A stretch of DNA of 51,214 bases from Candidatus Thorarchaeota archaeon SMTZ1-45 (GTDB lineage Archaea; Asgardarchaeota; Thorarchaeia; Thorarchaeales; Thorarchaeaceae), in NCBI GenBank assembly GCA_001563335.1, contig LRSL01000072.1, forward strand, positions 1 to 51,214, in the 5' to 3' direction. Shown here piece after piece: positions 1 through 51,214 of this stretch (position 1 is the first letter of the stretch; every line of letters begins with the position of its first letter). A program made the translations under genes and the position numbers. A model generated the notes under the pieces. The model was not told where the DNA came from. It saw only the letters and a list, made by a program, of their open reading frames with translations, and ran no database searches.

Positions 1-579
1 ACCCATTGGAGCTCCTCGTTCGGTTTCGAAGAATCCAGATTTATCCTCAGGAGCAGCTGTATCAGTTTCGATATCATGATCATGTTCGACATGGTGCTCC
101 ATCTCATGCTCAGCATCGTGTTCAACATCATGTTCTACATCATGATCCATATCGTGGTCCACGTCGTGGTCTACGTCATGGTCTAAGTCATGATCTAGTT
201 CGTGGACTGCAACTCCATGATCAACATCATATCCATGATCTAGGTCGTGATCCATCTCATGCCCAACATCATGGTCGATGTCATGATCAACATCGTGATC
301 TATATCGTGCTCAACATCATGGTCGATGTCATGATCAACATCGTGATCTATATCGTGCCCAACATCATGGTCGATGTCATGATCAACATCGTGATCTATA
401 TCGTGGTCAACATCATGGTCGACGTCATGGTCTACATCATGCTCAACATGTCCATGATCGGAAATAGCTGAAAAAATCCGTCCTAATGCAAACATACCAA
501 AAGTATAGAATAACCCAGCAATTAGTATACCAAACGATACCTCTCTAAGTAGTGCGGCAATTGCCACTAAATCCTGCAT
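1..579 (-). CDS. Membrane protein with long Asp/His (D-H-D-x) repeat, YqiJ/NfeD-like; 3' end runs off the window (missing from ORF track)
   Basis: Minus-strand frame is open from ATG at 579 (AAAGGAG upstream, in-frame TAG two codons before) to position 1: MQDLVAIAALLREVSFGILIAGLFYTFGMFALGRIFSAISDHGHVEHDVDHDVDHDVDHDIDHD...DIETDTAAPEDKSGFFETERGAPMG. A TM segment followed by a DH-rich tract is typical of YqiJ-type flotillin partners (family call is inference). Confidence 0.8.
   Translation of the reverse strand, partial: MQDLVAIAALLREVSFGILIAGLFYTFGMFALGRIFSAISDHGHVEHDVDHDVDHDVDHDIDHDVDHDIDHDVGHDIDHDVDHDIDHDVEHDIDHDVDHDIDHDVGHEMDHDLDHGYDVDHGVAVHELDHDLDHDVDHDVDHDMDHDVEHDVEHDAEHEMEHHVEHDHDIETDTAAPEDKSGFFETERGAPMG
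264..423. repeat. 48-bp tandem repeat (about 3.3 copies) built from 12-bp sub-units, inside the DH-repeat gene
   Basis: CAACATCATGGTCGATGTCATGATCAACATCGTGATCTATATCGTG starts at 264, 312 and 360, with a partial copy at 408. Degenerate 12-bp units extend from about 70 to 460. Confidence 0.95.
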
Positions 580-673
580 CTTCTATCGATTGACTCCTTT
601 GGATGGAATGTAGACCCCACTGCTGGCTACTTGAGTAGCTATACTCATGAAGACAAATAAACCTGAGCAACTC

Positions 674-2491
674 TTAGTTCCTTGGAATACGATCTGATTC
701 ATTTTCTATTTGGATATTTCTTGATATTTTTGCACTCGGATTGACAAACCTGCTTGACTTTATTGAAACATCGGATATATCGAGTTTCTTTTGGGTTAAC
801 CTGATTTGAGATGTTTCAATTTGAAAGGCAATCAACACGACAAGAAACAAGAGTGCTGGGTATAAACTCAGTGGGAAGAGCCTGGTGCTATATGACAATA
901 TGTCTATACCAACTCTAAATGAGAGAGCAATTATCAAGGTCCTTCCAGATATCATTATGATTTCAGTAGCTGTCATCCTTTTACTACTAAACTCCAAGCA
1001 ATTTCCAACAATTCGGAGTCCAAGGGATATGATGAGAAGCATATAGGAAGAAATGTATCCAATTAAGTAATATAATATACCAAATGAACCAAAATCAAGG
1101 AAAACTAGATGATATTGTTCCACCAGATAGCTTTGATTCAGCCAGATGCCATTCATAAGAATAAATCCAGAGAAAAGAACTATTGATATTACAAGGTCTC
1201 CGACTGCTTCAAACCTTGACCTTTTCCCAATGATGTCATTTGTCCGTCTATTACTTATACTCCAACGACGAAATAGGAAATATAAAACAACAGGACTCAA
1301 AAAAATAGGTCCAAAGAAAATTGCAATCCAAACCGGAGCAAACCATGGTGTGTATATATTTTTGGATATCATTAAGCAATAAGTTGGAATTATTGTGAAT
1401 AACATAATCCATCCTATAATCTTGAGAGTGGTTGCACCAGCAGCATTTGCAGTCTTTTGCAGTAGTTTATCAGTAAATTGTTTGGATGCTGTTGGTTGAA
1501 ACTCAGCTGCTTCCAACCAGAAATCGCCTCCACGGATGACCAGCTGGAAAAACAATACTGATCCCCAGACTACTGAGTAAATCCAGATAAATGGTAGGAA
1601 CGAGAAAGATCCAATTGCATAATGAGCAAACCAAATTTGAGAGCTATCAATGAGGAATAAAGCAATGATTGTTGTTAATAGTTCACGTTTGATGTAATCA
1701 GCTGGGTTCAAAGAGCTCATACGACTTCCACTATAGAATGCTTTCGCCATAAGAGCTACTGAGGTTGGAATTCCAATAAGAGGAATGTAATATGGACTTG
1801 GAACATAAAGGGTAGATAGGACAAATAAACCAACTCCAATCAGAGACCCAAGAATATCCACAGCAACCAAAATATTGGAAGGTTCTCTGATTACATTCTC
1901 TGGAAGTGTGAAGAACCTTTGTAGAAGTGGCCATTCAGGATAGCTACGTTTCCAGAGTACTACTTTTCTTCTTTTCAAGGAGTAGCTCAATAGACCTATT
2001 ACAATCAAGACTAGAATAATTTGACAAGCGAGTGTTATCACTGTACCAGGTAACAACCAGATTGGTCCAAGAAGGGTAGATGCAAGGTTAATGAGTAACG
2101 ACCAAACAGCTACAATTGATAATCCTTGAAGGAAGAAATTGAAATAAGATACTGTTGGATTTGCTCGAAGTTCATGTTCCTCAGTTGTTGATGGAGGTTC
2201 CTTCAACTGTTCTTGAGTTGGTTTATCACGAGAGGCTTCTTCATTTAATCTTGGAATTGTTTCTGGGAGCATAGAATATTTATATTCCTCAGCCACCTCG
2301 CTAGGGGCTCCAAATTGAGCAACTACTTTTTTTGCAGCTTGTAGAGTCAACTCCCCGTTGCCTAGATCGAATGCTGTTTCAATCATATAGGTTCTAAGCT
2401 CTGTTATCACATCATCTGAAATTGACTCTGGCAGATGGTCATTTACTAGCGATAGATATTCTTCAATGACTCGTTCCGGTTCCTCAGTCAA
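674..2491 (-). CDS. Polytopic membrane protein with N-terminal HAAS/DUF1700-like domain
   Basis: N-terminus IEEYLSLVNDHLP...ELRTYMIE...AQFGAPSEVAEEY fits the HAAS pattern, followed by many TM helices. Likely TTG start at 2491 overlaps the PadR stop (TTGA); the ORF track extends to 2545. Confidence 0.75.
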   Translation of the reverse strand: MTEEPERVIEEYLSLVNDHLPESISDDVITELRTYMIETAFDLGNGELTLQAAKKVVAQFGAPSEVAEEYKYSMLPETIPRLNEEASRDKPTQEQLKEPPSTTEEHELRANPTVSYFNFFLQGLSIVAVWSLLINLASTLLGPIWLLPGTVITLACQIILVLIVIGLLSYSLKRRKVVLWKRSYPEWPLLQRFFTLPENVIREPSNILVAVDILGSLIGVGLFVLSTLYVPSPYYIPLIGIPTSVALMAKAFYSGSRMSSLNPADYIKRELLTTIIALFLIDSSQIWFAHYAIGSFSFLPFIWIYSVVWGSVLFFQLVIRGGDFWLEAAEFQPTASKQFTDKLLQKTANAAGATTLKIIGWIMLFTIIPTYCLMISKNIYTPWFAPVWIAIFFGPIFLSPVVLYFLFRRWSISNRRTNDIIGKRSRFEAVGDLVISIVLFSGFILMNGIWLNQSYLVEQYHLVFLDFGSFGILYYLIGYISSYMLLIISLGLRIVGNCLEFSSKRMTATEIIMISGRTLIIALSFRVGIDILSYSTRLFPLSLYPALLFLVVLIAFQIETSQIRLTQKKLDISDVSIKSSRFVNPSAKISRNIQIENESDRIPRN

Positions 2492-2865
2492 TTCAACCCC
2501 GCCTCCTTTATCAGAAGCATTAACTGGTCGTTCATGCTTTGCCAACTCTTTACCATCCTCCGCAGAATTCTACGACCATCTCTGGTGACATAGTACAACC
2601 TTCTCCGTTTCCCTGATGAATCAGACCATCTTCCCTCCAAAATACCCCGCTTCTCCAATCTACGCAATAGAGGGTAAGTTGTGCTTGGTTCAAGCTGAAG
2701 TGAATCATACTCCTCTCCACCAAGCTTCTTCATGATGTCATACCCATACGACTCTCCATCGAGTATTATTGCTAAGATAGCTAACGATAAAGCACCACGC
2801 CGGATTTCCAATGACCATCGTTCGTATTCTATTTCAGGACCTGCATTGTCGCTATCCTCTGCCAT
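2488..2865 (-). CDS. PadR family transcriptional regulator
   Basis: RRGALSLAILAII...YGYDIMKKL...STTYPLLRRLEKRGILEGRW...RRRLYYVTRDGR. Confidence 0.93.
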   Translation of the reverse strand: MAEDSDNAGPEIEYERWSLEIRRGALSLAILAIILDGESYGYDIMKKLGGEEYDSLQLEPSTTYPLLRRLEKRGILEGRWSDSSGKRRRLYYVTRDGRRILRRMVKSWQSMNDQLMLLIKEAGLN

Positions 2866-2886
2866 TGGTCATCAATCTCCACTTAC

Positions 2887-2919
2887 TATGTGCCACGATA
2901 TAGTATGTGGTACGATATA
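2887..2919. promoter_or_regulatory. Two tandem imperfect-palindromic boxes, candidate PadR autoregulatory operator
   Basis: TATGTGCCACGATATA (2887-2902) and TATGTGGTACGATATA (2904-2919) are 14/16 identical. They lie between a minus-strand TATA-like TTAAATATAT (2926-2917) and the padR start. Confidence 0.65.
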
Positions 2920-2992
2920 TATTTAACCCTTTCACATGAATAAACATGCCCCAAACACCTTAATATGGAAGATTTAGCATCGAACCACAGAG

Positions 2993-3394
2993 GTGCTCAC
3001 ACTGAGTATTGTAGACCATATTGCTTCACTACTTGATTCGGTGGATATAAAGTACACACGCGAAGACAATGTCTTGATGATGAGGTGGAAGACTGACCAT
3101 TTCGAGGATTTGAAAATCAAGATTGTCACTAACAAAGACGAGTCATGGGCTTACATTGTTGCACCATTCACGAACTTCTATGAAGTGGAAGAAACCAAGA
3201 GAATGAAACTTGCATACGACATGTTGAAAGAATCTTGGAAAGCAAATGGTGTGAAGTTCGCTATTGATGATGACGATGATATCATTGTAATCGCAGAAAC
3301 CAATGATACAGATCTGACCGGAGAGGAAGTAAGAACTCTCGTTGGTCATGTTGTACATGCCTGTGACACTTTATGGGAAATCTATCCTGCATGA
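2993..3394 (+). CDS. YbjN-domain (sensory transduction regulator / T3S chaperone-like fold) protein
   Basis: 133 aa acidic protein, ...LAYDMLKESWKANGVKFAIDDDDDIIVIAETNDTDLTGEEVR... matches the YbjN pattern. Start may be CTG at 3002. Confidence 0.65.
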   Translation: MLTLSIVDHIASLLDSVDIKYTREDNVLMMRWKTDHFEDLKIKIVTNKDESWAYIVAPFTNFYEVEETKRMKLAYDMLKESWKANGVKFAIDDDDDIIVIAETNDTDLTGEEVRTLVGHVVHACDTLWEIYPA

Positions 3395-3506
3395 CTTGAA
3401 TAGATCTAGAATTACGCTTGATACTATAGATGTATCGAGCATCACTTGATTTTGAATATTCGACATCTTCATAAGTTGCTTGAACAGAACCCCCCGCGTG
3501 AGCCAA

Positions 3507-4049
3507 ATGACTGAGTCCGATTCTCATGAGCCGTTTCCTGCAGACAAGAGGGAGCGGTTAGTGAACATTTTCTATCCTAAGAGGGCTTCTTTCATCTTCT
3601 ACTATGTCTTTGGCACAGTTGTTTTCATTGTTGGGCTAGGTTTCATGACTATCACATCTTATGGCGGATTAGGTGGCAATATAATCTCGTGGTCTATTAG
3701 CGCAGGTGCAATGGTCTTTGGAATCCTACTAGTGGCCTGGGCGGAGAGTAGACGTTGGTTCACCCTCTACATTATAACTACGTGGAATGTTAGAGTGAGG
3801 AAAGGTGTCTTCTCAAGAAAAACAAAGAGAATTTTTTATGATGAGATTGCTATCTTGCATTGCTCAGGACCTCCAGATGAGCGAAAAGTGGGCATGGGCG
3901 ATGTTGAGATTTTCACATCTGAAGATGACGAAGCCCCTGCACTTGTCTTTGATGGAGTTCATAATCCCGATGGAGTTCGTGAGATTATTAGTAGGTTTAT
4001 CCAGACAATTCCAGACCCATTGCCATGGGGGCATCTTGACCGGTCTTAA
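3507..4049 (+). CDS. Two-TM protein with bacterial PH (bPH_2) domain
   Basis: Two TM helices then YIITTWNVRVRKGVFSRKTKRIFYDEI...GMGDVEIFTS...FDGVHNPDGVREII. Confidence 0.8.
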   Translation: MTESDSHEPFPADKRERLVNIFYPKRASFIFYYVFGTVVFIVGLGFMTITSYGGLGGNIISWSISAGAMVFGILLVAWAESRRWFTLYIITTWNVRVRKGVFSRKTKRIFYDEIAILHCSGPPDERKVGMGDVEIFTSEDDEAPALVFDGVHNPDGVREIISRFIQTIPDPLPWGHLDRS

Positions 4050-4177
4050 TGGAGAATTCCTAAAACTGCATATTTCACGAAGATAAGTTATCTCGCAAGT
4101 GACCTTTATTATGGTCTGTTGACATAAGCACAAAAGAAATCAAGGCAAAATTACAGGTAATATTGGAGAGGAATTAG

Positions 4178-4897
4178 GTGACCAGGTTCACCCTAAGGTA
4201 TGTAGCTTCGGATGGCGAGAAATACCAGGTCGAAAAAGATGATCATTTTACTGAAATCGACCTGTCAGAAACGAGTATAAAATCCATTAGCTTGGAACCT
4301 TTGGGTCAATGCTCAAAACTTGAAAAACTGAATCTCAATACAAATCTGATTGATGAGATTGACCTGACTCCTTTATCCTTCTGTTCAAGCCTGAAGATAT
4401 TAAGCATGACCTCGAATGAATTAACTCAAATTGATATTAACCCTTTATCCAATTGCTTTGCTCTCCAAGCTCTTGAGATCTCAGATAATAGACTGACAGA
4501 AATTGACCTTTCTCCGTTGAGTAAATGCCCAGAATTGAGATGGTTATATATTTCTGACAATCGATTAAAGGAGCTAGATCTTAACCCACTTAGAGGTTTG
4601 TCAAAGCTACAATATTTAGTTCTTTCAGGAAATCTACTTCGTGAAATTGATTTGCGTCCATTAGCTCATGCTAGAGACCTACGATATGTTCATCTAAATG
4701 AGAACTCTTTCCAAACAATCGATATCTCAGTATTATTCCACTTTGACAATCTTGAATCATTCATCGTAGATGAGAGTGTTGTTTTGATTGCAAATCATAA
4801 GTTAAAACATCTTCACTACTTTCCGGATCCAATTAATGAGAGACTAGAAGAAGTCCAATGGTCTCATGAAGTTCCAGAATCCTCATCAACTAGCTAA
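4178..4897 (+). CDS. Leucine-rich repeat protein
   Basis: 22-residue repeats LxxLxLxxNxLxxIDLxPLxxC; GTG start after GGAGAGG. Confidence 0.92.
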   Translation: MTRFTLRYVASDGEKYQVEKDDHFTEIDLSETSIKSISLEPLGQCSKLEKLNLNTNLIDEIDLTPLSFCSSLKILSMTSNELTQIDINPLSNCFALQALEISDNRLTEIDLSPLSKCPELRWLYISDNRLKELDLNPLRGLSKLQYLVLSGNLLREIDLRPLAHARDLRYVHLNENSFQTIDISVLFHFDNLESFIVDESVVLIANHKLKHLHYFPDPINERLEEVQWSHEVPESSSTS

Positions 4898-4971
4898 CGA
4901 AATAATACTTAACAATTTATGAATAAAACAAAAGCAGTGCAATTGCGAAAGTTTGGCTGGGAGTATATCCT

Positions 4972-5808
4972 ATGGCTGAAATTCACATAACTTTCAAAAT
5001 AGAAAATGGAGTTGAACTCTACCTAGAAACTCGAGATGATGTTACAGAGGTCGACTTATCTGGGCGGAATATTGTAGAGATAGATTTGTCGCAATTAATC
5101 AAATGCAAGACGCTAAGAGATGTTAATCTTTCAGCTAACTTAATACGGTCTATTGACCTAGGACCTCTTCAGGAATGTCCTAGTCTTGAGAAACTATTAC
5201 TCGGATCAAACCTAATTTCATCAATAGATTTGACTGGCATTGAGAATTGTTCAAACTTAGACACATTCTCTCTTGAGATAAATAAGCTACAAAGGATTGA
5301 CCTTTCACCATTAATGTCATGTTTAAAACTTCAAGAGCTAAATCTGCAACTAAACGATTTCATTGAAATAGATTTGTCGCCACTAAGAAAGTGTACTGCT
5401 CTGCGTTTTCTCAGACTGGATAATAACGAATTATGCAATATTGACTTGGAGCCTTTGTCGGGGTGTCCGAATCTTCAAGAACTCTTTCTCGAAGGTAATA
5501 ATCTAGAAGAGATTAATCTTTCCCCATTAAAGACATGTGAGGCACTTGAGGGCTTATGGCTTCGTTCAGCAGGTATCCTCCAAATTGATCTAGAACCATT
5601 AAGGGAATGCAAGAATCTTCTCTGGCTTGATATCAGCGAGAATCTCATGAAGACTATCGATATTACTCCATTGTATTATTGCCATGACCTCGAATCCCTT
5701 ATGATTGATGAAACTGTACCAATAATGGCTAATGTGGGGCTCTCATATAGTCTCTGGCCAAATACAATAGAAGAAATCAAAGATCGGATATTCTGGGTTG
5801 ATATGTAG
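4972..5808 (+). CDS. Leucine-rich repeat protein (tandem paralog)
   Basis: Same 22-residue LRR consensus and similar N- and C-caps as 4178..4897. Confidence 0.92.
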   Translation: MAEIHITFKIENGVELYLETRDDVTEVDLSGRNIVEIDLSQLIKCKTLRDVNLSANLIRSIDLGPLQECPSLEKLLLGSNLISSIDLTGIENCSNLDTFSLEINKLQRIDLSPLMSCLKLQELNLQLNDFIEIDLSPLRKCTALRFLRLDNNELCNIDLEPLSGCPNLQELFLEGNNLEEINLSPLKTCEALEGLWLRSAGILQIDLEPLRECKNLLWLDISENLMKTIDITPLYYCHDLESLMIDETVPIMANVGLSYSLWPNTIEEIKDRIFWVDM

Positions 5809-5878
5809 CCGTCCTGGTCATACCCCGGTGACACTAGCTCTAATTTTGAATGTCTTCATTCAGTTATCTGTGGCATCT

Positions 5879-6541
5879 ATGACTACCACTGATGATAATA
5901 CAGCACGGGTCACTCTCCGGATTGCAGGAGCTCTTCAAGAGATACGGGATATCTGGGCAAAGAGATTGGATGTTTATTTTACACAGATTCAGTCTTTGAT
6001 TGATGGTCAGTGGTTAGACTCCAAAGACATAATTGGCATAATCCGAGAAGCTCGCATGGCAACTCGCGAAGCCCTAGATGGATTAGGTAATGACCTAAGC
6101 GCAGAATTGGTACATGCTTCAAATGGAGTGGTTGCTCGATATGAAGCTGAAAGACTATCATTCGTTGAAGAGATAAATGATCTGAGAGATGAAATAAGTC
6201 GACTTCTTTCAGGTGATGAGAACACGCTAAGACGGGAAAATGAGTCACTCCGAGCTGCTTTAGACGCAATTCCCGAGTTTAGACTACTCAGACTCATCCA
6301 ACGTAATCGTAGGTGTGATTATAATAGACTTGCTGAAGAATCCCATGAGAAAAAATCAGCAGTTCGCAAAATGGTCAAAGAATTGGTGAAGAAGGGGTAT
6401 GTCAGTGTTGACAAAAAATCCCGACCTCATGCAATCATATATTTGTTGGCTCCGTGGACTCAGAAGGACCATTGCTCTCAGACCGATCTTGCAAGTCTAC
6501 AGAGAGAGTCTTTTCAACACGCTGAAATTGAACCTCGCTAG
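5879..6541 (+). CDS. Coiled-coil protein with C-terminal winged HTH
   Basis: Heptad region (ERLSFVEEINDLRDEISRLL...LRRENESLRAAL) then IPEFRLLRLIQ...VRKMVKELVKKGYVSVD. ATG at 5879 avoids overlap with the LRR gene. Confidence 0.65.
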   Translation: MTTTDDNTARVTLRIAGALQEIRDIWAKRLDVYFTQIQSLIDGQWLDSKDIIGIIREARMATREALDGLGNDLSAELVHASNGVVARYEAERLSFVEEINDLRDEISRLLSGDENTLRRENESLRAALDAIPEFRLLRLIQRNRRCDYNRLAEESHEKKSAVRKMVKELVKKGYVSVDKKSRPHAIIYLLAPWTQKDHCSQTDLASLQRESFQHAEIEPR

Positions 6542-7406
6542 CCCCCATTGCCTTAGCTATTCTTTGCATGGTGCTGCCAGTCCATTTGATAGTAAGCTCA
6601 TTCAATATTATAACAGGCAGAATGAATGCCATAACTAGAAATGGTAATCCAACTGTCCATCCCAGACTTGCCATTACATTAACAAAATTCATGATCTCAC
6701 CATTTACCAAGAATTTCAGATAGAAATATCGATGGAACATTGCGATTGGAAATGCAAGTATTCCAAATCCTCCAAGAAGATTAGAAAACCATCGCCCTAC
6801 ACCTTCTGTGTCAGGACATCTTCTATATTCAAGGTGCTTTGGTTTTACGTGTGCTACAATTCCAGAGTCATTTAGGAGCCAGGTAGGTGAAAATAGTGCA
6901 ATACTGATTGTCAGTGCAATTAACGCACCAAACATAGTGACCAGAGGGTTTAGATAAGGATCTATCGCCCGAGCATCTGATGCTTCCATCGGTGGAATCC
7001 AAAATATAACTCCATTAAGAAGACTGATTACCAATTCTCCCAACGAAAGTGCAAAGAGCGCTGGAACAACAGCCCTCTTCATTATCCGAACCCAGTTGAA
7101 ACCTTGCCCAATTCTCATAATATCGAATTTGTATGTAGCAACACGAAATACTTTGGCAAATAGTAACATGATAAAGGCGAATGGAAGTGTCAAAACCAGA
7201 AATTCAATAAAGAAGATGGGAATAAGAAGCATTAGTAGGAAACTGATATCGAAATTCAGTGTTCCATCAATTGCTGGTACCAAGTCAATTACTGGTCGAA
7301 TGTTTATTACTCTAGCTACTAAGATTTGAGTCATCCAAAATGTGAGAATCATTCCTATCGCTGAAAAGATAAGTGGCACAATGAATCGTTTGTAGTCATT
7401 CGCCAT
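6435..7406 (-). CDS. Hypothetical polytopic membrane protein
   Basis: 323 aa ORF with about 6 hydrophobic segments. Confidence 0.75.
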   Translation of the reverse strand: MANDYKRFIVPLIFSAIGMILTFWMTQILVARVINIRPVIDLVPAIDGTLNFDISFLLMLLIPIFFIEFLVLTLPFAFIMLLFAKVFRVATYKFDIMRIGQGFNWVRIMKRAVVPALFALSLGELVISLLNGVIFWIPPMEASDARAIDPYLNPLVTMFGALIALTISIALFSPTWLLNDSGIVAHVKPKHLEYRRCPDTEGVGRWFSNLLGGFGILAFPIAMFHRYFYLKFLVNGEIMNFVNVMASLGWTVGLPFLVMAFILPVIILNELTIKWTGSTMQRIAKAMGASEVQFQRVEKTLSVDLQDRSESNGPSESTEPTNI

Positions 7407-7486
7407 CTCTTTGACCCTTTGACTTTCTTCTGTCCTTTGGTTCTAAGGCTATCGGTGGCAAACCAGATGCCCTACTCAAGATTTAT

Positions 7487-7539
7487 ATGTAGACCTCTAC
7501 TTATATTATGTAGAGCTCTACATAAGTAGGTGTCTACAT
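7487..7539. promoter_or_regulatory. Three PadR-type ATGT-N8-ACAT operator boxes directly before padR
   Basis: ATGTAGACCTCTACTT (7487-7502); perfect 20-bp palindrome TTATGTAGAGCTCTACATAA (7506-7525); AAGTAGGTGTCTACAT (7524-7539). TATA-like TTTATAT at 7482-7488. Confidence 0.8.
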
Positions 7540-8118
7540 ATGACTTTCAGCAGCATGGGCAGACTCAAACCCCACAAGACAAGACTCAGCCCTGTCCAAG
7601 TACTCATTCTAGCAATCCTAAAAGATAACCCGGCTCATGGCTATGTAATTATCCAGAAGCTTGGAGAACGGCTAGGTCCGATAAGAGTGAAGAGTGGGAC
7701 AATTTACCCAGCACTCCATCGACTTGTCGAAAAGGAATTAATCAATGGAACTCATGTTCCGCAAGAAGATGGACCAGATACAGTCAAGTATCAACTAACT
7801 CCAAAAGGACGAAAAGTTCTCTCTGTGGCACTTCAAAATCTGGATTCAGAGTGGGGAGCACAGGGGAAAATTTGGCGGTTTTTGGTTAGTCAGGCTGGTG
7901 AGAGGGCGGCTGCGCCTCTATTGGACTGGACTGTCCGTGAACGTAGCCCAATTGGATTTGCAGCCATGAAAGCAAGATGTGAATCAGGTCGTTGTTCTCA
8001 AAGACACCTCGAGTTCCTAAAACAGTATCGCTCATACTTGAATCATGAACTTGATTGGGTCAACAAGCAACTCGAAGATATGAAGAGCTCCATGAAGAAG
8101 GAAGGAGGTGAAGAGTGA
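7540..8118 (+). CDS. PadR family transcriptional regulator with C-terminal helical extension
   Basis: ILAILKDNPAHGYVIIQKL...KSGTIYPALHRLVEKELI...KYQLTPKGR. Confidence 0.92.
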   Translation: MTFSSMGRLKPHKTRLSPVQVLILAILKDNPAHGYVIIQKLGERLGPIRVKSGTIYPALHRLVEKELINGTHVPQEDGPDTVKYQLTPKGRKVLSVALQNLDSEWGAQGKIWRFLVSQAGERAAAPLLDWTVRERSPIGFAAMKARCESGRCSQRHLEFLKQYRSYLNHELDWVNKQLEDMKSSMKKEGGEE

Positions 8119-8121
8119 TAG

Positions 8122-8325
8122 ATGTGTGGAGAACATAGAGGTCATAGATATCATGGTCATTTTACAGGTCCCTTCATGCATTCATGGGGCTGCGCACCCT
8201 ATGAACAAAGCAGAGAAACCAAGATCAAGAGTCTAGAGGCTTTCAAATCAAAACTTGAGGACCATATCAAGCACATAGATGAGAAAATTGCTGAACTTGA
8301 GAAAGAAAACGCTCAGGAAGCATAA
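8122..8325 (+). CDS. Small His/Cys-rich coiled-coil protein (DUF5320-like)
   Basis: MCGEHRGHRYHGHF...GC then a coiled coil; strong GGAGGTGA SD upstream. Confidence 0.7.
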   Translation: MCGEHRGHRYHGHFTGPFMHSWGCAPYEQSRETKIKSLEAFKSKLEDHIKHIDEKIAELEKENAQEA

Positions 8326-8343
8326 CAATCTTTGAATAATAGA

Positions 8344-8355
8344 AGCGACGTCGCT
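8344..8355 (+). terminator. Palindrome/hairpin after the padR operon
   Basis: AGCGACGTCGCT perfect palindrome followed by a T-rich tract. Confidence 0.35.
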
Positions 8356-8442
8356 CATTCTTTGTTGATTTAAAATTGTTCTCAATATGTTCAAAATCCA
8401 AGTATGTTAAGAGGAGCTTCTAAATGCTCTCGAATTGTCAAC

Positions 8443-8471
8443 ACGGTTGTGCACGTTCATTGCACAAACGT
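8443..8471. promoter_or_regulatory. 29-bp pseudo-palindromic operator candidate (copy 1) upstream of tlpA-ccdA
   Basis: ACGGTTGTGCACGTTCATTGCACAAACGT, with TTGTGCA-N7-TGCACAA core, abutting TATA-like TTTTAAG at 8471. Confidence 0.55.
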
Positions 8472-8527
8472 TTTAAGTTGCCTTTAGACCTATCCTAATA
8501 TAGGAACATTGGAGAGGTTAATCTACG

Positions 8528-9011
8528 ATGGAACCAGAGAAATTCGCACTTGTTAGTGTTACACTTGTGATTGTGTCAGTTGGAATGGCTATAGGTGTGT
8601 CATTTCTTACTTTTCCCCAAGATAATGATGATGGACACAATCAACTAACACAGACAACGAGAGATACCGACCTGTTAGAACTTGGCTTGAAGGTTCATGA
8701 CTACGTGGTGTTCAACATGCACAACCCAGAATGGATATCTTGAAACAGTTCATAATAGCCTAGCAGGAACCGTAGTCATTATTTCTTTGACAGTCGATTC
8801 ATCTGAAACAACCTCAATGATGGCTGACTACAAATCAAGTAGAGATCTTCCTTGGGCACATGGAGTTGATAATCGGCAATTCTTGAATTATTTCAGCATA
8901 TCATCTGTGCCTTCCATGGTTTTGATTGATTCTGATGGGTTCTTCAGATATTTCCATGTTGGACTATGGTCTGCTGTAAGTATATCTGATACAGTTGGAT
9001 TAATTCTATAA
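8528..9011 (+). pseudogene. TlpA/ResA-like membrane-anchored thiol-disulfide oxidoreductase, split by frameshift or internal deletion
   Basis: ORF 8528-8743 has the signal-anchor to ...ELGLKV. A different frame (8697-9011) has FMTTWCSTC...IISLTVD...SSVPSMVLIDSDG. The usual linker before WCxxC is absent. Lies directly upstream of ccdA. Confidence 0.7.
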
Positions 9012-9026
9012 TAGGAGAGTTGTGGG

Positions 9027-9725
9027 GTGCAGGAGGTCATTGAGCTAGGTTTACTACTAGTCAAGCTTGCTGGAGTCTTTGGATCTGGCTTATTCATAGC
9101 AATTTCGCCTTGCCTATTCCCGCTGTTACCACTGTTTCTAATCAATAGTCTTCAATCAGCTGATAGCCGAAGAAGAAGTGTTGTTGTAACAATAGCTCTC
9201 GTTGCTGGTATTCTTAGTTCAGTAGGATTCTTTATTGCTATAGCTGGTTTCATCGGTAGTTTTCTCATAGACTATTATATTGAATTTCAAGCGGCAATTG
9301 GACTCATTATTCTCTTCCTAGGTATAGTAATGATGTCGCATACATTGCAAATGAAACTGCGGCTCTCATCCCTTAGTCTAAAATCTCAACCATCAGCTCC
9401 AACAAACTTGTTGAGTGTGTATATAGTAGGCTTAGGCTATTCTCTTTTAGCTGCTCCATGTTCAGGTCCTGCGATACTAGGCACAGTAGCTCTCTTTGGT
9501 ACTGAAACCAATCTATTCACGATCATCTTACTGTTTTTGGTACTCTCTATTGCCATCGCGATTCCGTACCTCTTGATAGCTGTGGTAACTGGAGAAGCGA
9601 GAATGAGAATGGCTAAAACCATTAGCAGTCAAGCACGAAAGATTGAGCTTGTTGCTGGAATAATCCTTGTAATAATTGGATTGCTCCTTTTCGTACAACT
9701 CTTTGGTTTTAGATTCTATTTTTAA
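9027..9725 (+). CDS. ccdA: Cytochrome c biogenesis / disulfide transporter CcdA (DsbD TM domain)
   Basis: SPCLFPLLP and APCSGPAIL motifs, about 6 TM helices. Confidence 0.9.
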   Translation: MQEVIELGLLLVKLAGVFGSGLFIAISPCLFPLLPLFLINSLQSADSRRRSVVVTIALVAGILSSVGFFIAIAGFIGSFLIDYYIEFQAAIGLIILFLGIVMMSHTLQMKLRLSSLSLKSQPSAPTNLLSVYIVGLGYSLLAAPCSGPAILGTVALFGTETNLFTIILLFLVLSIAIAIPYLLIAVVTGEARMRMAKTISSQARKIELVAGIILVIIGLLLFVQLFGFRFYF

Positions 9726-9769
9726 CGTTAAGTAAAAAGATGTAAAACCCCGTTCAACATCGTGAAATC

Positions 9770-11617
9770 ATGCTTCCATCAAAAATCCTCAACTTGGATT
9801 CTGCATTAAGCATACCAACGATTAGAGTGGTTAAGGTTTCTCCAGATAAGAAACATCTCGCTCTATCAATCAATAGGATACACGAGAACTATGACGTCTT
9901 TTTGAAGTCCACTGATGGAACCGGGGAATTAGTTCCACTAACTAGGACTTCTGAGGTTACACTAATTAAGGATTGGTTTCCAGATTCCAAATCCATTCTT
10001 GTAAGCGAGGACAAAGCTAAAGATGAAAGAGTCACACTCTATAGAGTATTTCTCGATAGTCTTAATCAGATGGAATCTCTAACTGAAATTGAACCAAAGT
10101 TCTTCATGCATGGAGGTCGCTTCAGTCCAAGGGGAGATTTCATCACTTATTCTGTAAACTATGATTTTGACATCAAGAGGGAAACTGAAACCTATAGAAT
10201 TGTCATTCAAGATTTAGAGTCTGGATCAAAGACTGTAGTTGCTCGACCAGATAAATCAACATATATGATACCCTCTATTGATCCAAATGGACGATATGTA
10301 TTATACAATAGATCTGATGAAGATCCTTCAGGTGTTCAGTGGTGGATAGCATCAATAGATGGGAATGAAGATAGGGAGATTCTAAATTTTGGTTCAAAAG
10401 CTAAAGTGAATGCAGAATGGATGGATGACGGGAGAATTCTCTTCGATACAGACACAATTGATGGTGTCCGTCATGATTTTGTCGGAATTGGCATCTATGA
10501 TTTGTCTTCAGACAAAGCTATCTGGTTATCGAACCCTGTACTGGGTGGCAGATTCAGCTCTGCAAGTGTCCCGAGGTATTCTAATCACATCATCATGGCA
10601 GAGGAGAATGATGCTCGAACGAAACCATCAATTCTTGATCTTGAAACTGAAATAGTTCGGGATATCACACCAACACATGGAAATCTGTGGCCTATTACCA
10701 ATATCGGGAATGGAGACTGGCTTGGTCTTTTCTATAGTTCAACTCATCCTTATGATGTGGTACGATTCAATCCAAGCGAATTGAATCCCTCAAACTTTGT
10801 TCTTATTACAAACATGCTAAGCTACAGTTCAATACAACAACAAGATCTAAAGCAAGCAGAAGAAATGAGATGGATTTCTGAGGATGGAACTCAGATTCAT
10901 GGATGGTTGTATCGAGCTCTGGACTATAATGGAAAAACAATAGTAGCAGTACATGGTGGTCCTGATGCACACTCAGAGGATGCCCTCGATCCGAAGATCC
11001 AATATTTTTGTTCATTAGGATACAATGTACTTGATCCCAATTACCGTGGGTCCACGGGATATGGAGTTAACTTTCGAGAGTTAATTAAGAAAGATGGGTG
11101 GGGCGGTCTCGACAAGGAAGATATCAGATCCGGTATCGAATATATGATTGAAAATGGACTCGCGTTTCATGGCAAAGTTGGAATTTATGGTACAAGTTAT
11201 GGAGGATATATGAGTTGGCTTGCTATCACCCAGTTCCCACCTGATATTGTGGCAGCAGCTGCACCAATTTGCGGTATGACTGACTTAATTGTTGACTATG
11301 AAACTACAAGACCTGATTTGAGAAGGTTTTCAGAGGAGGGTATGGGTGGTTCTCCAGGTGATATACCTGAGCTGTACCGAGAGAGATCTCCAATCAACTA
11401 TGTTCAAAACATTCGTGGTAAACTCTTGATAGTACAGGGTCTAAGAGATCCTAATGTCACAAATGCCAATGTAGTGGATGTGGAAAAAAGACTTCAAACA
11501 CATCGGATTCCTTATGATAAGCTGGTCTTTGATGATGAAGGTCACGGGATTTATCGTGAAAAGAACATCAAATTGTTATTAGAACGTCTTGCGGAATTTT
11601 TTGATCGTTCTCTTTGA
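9770..11617 (+). CDS. S9 family (acylaminoacyl/prolyl oligo-) peptidase
   Basis: Beta-propeller region then VHGGP, NYRGSTGYG, GTSYGG nucleophile, D in RDPNV, EGHG. Confidence 0.95.
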   Translation: MLPSKILNLDSALSIPTIRVVKVSPDKKHLALSINRIHENYDVFLKSTDGTGELVPLTRTSEVTLIKDWFPDSKSILVSEDKAKDERVTLYRVFLDSLNQMESLTEIEPKFFMHGGRFSPRGDFITYSVNYDFDIKRETETYRIVIQDLESGSKTVVARPDKSTYMIPSIDPNGRYVLYNRSDEDPSGVQWWIASIDGNEDREILNFGSKAKVNAEWMDDGRILFDTDTIDGVRHDFVGIGIYDLSSDKAIWLSNPVLGGRFSSASVPRYSNHIIMAEENDARTKPSILDLETEIVRDITPTHGNLWPITNIGNGDWLGLFYSSTHPYDVVRFNPSELNPSNFVLITNMLSYSSIQQQDLKQAEEMRWISEDGTQIHGWLYRALDYNGKTIVAVHGGPDAHSEDALDPKIQYFCSLGYNVLDPNYRGSTGYGVNFRELIKKDGWGGLDKEDIRSGIEYMIENGLAFHGKVGIYGTSYGGYMSWLAITQFPPDIVAAAAPICGMTDLIVDYETTRPDLRRFSEEGMGGSPGDIPELYRERSPINYVQNIRGKLLIVQGLRDPNVTNANVVDVEKRLQTHRIPYDKLVFDDEGHGIYREKNIKLLLERLAEFFDRSL

Positions 11618-11668
11618 AGGTGTTAAGCTTCATATTGTTCCGTGAGTTGTGGATAAGGGGACTCGGTT

Positions 11669-13975
11669 ATGATTCGTCATAGCGTAGCGTTGCTGTTGAT
11701 TGCTATAATAGGACTATCATTTCTGACAGATTGGTATACACCTGCTGCAATGAAGAAACCAGTGGTTAAAATTACTAGCAGGCAACCTGCATTATCATAT
11801 ATCCCTTATGAACCGTTTAATATCTCCTCTGATGTGGATTTTGAAACACAGTCATGGCCAGGAAATGGAACCCAAACTAATCCCTATCTAATTGAGAATC
11901 TGAACATCACAACTAATAGTTCACCGTGTATCTGGATCATGAATACTACAAGCTACTTTGTAGTCCAAAACTGCTTGTTCACTTCTTCTATCCAGGAATA
12001 TACTCCTTACTATCCTCTCAATACACTCACAATCACAAATGTGAGCAATGGCGAGATAAATGGTAATTACATTATAGAGAGCCCTACTGGTATATCTGCT
12101 TACTCTATTTCAAATTGTAAGATTATTAACAATCAATTCAATGTTTCATGGTCGATTATTGAAGCTCGGTTATGCAATTTTACCACAATCAGTAATAACA
12201 ATCAAGAAATTGATTCATGTGACTATGGCATAAGTATTTTCGGCAGTAGAAATTGCACAATTTCACAGAATTCATTCACTAGTAATAAGCACTGTGGAAT
12301 TATTGTAGGAGCCAGTCATTTCTCAAGTATTACTGAGAATATAATCATTGCATTTGAACCATACTACATGACATGGGTTGAATGGACTGGTATCTATCTA
12401 CAAGGGGGTGAGTACTGCTTAGTTAATAATAATGAGATAGTCGGTGCTGATCCATTCGGTTGCAGTTTTGAATGCCCAGTGTCCATAGGTATTGATATTT
12501 CAGGATTTGGGCATATTGTGGAAGATAATAATATCATATTAAACAGACGAGGAATTCTAGTCCATGCAAATAACACCATTCTAAGAAGAAATATTCTTAC
12601 TAATAATTACGTTTCATTCGAACTTGCGATAGCAAATGAAACTGATGTTTATGAGAATTCCATATCCGGTTATGAAAGCATTTTAGAAACCGGAATTACC
12701 ATTAGCGGTGGATTTGACTGTACCATCCACTCGAACTTGATTTCTCATGTCGGACAGGGTATTGTTCTACAAGGGGCAAGTGGATTCAATATTAGTCAAA
12801 ACATTGTCAATGACTCCAGATACGGATTGAAATTTAGTTGGGCTCCTAGCTGGTACTATGCTGATGCAGGTCCCTCATTTGATTGCGACATAATTGGAAA
12901 CTCCTTGAGTACTGGAGGAATTTATCCTAACATAGAAAATTTTGATAGTTGGGATTTCAATACGATTCGTTTTCTAAATAATACAGTAAATGCGAAGTCC
13001 ATCGGTTTCTATGCTTATCTAGATGGAACTGTTATTGATGGGAATGACTATGGTCAAATATTCTTAGTCAGTTGTAATAATGTTACATTGACTGAAGGAG
13101 ATTTTCATGGAATCACATCAGATAGATGGATTTGGGATGAAGATCATAGCCCTGGAATGGCCTCTGCCATTACCCTACTTGATTGTCAAGGTTGTGAAAT
13201 CAGCGGTGTTCGTTATCATAACAACACAATTGGAATGAACATTCAGGAATCAACTGACATCATTATATCCAGTCCAATTGGATTTGACAATAGCTGGGCA
13301 GCAACCATAGTCTGGCGCTCAGATACTATTGTGCTCTCAGGATGTGTATTCAAAAATAACCTGAAGGGTATTGCTGCAGGTTGGTCATGGGATGTTCAGA
13401 TTTTCACAAGCTATATCTTTGAGAATAATGAAGGTCTTATACTAGCTAACAGCCCAAATTGCTCGATTCTAAATAATGTTATCTTTGAAAATACTGATGC
13501 CATACTTCTTGAAGAGTCAGATATATGTGAAATTAGAGGAAATACTATCTATTTGAATTCTCAGGGCATTTTATTGAGTGGTTCATCAGATTGCAAGATA
13601 ACTCAAAATAATGTCTACAACTCCACCGGCGTTGGAATATGGTTAGATCTCACCTCTCATCGGAATGAGATATACAATAATGTGTTTGCATACAATTCTC
13701 CTAACGCGATTTGTGAAGGATCATCGAACCACTGGGATGATCAGGTTGATACTGGAAATTGGTGGTCGGATTATGCTGGTGACGGACCATATATCATCGA
13801 TGAGGATGACCAAGACAACTTTCCAAACCGTAATATAACTACAACATCATCAACGACCACATTAGAGCCACGGAATATTGACCCGCTTCTTTTAGGACTT
13901 GCAGGTGGAGTGATTGGAATCATCGCTATTGCCATCATGATAATTGATAGACGTCGTGTGAAAATAATTGACTAG
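11669..13975 (+). CDS. Surface protein with right-handed beta-helix (NosD/CASH) repeats, signal peptide and C-terminal TM anchor
   Basis: WPGNGTQTNPYLIENLNI, many N..GI.L..S.NC.I..N repeats, GNWWSDY, Thr-rich linker, terminal TM plus RRR. Confidence 0.88.
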   Translation: MIRHSVALLLIAIIGLSFLTDWYTPAAMKKPVVKITSRQPALSYIPYEPFNISSDVDFETQSWPGNGTQTNPYLIENLNITTNSSPCIWIMNTTSYFVVQNCLFTSSIQEYTPYYPLNTLTITNVSNGEINGNYIIESPTGISAYSISNCKIINNQFNVSWSIIEARLCNFTTISNNNQEIDSCDYGISIFGSRNCTISQNSFTSNKHCGIIVGASHFSSITENIIIAFEPYYMTWVEWTGIYLQGGEYCLVNNNEIVGADPFGCSFECPVSIGIDISGFGHIVEDNNIILNRRGILVHANNTILRRNILTNNYVSFELAIANETDVYENSISGYESILETGITISGGFDCTIHSNLISHVGQGIVLQGASGFNISQNIVNDSRYGLKFSWAPSWYYADAGPSFDCDIIGNSLSTGGIYPNIENFDSWDFNTIRFLNNTVNAKSIGFYAYLDGTVIDGNDYGQIFLVSCNNVTLTEGDFHGITSDRWIWDEDHSPGMASAITLLDCQGCEISGVRYHNNTIGMNIQESTDIIISSPIGFDNSWAATIVWRSDTIVLSGCVFKNNLKGIAAGWSWDVQIFTSYIFENNEGLILANSPNCSILNNVIFENTDAILLEESDICEIRGNTIYLNSQGILLSGSSDCKITQNNVYNSTGVGIWLDLTSHRNEIYNNVFAYNSPNAICEGSSNHWDDQVDTGNWWSDYAGDGPYIIDEDDQDNFPNRNITTTSSTTTLEPRNIDPLLLGLAGGVIGIIAIAIMIIDRRRVKIID

Positions 13976-14727
13976 CCAAAAAGGTTCTCTGAATCTGAAC
14001 GAATGATTTCAAATGCTGAACCATTAATCATATCGATTTCCACCCCTCGGATGATAACTACTGGAACACCTTCATCTGCTTGCCCCATTACAAGCTCAGC
14101 TGCACTAGCGAGTTGATCTGCAAGGCAAACAAGAGACCCCTTCAGCTCATTTCCGAAGATGTCTTCTTTTCCAACATTGCGTGTAAAAGGGGACATCCCC
14201 GCAACACCAATCGCAAGATTGACCGCACCTTTTCTCCAAGGTCTCCCCTGAGTATCGGTAATGATTACCGGTACCCTGAATCCAGCCTGCTTCGACAACG
14301 AATCACTAATTCTCATGGCTGATTTATCTGGATCATCAGGAAGGGCAACAAGACTACCTGGAGGGGCATTGCTTGCATCAACTCCTGCAAAATCTGTGAT
14401 CAGTCCCTGTTTAGTCCTTGTGATTAAGACAGGAATTTCTTTCAAGACCTCACTTGCTTCACGAAGAGATACCTCTACATGTTCCTTAGAATGCTCCGTC
14501 TTTTCAGCAATCCTTTTTGCCCTGTCTGAAACCTCTATCTCATCAATTCGGTACAACTTATCCTCTGAAACTGATACAATCGAGTGTGTGACTGCAACGA
14601 TGTCACCCTTTGCAAGTTGAATGTCATTCTTCTGAAGCGTTGTCAGAATCAGAACTGAAATTATGTCTCCTACCTTAACAATTGGAAAATCATTGAGTGG
14701 AATCAGGTCAATCTGTTTGCTATTCAT
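13972..14727 (-). CDS. cofE: Coenzyme F420-0:L-glutamate ligase
   Basis: AGVDASN, LPDDPDKSA, VIITDTQGRPWRKG, ADQLASAAELVMGQADEGVPVVIIRG. Confidence 0.93.
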   Translation of the reverse strand: MNSKQIDLIPLNDFPIVKVGDIISVLILTTLQKNDIQLAKGDIVAVTHSIVSVSEDKLYRIDEIEVSDRAKRIAEKTEHSKEHVEVSLREASEVLKEIPVLITRTKQGLITDFAGVDASNAPPGSLVALPDDPDKSAMRISDSLSKQAGFRVPVIITDTQGRPWRKGAVNLAIGVAGMSPFTRNVGKEDIFGNELKGSLVCLADQLASAAELVMGQADEGVPVVIIRGVEIDMINGSAFEIIRSDSENLFG

Positions 14728-15352
14728 TACCGGTAGACTCTAAATCTTCTGTTGATATCTCTTCGTAATTCTCATATTCCTCTGTTCTATACTTCCCAAA
14801 ACGTGCTTGAATTGCTAGATTCTCAGGAATGATGATGAAAATCAGAGTTCCAATCAAGATATTGATTAACGCTTGGATAACATTCGGGATTATGAATGTG
14901 GCGGAGAGAGCTAAGGCCCCTTCCTGAGGCATACCATATAACCATTGAATCAGGAAGATGTTTGTGATATACATACCAATAGCTCGGAAAATAACACCAA
15001 ATACGATGTAAGTTGGCACTGAAACTCTCCAATCGTATGTACGATTCCTGAGAACCAGCTTAGCTATTATTAGTCCAAGGAGGGTGTAGAATTCAGCAAA
15101 TCCCTTGAATATCGATCCAATAAGATTTCGATATGCAATTGCTACCCACATGATGGGGATAAGTATGAGGGAAAAGATGCTCCCATAGGCAAGAAAAACA
15201 ATTGTAATTGGGATGCCAGTTGGGTCCAAAGTGAAACCCCCAAAAAGTGGTATATCGGTGAGAAAAGGGATTGGTAGTATTTCCAAAGCCAATATCATTG
15301 CTGCAAATATGGCTAGAATAGCGATGCTTTTTGAATCAGTCCTCAACTTCAT
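14720..15352 (-). CDS. ECF transporter S component (RibU-like, substrate uncertain)
   Basis: SKSIAILAIFAAM (AxxxA), FTLDPTGIP, about 6 TM helices, PNVIQALIN; overlaps cofE start by 8 nt. Confidence 0.7.
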   Translation of the reverse strand: MKLRTDSKSIAILAIFAAMILALEILPIPFLTDIPLFGGFTLDPTGIPITIVFLAYGSIFSLILIPIMWVAIAYRNLIGSIFKGFAEFYTLLGLIIAKLVLRNRTYDWRVSVPTYIVFGVIFRAIGMYITNIFLIQWLYGMPQEGALALSATFIIPNVIQALINILIGTLIFIIIPENLAIQARFGKYRTEEYENYEEISTEDLESTGNE

Positions 15353-15760
15353 TCTCAGAGAGTTCTCCTGATTTGAAAATTGGTAGTTCTTGAGATTGCG
15401 CTGAGTACCACCGAGTTAAAAGGTGATTGCATATGCTGCAAATAGAAACAAAAAAGATGTCAATCCCCGGTACAGCGATTATGGCCTTTGAGAATAGATT
15501 CTCTAATGTTTTTGTTGTATCTCTAAAGCATGTTTTTTCATTTGCTCCTGTGAGCTGAATACTTTGCTACAGAGTTTGCACTCGAAATGATTGGTTTTCC
15601 TATTCATCAATATCACATTAACTATTGTTATTAATTTTTATTAACTTTTTCTATAATGTTAATAATATTTTGAGAGTGGTTTTTCATTCACAAGGACTAG
15701 TTTGAACGAAATGAGTTCATAAAAGATTGACAATAAAAATACTAGAGGTGAATATGTGCT

Positions 15761-18082
15761 ATGAAGCACGTCAATATGAAAATGATATTAGGATTAATAG
15801 TTTCGATAATCTTTCTCTTGGGGGCATTTGCAGCCCCTGTATCCGCTGTTCAGACAAATATCAAGATTGAAAAATACAATCAGGGATATGCATCAGGTAC
15901 AAATAATCACACATACATGTACATTGAGCCTGATCCATTGAAAATGGTTTCTAGAGGTACTATGCATCTGAACGAGGATTTGGATTATACGACCTACACC
16001 TATGATGGTACTGGTTGGACATCACCTGACTCTTCTCTTTTTAAGGACACGAATGTTCAGTTCAACTGGCTGCCATTTAGTGGGTGGTCAACTGGACCTT
16101 TCGCAAATCCGGTTGATATGCCTGTGTTCTTTGACTTCACAGCAACAGATGGAAGTGACTTCGTCGTCAACACGACCTTAGAGATGCGAACATTCGGACT
16201 CACATTTGGCCAGCACACCGCGGTGCTTGCCGATGCTGGATACACGTATTTCGGAACACTGGGTGTAGGTGGCGAGGAGTTTGTGCACTTGACTGTAGAA
16301 AGCAAACAGGATGATATCTCTTGGTTCATTTTAGTGTATGATCCAGAAGGCCGCTACATTACTGGATACTCAGGTTCAGATGGAAACATCTGGACTATTC
16401 CGTTCAAGCCCTCAGGTCCTGGCACACACTATATAATATTGCATGCGTTTCCAGGATCTGGTACCTTTGGTCTCTTTGATTTCTTACCAGTTGCCATATC
16501 ACCACAAGCAATATCTGCGGATGGTGTCGTAACCGGTAACTTACCTTCTAGTGAGTTTGTCCTTGACCCTGAAACTGGAAGTTTCGTCTATAGGGAAATG
16601 GCACCAACTGTTCATACCTACAAGGTCAGCTCTCCAGATGATGTAGCCTCCATATCTTATGCTTTCAACTACCCAATTGGATCCATTGGACCTCCTCAAC
16701 CAGTCAGTATTCGCTTTACAAGTGGCGAGTTCCATTATGGATATGATGGTGGAAACCGGTACGAGTATGTTGATGGATCCCCAGCTACCGGTGTGTACTT
16801 CTTCAGAGGTGGACCATATTACGTAACAGTCGTTGGTGGTGATGGTACAGAATACACACTATACCATCAGGCTAATAGTTATGGCGTACTTCCAACTAAT
16901 AGGGAGTTCCAGTTTGAGAACTACATGGGTGCAACTGTCACACAAGCATACACACTCGACGTTGATGAGCCATCTCTCCTAAGAGTAAACTCCACTGCAA
17001 CTAGCGGGGAGCTTTCTATCAGATTGAGGGGCCTCTACGAGGATGGATATCGCGTTGATCGGACACTCACCTTTGATACCAATATGCTGAGTTCCAGCGA
17101 ATACTATCTGCCAGTTGGTGTATATTTTGTTGAAATGGAAATCGATAACGGAGTAAATGAGTGGGTGGAATTCAACATGGGTCCCATTGTTAGTGACACA
17201 AACACACAGATTGTTGATGTTGGTGGATTCTTCGTTGATACTGAAATATTCCAGATGTATAACATGACTATTTTCTTGAACAATCAGGATAATGTCACAG
17301 TCGGACTTGATGTAACAATCTACGATGCATCCGGACGCGCGCTATACAGTGCGGGGATGGTTCTCGCTAATCGATGGGATGGTTCTCAGATAGTCCCGCA
17401 TCCTGTCTACTGGGCTAATGATACTTTCTACTACACTGGACACGACTGGTATGACAGTCATGCCTTTGTTGGGATCTGCGCCTATCTTGTTGATAACAAC
17501 ACTGTGGGTGCTACAAACAACTACCAGGATTACCCTGTTGATCTCACAATTCAATGGGTGAGTAGACTAAATGACTACTATGTCACTATTGAGGATCTCG
17601 ATGTTGCTACAGGATCTGCATCACATAACTTCTTGTTACCAGCTCCCGGGGGGTCAAACGAAATCCATGGTTTGATGTTAAATACGACACCAGGGACATG
17701 GTACAATGTATCAGTAATGACGGATAACGTTACTGGTTTCAATGCAGTTCTTTATAGTGCATATGATGGAAGAACGCACCAAACACCTTGGGGGGACCTT
17801 AATGACGAGTACGTAGGATCTGTTGCAGAGTTCTCTTTCCAGTTTGGAGCTGTTTCTGATTATCTATTCTTGGAATTGGATATAACAAGGACTCCTGCTA
17901 ACGATGGATTCCTTTGGATTCAGATCACCCCAATGGAAACTTATCCACTTCTGGTCGAAGGGATAACACCACTCGGTCCAGATCTCCTTGCAATGCTAGG
18001 TGGAATTGCAATTCCAGCTGCTATTGGAGTTGGAGTAATAGTAGTTGTCTATATAGTGTATGTTAAGAGATTCAAAAAATAA
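15761..18082 (+). CDS. Large secreted beta-rich surface protein with C-terminal TM anchor
   Basis: Signal peptide, T/Y/G/V-rich body, many NxT/S sequons, terminal TM plus KRFKK; GAGGTGA SD. Confidence 0.8.
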   Translation: MKHVNMKMILGLIVSIIFLLGAFAAPVSAVQTNIKIEKYNQGYASGTNNHTYMYIEPDPLKMVSRGTMHLNEDLDYTTYTYDGTGWTSPDSSLFKDTNVQFNWLPFSGWSTGPFANPVDMPVFFDFTATDGSDFVVNTTLEMRTFGLTFGQHTAVLADAGYTYFGTLGVGGEEFVHLTVESKQDDISWFILVYDPEGRYITGYSGSDGNIWTIPFKPSGPGTHYIILHAFPGSGTFGLFDFLPVAISPQAISADGVVTGNLPSSEFVLDPETGSFVYREMAPTVHTYKVSSPDDVASISYAFNYPIGSIGPPQPVSIRFTSGEFHYGYDGGNRYEYVDGSPATGVYFFRGGPYYVTVVGGDGTEYTLYHQANSYGVLPTNREFQFENYMGATVTQAYTLDVDEPSLLRVNSTATSGELSIRLRGLYEDGYRVDRTLTFDTNMLSSSEYYLPVGVYFVEMEIDNGVNEWVEFNMGPIVSDTNTQIVDVGGFFVDTEIFQMYNMTIFLNNQDNVTVGLDVTIYDASGRALYSAGMVLANRWDGSQIVPHPVYWANDTFYYTGHDWYDSHAFVGICAYLVDNNTVGATNNYQDYPVDLTIQWVSRLNDYYVTIEDLDVATGSASHNFLLPAPGGSNEIHGLMLNTTPGTWYNVSVMTDNVTGFNAVLYSAYDGRTHQTPWGDLNDEYVGSVAEFSFQFGAVSDYLFLELDITRTPANDGFLWIQITPMETYPLLVEGITPLGPDLLAMLGGIAIPAAIGVGVIVVVYIVYVKRFKK

Positions 18083-18087
18083 AGTAC

Positions 18088-18132
18088 GGATTCGACCTAG
18101 TTTGTCACTAGGTCAATCCCCTTCTTTTTTTT
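18088..18132 (+). terminator. Hairpin plus T-run terminator
   Basis: GGATT-C-GACCTAG / CTAGGTC-AATCC stem (18088-18119) followed by CTTCTTTTTTTT. Confidence 0.7.
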
Positions 18133-18393
18133 CATCTGAGAATGAACTTCTACCTTTGACTGCTGAGGGTTGTATTCTCGGTCATTTCAGTTCAGTTGGA
18201 GTAGTGGTTGTCAATGATAGAGTTGTTCTCGTAGTTCTTTCTCGAGTCAACATAAAGAAACTGAAGAACGAGTAATATAGTACCAGTCATAATTCAATAC
18301 AGGACTGGTGTTTCTTCTCATTTTCAAGGTAAAACCTTTTGCCCATTGATTCATATTGAAGGTTTAATAGAAAGAAATTGGTGACTTGATAAG

Positions 18394-19152
18394 ATGACAA
18401 TAGGTGATTCGGTTGCTTGGTATGAAGATGATAAATTATGGGAAATTATGGAACCTATAATGTTCACAGAAGCAAGAATTGCCTATACTACAGATGAAGT
18501 TGATTCTATCAAATCACTCTGCAAGATTCAACAAGATGAAACAATTCTGGACCTTTGTTGCGGCATAGGGCGGCACTCATTGGAATTTGCTCGAAGGGGT
18601 CACAGGGTTGTGGGAGTAGATCGTACAGAGCTGTATTTAGAAAGGGCACGGAGAAGTGCTGAAGATGAGAAACTAGATATTGAGTTCGTGTTGGATGACA
18701 TGCGAACGTTTCATAGAAAGAATTCATTCGATGTAGTCCTAAGTATGTTCACATCTTTTAGCTATTTTGAAGATCATGAAGAACAGATTCTTGTCCTTCG
18801 GAATATCTATTCCTCTTTACGCGCAGGTGGAAGATTCATCCTTGAATCGATGGGAAAAGAGGTGCTTGCAAGGATATTCCTGCGGCAGAGCTGGTCTGAA
18901 TGGTCCCATGGTTTCATGCTTGAGGAACGAGAAGCCATTGAGAATTGGAGCAAGATGCATAATACTTGGATTTTCATTGAAAGGAATGGGTCTATAAACA
19001 AGTGGGATGTAACCCACTGGATATACTCAGCCACTGAGATTAAAAAGATGTTTGAGGATGTAGGATTCTCAGATGTCAAGATCTATGGCGGACTTGATGG
19101 AAGAGAGTACGATAATGAAGCAACAAGGCTTGTTGTAATCGGTACTAAGTAA
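18394..19152 (+). CDS. Class I SAM-dependent methyltransferase
   Basis: ILDLCCGIGRHS, GVD, DMR, FDVVLSMFTSFSYF. Confidence 0.93.
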   Translation: MTIGDSVAWYEDDKLWEIMEPIMFTEARIAYTTDEVDSIKSLCKIQQDETILDLCCGIGRHSLEFARRGHRVVGVDRTELYLERARRSAEDEKLDIEFVLDDMRTFHRKNSFDVVLSMFTSFSYFEDHEEQILVLRNIYSSLRAGGRFILESMGKEVLARIFLRQSWSEWSHGFMLEEREAIENWSKMHNTWIFIERNGSINKWDVTHWIYSATEIKKMFEDVGFSDVKIYGGLDGREYDNEATRLVVIGTK

Positions 19153-19206
19153 GCATATTGGAAACCCTTTTCATTGCTGAAACACAGGGCATAGGAAGTG
19201 AGAGAG

Positions 19207-20952
19207 ATGTTTCTATCACGTACTGTAAGCTACCCACTCGATCAAATGATAGATGTTGCCTCAGGAAGGACACGTGCAGATCTAGTTTTTAAGAACGCCA
19301 ACGTTGTGAATGTTTTCACTGGTGATGTTGTTCAAGGTGATATCGCTATTCATGGAGCATATATCGCAGGAATTGGAGAATATGTTGGAAATGAAGTCAT
19401 AGACCTTAAAGGAAAATATGTTGCTCCCTCTTTTATTGATGGTCATGTCCATGTCGAATCTTCAATGGTTATGCCAATACAATATGCACGCGCAGTTGTC
19501 CCTCATGGTACTGGTGCTGTGATTGCTGACCCTCATGAGATAGCAAATGTATTGGGAATGGAGGGGATTCTTTACATGAGTAAGAGTATGCGTGGGGGTC
19601 CTCTTGAATTCTATATGATGCTTCCTTCATGTGTCCCTTCGACTGATCTTGAAACTAATGGTGTTTCTCTTGATTTTCTTGACATTAAACCACTCATGAC
19701 TGAACATTATGTTTTGGGTCTTGCAGAAGCAATGAACTACCCTGGAGTTATTTATAGAGATCCTTCAATTCTAGAGAAGATTCAGGTGGCTCTAAGTATG
19801 GGGAAAAGAATTGATGGCCACGCACCTGAATTGGATGGGCATGACCTAAATGCATACGCAGCAGCTAGGATTACTTCTGAACATGAGTGTGTCGACATTG
19901 AAGAAGCAAGAAGAAAACTCGCTCGAGGAATGCACATACACATTCGAGAAGGATCTACTGCAAAGAACTTGAAGGCATTGGCTCCCTTGATTCAACCCCA
20001 CACAGCAATATTTTGCAGTTTTGTAACTGATGATAGAAACACCTTGGACCTGATTACAAAAGGACACATTGACAGCATGATTCGAGATGCCATTAGTTTT
20101 GGTGTTGACCCAGTGCTAGCAATAAAAGTAGCCACTCTATCAACAGCAAGACACTATGGTCTTCAATACATTGGTGCAGTAGCACCAGGATATCATGCGG
20201 ACATAGTCGTTCTTGATTCTCTAGAGAAAATCAATGTGGAAATGGTCTATAAACAAGGTATTCTAGTTGCGAAGAATGGCAAGATGGTGGAAGAGTTTGG
20301 GATTGAGAAACAACCTCGTCTTCGGCGTTCTGTCAACATCCACTATCTTGAACCCGAAGATTTCCAGGTTCATGCACGTGGTGATAGGATGAATGTGATA
20401 GGTATGATTCCAGAGCAGATTATAACAGAACATCTTATTGAGGAGCCAAAAGTAATAGATGGACTGGTTGTGCCCGATATAGATCGTGACATTTCCAAAG
20501 TGGCAATTATAGAACGTCACAACGCATCTGAGCCTAGAGCTGTCGGTTTTGTGAAGGGAATGGGAATCAATGCAGGAGCAATGGCTTCATCGATTGCTCA
20601 TGATTCACATAATATTGTGGCTGTCGCAACAAATGATAAAGATCTCATCCAAGCTGCAATTCAGATAGTCAGGATGCAAGGAGGCATTTCGGTTGCAAAG
20701 AATGGAAAAGTGATTGAATCTCTTCCATTGCCAATCGCAGGTCTAATGTCTGATCAACCAATTGAACATGTCAGAGACAAGCTGAAAGACCTAAAAGCTG
20801 CTGCACAAAGTCTTGGCACTCCGTTGGAAGAGCCTTTTATGGCAATGGCCTTCCTATCTCTTCCAGTGATACCTAAGCTCAAAATCACTGACCTAGGCTT
20901 GGTGGATGTTGGTAGGTTTCGTCTGATTGATTTGTTTGATGTACCCACATGA
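19207..20952 (+). CDS. ade: Adenine deaminase
   Basis: FIDGHVHVESSM, DPHEIANVLG, EAMNYPGV, IDGHAP, IREGS, AHDSHN, LSLPVIPKLKITDLGLVDV. Confidence 0.96.
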   Translation: MFLSRTVSYPLDQMIDVASGRTRADLVFKNANVVNVFTGDVVQGDIAIHGAYIAGIGEYVGNEVIDLKGKYVAPSFIDGHVHVESSMVMPIQYARAVVPHGTGAVIADPHEIANVLGMEGILYMSKSMRGGPLEFYMMLPSCVPSTDLETNGVSLDFLDIKPLMTEHYVLGLAEAMNYPGVIYRDPSILEKIQVALSMGKRIDGHAPELDGHDLNAYAAARITSEHECVDIEEARRKLARGMHIHIREGSTAKNLKALAPLIQPHTAIFCSFVTDDRNTLDLITKGHIDSMIRDAISFGVDPVLAIKVATLSTARHYGLQYIGAVAPGYHADIVVLDSLEKINVEMVYKQGILVAKNGKMVEEFGIEKQPRLRRSVNIHYLEPEDFQVHARGDRMNVIGMIPEQIITEHLIEEPKVIDGLVVPDIDRDISKVAIIERHNASEPRAVGFVKGMGINAGAMASSIAHDSHNIVAVATNDKDLIQAAIQIVRMQGGISVAKNGKVIESLPLPIAGLMSDQPIEHVRDKLKDLKAAAQSLGTPLEEPFMAMAFLSLPVIPKLKITDLGLVDVGRFRLIDLFDVPT

Positions 20953-20958
20953 TTTGGT

Positions 20959-21843
20959 CTAAGTTCTTTCGAGAATTCCTTCGATTCCAGATTGGATAGA
21001 GAGGTTAAGTTTCTCTCTGGCGTCTTTGAATTGGACCCTCTTCTTATTTCCAACATATATTGCCATTAGAGAACCAAAGAAGACAAGGATAGTTCCAAAC
21101 AGAAATGCACCTATCATAATTGGAAGGAAATATGGATCTGGTAGGGATAACAAGCCGAAGTATATTCCTCTAAATAACAGATGGGCTACTTCGAGCACTA
21201 TAATCACCAGTAGAGTTAAACCTGCACCTAACTGTCGGTCATGGACAAAGACTTGTAGAGCTGATTGCAACAAGATTGCTGCTAGTAGATTGCCTAAGAT
21301 ACTCAGCACCAAGATTGTAGCTGGAATCATTATGACTGGTCCCAATACAAACGTCGATGTCAGGGTTAATGATATTGGAGGAATACTCCAAGGTGTCAGG
21401 TATTGATAGAATATCACTCCAATAAAGAATATCAACTCAAAGACCATCATAATGATAGCTCCAAATCCTGTGATACGAAGAATGATATTATCTATCCTAT
21501 CAGCCCAGTCCATATTGATGAGTTTTTGATACTCTTCATTCAATGGTTTTGCCCAATCGCTTTCTGCAACACAAGATTGCTTTTCACAGTTGACTATTGT
21601 TAGTAGCTTACCACCATATTCCCCTACTCGTTTCTGCATACAGTCCTCACAGACAAGATCTCCACAAACATGACAGACTTCCTTCGCAAGGACATCTGGA
21701 TGATTAACGCAATCTCTACTCTGGCTAGGACCAAGCACTGGACTTGCACAATACTCACAACGATTTACCTTGTCACGCTTATCTACGCTAACGGGACCAC
21801 CGCAAACTGGACACATAATACGCTCTTGTACAGTTTCAGTCAT
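20959..21843 (-). CDS. Zn-ribbon + B-box-like zinc finger membrane protein
   Basis: CPVC..CEYC, CVNH...CHVC...CEDC, then about 4-5 TM helices; ATGA overlap with the upstream gene. Confidence 0.8.
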   Translation of the reverse strand: MTETVQERIMCPVCGGPVSVDKRDKVNRCEYCASPVLGPSQSRDCVNHPDVLAKEVCHVCGDLVCEDCMQKRVGEYGGKLLTIVNCEKQSCVAESDWAKPLNEEYQKLINMDWADRIDNIILRITGFGAIIMMVFELIFFIGVIFYQYLTPWSIPPISLTLTSTFVLGPVIMIPATILVLSILGNLLAAILLQSALQVFVHDRQLGAGLTLLVIIVLEVAHLLFRGIYFGLLSLPDPYFLPIMIGAFLFGTILVFFGSLMAIYVGNKKRVQFKDAREKLNLSIQSGIEGILERT

Positions 21844-23345
21844 GTCTGACGCCCCCAGAATGATTCAGCACGTTTCCGTTCCCTACCTAATGCGTCCCGT
21901 CTTCGTCGTTCCGCATCGTATTTTTCTTGTATTCTTCTATGTTCAAGTGCAGCTCTTCTGAATTCATTATCCCAAACACGCACTGATGGTCTGAGTTTTG
22001 ACTCAACGACCTTTGGCTTGCGGCGAGTGTGAATGCTCTTCACCCGAGCATTGTCAACTGATACAAAATCCGTTCCACTAATTATCTTAGCTGCTTCAAT
22101 TGTAACAGCAACTAATCCTGCATAGAAGAGAATTGGGATTATGACGATGGCTCCAAGCAGCATCAGAATGCCAGCAAGGATAGGGATTGCAATTATAATG
22201 ATAACAATCAGGATTAGTGCTCCAACGCAGTTGTCACTTCCACCACCTCCAGATTTACCAACACTGGCAAGGAGCTCCAGTGGGAGTCTCCAAAGATGCT
22301 TCATCCCATTAGCGTAAGCACCAAGGAAACTGCTATACATCTGTCCGACTTTTGAGAATCTACTACCTGCAGTTGAGAATAGTTGATCTATTGGGATGAC
22401 CAATGAGGCAGTAGTTACAGCTGGACGATATCTTCCTTCAAAGCACCTTCTGCAGAGATAAACTGCTGATCCCTGCCACTTCTCATCAACAGGAGGTTCT
22501 TGAACCGTCAAACATTGCCTACAGAAATGTTCTCCACATACATTACAAGTCGTTGCTGCTAGGTACTCATTATGGTTCTGACATGGAACAAATACACTGC
22601 TTACACCAAGCACCACTCCGCAATAGTCACAATGAACTGTATTGTCTTTTTCTACCTTGGAAAGTGGAGTTGCACCATTACAATTGGAACATAGAATCGC
22701 CATTCCTTCCTCTGTAACGACTTTTCTGATATCCAAGATCTTCTGTTCTTGCTCAGGTGTTAGGGCTGTTTTCCCATCTGGTCCTAACAGAGCTGGTTCC
22801 AATGGTGATGGCATCAAACCTGTCACAATCAATCTAGCTCTTGCCTTATCCCTCTCTACTCTCGCTCCAGGAGGCGGTGCAACTCTATCCCATCTTATCA
22901 GAAGATACAGAACAATCAGAGTCTGCGTTGCTACAATGAAAGCTGCAACATTACCAATTGCCAATTCTATACTGAAATCAAACAATGGTACTGTCCAATT
23001 ATAGGACAATCCTCGCGCATAGATTAAGAATCCAGCCAGTCCAATTGCCATCATGCTGTAGATTACTTGAGCTATTACCGCCCATCTTCTTAGATCATCA
23101 ACTTTATTGCCAATGAATAAACAGGGGAATGCTACACCTCCAAACAGGACTAGACTATAGAAGTATCCGATTTCGGTTAATGCTCCTGCAAGTGTAGCAA
23201 AGAATATACCGACTGCTGCGAGTAGTCCAAATATTCCAAAAGCCATCTGGGTGACGCCTATCATCCGGAGTCCCCAAGGTCTATCTAAAATGGTGTAGAC
23301 TTTCTCCTCCTCGGTCAAAACACCTATCCCCTGTATGCGTGCCAA
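21840..23345 (-). CDS. Membrane protein with central Zn-ribbon + B-box-like zinc finger
   Basis: 4 N-terminal TM helices, CSNC..CDYC, CQNH...CNVC...CRQC...CRRC, long C-terminal hydrophobic hairpin, Arg-rich tail. Confidence 0.8.
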   Translation of the reverse strand: MARIQGIGVLTEEEKVYTILDRPWGLRMIGVTQMAFGIFGLLAAVGIFFATLAGALTEIGYFYSLVLFGGVAFPCLFIGNKVDDLRRWAVIAQVIYSMMAIGLAGFLIYARGLSYNWTVPLFDFSIELAIGNVAAFIVATQTLIVLYLLIRWDRVAPPPGARVERDKARARLIVTGLMPSPLEPALLGPDGKTALTPEQEQKILDIRKVVTEEGMAILCSNCNGATPLSKVEKDNTVHCDYCGVVLGVSSVFVPCQNHNEYLAATTCNVCGEHFCRQCLTVQEPPVDEKWQGSAVYLCRRCFEGRYRPAVTTASLVIPIDQLFSTAGSRFSKVGQMYSSFLGAYANGMKHLWRLPLELLASVGKSGGGGSDNCVGALILIVIIIIAIPILAGILMLLGAIVIIPILFYAGLVAVTIEAAKIISGTDFVSVDNARVKSIHTRRKPKVVESKLRPSVRVWDNEFRRAALEHRRIQEKYDAERRRRDALGRERKRAESFWGRQT

Positions 23346-23474
23346 TGAATCAGGTACGATTCACAACAGCCTTTTTGCTTGAGCACTTAAAACCTCTGTG
23401 GCTACAAGCTGGTAATGCTCATAAGCAAGAATTACACCTCCCAATCCGTACTAATATTGCATTGTGTGGTTACT

Positions 23475-23663
23475 ATGACTGAAATTCCTATGCCTGGTGA
23501 TTATGGATATCCGCAGCAACCTCCACCAAAGGAGAAAGGTTGTTGCTCTCGATGTTGTGAATGTTGGATGTGGATACTCCTAGGAGTAATTTTGCTCATA
23601 GCAACTTTGTTTATCCTAGCTATGTTGATACCTGGCTTTCTTTTCTTTGGCATCTTTGGCTAA
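23475..23663 (+). CDS. 62-aa Pro/Cys-rich single-pass membrane micro-protein (CYSTM-like organisation)
   Basis: MTEIPMPGDYGYPQQPPPKEKGCCSRCCECWMWILLGVILLIATLFILAMLIPGFLFFGIFG. Confidence 0.7.
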   Translation: MTEIPMPGDYGYPQQPPPKEKGCCSRCCECWMWILLGVILLIATLFILAMLIPGFLFFGIFG

Positions 23664-23727
23664 TCCATTGATTTATAACCGACCCTAAGCAGTAAGCCAC
23701 GTATCTGGCAATGGAGTAAAGAACTCA

Positions 23728-24396
23728 GTGTCCGAATCTGAGGAAGGCAATAGTACATACCCCACCCATGAAGGTGGGCGCATTCAAAGAATTATGAGAG
23801 CTCTTGAGTTAACGCAAGGCGTTGAAATAGCACGACGATATCTAGCAATGAATGCATTTGATGGAGCTCTTACGATGCTTGGGCTTATTCTTGGAGGTCT
23901 AATTACAATTAATCCCGCAGCACCAACGGAAGCTACACTCCAATTTAATGCTATTCTTCTTGCAGCAGCAGGTACAAGTATCGCTATGGCAATTTCTGGT
24001 TTTAGTGGGTCTTATCTCACTGAGAGTGCCGAGAGAGACCGAGAGGTTGACGAGATTGGCAGAGCTATGCTTAGTGATATGAGTGATTCAATGTATGCAA
24101 AAGCAACTAAAACCACCTCATTAGTAGTAGCCATTGTTGACGGTGCTTCTCCTGCGATTGCAGCATTCATCATTATCATCCCACTATTCTTTGTGCCTGG
24201 TGGATACCTTGTCTATCGAACAGCATTCTATATTTCAATAGGAATTTGCCTCGCATTGCTCTTTGCCCTTGGTTTATTCTTGGGTGCTGTGTCGAAAAAG
24301 AACATGTGGTCTTATGGTGCTAAAACTCTCTTCGCAGGAATAATGACTGCCATTTTGATGTTCATAATCTCTTGGTTCACTGGTGCGAGTGGGTAG
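23728..24396 (+). CDS. VIT1/CCC1 family transporter
   Basis: RRYLAMNAFDGALTMLG, AMAISGFSGSYLTESAER, LFALGLFLG. Confidence 0.88.
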   Translation: MSESEEGNSTYPTHEGGRIQRIMRALELTQGVEIARRYLAMNAFDGALTMLGLILGGLITINPAAPTEATLQFNAILLAAAGTSIAMAISGFSGSYLTESAERDREVDEIGRAMLSDMSDSMYAKATKTTSLVVAIVDGASPAIAAFIIIIPLFFVPGGYLVYRTAFYISIGICLALLFALGLFLGAVSKKNMWSYGAKTLFAGIMTAILMFIISWFTGASG

Positions 24397-24399
24397 ACA

Positions 24400-25383
24400 A
24401 TGTTTGATGAACTGCCTCGAGTGCGTATAGCTTTCCTACCTACACCAATGCACCGTTTGAAGAATCTTGGAGAATCCATTGGTTTAGACAATCTCTGGAT
24501 CAAGAGGGATGACTTAACTGGGATTTCTTTTGGTGGAAATAAAACAAGAAAACTTGAGTTTGTTGTAGGTGATGCAAAAACAAACAAATGCGATACTCTG
24601 GTGACAGTTGGAGGAATTCAGAGCAACCACTGTCGTCAGACGGCCGCAGTGGCTGCAGCTACAGGGATGAGATGCATTCTTCTCCTTGCAGGTGAAGAAC
24701 CAGATCAATATACTGGAAATCTCCTTCTTGACAAGATGCTTGGTGCTGAGATGAAGTTCTTTCCGGATGATGCACCACTCATGTTAAACAGACGACTGGA
24801 TGAGATTATTGAAACTTTAACTGAGTTTGGCTTGACGCCTTATGCAATACCAGCTGGAGCTGCAATGCCTGTCGGAGTAATTCCATATGCTGTTGCTATG
24901 GATGAACTGACCTCTCAATTCAAAGAGTATGATTACCATCCAGACAGAATTATTGTGGCTACAGGAACTGGAGGGACTCTTGCAGGTCTAATTCTAGGAG
25001 CACACATGCTAAATCTCGATATTGATATTATTGGAATCACAGTTATGAGTCCTGCAGAAGAGGTGAAAGAGAGAGTCCAGGATTTGCTTGAGCGAACAGT
25101 TGAATCTTATCCTGAGATTGAACCATTCAAACCAACAATCAATGTGGATGATAGTTTCATTGGAAAGGGCTATGGCCAACTTGACGATGGTGTGGTGAGT
25201 GCAATTGAGATGTTCGCAAAAATGGATGGAATATTCCTTGATCCAGTATATACAGGTAAGGCTGGATTGGCACTCATCAGGATGGCTCTTGCAGATGATA
25301 TTGCTACGGATTCTCCAACTCTATTTTACCACACAGGTGGAGAACCGGTCATATTCACATATTCAGAGCTGGGACATAAATGA
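24400..25383 (+). CDS. PLP-dependent D-cysteine desulfhydrase / ACC deaminase family protein
   Basis: LWIKRDD, GGNKTRKLEF, QSNHCR, GTGGT, LDPVYTGKA, HTGG. Confidence 0.92.
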   Translation: MFDELPRVRIAFLPTPMHRLKNLGESIGLDNLWIKRDDLTGISFGGNKTRKLEFVVGDAKTNKCDTLVTVGGIQSNHCRQTAAVAAATGMRCILLLAGEEPDQYTGNLLLDKMLGAEMKFFPDDAPLMLNRRLDEIIETLTEFGLTPYAIPAGAAMPVGVIPYAVAMDELTSQFKEYDYHPDRIIVATGTGGTLAGLILGAHMLNLDIDIIGITVMSPAEEVKERVQDLLERTVESYPEIEPFKPTINVDDSFIGKGYGQLDDGVVSAIEMFAKMDGIFLDPVYTGKAGLALIRMALADDIATDSPTLFYHTGGEPVIFTYSELGHK

Positions 25384-25480
25384 GGTTCTGAGTAATCCTT
25401 ATCACATGACTAACCAAATTTGAGAGTAGGTTATATACCCTACAACCATACTCCCTACTAGTTACAACGGGGGGAATAGT

Positions 25481-26386
25481 ATGCAGAGTGAGATGAAACT
25501 TTTCAAAGAGGCCTTTGATGAGCGAGTTAAAGCTGCTGTTTCTGAAGATGTTAAGATAGTCCTCAAAGAACAATACGCTGATGCTTTTGGAGTACTCACA
25601 GATTGTGAGAATGCAGATCTCATACCTGGAATAATAGGACCCCCTGGTACTGGGAAAACACTTCTTTTACGAGCTTATGCAAAGAAGAGTGGGAGGGAGC
25701 TATATTGGGTCACAGGGGACGAAGGTGTAAGACCATCACATCTTACTGGTGCATTCAACCCAAGTATAGTTCTTAACAAAGGCTTCACACTTGAAGCATT
25801 TGAACCAGGTCCGTTATTGAAGAGCATGGTCTTTGGAGGAGTCTTTGGCTTAAACGAAGGAAATCGCCTTAGTGAGTATGTACAAAACTCTCTATTAGAT
25901 CCATTTGAAGAACGCTCGATTAACGTTCAAAGACTAGGTAGGATTCGTGCAAATGATGGTTTCTTCCCAGTTTTAACAATGAATCCCGAGGAAATGAGTG
26001 GTGCTCATAGACTCAGTGAGGCACTTAGAGACCGTATTAGAGTATGGATACGTCTTGGATATCCACGCAAGGAAACTGAAATTGAAATCGTGAAGATGAA
26101 CTGTCCAGAATACAAGCTCACAGATGCTGTTCTCGAGAAGGTGTATGGACTTGTTTCATCCACTAGAGTAAACACTGACATCGAGATTCCTGCGAGTATT
26201 AGAGCAGGGATATCAATATCACGACTCGCAGCTGAGATGACAAAACGGATGAAAGAGAAGACTATCTCACACTCCACACTATCAAAAGCTGCAACCTATG
26301 TGCTTGTAGGAGCGTTGCGATTCAGACCTGGAATCGATCCTGAGCCTGCTGTCAACTCAATTGTCAGGAGGAACTTGGGGAGTTAA
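25481..26386 (+). CDS. MoxR-type AAA+ ATPase
   Basis: Walker A GPPGTGKT, variant Walker B FGLNE, QNSLL, TMNP, LSEALRDR, lid ASIR. Confidence 0.92.
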   Translation: MQSEMKLFKEAFDERVKAAVSEDVKIVLKEQYADAFGVLTDCENADLIPGIIGPPGTGKTLLLRAYAKKSGRELYWVTGDEGVRPSHLTGAFNPSIVLNKGFTLEAFEPGPLLKSMVFGGVFGLNEGNRLSEYVQNSLLDPFEERSINVQRLGRIRANDGFFPVLTMNPEEMSGAHRLSEALRDRIRVWIRLGYPRKETEIEIVKMNCPEYKLTDAVLEKVYGLVSSTRVNTDIEIPASIRAGISISRLAAEMTKRMKEKTISHSTLSKAATYVLVGALRFRPGIDPEPAVNSIVRRNLGS

Positions 26387-26391
26387 TTGAC

Positions 26392-28944
26392 ATGGCAGCT
26401 CAGCCAAAAATTACTCCAATCCCAAGTAATGCCCCTCCGTTTGCTCATGAGTTTACCAAACGTATGCGGTCAAGAAAGGATGTTGCAAAGAAGCCAAGTG
26501 TTCGGCAGACTCAATCCATTCCTCAGCTTCTTTCTGCTAGATTCTTTAGAAATGGAAAGCTCACTCTCGAAGATTTCCTTGAAGCAGCTATCTTCACAAC
26601 GTATCCCCCTGACCAAGACATTGCTAGAGAGGTCGCAGAAGATATTCTTCTGGGACGCGAAAAGATAGAACGAACCAAAGCTGATGATAAGGAGAACGAA
26701 GTCCAAGCCGTAACAACCAATCAGAAACAGTCAGATGCTCTTCAAAAAGTCATGGATCAGATACGTCGAGAGCAAGAGTTGGCGAAAGTCATCCAGGAAG
26801 ATAAAGTACAGGCGGGATACGATTATTTGCAAGACCTTCACAAGAATGGTGATCCCAAGCTCTATGAAACTGCAACTGACTATCTAACTGATGGTGATAT
26901 TGTACTTCGAGGCATAACAAGTAATCAGGAACTCAAAGAGATTGCTGGATCAATATTGTTAGATAGAGCAGGTGTTCTTACATCTCAGGATATTGAGAAC
27001 TCCAAAACACTTGATGTCCTAGATGAAGTCTGCAATATATCAAATGCTGCTGAGCAGCTTGCGGCAAAAGCCCATCGCGGAGATAGCGATGTTGAACAAG
27101 AATTCTCAGATTTGGCAAGACGTGATTCAACAACAGCTGCTCGGGCGCTTCGACATATCGAAGAGATGGACACGTTAGATGAACAAACCAGACAATCTCT
27201 AGACAAATCACTTCAAAACAATCTAACGGATTTGAGTGACGCTGCTGACTATGCTGCAGAAATGAAGCGATTGCCAACTAATCTGAATCAGCATATTCAG
27301 GATACACCCAATAAGTATTCACTAAGTGATGCTGCTGCATTTGCTGAAAAAATCAAGAAACACACTGGCTATGATATTATGGATGACCTGCTTAACGCTT
27401 ATGATGAGCAATATGAAAATGGAGGTCATAATAATGTGGACATGCGGCAGCTGTCTGATGCTGCTCGAGACAATCAGAGTTGGGATAATCTACTCAAAAA
27501 AGAGATCAAATCACTGATTCAGGATGCGAATGCACGTTCCTCTCCATCGGATTTCTTAAGGTCCCTTGTGGCTCAGGGAATGGGGCTGGGTACTGATCTA
27601 CCTAGTAGTCACACGCAAAAGGAATGGAGTAATGCTATGCAGAATCTAGCCAATGCTGCTTGTGATACATCTCCCACCAAAACCCATCTTCGTAATACGG
27701 TGAAACAACTTTCCCGAATGGGTCAGATTCCTTCAAAAGAATCAATCAAGAAGGCGGGAAAACGCTTGGGCATGTCAGAAGCTGAAATTCTGGAATTACT
27801 AAATCCCTCTTACGAAGTCATCAAGAAACTGATTGAGGCTGGGGTTTCGGATTTTGATAGGATTCACAATCTCGTATCTGCAGCTGGACTGTCCCATCAA
27901 CAACTTAGACAACTCGCAGATATGGCTGCAGAGAAGGGAAACCAGAGTGCATTGGGTGCAATCGCACATGAAGACCTTCATGCAGCACTCGGTACAGGTG
28001 CACAAGGATATGGAACACGAAGATTTGGTCAAGGTTATGGAGCTGGCAGTGGTGATGGTTCTCAGCCATATGATGAAAGCCGCGCAGATATGGCATTTGG
28101 AGGTCTCTTAGGAGGTCCTGCTACAAACATAGTAAGACTATGGTATAGCTATAGAGATCAGCTGCCTGATGAGCTCAAACAGAAGCTAAAGGATATAGCT
28201 AGGAGATTATTGATAGACCTTGGTATGAGATATGCTAGACAAACAATGGGAAGTAGTATGCTCGGAGGGATTCAAGAATCCACAACAGTAAGACCATTCA
28301 AGATTGGCGATGACATGGACCTCATCGATTTAGAAGAAACAATAGACTCTCTCCTGACTCAGGGGCGTACAAGCTTCAAGATTCTAGAAACCTCTGATTT
28401 CCTAGTAACGGAAACCTATCAAGGTCATCGTGCATTCTATTGGGCTCTCGATAAAAGCGGCTCAATGAACTCTGCTGAGAAACTAGGTATGCTCGCAATT
28501 TCGGTAATGGCAGGTCTCTATGGAATTAAACGTGATGACTTTGGAGTAGTTCTGTTTGATAGTGTCACTCATGTTGTTAAGAGTATAGCTGAGAAGAATG
28601 TTTCAGTTGACAAAGTAGCAACAGATTTGCTTGATGCACGGGCTAGTGGTGGTACAGGCGGTGCTGAATCGTTAAAGCTTGCGCTTCAAAACTTCGAGGA
28701 TACTCGTGCGAAGGAGAAGATACTAGTGTTTTCCACTGATATGTATCTGAGCGACCAAGCAATCTGCGAACAACTTGCAGAACGGATGAAACCTCTTGGA
28801 ATCAAGATGATAATTCTTGTACCAAAATCTTCCTATAATCCGCAGGCTGCAAACAATCTAGCAAAGAAAGCTCATGGTGTGGTCCTAGACATTGCATCAA
28901 TAGATGAGCTCCCAACAAAACTCCTTCGAGTAACAAACTACTGA
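26392..28944 (+). CDS. VWA domain protein (CoxE-like MoxR partner) with long helical N-terminal region
   Basis: IDLEETID, MIDAS DKSGSM, GGT, FSTD; starts 5 nt after the moxR stop. Confidence 0.9.
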   Translation: MAAQPKITPIPSNAPPFAHEFTKRMRSRKDVAKKPSVRQTQSIPQLLSARFFRNGKLTLEDFLEAAIFTTYPPDQDIAREVAEDILLGREKIERTKADDKENEVQAVTTNQKQSDALQKVMDQIRREQELAKVIQEDKVQAGYDYLQDLHKNGDPKLYETATDYLTDGDIVLRGITSNQELKEIAGSILLDRAGVLTSQDIENSKTLDVLDEVCNISNAAEQLAAKAHRGDSDVEQEFSDLARRDSTTAARALRHIEEMDTLDEQTRQSLDKSLQNNLTDLSDAADYAAEMKRLPTNLNQHIQDTPNKYSLSDAAAFAEKIKKHTGYDIMDDLLNAYDEQYENGGHNNVDMRQLSDAARDNQSWDNLLKKEIKSLIQDANARSSPSDFLRSLVAQGMGLGTDLPSSHTQKEWSNAMQNLANAACDTSPTKTHLRNTVKQLSRMGQIPSKESIKKAGKRLGMSEAEILELLNPSYEVIKKLIEAGVSDFDRIHNLVSAAGLSHQQLRQLADMAAEKGNQSALGAIAHEDLHAALGTGAQGYGTRRFGQGYGAGSGDGSQPYDESRADMAFGGLLGGPATNIVRLWYSYRDQLPDELKQKLKDIARRLLIDLGMRYARQTMGSSMLGGIQESTTVRPFKIGDDMDLIDLEETIDSLLTQGRTSFKILETSDFLVTETYQGHRAFYWALDKSGSMNSAEKLGMLAISVMAGLYGIKRDDFGVVLFDSVTHVVKSIAEKNVSVDKVATDLLDARASGGTGGAESLKLALQNFEDTRAKEKILVFSTDMYLSDQAICEQLAERMKPLGIKMIILVPKSSYNPQAANNLAKKAHGVVLDIASIDELPTKLLRVTNY

Positions 28945-29685
28945 TTAGAGGGGGGAATAGCCAGCTTTCTCTGTCAGAGATTTTTCTTTGATCTCACAAA
29001 CCCAGAACTTGTATGCGCAGATGTAATCTTCAGTTCCCCGAAGGTCAATAAGTCGTGAACTAAACAACCTTCTCATCAATCTCATATATCTAAAGAATGG
29101 GTCTCCAGGTAGTACTACTTCAGCGATGCAATTGATTTGGTAGCTCTGATTTTGAGGTGCTAATGGTTGCGTCCAAAAGAAGTTCAGACTCACACGTGGG
29201 TCTCTTAGAATATTCTGGTAGGTGACATCCCCATACATCTCAACTGCTCCGAATCTGAAACGGTCAATCTTTTTGTCATCTAGCATGATCTTCTGGTAAA
29301 GCTCAATTCGTTCTTCGATAGTTTCACCGAATGGTCTGCCTTGAAATGAGAGCTCTGCACCCTCTAGCTCAAGAATCATGTCTTCCAGTGCCTCATCAGT
29401 GAGAGTAAGTCTAACCAACTTTTTTGCAGAATTTACTGGGAAAATACCAGTTGCATTTTTCGTTGAAACTGTCGGTTTCATCAAGGTATCTTCATAGAGC
29501 CTACGGATCTTATCATCTGCATCTTGAGCCCCTTCGAGTGTGTTCACAATGGCTTCATAAATTGCATCTGGAATCGCATTTAATGGAAAAGAGACCTCGA
29601 GTCCACTAAGCACAATGTCAATCTTTCTCAGCTCGCGATCAATGAACTTAATTCTGGTAGGTTTCTCATCCGGCAATGGATACAC
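28945..29685 (-). CDS. Pyridoxamine 5'-phosphate oxidase-like (split-barrel) protein
   Basis: TYQNILRDPRVSLNFFW...SYQINCIAEVV resembles archaeal PNPOx-like proteins. Confidence 0.55.
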   Translation of the reverse strand: MYPLPDEKPTRIKFIDRELRKIDIVLSGLEVSFPLNAIPDAIYEAIVNTLEGAQDADDKIRRLYEDTLMKPTVSTKNATGIFPVNSAKKLVRLTLTDEALEDMILELEGAELSFQGRPFGETIEERIELYQKIMLDDKKIDRFRFGAVEMYGDVTYQNILRDPRVSLNFFWTQPLAPQNQSYQINCIAEVVLPGDPFFRYMRLMRRLFSSRLIDLRGTEDYICAYKFWVCEIKEKSLTEKAGYSPL

Positions 29686-29854
29686 ATCGTAAGTGTTTTC
29701 TCAGATGGCTTCAATTCTTGTTATTTCTTGCCTTCTGGCTGGTTTCATTTCCCATATGCTATATTTAACGATATGTTGGACAAGTGATACCCACTGAAAA
29801 AGCCTCATAAGAGAATCTGCACGACAAAGTTCCGAAGTTAATCGTGGATAAGGT

Positions 29855-30142
29855 TTGAGCAACATGGTTGAAGCATTCGAGATTGACTCAGAGGCTAAAC
29901 TGATTGAGTCCAAGTATGATGTTGTTGAGGTTGATACGAATAAGGTCCTAGTATTTGTAGTCCATGAGAATAAAACCGTCTACCTTTGGAGGGGTAAGAA
30001 CGCAGAAATCGTCACGAAGCTAATTGGGACTCGAGTTGCAGCTAGATTGAGTCACACCTATCCTGATTACAGAATACGCCCTATCTCTGAGGGAAATGAG
30101 CCAGCTGCATTCAAACATCTTCTGGGCAAGAAACTCAAATGA
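29855..30142 (+). CDS. Single-domain gelsolin-like protein
   Basis: VLVFVVHENKTVYLWRGKNA...ISEGNEPAAFKHLLG carries the gelsolin hallmarks (Y-x-W-x-G-K and EG-x-EP-x-x-F). Confidence 0.82.
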   Translation: MSNMVEAFEIDSEAKLIESKYDVVEVDTNKVLVFVVHENKTVYLWRGKNAEIVTKLIGTRVAARLSHTYPDYRIRPISEGNEPAAFKHLLGKKLK

Positions 30143-30190
30143 AATTTCTAAGCACCAGAAAACACTTAGTTGTAGATGTAATCATACTGG

Positions 30191-30496
30191 ATGGTGACGT
30201 TTCTGAGTATAGATCGACTTGCATATTTGAGTATGATACGCAACGTTCGAAGAGGGCTTGAAACTAGGACTCAAATAATTAAACAGCTTGATCCAGATAA
30301 CTGGGTAACAACTACTGCAATTTCCAGAAATGTTGATGTTACATTTACAACTGTTCTCTATCATTTAAGAAACCTTGAGAGAGAAAGAATTGTAGAACGT
30401 AATCCTGGAGGACATGGTTGGAGGTTTGGTCCTTTCCAACAGAGTGATTTATCTCAATACTTAGAAACTAAACCTAGTCGAAAGAAAAAGAGATAG
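30191..30496 (+). CDS. Winged HTH (ArsR-like) DNA-binding protein
   Basis: TRTQIIKQL...TTTAISRNVDVTFTTVLYHLRNLERERIVER; basic tail. Confidence 0.8.
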   Translation: MVTFLSIDRLAYLSMIRNVRRGLETRTQIIKQLDPDNWVTTTAISRNVDVTFTTVLYHLRNLERERIVERNPGGHGWRFGPFQQSDLSQYLETKPSRKKKR

Positions 30497-30506
30497 TTGC
30501 AGCAAA

Positions 30507-31259
30507 ATGAAACTTCGAGCTATTGTTAGACCACCTGGTCGAAATTTCAAGAGTTGCATATCAACTCATCCATATCATCACACGGTCAATCTTGGATTAG
30601 CTTTGAAACAACATGAGAAATATTGTAGTGTACTTCAGGAACTTGGTTTAGACTTAATAGAGCTCTCACCTGATGATGAACATCCAGATTCCTGTTTTGT
30701 AGAAGATACAGCTGTCGTTTCTGGGACTCGTGCTTTAATAACAAGAATGGCAAAGGAAAGTCGTCGAGGGGAGAGTGAACGGATCGAAGAAATTCTTTCA
30801 GAATTCAAACAGATTTCTTCGGTGAAAGCACCTGGAACTCTAGAAGGTGGCGATGTGGTTCATCTTCCTGATTCACTTCTCTGTGGTATCACACAACGTA
30901 CAAACTTTGAAGGAGCTACCCAGATGGAACATTGGCTAGAAACCCCAATTCATTGCATCGAAGATCCCAGCATTGTGCACATTAAGAGCCATATCACTTA
31001 TCTAAACAAGAATTTCATCCTAGTGAATCCCCGATATATCGATAATTCTATTCTAGATAGATTCACGAAGATTATTCTTCCAAAAGAAGAAGTGCACTCT
31101 GCAAACACGCTCACTATTGGAGATGTTGTTATCTTATCAGCACGGCATAATAAGACATCTAAACTAGTTAATGAGGCTGGGTTTGATGTAATTCAACTTG
31201 ATATGAGTGAGTTCGAAAAATGCGATGGAGCCTTAACCTGCTTATCCATCATTTTCTAA
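30507..31259 (+). CDS. Dimethylargininase (DDAH) / amidinotransferase family
   Basis: PDSCFVEDTAV, SRRGE, LEGGDV, RTN, HIKS, catalytic GALTC. Confidence 0.92.
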   Translation: MKLRAIVRPPGRNFKSCISTHPYHHTVNLGLALKQHEKYCSVLQELGLDLIELSPDDEHPDSCFVEDTAVVSGTRALITRMAKESRRGESERIEEILSEFKQISSVKAPGTLEGGDVVHLPDSLLCGITQRTNFEGATQMEHWLETPIHCIEDPSIVHIKSHITYLNKNFILVNPRYIDNSILDRFTKIILPKEEVHSANTLTIGDVVILSARHNKTSKLVNEAGFDVIQLDMSEFEKCDGALTCLSIIF

Positions 31260-31262
31260 ATA

Positions 31263-32192
31263 TTACCAGAATTCAGCATAGAAGTCTTTAGCATTCAGCC
31301 AGTATATCTTTCGAAGCACACTCCTTGGCAAATCAAGACCATTGATGAATGTACCACCAGAATTTACTGTATCAGTATCTGTGAATGGTAGTGGTCTTTG
31401 TTTTATTGCTGTTTCAAGTAGTAATCTAAGAGCTAGATACCGCCCCTCATAGTAATCCCTCTCTGGTCTCCATGTCACACAATCTGTCCCAAAAACAATC
31501 CTGTTTTGATACTTTTTGAAGAACTCCCTTGCTCTCCTTGGGTCCTTACTAAGTTCTCGAGAAACCCATCTTGCTGAGCTAGTATCGATGTTGAAATTGG
31601 GATAAGTATCAAACCAGCGAGCTAAATTATCCAGTCTGTATATTTCAGGTTGAGATCCAAAATGTGCCAATTGAAACTTCAGAGCACTGTGTCGTTTCAA
31701 CACTCCTTCAAGCTCATCGAGGTCTCTCTCTTTAGATGAATAGACGGAGGTGTCTGTATATCTTGTGGAATAATATGTATCTGGATCAGAAAGATGTAGT
31801 AGAAATGGAATCCCTTCATCCTTCATGACATCAAAAACTCTCGCCATCTCATTTTCATCCATCCTTAGATCATCCGGCTTTGCAGCTGTTCTCCCTCTCA
31901 TTACAGGAGCTGATTGCATCTTTGCCATATGATAACCCTCATCTCGAAGAGTGGCTATTTCTTTGAGAATTGTATCTACTCCATCGACAAACCGCATAGC
32001 ACCTGAGAAGTATTTAGCAAAAATGAATCTCCCAGGATAAGTCTTCTCCGCATAATTCCTAGCTCCCAAGCTGTGACAAATTAAGAGTGATTCCTTTACA
32101 CCATAACTCTCACTAATTTCTACCAGCATATCAAGAGCATCTGTATCTACAACATGAATATGTGCATCGAATATGGGTTCATTGAATGTCAA
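31263..32192 (-). CDS. Amidohydrolase_2 family metallo-hydrolase
   Basis: FDAHIH, LLHLSDP, AHFG, DTSSARW, IVFGTD, KIYWLNA. Confidence 0.88.
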   Translation of the reverse strand: MTFNEPIFDAHIHVVDTDALDMLVEISESYGVKESLLICHSLGARNYAEKTYPGRFIFAKYFSGAMRFVDGVDTILKEIATLRDEGYHMAKMQSAPVMRGRTAAKPDDLRMDENEMARVFDVMKDEGIPFLLHLSDPDTYYSTRYTDTSVYSSKERDLDELEGVLKRHSALKFQLAHFGSQPEIYRLDNLARWFDTYPNFNIDTSSARWVSRELSKDPRRAREFFKKYQNRIVFGTDCVTWRPERDYYEGRYLALRLLLETAIKQRPLPFTDTDTVNSGGTFINGLDLPRSVLRKIYWLNAKDFYAEFW

Positions 32193-32341
32193 TTCTGGAT
32201 GCAGTTCTTTACACCTAATAGCGGCTAAGTGTTGCCCATTGAAAACTCTGTTTGTTTAGGATGAGTATGTAGGCAAATAGCTTTTCTGTATTCATTTTTC
32301 ATTCGAAGTGAACCGCAAGCGCGGGTTAAGGAGAATGTAGA

Positions 32342-33031
32342 ATGAATCGCACGCTAAAAGTTGTGCTAGTAATCTCATTTGTAGCTATATTCCTGATATC
32401 ACCTGTAGCAGCAGCTACATCAGAAGGGCTTGAATGGGGTGTAGTACTAAATGACGAATTCACCTATCGTTTTGTATGGGTGGATGAAGGAGAAACTACC
32501 TTTGATGAAGGTATGAATATCACAGTCGAAGCTACTCCTGGGGCAATACCTGATCCTCTATCAGATTGGACCTCAATTCCCACAGTAGATATTGATATGT
32601 ACTATACCAATGGTACAGCACTTGGTATAGAAGCTCTGCTCTTTCTTGGCTTTATAGGAATTGGAGGATATTTTATTGTACCTACTGGCAACTATAATCT
32701 GTTAACTGAATTAGCAATGGACTCTGACTGGTGGACTGAGAATCATACAATCATCAATGACTCATCAGTTTGGGGTGTCCGATTATCTGGAGTAGATGAC
32801 GGGGATCCTGTATCACTCTATGTACAGTATCTGAAATCAGATGGATTCTGCGCTAGATACGTCCTTGAGGCTACAAACAGTACATCTGGTGTCAAAACTA
32901 CAGTTTCATTGATACGTGATGGACTTGGGCTTGACATCCTTGGACTACTCCAAGATAACATTCTATATGTCGGTTTAGGGGTAGGCGTGATAGTTATAAT
33001 AGGTGCTGTAGTTTGCATGCGTAGAAGGTAA
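32342..33031 (+). CDS. Secreted protein with C-terminal TM anchor
   Basis: Signal peptide (..SPVAAA), acidic body, terminal TM plus MRRR; AGGAG SD. Confidence 0.82.
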   Translation: MNRTLKVVLVISFVAIFLISPVAAATSEGLEWGVVLNDEFTYRFVWVDEGETTFDEGMNITVEATPGAIPDPLSDWTSIPTVDIDMYYTNGTALGIEALLFLGFIGIGGYFIVPTGNYNLLTELAMDSDWWTENHTIINDSSVWGVRLSGVDDGDPVSLYVQYLKSDGFCARYVLEATNSTSGVKTTVSLIRDGLGLDILGLLQDNILYVGLGVGVIVIIGAVVCMRRR

Positions 33032-33036
33032 AGAGA

Positions 33037-33065
33037 GTGGGGTTCTGCCCCACCTACTTCTTTTT
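33037..33065 (+). terminator. Hairpin terminator between convergent genes
   Basis: GTGGGG-TTCTG-CCCCAC (33037-33053) then CTACTTCTTTTT. Confidence 0.6.
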
Positions 33066-34396
33066 CATTCTTTATTCAGACATGACCAGAGATTCTCAGC
33101 TGATTTCCTAGACACTTCTAACACATGAGCATCAGTTGTTTGAGTCAGTAATCTGTCCTTTACAACGACTCTTCCATTCACAATGACATCTCTAACGTCA
33201 CGTCCACTAAAGGTATTGACAAGATGACCAATAATTGATGTGGGAGTGATTGGTGTGGGAGCTCTTGAACCATCCAATATCACGATATCAGCTAATTTCC
33301 TCTTCTCAATACTACCCAACTCATTTCCCAGACCATAGCAATGAGCTCCCTCTATTGTAGCCATTCGAAAGATCTCATCAGAACCGATTATACTTGGATT
33401 GCCACTTGCCAATCGATGCACAGTTAAGGCACATCTCATATTTTCAAATGGATCATAAATCCATCCATCATTTCCAAGACCTACGGTGATCCCTTTACTT
33501 AGCATAGCTGGAACTGGTGCAACTCCCACAGCATTCAACATATTGCTCATTGGGTTGTGCGCAACTGAAGCTCTTCTCTTCGCAATCAGATCTAGTTCAT
33601 GGTCATTTACGTGGACACAATGAGCGAGAACTGTCTTAGGTCCAAGAACCTCGAGTCTATCCAGTCGCTCCACTGTTCTTTCTCCAGATGCTTCAAGATT
33701 GTGGTATAGATCTACAAGACCTTCAGAGGTATGAACTGTTATTGGGACGTCAAGCTGCTTTGCTTGTTCTACTGCTCTTGCGACGATTTCATCTCCAACT
33801 GTGAATGATGCATGAAGACTTATCATACCAGAGACCAATTCATCATTTTTGTAAGATTCAATGAATCTAATTCCCTCCTGAAACCCCCTATGAGCCTCAT
33901 CAGGATTATTCCTTTCGGTCATTTCGAAGGCAAGGACACCTCGGATACCAATTTCCTTTGAACCTCGAGCAATTTCGGTAAGACTTCCTTCAATAGAATT
34001 TGGTCCAGAGTAAGTATCTGCAAAAAAAGTAGAGCCATTTCTCAACATATCGGCTCCTGCTGACAAGGCACTTGCATAGGCGTCTTCCTGAGTCAAAGCT
34101 TCATCAACAGGCCACCAAACTCGTTGAAGAACTTGAACAAAATCTGTTGGTGGTTTGATATTTAAGCTAGCTCCACGCAATAGAATGCCATAAAGGTGTG
34201 TGTGTGCTGTAATCAAACCTGGGATGATAACACATCCAGTGGCATCAATAACTGTATCAGCGCTGAATTTCGCTTCACCTTCACTTATTTCAGAAATCCT
34301 TTCTCCATGGATCCTAACATAACCTTCTGGAATTATAGTTTCTCTTTTATCACCAGTAACAATCATACCATTCTTAATCAGAAGTTCTTCGCTCAT
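33065..34396 (-). CDS. Amidohydrolase, SsnA/MtaD-like deaminase
   Basis: PGLITAHTHLY, HASFT, HTSEG, AHCVH, HNPMSNM, GLGNDG, ADIVILD; ATG after AGAA at 34396. Confidence 0.9.
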   Translation of the reverse strand: MSEELLIKNGMIVTGDKRETIIPEGYVRIHGERISEISEGEAKFSADTVIDATGCVIIPGLITAHTHLYGILLRGASLNIKPPTDFVQVLQRVWWPVDEALTQEDAYASALSAGADMLRNGSTFFADTYSGPNSIEGSLTEIARGSKEIGIRGVLAFEMTERNNPDEAHRGFQEGIRFIESYKNDELVSGMISLHASFTVGDEIVARAVEQAKQLDVPITVHTSEGLVDLYHNLEASGERTVERLDRLEVLGPKTVLAHCVHVNDHELDLIAKRRASVAHNPMSNMLNAVGVAPVPAMLSKGITVGLGNDGWIYDPFENMRCALTVHRLASGNPSIIGSDEIFRMATIEGAHCYGLGNELGSIEKRKLADIVILDGSRAPTPITPTSIIGHLVNTFSGRDVRDVIVNGRVVVKDRLLTQTTDAHVLEVSRKSAENLWSCLNKE

Positions 34397-34463
34397 TTCT
34401 TGACTCCACCAATCGTGTTTTATCAACAGGCAATAAGATTACTCTTTGTGTCAAGTTCAAACA

Positions 34464-35972
34464 TCAGAGTTCAATGTCAACATAACTAACAGTGCCCTTG
34501 CTAGAACGATAGATGATACCTTGCTTTTCTAGCTCATCCATCGCATTCTCAAACTCCTCCTCACTTATACCTATTTCCGCGGCTTTCGTTAGTAGATCAT
34601 TCAATGGTACATCTTTCCCTATAGTTTCTGACATTCGTTGCAACAATAACAGAAATTTGCTTGCAGGAGGTATTGTGGGGTCTAGGGGGAGTTCTATTGG
34701 TTTATCCATTATGTCTTCTTCAGATTCTTCTATAGATTTCTTCTGAGCTCCAAGAAGAGCGCTCAGAAGTGTCGATTTATCTTTCTCTCCAAAGATGGTT
34801 TCTTCTCCTGATAATGGAGGCGACATAAGATCTGAGAGTGATACACCAATAGGCTCAGGAGAATCTTCTACTTCGATAGATTTAGGTTCAACAGATACTT
34901 TCCGCATAATTTCATGCATTGGATCGACCTTCTCTATCTCAATTCCTAGCCATTCAGAGTCAAGGTCTTTGTTGGCTTGAGCTGCTTTTAGTAGCTGAGT
35001 TCGGTATTGTTTCTCCAATTTCTTTCTTTGTTCTTTAAGAGTCGAATCATGGCATTTTATTGAACCAAGTAATAGGAGAGTTCTTTCTGCTTGTCCTCGT
35101 ACTCTGGTATGCGTTTCCTTCACGAGAAAACTCAAGATTTTAGATATTGCAGAGAATCTCGAATTTCGAATATTGAGTTTTTCCAGAAGTGCTTGCTTTA
35201 CCCGCCAGTTTGAATCGCCAACCAACTCCAATACAAAACCTGAAGTAGTCTTTATACCAGCACCTGATATTGCTGATGCAATCTCTACTCTCTCTTGCCA
35301 TTTACTACCCTTCAGAAATGCAGAAAGATGAATGTATGTTGTTTGGTCTACAATTCCACAAATGTATGGAAGTATATCCCTTCTCTTTTTTGATGCAATA
35401 TCTACTAGAAGTTTGATTAACTTCTTTCGTGTCTTTTCTGGAAATATTCGAAGTGGTGCAACTGCCCCAAGAGATATGTCGTCAATGTTCTCTCGAATTT
35501 GGCCTGTGACCCATCTACGACCGGGTTCACCCAAAAACCTCATCAGTGCAAAAACAGTTGGCTGGTGTCCTTTCCCAAGATTCTCCAAGGCATCAATCCA
35601 TCTCTTTTGTTCTTGTCTGGATTCCGGTCCACCAGTTTGAGAGAACATCTCATGAATGCCTTGAAGGACTTGTTCTCTCTCTACAGGATTCAAGATTTTT
35701 AGATTATTAAAAAGCTCTGATATGTAAGGTCCAAATACACTTTTGCCAGCTACAGTGAATGCAGCTTGCTTCACATTCTGGTCATTAGCATCAAGTAGCT
35801 CCATGGCTTTAGGAAGAAGCGATCTATAGGTACTATGAGAAGCAAGTCTTCCCACGGCATCATACATAGTTCCTAAATCTGGCGAGTCGATATCATAAGC
35901 AATTTTCTTCAGCTCTTTGAGTGCCTTTATTTCTAGAGCTTGATAATCCAGGGAGTCCTTCTTTATACTCAC
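34464..35972 (-). CDS. HEAT-repeat protein with C-terminal winged-helix domain
   Basis: HEAT-like motifs (LLDANDQNVKQAA, WQERVEIASAI, LVGDSNWRVKQALL, ETHTRVRGQAERTL), acidic linker, then GISEEEFENAMDELEKQGIIYRSSKGTVSYV. Confidence 0.72.
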   Translation of the reverse strand: MSIKKDSLDYQALEIKALKELKKIAYDIDSPDLGTMYDAVGRLASHSTYRSLLPKAMELLDANDQNVKQAAFTVAGKSVFGPYISELFNNLKILNPVEREQVLQGIHEMFSQTGGPESRQEQKRWIDALENLGKGHQPTVFALMRFLGEPGRRWVTGQIRENIDDISLGAVAPLRIFPEKTRKKLIKLLVDIASKKRRDILPYICGIVDQTTYIHLSAFLKGSKWQERVEIASAISGAGIKTTSGFVLELVGDSNWRVKQALLEKLNIRNSRFSAISKILSFLVKETHTRVRGQAERTLLLLGSIKCHDSTLKEQRKKLEKQYRTQLLKAAQANKDLDSEWLGIEIEKVDPMHEIMRKVSVEPKSIEVEDSPEPIGVSLSDLMSPPLSGEETIFGEKDKSTLLSALLGAQKKSIEESEEDIMDKPIELPLDPTIPPASKFLLLLQRMSETIGKDVPLNDLLTKAAEIGISEEEFENAMDELEKQGIIYRSSKGTVSYVDIEL

Positions 35973-36868
35973 TTTTTCTTCGTCCTCCCTTTCTTTTTCT
36001 TTGGTGTTTTCTTCGATTTCTTTTTCTTTATCCCTGACTTTTCATCTAGAAAATCTGCAAGTGGTGATTGTGCAATTTTTTCCTTGGGTCGTCTACTTGG
36101 AATTTCTTTTCTATCTCGTTCTTTCTCAACTGGAACACCATTCAAAGTGATTTGCTCTGTTGGAATTGGTCCTGTAATCGATGAACTTCTGTCTATCTCG
36201 AGCTCAACAAGAAAATGGTCATATGATTCCAATATTGAAGGGATTCTTGGATCGCTCATTTCGATTCTTGTTTCCATGACCTTTTCTTCTCTAAGAAATC
36301 GACTGCCAAGTTTGTTTTTCTCCAAAGAGCTCAAATCTAGTATCTGTTTCTTCTTAGCTTCCTTCTTGATTCTCGGTTTTGCTTTCCTAAAGATTTCTAA
36401 TTCAACATCTTCCATTTCAGAAACGAAAAAGCCTAATCCATCTCGCTTGAGTCCTGAAGGAATTAGGAATCTAGTCTTCCTCTTTTTGATTAGGTCCCCA
36501 ACGTGTTCAATACAGATGTTTCTGACCTTTCTTCTTCCTTCCTCCCAAGCGGACTCTTTTATAAAGTGATCAATGAGTTCAGATGTGGGAATATCTACTG
36601 CAATACTCAATGAAAGTATCTCAAAAGCGCCAAAAACTGCATCACGCATTAGGATTAGAGTTTCAGTCACATCTTTTTTTGGATGCTCTTTTGTCCAATA
36701 TTTCTCAATGTCCTTATAGATAGTGTGCCATGGATTTGCATTCTTGTCTGAAAAATAACCCTTCATCATATCTGCAACTGCATTAATATCGCCGCGTCTG
36801 CTGAGCTCGCATATCTTGTGAACATAAGCCAGTCGTCTAGACTTTGCAGATGCACGTTTCCTACTCAG
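35969..36868 (-). CDS. Hypothetical protein with Lys-rich C-terminal tail
   Basis: ORF track gives 35969..36769, but the frame stays open upstream to a CTG at 36868 preceded by GGAGG. The stop overlaps the next ATG (ATGA). Confidence 0.7.
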   Translation of the reverse strand: MSRKRASAKSRRLAYVHKICELSRRGDINAVADMMKGYFSDKNANPWHTIYKDIEKYWTKEHPKKDVTETLILMRDAVFGAFEILSLSIAVDIPTSELIDHFIKESAWEEGRRKVRNICIEHVGDLIKKRKTRFLIPSGLKRDGLGFFVSEMEDVELEIFRKAKPRIKKEAKKKQILDLSSLEKNKLGSRFLREEKVMETRIEMSDPRIPSILESYDHFLVELEIDRSSSITGPIPTEQITLNGVPVEKERDRKEIPSRRPKEKIAQSPLADFLDEKSGIKKKKSKKTPKKKKGRTKKK

Positions 36869-36980
36869 GGCATTCAGCCTCCAGACTCATCCATTTGAAT
36901 CAGAGAGGGCTATTTCCCTTTTGTGTTGTTGTATTGTTTTGATCAACATCGTCGATGATTGCATTACTGTATCAGTTTCA

Positions 36981-37520
36981 CTAATTCCGTTTCAGCCTTT
37001 TCATCTCTTTCTCAACACGTTCTTTCTCTACAATTAAAGAACGACCCTCATCAACTAACGCTGCCATCTCTTCTCGATATTTCTTCTTTGTGATGAACTT
37101 GCTATTGAGCTGAGCTTCAAGTGTTGCACGTCTTTTCTTGATTTCCTGCAAAGCACTATCAATGGAACGATGTCGAACTCTCAGCATCAATAAATTCTTT
37201 CCATCTTGATCCTTTATTTTTGCATCACTAATTGTTTTAGGAGCTTTTCTTACCGTGGCTATTGACTCTCCAAGCTCCTTTTTTGCAGGACTAACTAAGA
37301 CTTGGGGTGGTTTGACCTTTGGTTCTTTTGGTATCGTTTTTTTAGGAGCTGTCTTGACAGGATTGACGACCGTGTCTTTTTTTGCTTGAGAGGTCTTTGT
37401 TTCTTCTTTTGTGAACTTGAGAGTTCTCCCCTCTTCTTTTGCCATCTTCTCCAGACTTTCTTTGTATCTCTTTAACCTTTCTTCAGGAGAATGTTCATAT
37501 GGCAAGGTAGAATCGCTCAC
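36981..37520 (-). CDS. Lys-rich coiled-coil hypothetical protein
   Basis: 179 aa, K/E-rich helices flanking a K/P/T linker. Confidence 0.7.
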   Translation of the reverse strand: MSDSTLPYEHSPEERLKRYKESLEKMAKEEGRTLKFTKEETKTSQAKKDTVVNPVKTAPKKTIPKEPKVKPPQVLVSPAKKELGESIATVRKAPKTISDAKIKDQDGKNLLMLRVRHRSIDSALQEIKKRRATLEAQLNSKFITKKKYREEMAALVDEGRSLIVEKERVEKEMKRLKRN

Positions 37521-37625
37521 TCTTAAACTGATTTCGAAACTGATAATGGCTCACTGAATCTTTTCTTCACGTAGTCTTTTAATGATTCTCCAGATTTAAC
37601 CTTCCAAGAATTTCAATTGGTGCCA

Positions 37626-38819
37626 TCAATAGAATGAGGGAGCTGTTTCTGTGACAGTTGAAGGACCTTTCTGCTTGTTTGTCTCTTTAGGTGCCAATAC
37701 TTCTATCAGCTTATAATTCTGAGATCCCATCCCAAGTTTCTCTGCATAATCTAGGGTTATGTATGGATTCTTCATAGGTCCATGCATCTTTTGAAATGGG
37801 TGCAAATCTTCTCCTTTATGAAGTCTGACAAAGGGAGGCATCATATTCTCGATTATCTTCTGTTTCCCAATAAGATCCAGACTCGCTCTTTCAACTGCAA
37901 CAATATCCCGACTACCAAGAACTCCTATATCATTCAAGACATTTGGTAGTCCGAATCCCCAGCAGTCACAGAAAGGAGTGATATTGATTGCGAAGTTGAG
38001 AAAGAATTTTTTATCTTCATCATATTGCTTGAGTACCTCGTTTGCTCCAATAGCCATTAATTCTTGAAATAGTGAGAAGTTCTCCTGCTTGATTTGAAGA
38101 CAGCCAACATTTTTGTCTATCTTTAAACAATCTAAACACTGATGGCACATACCTAAATCGAGTGTAAGCTTGTGTTTCTTGTCATCATATTTGATGTATC
38201 CATCTTCGCATGCATCTACTAGCTTCTTAGCATGCTCAGGAGTGCATTTGTCAGCATTCCAATACGGCAATGATTGTTCAACACCGTGTATCTTGGTCCA
38301 TCTTGAAGGACCATGATATCCTCCTAATGCGATGTTCTTGATAGCACCTCCAAAACCACAAGTGTTGTGTCCTTTGACATGAGTTAGATCAATGAGTGCA
38401 TCAGCATCGTGGAGGACACCGCCCATCTCTAAGGTTTTCACATTATGGAAATCTGCCTTGAATGTGTATGTATACGAGTCTTTCACACCAGCGATTGGAA
38501 TTAAGGGACATCCGCAGGTCTCTTGAGTGTATCCTCTTTCTGCAGCATTGTATACTGCAGTAGGATTATCTGTGATAAACGGATATCCCCCGACTTCCTT
38601 GACTGCCTTGACAATACGCCTAACAAAGAACACTGGAACTGTTTGGTAACCATCTCGAAATCCCAAATGCATCTTGATAGCGACTTTGTCCTTCTTCTTG
38701 ATTGTCGAGAAATCAAGCATTTTGATGACTTCATCAACTTTTGCTGCAAAAGCTGCCCATTCCGCTGTATTTCCTGGTATCACTGATCCAAAATATACTT
38801 CAGCTGGTTCTGAATTCAT
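37626..38819 (-). CDS. DUF362 domain Fe-S protein
   Basis: VAIKMHLG, THVKGH..GFGGAIKNIALG, CHQCLDC, ITPFCDC, DIGVLGSRDIVAVERASLDLI. Confidence 0.88.
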   Translation of the reverse strand: MNSEPAEVYFGSVIPGNTAEWAAFAAKVDEVIKMLDFSTIKKKDKVAIKMHLGFRDGYQTVPVFFVRRIVKAVKEVGGYPFITDNPTAVYNAAERGYTQETCGCPLIPIAGVKDSYTYTFKADFHNVKTLEMGGVLHDADALIDLTHVKGHNTCGFGGAIKNIALGGYHGPSRWTKIHGVEQSLPYWNADKCTPEHAKKLVDACEDGYIKYDDKKHKLTLDLGMCHQCLDCLKIDKNVGCLQIKQENFSLFQELMAIGANEVLKQYDEDKKFFLNFAINITPFCDCWGFGLPNVLNDIGVLGSRDIVAVERASLDLIGKQKIIENMMPPFVRLHKGEDLHPFQKMHGPMKNPYITLDYAEKLGMGSQNYKLIEVLAPKETNKQKGPSTVTETAPSFY

Positions 38820-38869
38820 AATCTTACAAACTGAATTTCATAGTTAAAATGGTTCCTGATTAAACAATG

Positions 38870-39034
38870 ACGTGCAGAGAAAGGATGCAACATGGAAGAA
38901 AGACCACTAGGGATGTTACATAGAAGAAGGTTACATCCTTTCTCATGTCCCCGCGACCGAAATTCAGAGTTGATTCCATGGGGAACCGCAACAATGTAAA
39001 CTCGATCTTTCAATAAAAAGGAGATGAAGCACGT
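38870..39034 (-). other. Structured or repeat-rich intergenic element (ncRNA or operator array)
   Basis: 15-bp inverted repeat 38877-38891 / 38930-38944, 22-bp imperfect direct repeat, TCCCC/GGGGA stem, closing ACGTGC/GCACGT. Confidence 0.4.
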
Positions 39035-39089
39035 AACCTTTGTGTCCTGTTTGGCACAACGCAGCGCTCATAGGAAGTTGTGATTATCC

Positions 39090-39638
39090 TCATGTGGTTA
39101 TGGAGAGACCAAAAGGTCTCCTAATAAGATTCCCAAGACCTAGGCTGACTAGAAAATACCAAGACCAGAAGAAAAGTCCGAATCCACTTCCTTGAACATT
39201 CATTCCTATCCATCCATCTAGAAATGGTAGAACCTCTTGAATATTGAATGGTATGATCGCTACTGGATTTCCTTGAAATAAGAAGTTAAGAATTCCAAAG
39301 ACGATTATCAATGGAATATAGAACATACACATAGGCTTCATTCTTTGTGACATCATTGCACTATTGAGCCTCATGATTCTTCCCTGATCATCCATAACTT
39401 GCTGGAGTTCGATTGGATCCATCGTTTGCCTTGCTCTTTTGAACCGCTCCTGCCAAGCCTTTATTTCATCCATGTCTGATTTCATCTTCTCCATGTCTGT
39501 GAATCGCCTAGTAGCCCATATTGATAATAGAGCAAGCCCTATTGATACAAGTAAGATGAAAATGGTTGAGCCCGGCATCACTGCAACAGGTGCTAGAATG
39601 TTGGCCATTGTCTGCAGAAAATCGCTCCAGATGTCCAT
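39090..39638 (-). CDS. EMC3/TMCO1 (DUF106, Oxa1 superfamily) membrane insertase-like protein
   Basis: TM1, cytosolic coiled coil (DMEKMKSDMDEIKAWQERF), MKPM, C-terminal WYFLVS. Confidence 0.9.
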   Translation of the reverse strand: MDIWSDFLQTMANILAPVAVMPGSTIFILLVSIGLALLSIWATRRFTDMEKMKSDMDEIKAWQERFKRARQTMDPIELQQVMDDQGRIMRLNSAMMSQRMKPMCMFYIPLIIVFGILNFLFQGNPVAIIPFNIQEVLPFLDGWIGMNVQGSGFGLFFWSWYFLVSLGLGNLIRRPFGLSITT

Positions 39639-39730
39639 GTTGTTTTCGCCCTAGAGTCCCGTTCATAATGGACGCATTTTAAGGATTGTCTTTGATTCTA
39701 ATTTCCATCTGTATATGTTTCCTTCTTTTC

Positions 39731-41269
39731 TTAGAATCCAAATATTTGTGAATACTTCTGTTCCAAATAGTCTAAAAATGGTTCAGCCGTAAGCTTCTTC
39801 CCTGTAACCTTTTCCATCAAATCTGAAGGATCGTATAGTGCTGAATAATGGTGCACATTCTCCTTCAACCAATTAATCAGAGATTGAATCTCTCCTTTAG
39901 CAACATTTCTCACCCATTCAGGCATATTATGATGTAGTTTTTCAAGTAGCATTCCGTCGTAGATGTTACCTAGAGCATAACTTGGGAAATAACCAAAATA
40001 TCCACTTGCCCAGTGCGTGTCCTGAAGAACGCCTTTTGAATCATCAGGGACATCAATTCCTAGATATTCCCTGTATTTTTCATTCCATACCTGAGGTAAT
40101 TCGGACACCGTAATCTTGTCAGAGAACAAGTCTCGCTCAATCTCAAACCGAATAATGATATGTACTGAATATGTTACCTCATCAGCTTCTATACGGATCA
40201 GTGATGGTTTAACTAGATTCATAGCTTTAATGAAATCTACTTCATCCACTCTTGGGAATGAACCCCCAGTAAACACCTGCAATTTCGGTATATAGAATTG
40301 TAGAAATTCAGGTGATCTACCAATTATATTTTCAACGAATCTAGATTGCGATTCGTGAATTCCGTATGACGCATTCCATCCAACTGGCTGATACTTCCAA
40401 TCCGGATTTAGATTCTGTTCATAGAGTGCATGACCAGCTTCATGAAGAATAGCGTATATTGCAGAGGATAAATTATCTTCATGGTACTTCACAGTAATTC
40501 TTACATCATCATAATAACCTGTTGTAAAGGGATGCTCTACTTCATCGATTCGACCACCTGCATGTTCAGATGTTGTGTCATAACCTACTAGATTTGCCAA
40601 GTCCATGGCTACTCTTCTCTGAACATCAATAGGCACCTTCTGATTTAGGAATGATGAATCGAAACCCTCAGATGCATCAGCACACTTCTTCGTTAGAGGA
40701 ACCAGCCTATCTCTAAGTTGTCCAAAAATTTTGGTTATTTCTGAAGATGTAATTCCTCGCTCAAACTCATCAAGCATGCTATCATAAAGAATTGGAATTT
40801 CTTTTACCTTCATCTCAATCTCTGCACGCTCTCGTGCTAGATCAACAGTTTTCTGAAGTACAGGTTCAAATGATTTCCAATCGTTAGAAGCCTTTGCCTT
40901 TTTCCATGAATCAAGACTAATTGGCTGATGTTTAGCAATTCTTGAAACAAGATCCTCTGGGATTTTTGTTTCCTTGTCATAATCTCGACGTGCCAAGAAG
41001 ACATTCCGAAGCTGAATCACATCCAGTTTATCAGAATCACTCTCTACCTTATCCAATAATCTTCCAATTTCAGGATCTGTCATCTTCTGATGATATAGTT
41101 TCATCAGCACCGACAATTGTTCACTTCTTTGCATCAATCCTTTGGGGGGCATATAGGTTTCGTAGTCCCATCTTATTTGATAAATAACAGAGTTCAAGAG
41201 TATCAGATCTTTTTCCCTGTCCATAAGGTCTTCATAAGCTTCCACTTCTGTCACCCTATTCATGGTCAA
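39731..41269 (-). CDS. Carboxypeptidase M32 (Taq/Pfu type)
   Basis: HPF, DVRIT, HEAGHALYEQ, HESQSRF, IRIEADE, LQDTHW, GYFPSYALG. Confidence 0.96.
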   Translation of the reverse strand: MTMNRVTEVEAYEDLMDREKDLILLNSVIYQIRWDYETYMPPKGLMQRSEQLSVLMKLYHQKMTDPEIGRLLDKVESDSDKLDVIQLRNVFLARRDYDKETKIPEDLVSRIAKHQPISLDSWKKAKASNDWKSFEPVLQKTVDLARERAEIEMKVKEIPILYDSMLDEFERGITSSEITKIFGQLRDRLVPLTKKCADASEGFDSSFLNQKVPIDVQRRVAMDLANLVGYDTTSEHAGGRIDEVEHPFTTGYYDDVRITVKYHEDNLSSAIYAILHEAGHALYEQNLNPDWKYQPVGWNASYGIHESQSRFVENIIGRSPEFLQFYIPKLQVFTGGSFPRVDEVDFIKAMNLVKPSLIRIEADEVTYSVHIIIRFEIERDLFSDKITVSELPQVWNEKYREYLGIDVPDDSKGVLQDTHWASGYFGYFPSYALGNIYDGMLLEKLHHNMPEWVRNVAKGEIQSLINWLKENVHHYSALYDPSDLMEKVTGKKLTAEPFLDYLEQKYSQIFGF

Positions 41270-41317
41270 TACTGAATTGGAGGTCTACACAACATCGTTA
41301 TTTCTGTTCCGCAATAC

Positions 41318-42361
41318 CTACTTCTCTCTTCTTGCAAAGTCAAGAAATAGAATAACACCTCCAGTAATAGTAAGACTTAGACCAATAATAACAGTCCAAT
41401 AGATTAGAAGTAGTATGTTTATGACTCCTGATACAACAAAACAAAGACCAACTATGAACCACCGACGAGTGTTAATGATAATAATACCAATGACTACTAG
41501 GCACAAGCCTATTATGAATGTCCAATAGATGACCTCATCGAGTATTAACACTGAGAAGAGAGTTCCAAAAACTGGTACAAGATTGATGAAACCTCCAGAC
41601 CGAGTAGCTCCTAGTTTTCTAATGCTAATAAAATAAAACAAGAAACCGATGAAGGTTACAAAAGCTCCAAGATAGAGTGCATTGAGCCAAAATATCGGGT
41701 TAACCAAAGCTGGGAGTGACCAAACTTCTTCCGTGATTGCGCCTAATCCAAAGAGAAAGGCTCCAATAATCGAACCCCCTGTTGTGACTTCAAGAGGAGA
41801 GAGTGTTTTCATTGCCTCTTTTCCTATTGAAGAATAAAGACCCCAGGCGAACATAGCTGCTAAGATTATCAGATTACCCACTAGATAATCTAAATTGAAC
41901 TCAAGGAGAGCTTGAATTCCAACAACAAAAACAACTCCCATGAACGCAAGTATAAAACCGATGTATTGCCATGTTTTAGAGAGTCGTTCTTTATGATAGA
42001 TGTGCGCTACTAAACTAACAGTGGCTGGATTAAATCCAGCTATAATCGCTCCTTGCGCTGCAGTAGTTAAACGCATCCCTGTCAGAAATAGAACACCATA
42101 GCCAAAAATGCCTGTCAAACCAACAAAAAATAGGATCTTGAAATTAGACCTTCTGAATATACGTCTTGGTTCTGACTCAGTAATGAAGAGAAGTATTAGG
42201 AAGAGAATACTGGCTGAAAAGAAACGAAAGAAACCAATTGTCATTGGCGGTGCAATCCCAACTAGTATCTTAGCAGAGGGCCAACTACCACCCCAGAATA
42301 CCATGGCCAAAACGAGCATGGCATAATATCTGAGTGAGCTCTTTGTTGGTTCTTCAGACAT
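41318..42361 (-). CDS. DMT/EamA family transporter
   Basis: FWGGSW, FFRF, two EamA repeats, FINLVPVFG; two extra C-terminal TM segments. Confidence 0.92.
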   Translation of the reverse strand: MSEEPTKSSLRYYAMLVLAMVFWGGSWPSAKILVGIAPPMTIGFFRFFSASILFLILLFITESEPRRIFRRSNFKILFFVGLTGIFGYGVLFLTGMRLTTAAQGAIIAGFNPATVSLVAHIYHKERLSKTWQYIGFILAFMGVVFVVGIQALLEFNLDYLVGNLIILAAMFAWGLYSSIGKEAMKTLSPLEVTTGGSIIGAFLFGLGAITEEVWSLPALVNPIFWLNALYLGAFVTFIGFLFYFISIRKLGATRSGGFINLVPVFGTLFSVLILDEVIYWTFIIGLCLVVIGIIIINTRRWFIVGLCFVVSGVINILLLIYWTVIIGLSLTITGGVILFLDFARREK

Positions 42362-42455
42362 CGAGTAGCCCCTGACATAGCGTGCTAGTGCTTAATATAA
42401 ACGGACCTGAATCGGTAAAGCATTACTCGTCACGTTCCTATCGAAGAATTCAAAT

Positions 42456-42484
42456 ACGGTTGTGTAAAAATTTTGCACATCCGT
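42456..42484. promoter_or_regulatory. 29-bp pseudo-palindromic operator candidate (copy 2) upstream of thioredoxin
   Basis: ACGGTTGTGTAAAAATTTTGCACATCCGT, located just before the GAGGTG SD of the thioredoxin gene. Confidence 0.55.
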
Positions 42485-42497
42485 AAGAGGTGTTTTC

Positions 42498-42953
42498 GTG
42501 TTAAATGACGAAGAGCTAGAAGAAATACGTCGAAGGAAAATGCAGATTCTTATGGAACGGGCTCAGCAAGCTCAAAAGCCCCAACCCTTAGAACCCATGG
42601 CTAATGGTCGCGTGAATCTTTTGACGGATGCAAATTTCTGGCAGACCATTCAAAAGACGAAATTCGCACTTGTTGATTTCTTTGGACAATGGTGCAGCCC
42701 TTGCAAGACTCTCGCATCGATATTCGCTGAGCTAGCTAAAGATTATGAAGGGAAAGTATTTTTCGCGAAAATTGATATTGACCAGAATAGGCGTACAACA
42801 GTTCAGTTTGGTGTACATTCAGTTCCTATGGTTATCGCTTTTAAAGATGGAAAGCCAATTGGGAAGTTGCCTGGTCTTCGACAGTATGCGGATTATGATA
42901 TGGCTCTGGAACAAATGGTAGGCAAAAGTCTTGACGAAAGCAGTTACGTTTAG
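42498..42953 (+). CDS. trxA: Thioredoxin with archaeal N-terminal helical extension
   Basis: VDFFGQWCSPCK, KIDID, FGVHSVP, FKDGK. Confidence 0.88.
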   Translation: MLNDEELEEIRRRKMQILMERAQQAQKPQPLEPMANGRVNLLTDANFWQTIQKTKFALVDFFGQWCSPCKTLASIFAELAKDYEGKVFFAKIDIDQNRRTTVQFGVHSVPMVIAFKDGKPIGKLPGLRQYADYDMALEQMVGKSLDESSYV

Positions 42954-43063
42954 ATGAAAGAAGAGTTTCCCTTAAATAATTGGTAAATGGTGTGTCCACT
43001 ATATAGATCAAAGAAACCATTGGATTTTAGCTCTGAGATGCTACCTAACATTGTCTGAATTCG

Positions 43064-43348
43064 TTATCGAGCAGGAGCTGATTTTCTAGCTCTAGTGTCT
43101 CGAATGTGAACCTTCCCTGAATGAACCGCACAACTAACGCAATAGTATGAGGTGACTCTGTGTACAGGGATGTAGGCTCCACTTTGCCGAAGCTCTCTTG
43201 CAATCTGTGGTTCTACTGAACTTACACTCTTTGTGTATTTCTTTGCTTTATCTGCGGGAACAATTCGTCCGCATCTTGAGCATTGAACGCCGCCTTTGTG
43301 ACCAGCGCCGCCTTTAGCTCGACCTGCTGATTTTCGTTTCTTTGCCAA
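43064..43348 (-). CDS. rps26e: Small-subunit ribosomal protein eS26 (S26e)
   Basis: KKRKSAGRAK, VQCSRCGRIVPADKAKK, YCVSCAVH..KVHIR. Confidence 0.95.
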   Translation of the reverse strand: MAKKRKSAGRAKGGAGHKGGVQCSRCGRIVPADKAKKYTKSVSSVEPQIARELRQSGAYIPVHRVTSYYCVSCAVHSGKVHIRDTRARKSAPAR

Positions 43349-43529
43349 TCGTTAAAATATTCCACCTTGGTTTGTGGCCTACATGCTCTCACACATATGA
43401 GCTTAAAGCCTTGTGGTTAAGTTCAACCATATTAAAAAAAAATGATGCATTCTTTCAATTGGCCAACGAAAAAATCTCTTTCCTTTGATTCCTACCCACT
43501 AGATTGCAGATATAATTGAATTTCAATAG

Positions 43530-43675
43530 AAACGTGTGAGACCCGGAAAAGACGAAACCATAATTTTCCAACACGAGAATGGATGCACTGAATACGAGAA
43601 AGCTGTGGATTGTGAGCTTCAATGCGAGATACCTATGCCTTTTCCGGGTCCGGGCTAGAAGACCTAACCACGTGC
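43530..43675 (-). ncRNA. Putative structured non-coding RNA of unknown class
   Basis: Nested stems, each with mismatches that become G-U pairs only on the minus strand; TATA-like TTATATT at 43702-43696. Confidence 0.55.
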
Positions 43676-43865
43676 TAAAATCAAAAATAAGTTTGAATAT
43701 AAGGTGTCGTTTCGTAGCAACTATATTCAATAGATTTATTTAGTCTATTTTTTCGGTCCGTGACTCCTCTAATGACATCTGTGAAAGTAATCATGTACCT
43801 AAATGATTAGAAAACATATAAACTGACTATTTTCGAACCTCAATTCTGCAGATATAGTGATTGCA

Positions 43866-44744
43866 TTATTCTTCTTTCATACAAGCATGGGACTGGAGAT
43901 TATCCGCCTTACTTCTGATCACAGATATTGGCATTGCTTTTGCATTCGTAGAATATCCAAAATTACCTTCCTTATCTGCAACAATGATACCTGCTTCACT
44001 TCCGGTTTTTCTCTCAAACATATCCATTCCTTTCTGGGCGGCTGACATGACATCAAGACCATCTTCTACATAGAGAACTACCATCCTACTTAGGACTACT
44101 CTCATGATATGTTCACCCCATCCGGTTGCAGAAGCCCCGCATATATCATTTGCATAAGCACCAGCTCCCATAACTGGTGAATCCCCTACTCTGCCAGGGA
44201 GTTTCTTGGCAATTCCTCCGGTTGATGATGTAGCAGCAATATGACCATTAGCATCCACAGTTATGCAACCCACTGTATCACCAACGGGAGATATGTAAGG
44301 AATTTCGATTTCTCCAGCTTGAATCTCTCGGCGGTAACCGTCCTGTATCATCCTATCATACAATTTCTTTGCATTATCACCTGCAAAGAAGTTGAAATCT
44401 GTTTTTTCCATGATATACCGAGCTAGAGAGATCGGATTTTGAATTCCAGTGATTGCTCCGACAGACCCAAACTGAAGATTGATGCCATCAACAATCATCG
44501 CATCAAGCTCGCGAATTCCATCAAGATTAGGTCGAGCTCCTTTTCCAGCATTTAAATTGCCACTGTTCTCCATAAAGAGAGTGCATACTTCGGCTGCATC
44601 GACTGCAGAACCTCCTGAGCTGAGAACATCAAATCCTGCTCTAGCAGCTTTTTCTACATACTCAATGCCAACAGGAATTCTGTCGTCTTTCCAAGCACCA
44701 GCTCCACCATGTACAATGATCATTGGTAGTTTCATCTGGACCAC
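43866..44744 (-). CDS. Isoaspartyl peptidase / L-asparaginase (Ntn hydrolase)
   Basis: IIVHGGAG, NAGKGA, ELDAMIVDG, NPISLAR, GDTVG autocleavage site, STGG, GRVGDSP, SATGWGE. Confidence 0.93.
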   Translation of the reverse strand: MVQMKLPMIIVHGGAGAWKDDRIPVGIEYVEKAARAGFDVLSSGGSAVDAAEVCTLFMENSGNLNAGKGARPNLDGIRELDAMIVDGINLQFGSVGAITGIQNPISLARYIMEKTDFNFFAGDNAKKLYDRMIQDGYRREIQAGEIEIPYISPVGDTVGCITVDANGHIAATSSTGGIAKKLPGRVGDSPVMGAGAYANDICGASATGWGEHIMRVVLSRMVVLYVEDGLDVMSAAQKGMDMFERKTGSEAGIIVADKEGNFGYSTNAKAMPISVIRSKADNLQSHACMKEE

Positions 44745-44814
44745 CGAGAATCGCTTGAAAATCTTCGATAGATTCCCAGTGATAATGTTATCTCTTTAAT
44801 TATCAACTGGATTC

Positions 44815-45303
44815 TTAATAGTCCAATTCAAGACCCTGTCTTGGATCACTCCTACCTCCATGCAAGCTGTTCTTCAATCCTTGATATTCATGTTCAGACA
44901 TACCAATCTCTCCTGTGGCAATAACACGAACATGAATAGGCATATCATGCGTGAAAGTGATGCTATACTCAACCTTCTTTGGTTTGAGACAGAAGAGATA
45001 GACAGCAATCACTTCAACAACAACGACTATGCCAATGTATAGAAAGACTCCAAAAATTGCTAAAAAAGGTGAAGCCATCATAATCAAGAACAAGAGAGGT
45101 ATGCCAATTAGTAGGGCAATACATGGGTAGAAACACAACCGCATGTCATGTTTCGCTTTTGTCAAGACTATGTGACGTTCAGATATCACTTCCATAATGT
45201 AATCTTTGCCAAGATAGGATGCATTCCACGACTTAACTCCATACTTGATATCTTCCATCGTGTAATTCTCTGGCACACTGAATTCATCACTAAACGATGA
45301 CAC
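44815..45303 (-). CDS. Two-TM hypothetical protein (paralog of 45335..45856)
   Basis: DEFSVPENYTMEDIK..VKSW...YIMEV.SERHIVLTKAKHDMR shared with its neighbour; GGAGG SD. Confidence 0.8.
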   Translation of the reverse strand: MSSFSDEFSVPENYTMEDIKYGVKSWNASYLGKDYIMEVISERHIVLTKAKHDMRLCFYPCIALLIGIPLLFLIMMASPFLAIFGVFLYIGIVVVVEVIAVYLFCLKPKKVEYSITFTHDMPIHVRVIATGEIGMSEHEYQGLKNSLHGGRSDPRQGLELDY

Positions 45304-45334
45304 CCTCTATCCTCCTTCATTCCAAGGTTTGTCC

Positions 45335-45856
45335 CTAGAATTCAAGAGATGGCCCTCCATGACCAGGTTCCCTATGAATGGAATTTCTAAGAGAAAAGTA
45401 TTCATGGGCGGATTTTTCTAACTCACCAGATCTCAAAATAGACACCTTGATTGGAATCTCATTTCCAATCCTCATCTCGATTACTGCTTTCTGAGGTCTT
45501 AGACAGAAAATAGCAACAAAAATCACCATGATCATCATAACAATACCCATTGCTAGAATCATGGCGTTCATTAATGCATAATAATCATAGATTCCCACTG
45601 TTCCAATGACTATCATAACAACCAAGATTATACTGGCACAGGTTGTGATACAACCAACACAGCACACTCTCATATCATGTTTCGACTTTGAAAGAATAAT
45701 ATGCCGTTCATGAACGACTTCCATAACATATTCTGAACCCATAGGAGACGCTAACCAGGACTTGACTCTGGACTTGATATCCTCCATCGAATAATTATCA
45801 GGTAAAGTGAGTTCATCATGAATCTTTGCTGGACTTGTCCCCTCATATTCGTACAT
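45335..45856 (-). CDS. Two-TM hypothetical protein (paralog of 44815..45303)
   Basis: DELTLPDNYSMEDIKSRVKSW...YVMEVVHERHIILSKSKHDMR. Confidence 0.8.
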   Translation of the reverse strand: MYEYEGTSPAKIHDELTLPDNYSMEDIKSRVKSWLASPMGSEYVMEVVHERHIILSKSKHDMRVCCVGCITTCASIILVVMIVIGTVGIYDYYALMNAMILAMGIVMMIMVIFVAIFCLRPQKAVIEMRIGNEIPIKVSILRSGELEKSAHEYFSLRNSIHREPGHGGPSLEF

Positions 45857-45933
45857 CCTCAATACCTCACGAATAATATCATTCTGACATTGGTGTTCAG
45901 CTATTAATCTTATTCGGCCTAATGATTGAATAT

Positions 45934-45970
45934 GAAAAAAAAAGAAAACAAGAGGGGTCAGAGACCCCTC
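45934..45970 (-). terminator. Hairpin plus T-run terminator
   Basis: GAGGGGTC-AGA-GACCCCTC (45952-45970) with an adjacent A-run that reads as a U-tract on the minus strand. Confidence 0.75.
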
Positions 45971-45986
45971 CTATAAGCACCTCGCC

Positions 45987-46418
45987 TTACCATTGAGCGC
46001 CTTCAAATGCTGCTTTGATTGAACCTTGCATCAGGTAGATAATCACAATCAGCGAGATAATGATTCCAGGCAACATTGCCATCAGCATTATGCTGATACC
46101 TAATGCACCAAACAACATACCACCAAGCACTACTGAGAGAGCTAGTCCGATGACTAAACTAATGACCTGCATGATGATTGCAGCCATTCTCGACCATGGA
46201 ATCATCTGAAATAGAGCGATACCTATAATCAAGTTGATTATACCTATCAGTGCTGTATACCCAGTATACAGAGCTCCATATAAGATTAGACCCCCTGGAA
46301 CAGATATTAGATTCAATATTGCACCCAAGATTAGCAGGATTGCAAGTATTGTAACACCCAATGGTCTGCTTTTTGTTGGTGCAGAATAACCGGTTGTTGG
46401 TGTTGGTATTTCTGCCAT
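45987..46418 (-). CDS. Four-TM membrane protein (RPxGVTILA type)
   Basis: SRPLGVTILAIL, PWSR, IIYLMQGSIKAAF; GGAGG SD before ATG 46418. Confidence 0.8.
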   Translation of the reverse strand: MAEIPTPTTGYSAPTKSRPLGVTILAILLILGAILNLISVPGGLILYGALYTGYTALIGIINLIIGIALFQMIPWSRMAAIIMQVISLVIGLALSVVLGGMLFGALGISIMLMAMLPGIIISLIVIIYLMQGSIKAAFEGAQW

Positions 46419-46613
46419 CAAATTACCCTCCATGACTAAAGGAGTGGTCTTTTTAATGTAAAGCGTTGCTAATATATCTCGCGCCTATATATTCCCCATT
46501 AGCGCCTAATCGTCTATTGCCGAATTCAGTATTTAATTGGCATTTTCAATCAAAAAGAGAGGATATCATAAATCATGTAGACTTAAGTTCAAGAGAAACC
46601 TCTTTCGCATGAG

Positions 46614-48056
46614 ATGACAACAATCAGATTCCTATCAAAAAACAATCTAAAATCTATCCACGAAGCTACGTTGGAAATCCTTGAAACGATTGGTATACAG
46701 GTGAAGAATGAAACAACGAAATCAATTCTGGTAGATAATGGTTGTACTCTAGATTCAGACCAAGTTAAGATACCAACATCTCTTGTCAAGGAATCAATCA
46801 AGAAAGCACCTTCTTATTTTGACATCTATACCCGAGATGGTGACAAATCACATATCATCGGATCTGAGAATGTTATTTTTAATCCAGGATCAACAGCTGT
46901 CTATTTCAAAGACCGAAAGACTAGAGAAATTCGTAAAGGGACTTTGAAAGACTGCATTGAACTGGTCCAACTAGTTAATAGCCTAGATCACATCAATGCC
47001 CAGAGTACTGCACTTGTACCTTCAGATGTTTCTGAGCAGCTTTCTTGTTTGTATAGACTCTATATCATTTTGAAACATTCTGCGAAACCAATCATAACTG
47101 GAGCATTCAGGAAAGATGATGTTCCAAATATGAAACTGTTATTAGAAGCAGTCGTTGGAAATACTGATGAACTTGCTAGTCATCCTCGGGCTATTTTTGA
47201 TTGCTGTCCAACTTCACCATTAACCTGGGATGATGTAGGGTCTCAGCATCTGATGGACTGTTCAGCTACTGGCATTCCTGTAACAATTGTACCAGCTCCC
47301 CTTATGGGAGCTACAAGTCCAATTACAATTCAAGGCACTCTTATCCAATCTAATGCAGAGGTCCTAGGGGGTGTTGTTATCTCACAGCTTGTTAATCCTG
47401 GAACTCCAATGATTTATGGAGGAGCACCTGGCTCCTTTGATATGAAATACGCTACACCCAGATTTGGTTCAATGGAGGCAATTATTGCAGCTTGTGCTTC
47501 TTCTGAAATCGGGAGGTATTATAGACTACCAACTCAGTCTTACCTAGGGACAAGCGAAGCAAAAATAGAAGACTCACAGAGTGGATTCGAATCTGGAATT
47601 GGTCTGGTTCTTGGAGCCTTGACGGGTATCAATCTCATCTCTGGTCCAGGCATGCTCGCACAATTGAATTGTCAATCTCTTGAAAAACTTGTGATTGATA
47701 ATGAACTGTGTGGTTCAGCGTATAGGTTTTCCAGAGGTGTGGAATTCGATGATATTGACTTGATAATAGAACTGATCGTAAAAATGGGATTCACTGGAGA
47801 TTATCTAAGACAAAAACACACCTCGAAGAAGTTGAGGTCTGAACATTACATGCCATCAGAAATTCTATGTCGATTGACTACTGAATCGTGGTTGAAGGGA
47901 GGAGCAAAGAGTACTTTTGATAGAGCACATGAGAAAGTGAATTCAATCTTGCAAAACCATACTCCAGATTATCCTGCGCAAATCGATGTTCTTGAGAAAA
48001 CCTTTGAACAGATCAAGAAAAAGTACAACAATACCGCTCATCAAAATATGAAGTAA
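46614..48056 (+). CDS. MttB superfamily (trimethylamine methyltransferase-like) protein, pyrrolysine-free
   Basis: IHEATLEILETIGI, PTSPLTW, GATSPITIQGTL..SNAEVLGG...QLVNPGTPMIYG, SLEKLVIDNE; no in-frame TAG. Confidence 0.9.
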   Translation: MTTIRFLSKNNLKSIHEATLEILETIGIQVKNETTKSILVDNGCTLDSDQVKIPTSLVKESIKKAPSYFDIYTRDGDKSHIIGSENVIFNPGSTAVYFKDRKTREIRKGTLKDCIELVQLVNSLDHINAQSTALVPSDVSEQLSCLYRLYIILKHSAKPIITGAFRKDDVPNMKLLLEAVVGNTDELASHPRAIFDCCPTSPLTWDDVGSQHLMDCSATGIPVTIVPAPLMGATSPITIQGTLIQSNAEVLGGVVISQLVNPGTPMIYGGAPGSFDMKYATPRFGSMEAIIAACASSEIGRYYRLPTQSYLGTSEAKIEDSQSGFESGIGLVLGALTGINLISGPGMLAQLNCQSLEKLVIDNELCGSAYRFSRGVEFDDIDLIIELIVKMGFTGDYLRQKHTSKKLRSEHYMPSEILCRLTTESWLKGGAKSTFDRAHEKVNSILQNHTPDYPAQIDVLEKTFEQIKKKYNNTAHQNMK

Positions 48057-48063
48057 TGCACCA

Positions 48064-48363
48064 ATGAAGGATGGAGTATATGAAATTGAATGCGTAAGGA
48101 AACATAATTCGCTTGACAAAGTGAATGGCTTAGGAATTCTTAACGACTATGTCCTTTCGCAGTCCCTTGCATTACTCTCTAGTCAACTCGTATCAAAAAT
48201 CGTATCCAAGTATATCGACAGCAGAATCATAATGATTGCTTCAATGACTGTTGCGATTGATAACGGAACTAAACTCGCTCGTAATACGAACATGACCATT
48301 GTTGGTTCACTGTCTAATGAGAGATCCTAATTTCATAACGAAGGTGCAATGAAAGTCATATAA
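48064..48363 (+). pseudogene. fdhD: Degenerate C-terminal fragment of FdhD (formate dehydrogenase accessory sulfurtransferase)
   Basis: VRKHNSLDKVNG resembles GRHNAxDKxxG, and LARNTNMTIVG resembles the FdhD C-terminus. The N-terminal portion is absent, and an in-frame TAA at 48328 is followed by FHNEGAMKVI. Confidence 0.65.
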
Positions 48364-48371
48364 AGAGGGAG

Positions 48372-48392
48372 TTGGAGGGAAGTTCCCTCCAA
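48372..48392. terminator. Near-perfect palindrome between convergent genes
   Basis: TTGGAGGGAA-G-TTCCCTCCAA. Confidence 0.6.
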
Positions 48393-48401
48393 GAACTTGT
48401 T

Positions 48402-48980
48402 CTATGAACTCCGCTTGTTCAATAGATACCAAATGAATACAAGCCACAGACCTGCTACAAGTATGAGTGCCTCTGTAATTGGATCAAATAAAGTCCATGC
48501 TCGTTCCAAATAGAAAAGCGCTAATCCTAGAATTAGCACGATTCTCTTGAAATCGTTCATCAATCCTGGTAGTAGAAAGATTATTGAAAGCGCAAAGACA
48601 ATGGCGAGGAAGTATAGTACAAAATTCAAAGCAGTGAATATTCTTGGAATAACATATACAGCCCAAACAACTAGGAATAGAATTGCAAATAGCATCTTCC
48701 AAGATTCAAGCCAATCTGGCTTAGAGTGTGATAGCGTCCAGACGGGTAAGAAAATTAATCCAGTTCCATATATAATGATAATGATTGACACGTCCACTAC
48801 TGTGAAGTAAACCAGCGTGAAATAGCTGAAGATTAAAATGAAAGTCAAAAATCCGTATATAGCTGTCATCTTTGCTCTACCATGAGCCTTTGAAAAATCT
48901 AGAAGATGTAGGATGGCGAGGATTACCAGGGGTATGAGAATCAATCCCGCAATAGTCAGCTCAAGTAACTCAAGTTGCAT
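48402..48980 (-). CDS. Hypothetical polytopic membrane protein (about 7 short TM)
   Basis: 192 aa, highly hydrophobic; GGAGGT SD. Confidence 0.78.
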   Translation of the reverse strand: MQLELLELTIAGLILIPLVILAILHLLDFSKAHGRAKMTAIYGFLTFILIFSYFTLVYFTVVDVSIIIIIYGTGLIFLPVWTLSHSKPDWLESWKMLFAILFLVVWAVYVIPRIFTALNFVLYFLAIVFALSIIFLLPGLMNDFKRIVLILGLALFYLERAWTLFDPITEALILVAGLWLVFIWYLLNKRSS

Positions 48981-49138
48981 GCGAATACCTCCAAATTGGA
49001 GTTAATCCATGTCACTTGCTTCTATTTGAATCATTGGAGTGGTGTGGGTGTGACGCAGTTCAACAGGCTTATAAAAGTTAGACTCGTCTAAGATTTCTGA
49101 GTACCTGCTGGTTGGGTTCTAGATTGAGTGTGAAGACA

Positions 49139-49780
49139 ATGAGCTTGAACCTCTTCTTTCGGATTTCTTTCTTGCTACTCTGGGCAATATTCGGTATTGT
49201 AAGGGGATACTATGGTCGAAAGACAAAGACCCATGATAGTCTTGTTGGAGTCAAAGAGAAACTGAAGGCTGCAGAGAGGGACATGGGTAAAGGATTCAAG
49301 ATTCTAACCGCTATGATCACAGTAATAGGTGCTGTTGGTTTAGTCCTGTATTTGCTTTCACCACCTTGGTGGACATGGACTCGGTTTCCTCTTGAAGAGT
49401 GGTTGCAGTGGATAGGTATTGTTGTTGCTATTCCACCGATATTCCACTTAATCTGGGTTCATAGACATCTGGACACACAATGGTCAATTGCATCGGAGCT
49501 ACAGGAGGATCACAAGCTCATTACTTCGGGTCCATACAAGAGGATTCGTCATCCAATGTATCTTGGTATCTTCATCTACACGATTGGATTGATTCTCATT
49601 TCATCAGACCTGTTGGTCTTAATCTTCTTCGGTTTCTCAATCTGGGTGAATTATCGGAGGATTCCTGATGAAGAACAGATGATGATAGATGAGTTTGGTG
49701 ATGAATATAGAAACTATATGAAAAGGTCTGGAAAACTACTACCTCCATTTCATAGAACTTCAAATTCGATAGAGGAATGA
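49139..49780 (+). CDS. Isoprenylcysteine carboxyl methyltransferase (ICMT/Ste14) family protein
   Basis: HKLITSGPYKRIRHPMYLG, RIPDEEQMMIDEFGDEYRNYMKR. Confidence 0.9.
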   Translation: MSLNLFFRISFLLLWAIFGIVRGYYGRKTKTHDSLVGVKEKLKAAERDMGKGFKILTAMITVIGAVGLVLYLLSPPWWTWTRFPLEEWLQWIGIVVAIPPIFHLIWVHRHLDTQWSIASELQEDHKLITSGPYKRIRHPMYLGIFIYTIGLILISSDLLVLIFFGFSIWVNYRRIPDEEQMMIDEFGDEYRNYMKRSGKLLPPFHRTSNSIEE

Positions 49781-49801
49781 CTCAGTTCGCTGCAGGTTAC
49801 A

Positions 49802-50482
49802 TCATAATATTATTAGTGTTCCGCGATCTATTGGTGTACACTCTAATGTACCTCTGACATCTACATTGTCAAGTCTTACCCAAAAATGACCTGTAGAAAC
49901 CTGACATATTAGATCTCCATAAACTATGGAATTTGTCATGTTAATTCCATTGTTGCCTGGACAATTTATACCATGATGCATGTTAATATTCGAGAAAGTT
50001 GCGCCACTGGCTGTCACATTGATATTACCATGTCCTGCTAGCGCTTCGAGATTGATTGTATATGCCCTATTGATAGTAACATTAACGAATGCTTCAGCAT
50101 CTCCTTTGTTTAGCGCACAAACATCAGCTGGGTTTTCTTTTAATATTTCAATGTAAACATACTCGTCATTCGAAGTATTCGTTACTTGAAGTCCAGTGTT
50201 TTTCCCTTTGGCTCCTTCCACTAGGACTGTTAGTTTCCAATTAATTCGGATCATATAACCAGGATCATCAACCACATTGAAAGTTACATTGTGAAAACAA
50301 ACATCATAATAGATTGAAATATTTACAGCACTTGGATAGGTATCCTCGTAAATAATCAGAGTTTCATCATAGTCGACCAATGGCGTTTGAGAGAGGTATA
50401 CATATAACAAACCAATAATCATGGCTGAAGCCAGCAACACAACAAACATAATACACATTGATCTTCTTCTCATATTCATCAC
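49802..50482 (-). CDS. Membrane-anchored beta-rich hypothetical protein (DUF4097/adhesin-like)
   Basis: RRR plus N-terminal TM; GNINVT/STGHF-type beta repeats; many NxT/S sequons. Confidence 0.6.
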   Translation of the reverse strand: MMNMRRRSMCIMFVVLLASAMIIGLLYVYLSQTPLVDYDETLIIYEDTYPSAVNISIYYDVCFHNVTFNVVDDPGYMIRINWKLTVLVEGAKGKNTGLQVTNTSNDEYVYIEILKENPADVCALNKGDAEAFVNVTINRAYTINLEALAGHGNINVTASGATFSNINMHHGINCPGNNGINMTNSIVYGDLICQVSTGHFWVRLDNVDVRGTLECTPIDRGTLIIL

Positions 50483-50660
50483 TTTCTGATTGATGATTTG
50501 TTCGAAATTGGTCTATCGTTTCTATTTCAGAATTTGTCCGTTAAATCCGTTTTTGGTATCTCATATCCTCTTTTCTAATATTATGGAGCTGCTACTAGTA
50601 TTCTCTGCTCTAACGGATGTATCCTCTCTTGAATAGTTGGGATATTATTGAAGACAGTCT

Positions 50661-51214
50661 CTATTCTTCAGGACCCAATTCTTGTTCTTTCAAGTCTCTC
50701 CGAAGTACCTTGCCCACTAGGGTTTCTGGTAGTTCCTTTCTGAATTCTACATCTTTGGGAACCTTATATGGTGATACATTCTTTCGACAGAACTCTCGAA
50801 TCTCACCAACTAACTCTTCGCTTGCTTTGAATCCATCTTTCAGAACAACATAAGCTTTGACAATATCACTACCCTTTATTTCAGGGTCTGGAATACCAAT
50901 GACAGCAGCGTTTTCAACAGCTTCATGTTCAAAAAGCACATCTTCTACCTCTCGTGGATAAACCTTAAAGCCGCTGACATTGATCATGTCTTTTTTCCTA
51001 TCAAGAATGTAGAAGTAACCATCTTCATCCATTCTTCCAATGTCACCAGTCAGAAGCCAACCATCTTTGATTTGACTAGCTGTAGCATCTGGTTTATTCC
51101 AATAGCCCATCATTACCTGCGGCCCATTAATCATTATCTCGCCTTGTTCACCTATGGGCATGATCTTTGTATAGTCATCAACATCTACTATCCTCACTTC
51201 TGTATCTGGAAGAG
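50661..51214 (-). CDS. Long-chain-fatty-acid--CoA ligase, C-terminal part (5' end outside the window)
   Basis: GPQVMMGYW, WLLTGDIG, DRKKDMINVSGFKVYPREVE, LPETLVGKVLRR; frame open to the window edge. Confidence 0.93.
   Translation of the reverse strand, partial: LPDTEVRIVDVDDYTKIMPIGEQGEIMINGPQVMMGYWNKPDATASQIKDGWLLTGDIGRMDEDGYFYILDRKKDMINVSGFKVYPREVEDVLFEHEAVENAAVIGIPDPEIKGSDIVKAYVVLKDGFKASEELVGEIREFCRKNVSPYKVPKDVEFRKELPETLVGKVLRRDLKEQELGPEE

Follow-up and report, generated by a model that had tools for sequence, protein, structure and literature searches.

What is the structured element on the minus strand of contig LRSL01000072.1 of Candidatus Thorarchaeota archaeon SMTZ1-45, located ahead of the ribosomal protein gene rps26e: a leader of that gene, a known RNA in a divergent form, a mobile repeat, or an RNA gene in its own right? 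The window, i.e., the whole stretch of 51,214 nucleotides that was analysed, comes from a genome (G000) that is 87.7% complete. An unannotated structured non-coding RNA under selection at the RNA level was proposed here by the first-pass annotation, and its proposal is borne out by strand-asymmetric folding and by covariation. The element is very probably a stand-alone non-coding RNA gene of ca. 140 nt, matched by a covariance model at 43529-43679 with 158.9 bits. Both ends of the gene, ca. 43673 and ca. 43531, are predicted positions rather than ends mapped in the source organism. A coding frame is ruled out, since indels of 1-3 nt and a variable length of one hairpin, P5, are found among the relatives.

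The upstream neighbour, on the same strand, codes for an Asparaginase_2 protein. Downstream there follow, in this order, the gene for ribosomal protein S26e (same strand), a thioredoxin gene (other strand), and a gene for an EamA transporter; beta-helix surface proteins are also encoded among the neighbours. The identity of rps26e was established by its match to Pfam S26e (70.2 bits), and the RNA is situated 241 nt upstream of it, on the same strand (tblastn, G000). The features of the locus are listed below as they are read along the minus strand; the helix coordinates come from the MFE fold of that strand, and the letters were read directly on 43530-43720.

43711 to 43719, minus strand: upstream motif TGCTACGAA, conserved as TGCTAYGAA in an alignment of 20 loci.
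43693 to 43704, minus strand: TATA box region CCTTATATTCAA, with TTATATT at 43702-43696; near-invariant CCTTWTATTCA in relatives.
43531 to 43673, minus strand: RNA gene; start and end predicted, with the covariance-model match and the RNA-library contig of a relative as evidence.
43653 to 43669, minus strand: P1, the 5' hairpin GGUUAG/CUAGCC (43669-43664 with 43658-43653), 6 pairs.
43637 to 43650, minus strand: P2, 5' strand GACCCGGAAAAGGC; MFE fold, compensatory changes.
43629 to 43634, minus strand: P3, 5' side of the junction strands, paired with 43556-43561; MFE fold.
43585 to 43625, minus strand: P4, a nearly invariant module of 41 nt, delimited by invariant alignment columns.
43625-43618 with 43592-43585, minus strand: P4 outer helix GCAUUGAA/UUCAGUGC; MFE fold.
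43618-43615 with 43604-43601, minus strand: P4 inner helix AGCU/AGCU, whose A is shared with the outer helix.
43614-43605, minus strand: P4 apical loop CACAAUCCAC, the same in 33 of the 35 distinct sequences.
43600-43593, minus strand: P4 3' bulge UUCUCGUA, family-wide UUUCUC.
43567 to 43583, minus strand: P5, a variable hairpin, UCCA (43583-43580) with UGGA (43570-43567), loop UUCUCGUGU; MFE fold.
43540 to 43553, minus strand: P2, 3' strand GUCUUUUCCGGGUC; MFE fold, compensatory changes.

The RNA thus comprises, in order, the 5' hairpin P1, the closing stem P2, the junction helix P3, and the hairpins P4 and P5, the last two being carried by a three-way junction. Direct reading of the strand and its MFE fold place the stems and motifs named in the first-pass annotation at the minus-strand coordinates given there: its 14-bp stem is P2 (43650-43637 with 43553-43540), and its inner stem, its UCCA/UGGA hairpin, and its 5' hairpin GGUUAG/CUAGCC are all formed in the fold. 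Two further pairings that it proposed hold for G000 but not for the family. The closing ACGUG/CACGU is not kept in relatives, the 3' tail of which varies, and the continuation CAUAG/UUAUG, which reuses C43637 of the 14-bp stem, gives way in relatives to P3 pairings of the type GGAAU/AUUCU, UGAAUC/GAUUCA or CGAA/UUCG.

P2 is the helix with the strongest support. It is 14 bp long here, with one G-U pair, and 14-17 bp across the family; among the 35 distinct sequences, 8 of its outer 9 pairs show compensatory changes and 97.2% of cells are paired. In one relative (G025) all 14 pairs are replaced, giving CCCGAGGCAGACAG / CUGUCUGCUUCGGG. P1 is paired in 98.0% of cells of the same 35 sequences, with 2 pairs changed on both sides, and its loop is of 4-6 nt, in many relatives a GNRA-type tetraloop. 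The junction strands form at least 6 inter-strand pairs (the P2 extension together with P3) in 32 of 32 individually folded sequences. P3 is weakly supported in window-like sequences, because its energy there is no better than that of shuffles (z about 0 in the sequences nearest the window, mostly z of -2 to -4 in the longer variants). A hairpin of at least 4 bp is present at the place of P5 in 28 of the 32 full-length distinct sequences, its letters being unrelated between subgroups. Inspection by eye also raised a putative pseudoknot, in which the P4 loop would pair with the stretch following P5; the loop side of this pairing is invariant.

The two strands differ in their capacity to fold. 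The minus strand has an MFE of -48.6 kcal/mol (z -2.93), equalled by 1 of 200 shuffles, and the plus strand one of -38.4 kcal/mol (z -0.31), equalled by 74 of 200. Among 31 full-length distinct relatives, the RNA-sense strand has the lower energy in 25 (mean -50.6 vs -45.2). G-U pairs are found on one strand only, and this, with the better fold of the minus strand, upholds the earlier argument that pairs which are G-U on this strand and A-C on the other point to selection on RNA. For 17 sequences RNAalifold gave a consensus of 28 predicted pairs, and compensatory changes are seen at 7 of these. A larger count was made on 54 matches (35 distinct sequences) aligned to the covariance model, an alignment that leans toward the model: pairing occupies 96.5% of cells vs 91.8% in shuffles, 15 of 28 pairs are changed on both sides vs 3.7 expected, and for each of the five measures the observed value is reached by 0 of 500 shuffles. 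When the partners are slid by 1-3 columns as a control, pairing falls to 25.8-45.3%. Covariation, which the first-pass annotation had named as a check on its proposal, is therefore found in this model-aligned set, and it supports four of the helices.

The family consensus of P4 consists of a loop of 10-12 nt, CACAAUCCAY, and the CU-rich bulge UUUCUC, and most of the paired letters are fixed as well. In the MFE fold the outer helix is formed by GCAUUGA/UCAGUGC (43625-43619 with 43591-43585). It varies by a change of G-C to A-U in 5 sequences and of U-G to U-A in 6, and the U-G wobble is retained in 24 of the 35 distinct sequences. The exceptions are G025, with one loop substitution, and G017, with a degenerate P4. 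Even between species with thioredoxin proteins of only 75-86% identity, the P4 core does not differ. Since P4 keeps its loop, its bulge, and most of its paired letters unchanged, and the sequences of P2, P3, and P5 are replaced, P4 would be the functional site of the RNA. The motif UCUCG, found at 43629-43625, 43599-43595, and 43578-43574, is a different matter. The three copies pointed out earlier are all present in G000, but only the one in the P4 bulge is kept family-wide, as UUUCUC; the other two are absent beyond the closest relatives. The suggestion of a multivalent sponge with three UCUCG copies therefore does not extend to the family.

The RNA is present in a single full-length copy in G000 (blastn; covariance model at E up to 10), and it is not a dispersed repeat because it is single-copy; the dispersed copies by which the first-pass annotation would have recognised a MITE were not found, there being one copy per genome. 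Among the 27 other genomes of the genus, blastn detected the element in 19; the 33 genomes searched outside the genus gave nothing below E 0.01. The covariance model R1, built from 17 sequences, has a match in 20 of the 27 and none in 58 genomes of the family's 15 other genera (family set of 86 genomes); a match of 18.2 bits in G103 sits in an apparent coding sequence and was taken as chance. Combined, and including G010, in which the contig begins inside the gene, 21 of the 27 other genomes of the genus carry the RNA. Matches in the class set (87 genomes, one more than the family set) and in an evenly drawn phylum set of 151 genomes from 52 genera were confined to this genus. When 185,579 species, each represented by one genome, were searched for the P4 core as an exact pattern, 17 stretches were found, all in Thorarchaeota-type records: 14 carry the title Candidatus Thorarchaeota, 2 that of Promethearchaeota, and 1 that of 'uncultured archaeon'. 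The same pattern has 0 matches in viral contigs and 20 in metagenome contigs, 18 of which fit the covariance model; the contigs L078 and L089 hold a 26-nt look-alike in unrelated context, with no model match, and were set aside. Of the 86 family genomes, 17, all from this genus, contain a single match each to an independent pattern for P1-P2.

Six genomes of the genus lack the RNA. In five of them the neighbouring thioredoxin gene is missing too (at E 1e-20), so that the locus is probably unassembled. The sixth, G011, is 91% complete; between its asparaginase stop codon and its thioredoxin gene there are 6 nt and then what is left of the P2 3' strand. By this arrangement G011 has lost the RNA through a secondary deletion, and the RNA is dispensable. 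In other genera, 11 of 27 readable loci have convergent asparaginase and thioredoxin genes separated by a spacer that lacks this RNA, and in the remaining 16 a different gene adjoins the thioredoxin gene. The one-genus range and the RNA-free loci elsewhere lead to the view that the gene arose, or was inserted, at this place in the ancestor of the genus. The asparaginase-thioredoxin spacers of other genera (28 loci read) are mostly short, and some, of 100-230 nt, hold inverted repeats.

The TATA-like TTATATT claimed in the first-pass annotation is indeed situated at 43702-43696 and is conserved in relatives. In the alignment of 20 loci, its near-invariant form CCTTWTATTCA lies ca. 25 nt ahead of the conserved RNA start, and it resembles the T/A-rich boxes found ca. 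30 nt upstream of the tRNA genes of the same genome. The predicted start, ca. 43673, follows from the distance to the TATA box. The TGCTAYGAA motif further upstream is also kept in the divergent copies of G025 and G017, and it is found in tandem, as three 12-nt units, in G024, G015, and G007; from its conservation it is a possible transcription-factor site. There are 100 TGCTAYGAA sites in the genome, and the motif is absent from its tRNA, RNase P, SRP, and 5S promoters. A regulon sharing this promoter was considered and dropped: a TATA box follows the 9-mer at two sites only, the RNA gene and one tRNA-Thr-like gene, and the spacing differs between the two. At the other end of the gene, the tail after P2 is variable and contains a short T run; the predicted end, ca. 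43531, falls within a GUUUC run, 9 nt past P2.

Six metatranscriptome runs share a small part of the sequence words of the stretch. Four metatranscriptome runs, with four study codes, were examined; three are from wetland and from one year, and may belong to one campaign. In 4 of 4, contigs of relatives (>80% alike) cover only ca. 43549-43641 of the 601 nt from 43300 to 43900; these contigs give neither strand nor level. As the flanking sequence is not the same from species to species, the uncovered parts carry no meaning. All but one of the six contigs measure 79-193 nt. One contig, of 164 nt, has loose ends, presumably Illumina adapter remnants, which bound an insert of ca. 138 nt running from three letters into P1 to 9 nt past P2. 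Such an insert fits, weakly to moderately, a discrete small RNA; of the discrete minus-strand transcript that the first-pass annotation had named as a check, it reflects the size in a relative but not the strand. Another RNA-library contig, of 871 nt, runs into both flanks and may represent DNA carry-over or read-through.

As to known RNA families, no match to Rfam 15 reaches the gathering score anywhere in the window (0 matches), and relaxing the limit to E 10 gave five weak matches in 43300-43900, none of them overlapping 43530-43702; the Rfam check proposed earlier thus yields no match at the element. ARAGORN found no tRNA gene in the window. With both searches empty at the element, the initial impression that it is unlike tRNA, 5S, SRP, RNase P, and C/D guides agrees. 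The genome has its RNase P RNA at C11:6966-7304 (168.5 bits), its SRP RNA, in full length, at C24:47149-47457 (85.5 bits), and its 5S rRNA at C36:19597-19715 (58.3 bits), and these three identities are rejected because each is present at another place. In H/ACA guide RNAs the lower stem is closely followed, on its 3' side, by a conserved ACA (ANA) box. The RNA resembles archaeal H/ACA guides in its layout of stem, internal loop, and upper stem, and in an ACA after the lower stem in G000 (UCACACG after P2), but the relatives have UCUUCCCUCC, UCGCACUCU, UCACAUUUU and others at this place, and two hairpins are set on the junction instead of one upper stem. Duplexes of the conserved unpaired P4 segments, treated as a guide pocket, with the 23S and 16S of three relatives were within the shuffle range. 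As regards C/D box sRNAs, which carry C box and D box motifs near their ends, neither motif was seen by eye in the RNA, and no C/D family was matched. Y RNA with Ro60 and vault RNA share with the element a length of ca. 100-150 nt, a long closing stem, a conserved internal module and, probably, a stable transcript of high abundance; they differ from it in that the element has an extra 5' hairpin outside the closing stem and no match in Rfam. The identity of a Y RNA was set aside, as no TROVE/Ro (PF05731) protein match was found in G000, a genome 87.7% complete. It is highly improbable that the element is a divergent member of one of these families (H/ACA or C/D guide, SRP, RNase P, 5S, tRNA-like or Y RNA), to which the ACA of G000 and a long terminal helix like that of H/ACA and Y RNAs would point. 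The excerpts returned by a full-text literature search mention no such small RNA in Asgard archaea or Thorarchaeota. The element is a new RNA family of a known general kind, the stand-alone structured small RNA.

Could the RNA serve one of its neighbours, or a mobile element, instead? Synteny was assessed on 35 distinct loci, including as much as 1.5 kb of each flank. The asparaginase gene is upstream in 17 of them and the convergent thioredoxin gene downstream in 31, with its stop codon ca. 3-30 nt from the model end in most, and where rps26e does not intervene the RNA itself stops ca. 15-25 nt short of that codon; as this convergent gene follows in 31 of the 35, the RNA has no gene to lead and therefore stands alone. 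Downstream rps26e is restricted to two loci, G000 and G027 (3 of 20 in a smaller set, where the third is the partial case G010). In G000 the RNA is, like ribosomal-protein mRNA leaders, upstream of a ribosomal protein gene on the same strand, and the first-pass annotation had proposed a distal leader controlling eS26. Such leaders would be expected to keep this position, and here the RNA has its own promoter, its own end, and its own U run; moreover, a promoter-like TTTAAG, common to G000 and G027, lies between the RNA and rps26e, and in G027 it begins ca. 20 nt after P2. Because rps26e is rarely downstream and this stretch intervenes, the RNA is not the leader of rps26e, and a cis-acting leader or riboregulator of this gene is extremely improbable. 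On the synteny, rps26e was inserted between the RNA and the thioredoxin gene in a few species. A 1.2-kb surface-protein gene occupies the same place in G026 and G004, and that insertions between the two genes are tolerated (G000, G027, G026, G004) also counts against the RNA being a cis-antisense partner or a shared terminator of the convergent thioredoxin gene, by P2 with the U run or by an overlapping 3' UTR. The short distance to the thioredoxin stop codon and the P2 3' remnant retained beside the thioredoxin gene in G011 speak for this role, but in other genera the genes converge without such an RNA, and a terminator needs no promoter, P1, P4 or P5, which makes it very unlikely. There is only a very slight chance that the element serves a mobile or defence enzyme (a retron, another RT or a TnpB-type nuclease) as its template or guide RNA, or is a DNA-level inverted repeat or MITE: a terminal inverted repeat like retron a1/a2 or transposon ends and a variable 3' tail recall such elements, but it is single-copy, holds a syntenic, fixed position in the genus, has no match in viral contigs, and has its G-U pairs on one strand; in the RNA-library contig the tail measures just 9 nt, a search of the incomplete genome G000 for RVT_1 gave no match, and no such gene is present among the neighbours. 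A search for Telomerase_RBD gave no match in G000, nor in the control genomes, and is hence uninformative.

As to what a stand-alone RNA of this kind would do, the reading put forward here, tentatively and, with its protein partner included, at somewhat less than an even chance, is as follows. Transcription of the RNA would start, on the minus strand, from a TATA promoter of its own and would end at the short U run past the closing stem. It would act in trans, with P1, P2, P3, and P5 as a scaffold and P4 as a recognition surface, and a protein would bind P4, so that the RNA would be either the RNA component of a small ribonucleoprotein or a decoy of one. A partner in mRNA is an alternative of almost the same, modest likelihood: the P4 loop CACAAUCCAC and the bulge UUUCUC would be the seeds of a base-pairing riboregulator acting on several mRNAs, e.g., at purine-rich ribosome-binding sites, and the remaining RNA a scaffold. 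The invariant stretches are unpaired, and single-stranded, pyrimidine-rich, invariant loops would also suit purine-rich ribosome-binding sites, in the start regions of which the bulge has many G-U-tolerant matches. The own promoter, with its sometimes tandem upstream motif, suggests regulated expression, and the range of one genus, the loss in G011, and the alteration in G017 fit as well, since a narrow range and dispensability are commoner among regulatory sRNAs than among core RNP RNAs. Methanosarcina sRNA154 and sRNA162 and Haloferax SHOxi are reportedly examples of archaeal trans-acting small RNAs. With RNAs of this class the element shares an own promoter, a length of 100-200 nt, a structure with conserved unpaired stretches, a narrow range, and dispensability in some relatives; it differs from them in that a whole 41-nt hairpin is conserved, not just a seed, and in a closing stem and three-way junction more elaborate than usual. 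The conservation of sequence extends well beyond the loops, and no target stands out in the searches. The complement of the loop, 13 nt, has just two matches genome-wide, with one mismatch each, and the sole perfect 11-nt complement of the bulge outside its own locus sits in an apparent coding region. At 2,808 start regions, crudely called in one genome, 160 duplexes of -18 kcal/mol or lower were found vs 51-220 in 12 shuffles, and shuffled seeds did as well in 2 of 12 cases at -18 kcal/mol and in 4 of 12 at -20, in searches that could miss short seeds of 7-9 nt. G-U-tolerant 10-mers, with 2,683 matches genome-wide and 388 near the crude starts, were uninformative, and no duplexes above shuffles were found with 23S, 16S (400-nt flanks), 32 tRNAs, SRP RNA, RNase P RNA or 5S. 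A protein is preferred to mRNA pairing because the helix letters and the U-G wobble are conserved, the fold is elaborate, and no target signal was found; these points, together with the GNRA-type loops of P1 in many members, lend weak support to a protein rather than an antisense partner. Against a protein, no RNA-binding gene is linked to the locus, the neighbours being asparaginase, thioredoxin, EamA, and beta-helix genes.

It is quite unlikely, on present evidence, that P4 is the core of a new small ribonucleoprotein, or of a ligand-binding or catalytic RNA, born within Asgard archaea; were it so, this would be an RNA-protein machine with no Rfam counterpart, from the lineage closest to eukaryotes, abundant enough for assembly from environmental RNA. 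The Asgard archaea are the prokaryotes closest to eukaryotes, and their small-RNA repertoire is little known. The locus adds to it a well-supported candidate, an RNA family that has a fold and a promoter, clearly originated between two convergent genes in one genus, and has undergone a natural loss. Its ultra-conserved core breaks the metagenome assemblies of co-occurring Thorarchaeota at this place, and the invariant 41-nt P4 module offers a ready bait in a search for the partner.

Assemblies tend to break at the RNA gene: in at least five of them, contigs end or begin within it, at the following places (G, genomes, G000 being that of the window and the others those of relatives; C, their contigs; L, extracted loci or metagenome contigs).

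G002: end of C70 and start of C16
G020: start of C402
G010: start of C182
L064: start
L069: end, and L077: start

The core of the gene, ca. 70 nt, shows no differences among co-occurring species, and it is owing to this sameness that the assembly graphs probably fork at the RNA gene, as they do at rRNA genes.

The RNA gene has been lost in one species of the genus (L115, the asparaginase–thioredoxin spacer of G011:C113). There, 6 nt separate the asparaginase stop codon from CTCGGGTCACAC, a match to the closing stem at its 3' end; next comes the thioredoxin gene, 3' end first. The corresponding spacers of some other genera (L145, L146, and L149) are 100–230 nt long and comprise inverted repeats, which may be terminators or unrelated small RNAs, in the same place as that occupied by the RNA gene in the present genus.

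A 26-nt string nearly matching the loop and bulge of P4, the nearly invariant hairpin of the RNA, is found in two related metagenome contigs (L078:240-261 and L089:229-250), in a C/A-rich setting devoid of clear genes. The remainder of the RNA was not found around the string in either contig, and the likeness is taken as a chance one, though it is long for a coincidence. Between the RNA gene and rps26e in the window lies a weak match to sR9, a C/D-box family (43438-43490, plus strand; 16.6 bits, E 1.5, the gathering score being 36), which is probably also due to chance. Two further features of the window are adjoining ORFs with products that are alike and membrane-looking; a Pfam scan of the 162-aa product gave no match.

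44815-45303, minus strand: ORF of 162 aa
45335-45862, minus strand: ORF of 175 aa

Regarding other RNA genes, the SRP RNA of the genome of the window (G000:C24:47149-47457) is a full-length match to the archaeal model with 85.5 bits, below the Rfam gathering score of 96.5. The 16S and 23S rRNA genes are set apart in the genus: the several kb around three 23S genes contain no 16S gene. The rRNA loci concerned are as follows.

G014:C73:13812-16104
G009:C21:17991-21852
G014:C2
G001:C17
G012:C34

One 16S match is 2,293 nt long versus a model of 1,478 positions, and one 23S match is 3,862 nt long versus ca. 3,080–3,110 nt in the other 23S matches; these excess lengths suggest insertions in both.

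A tRNA-Thr(UGU)-like gene, absent from the ARAGORN list, is located at ca. 142380-142452 of G000:C69 (minus strand); upstream of it are TGCTACGAA and a TATA-like box, with a spacing different from that in the promoter of the RNA gene. In three relatives (L025–L027, from G024, G015, and G007), the upstream motif of the RNA gene is present as three tandem 12-nt TGCTAYGAAAAA-like units situated 5' of the TATA box, an arrangement that looks like a putative site for a multimeric factor.
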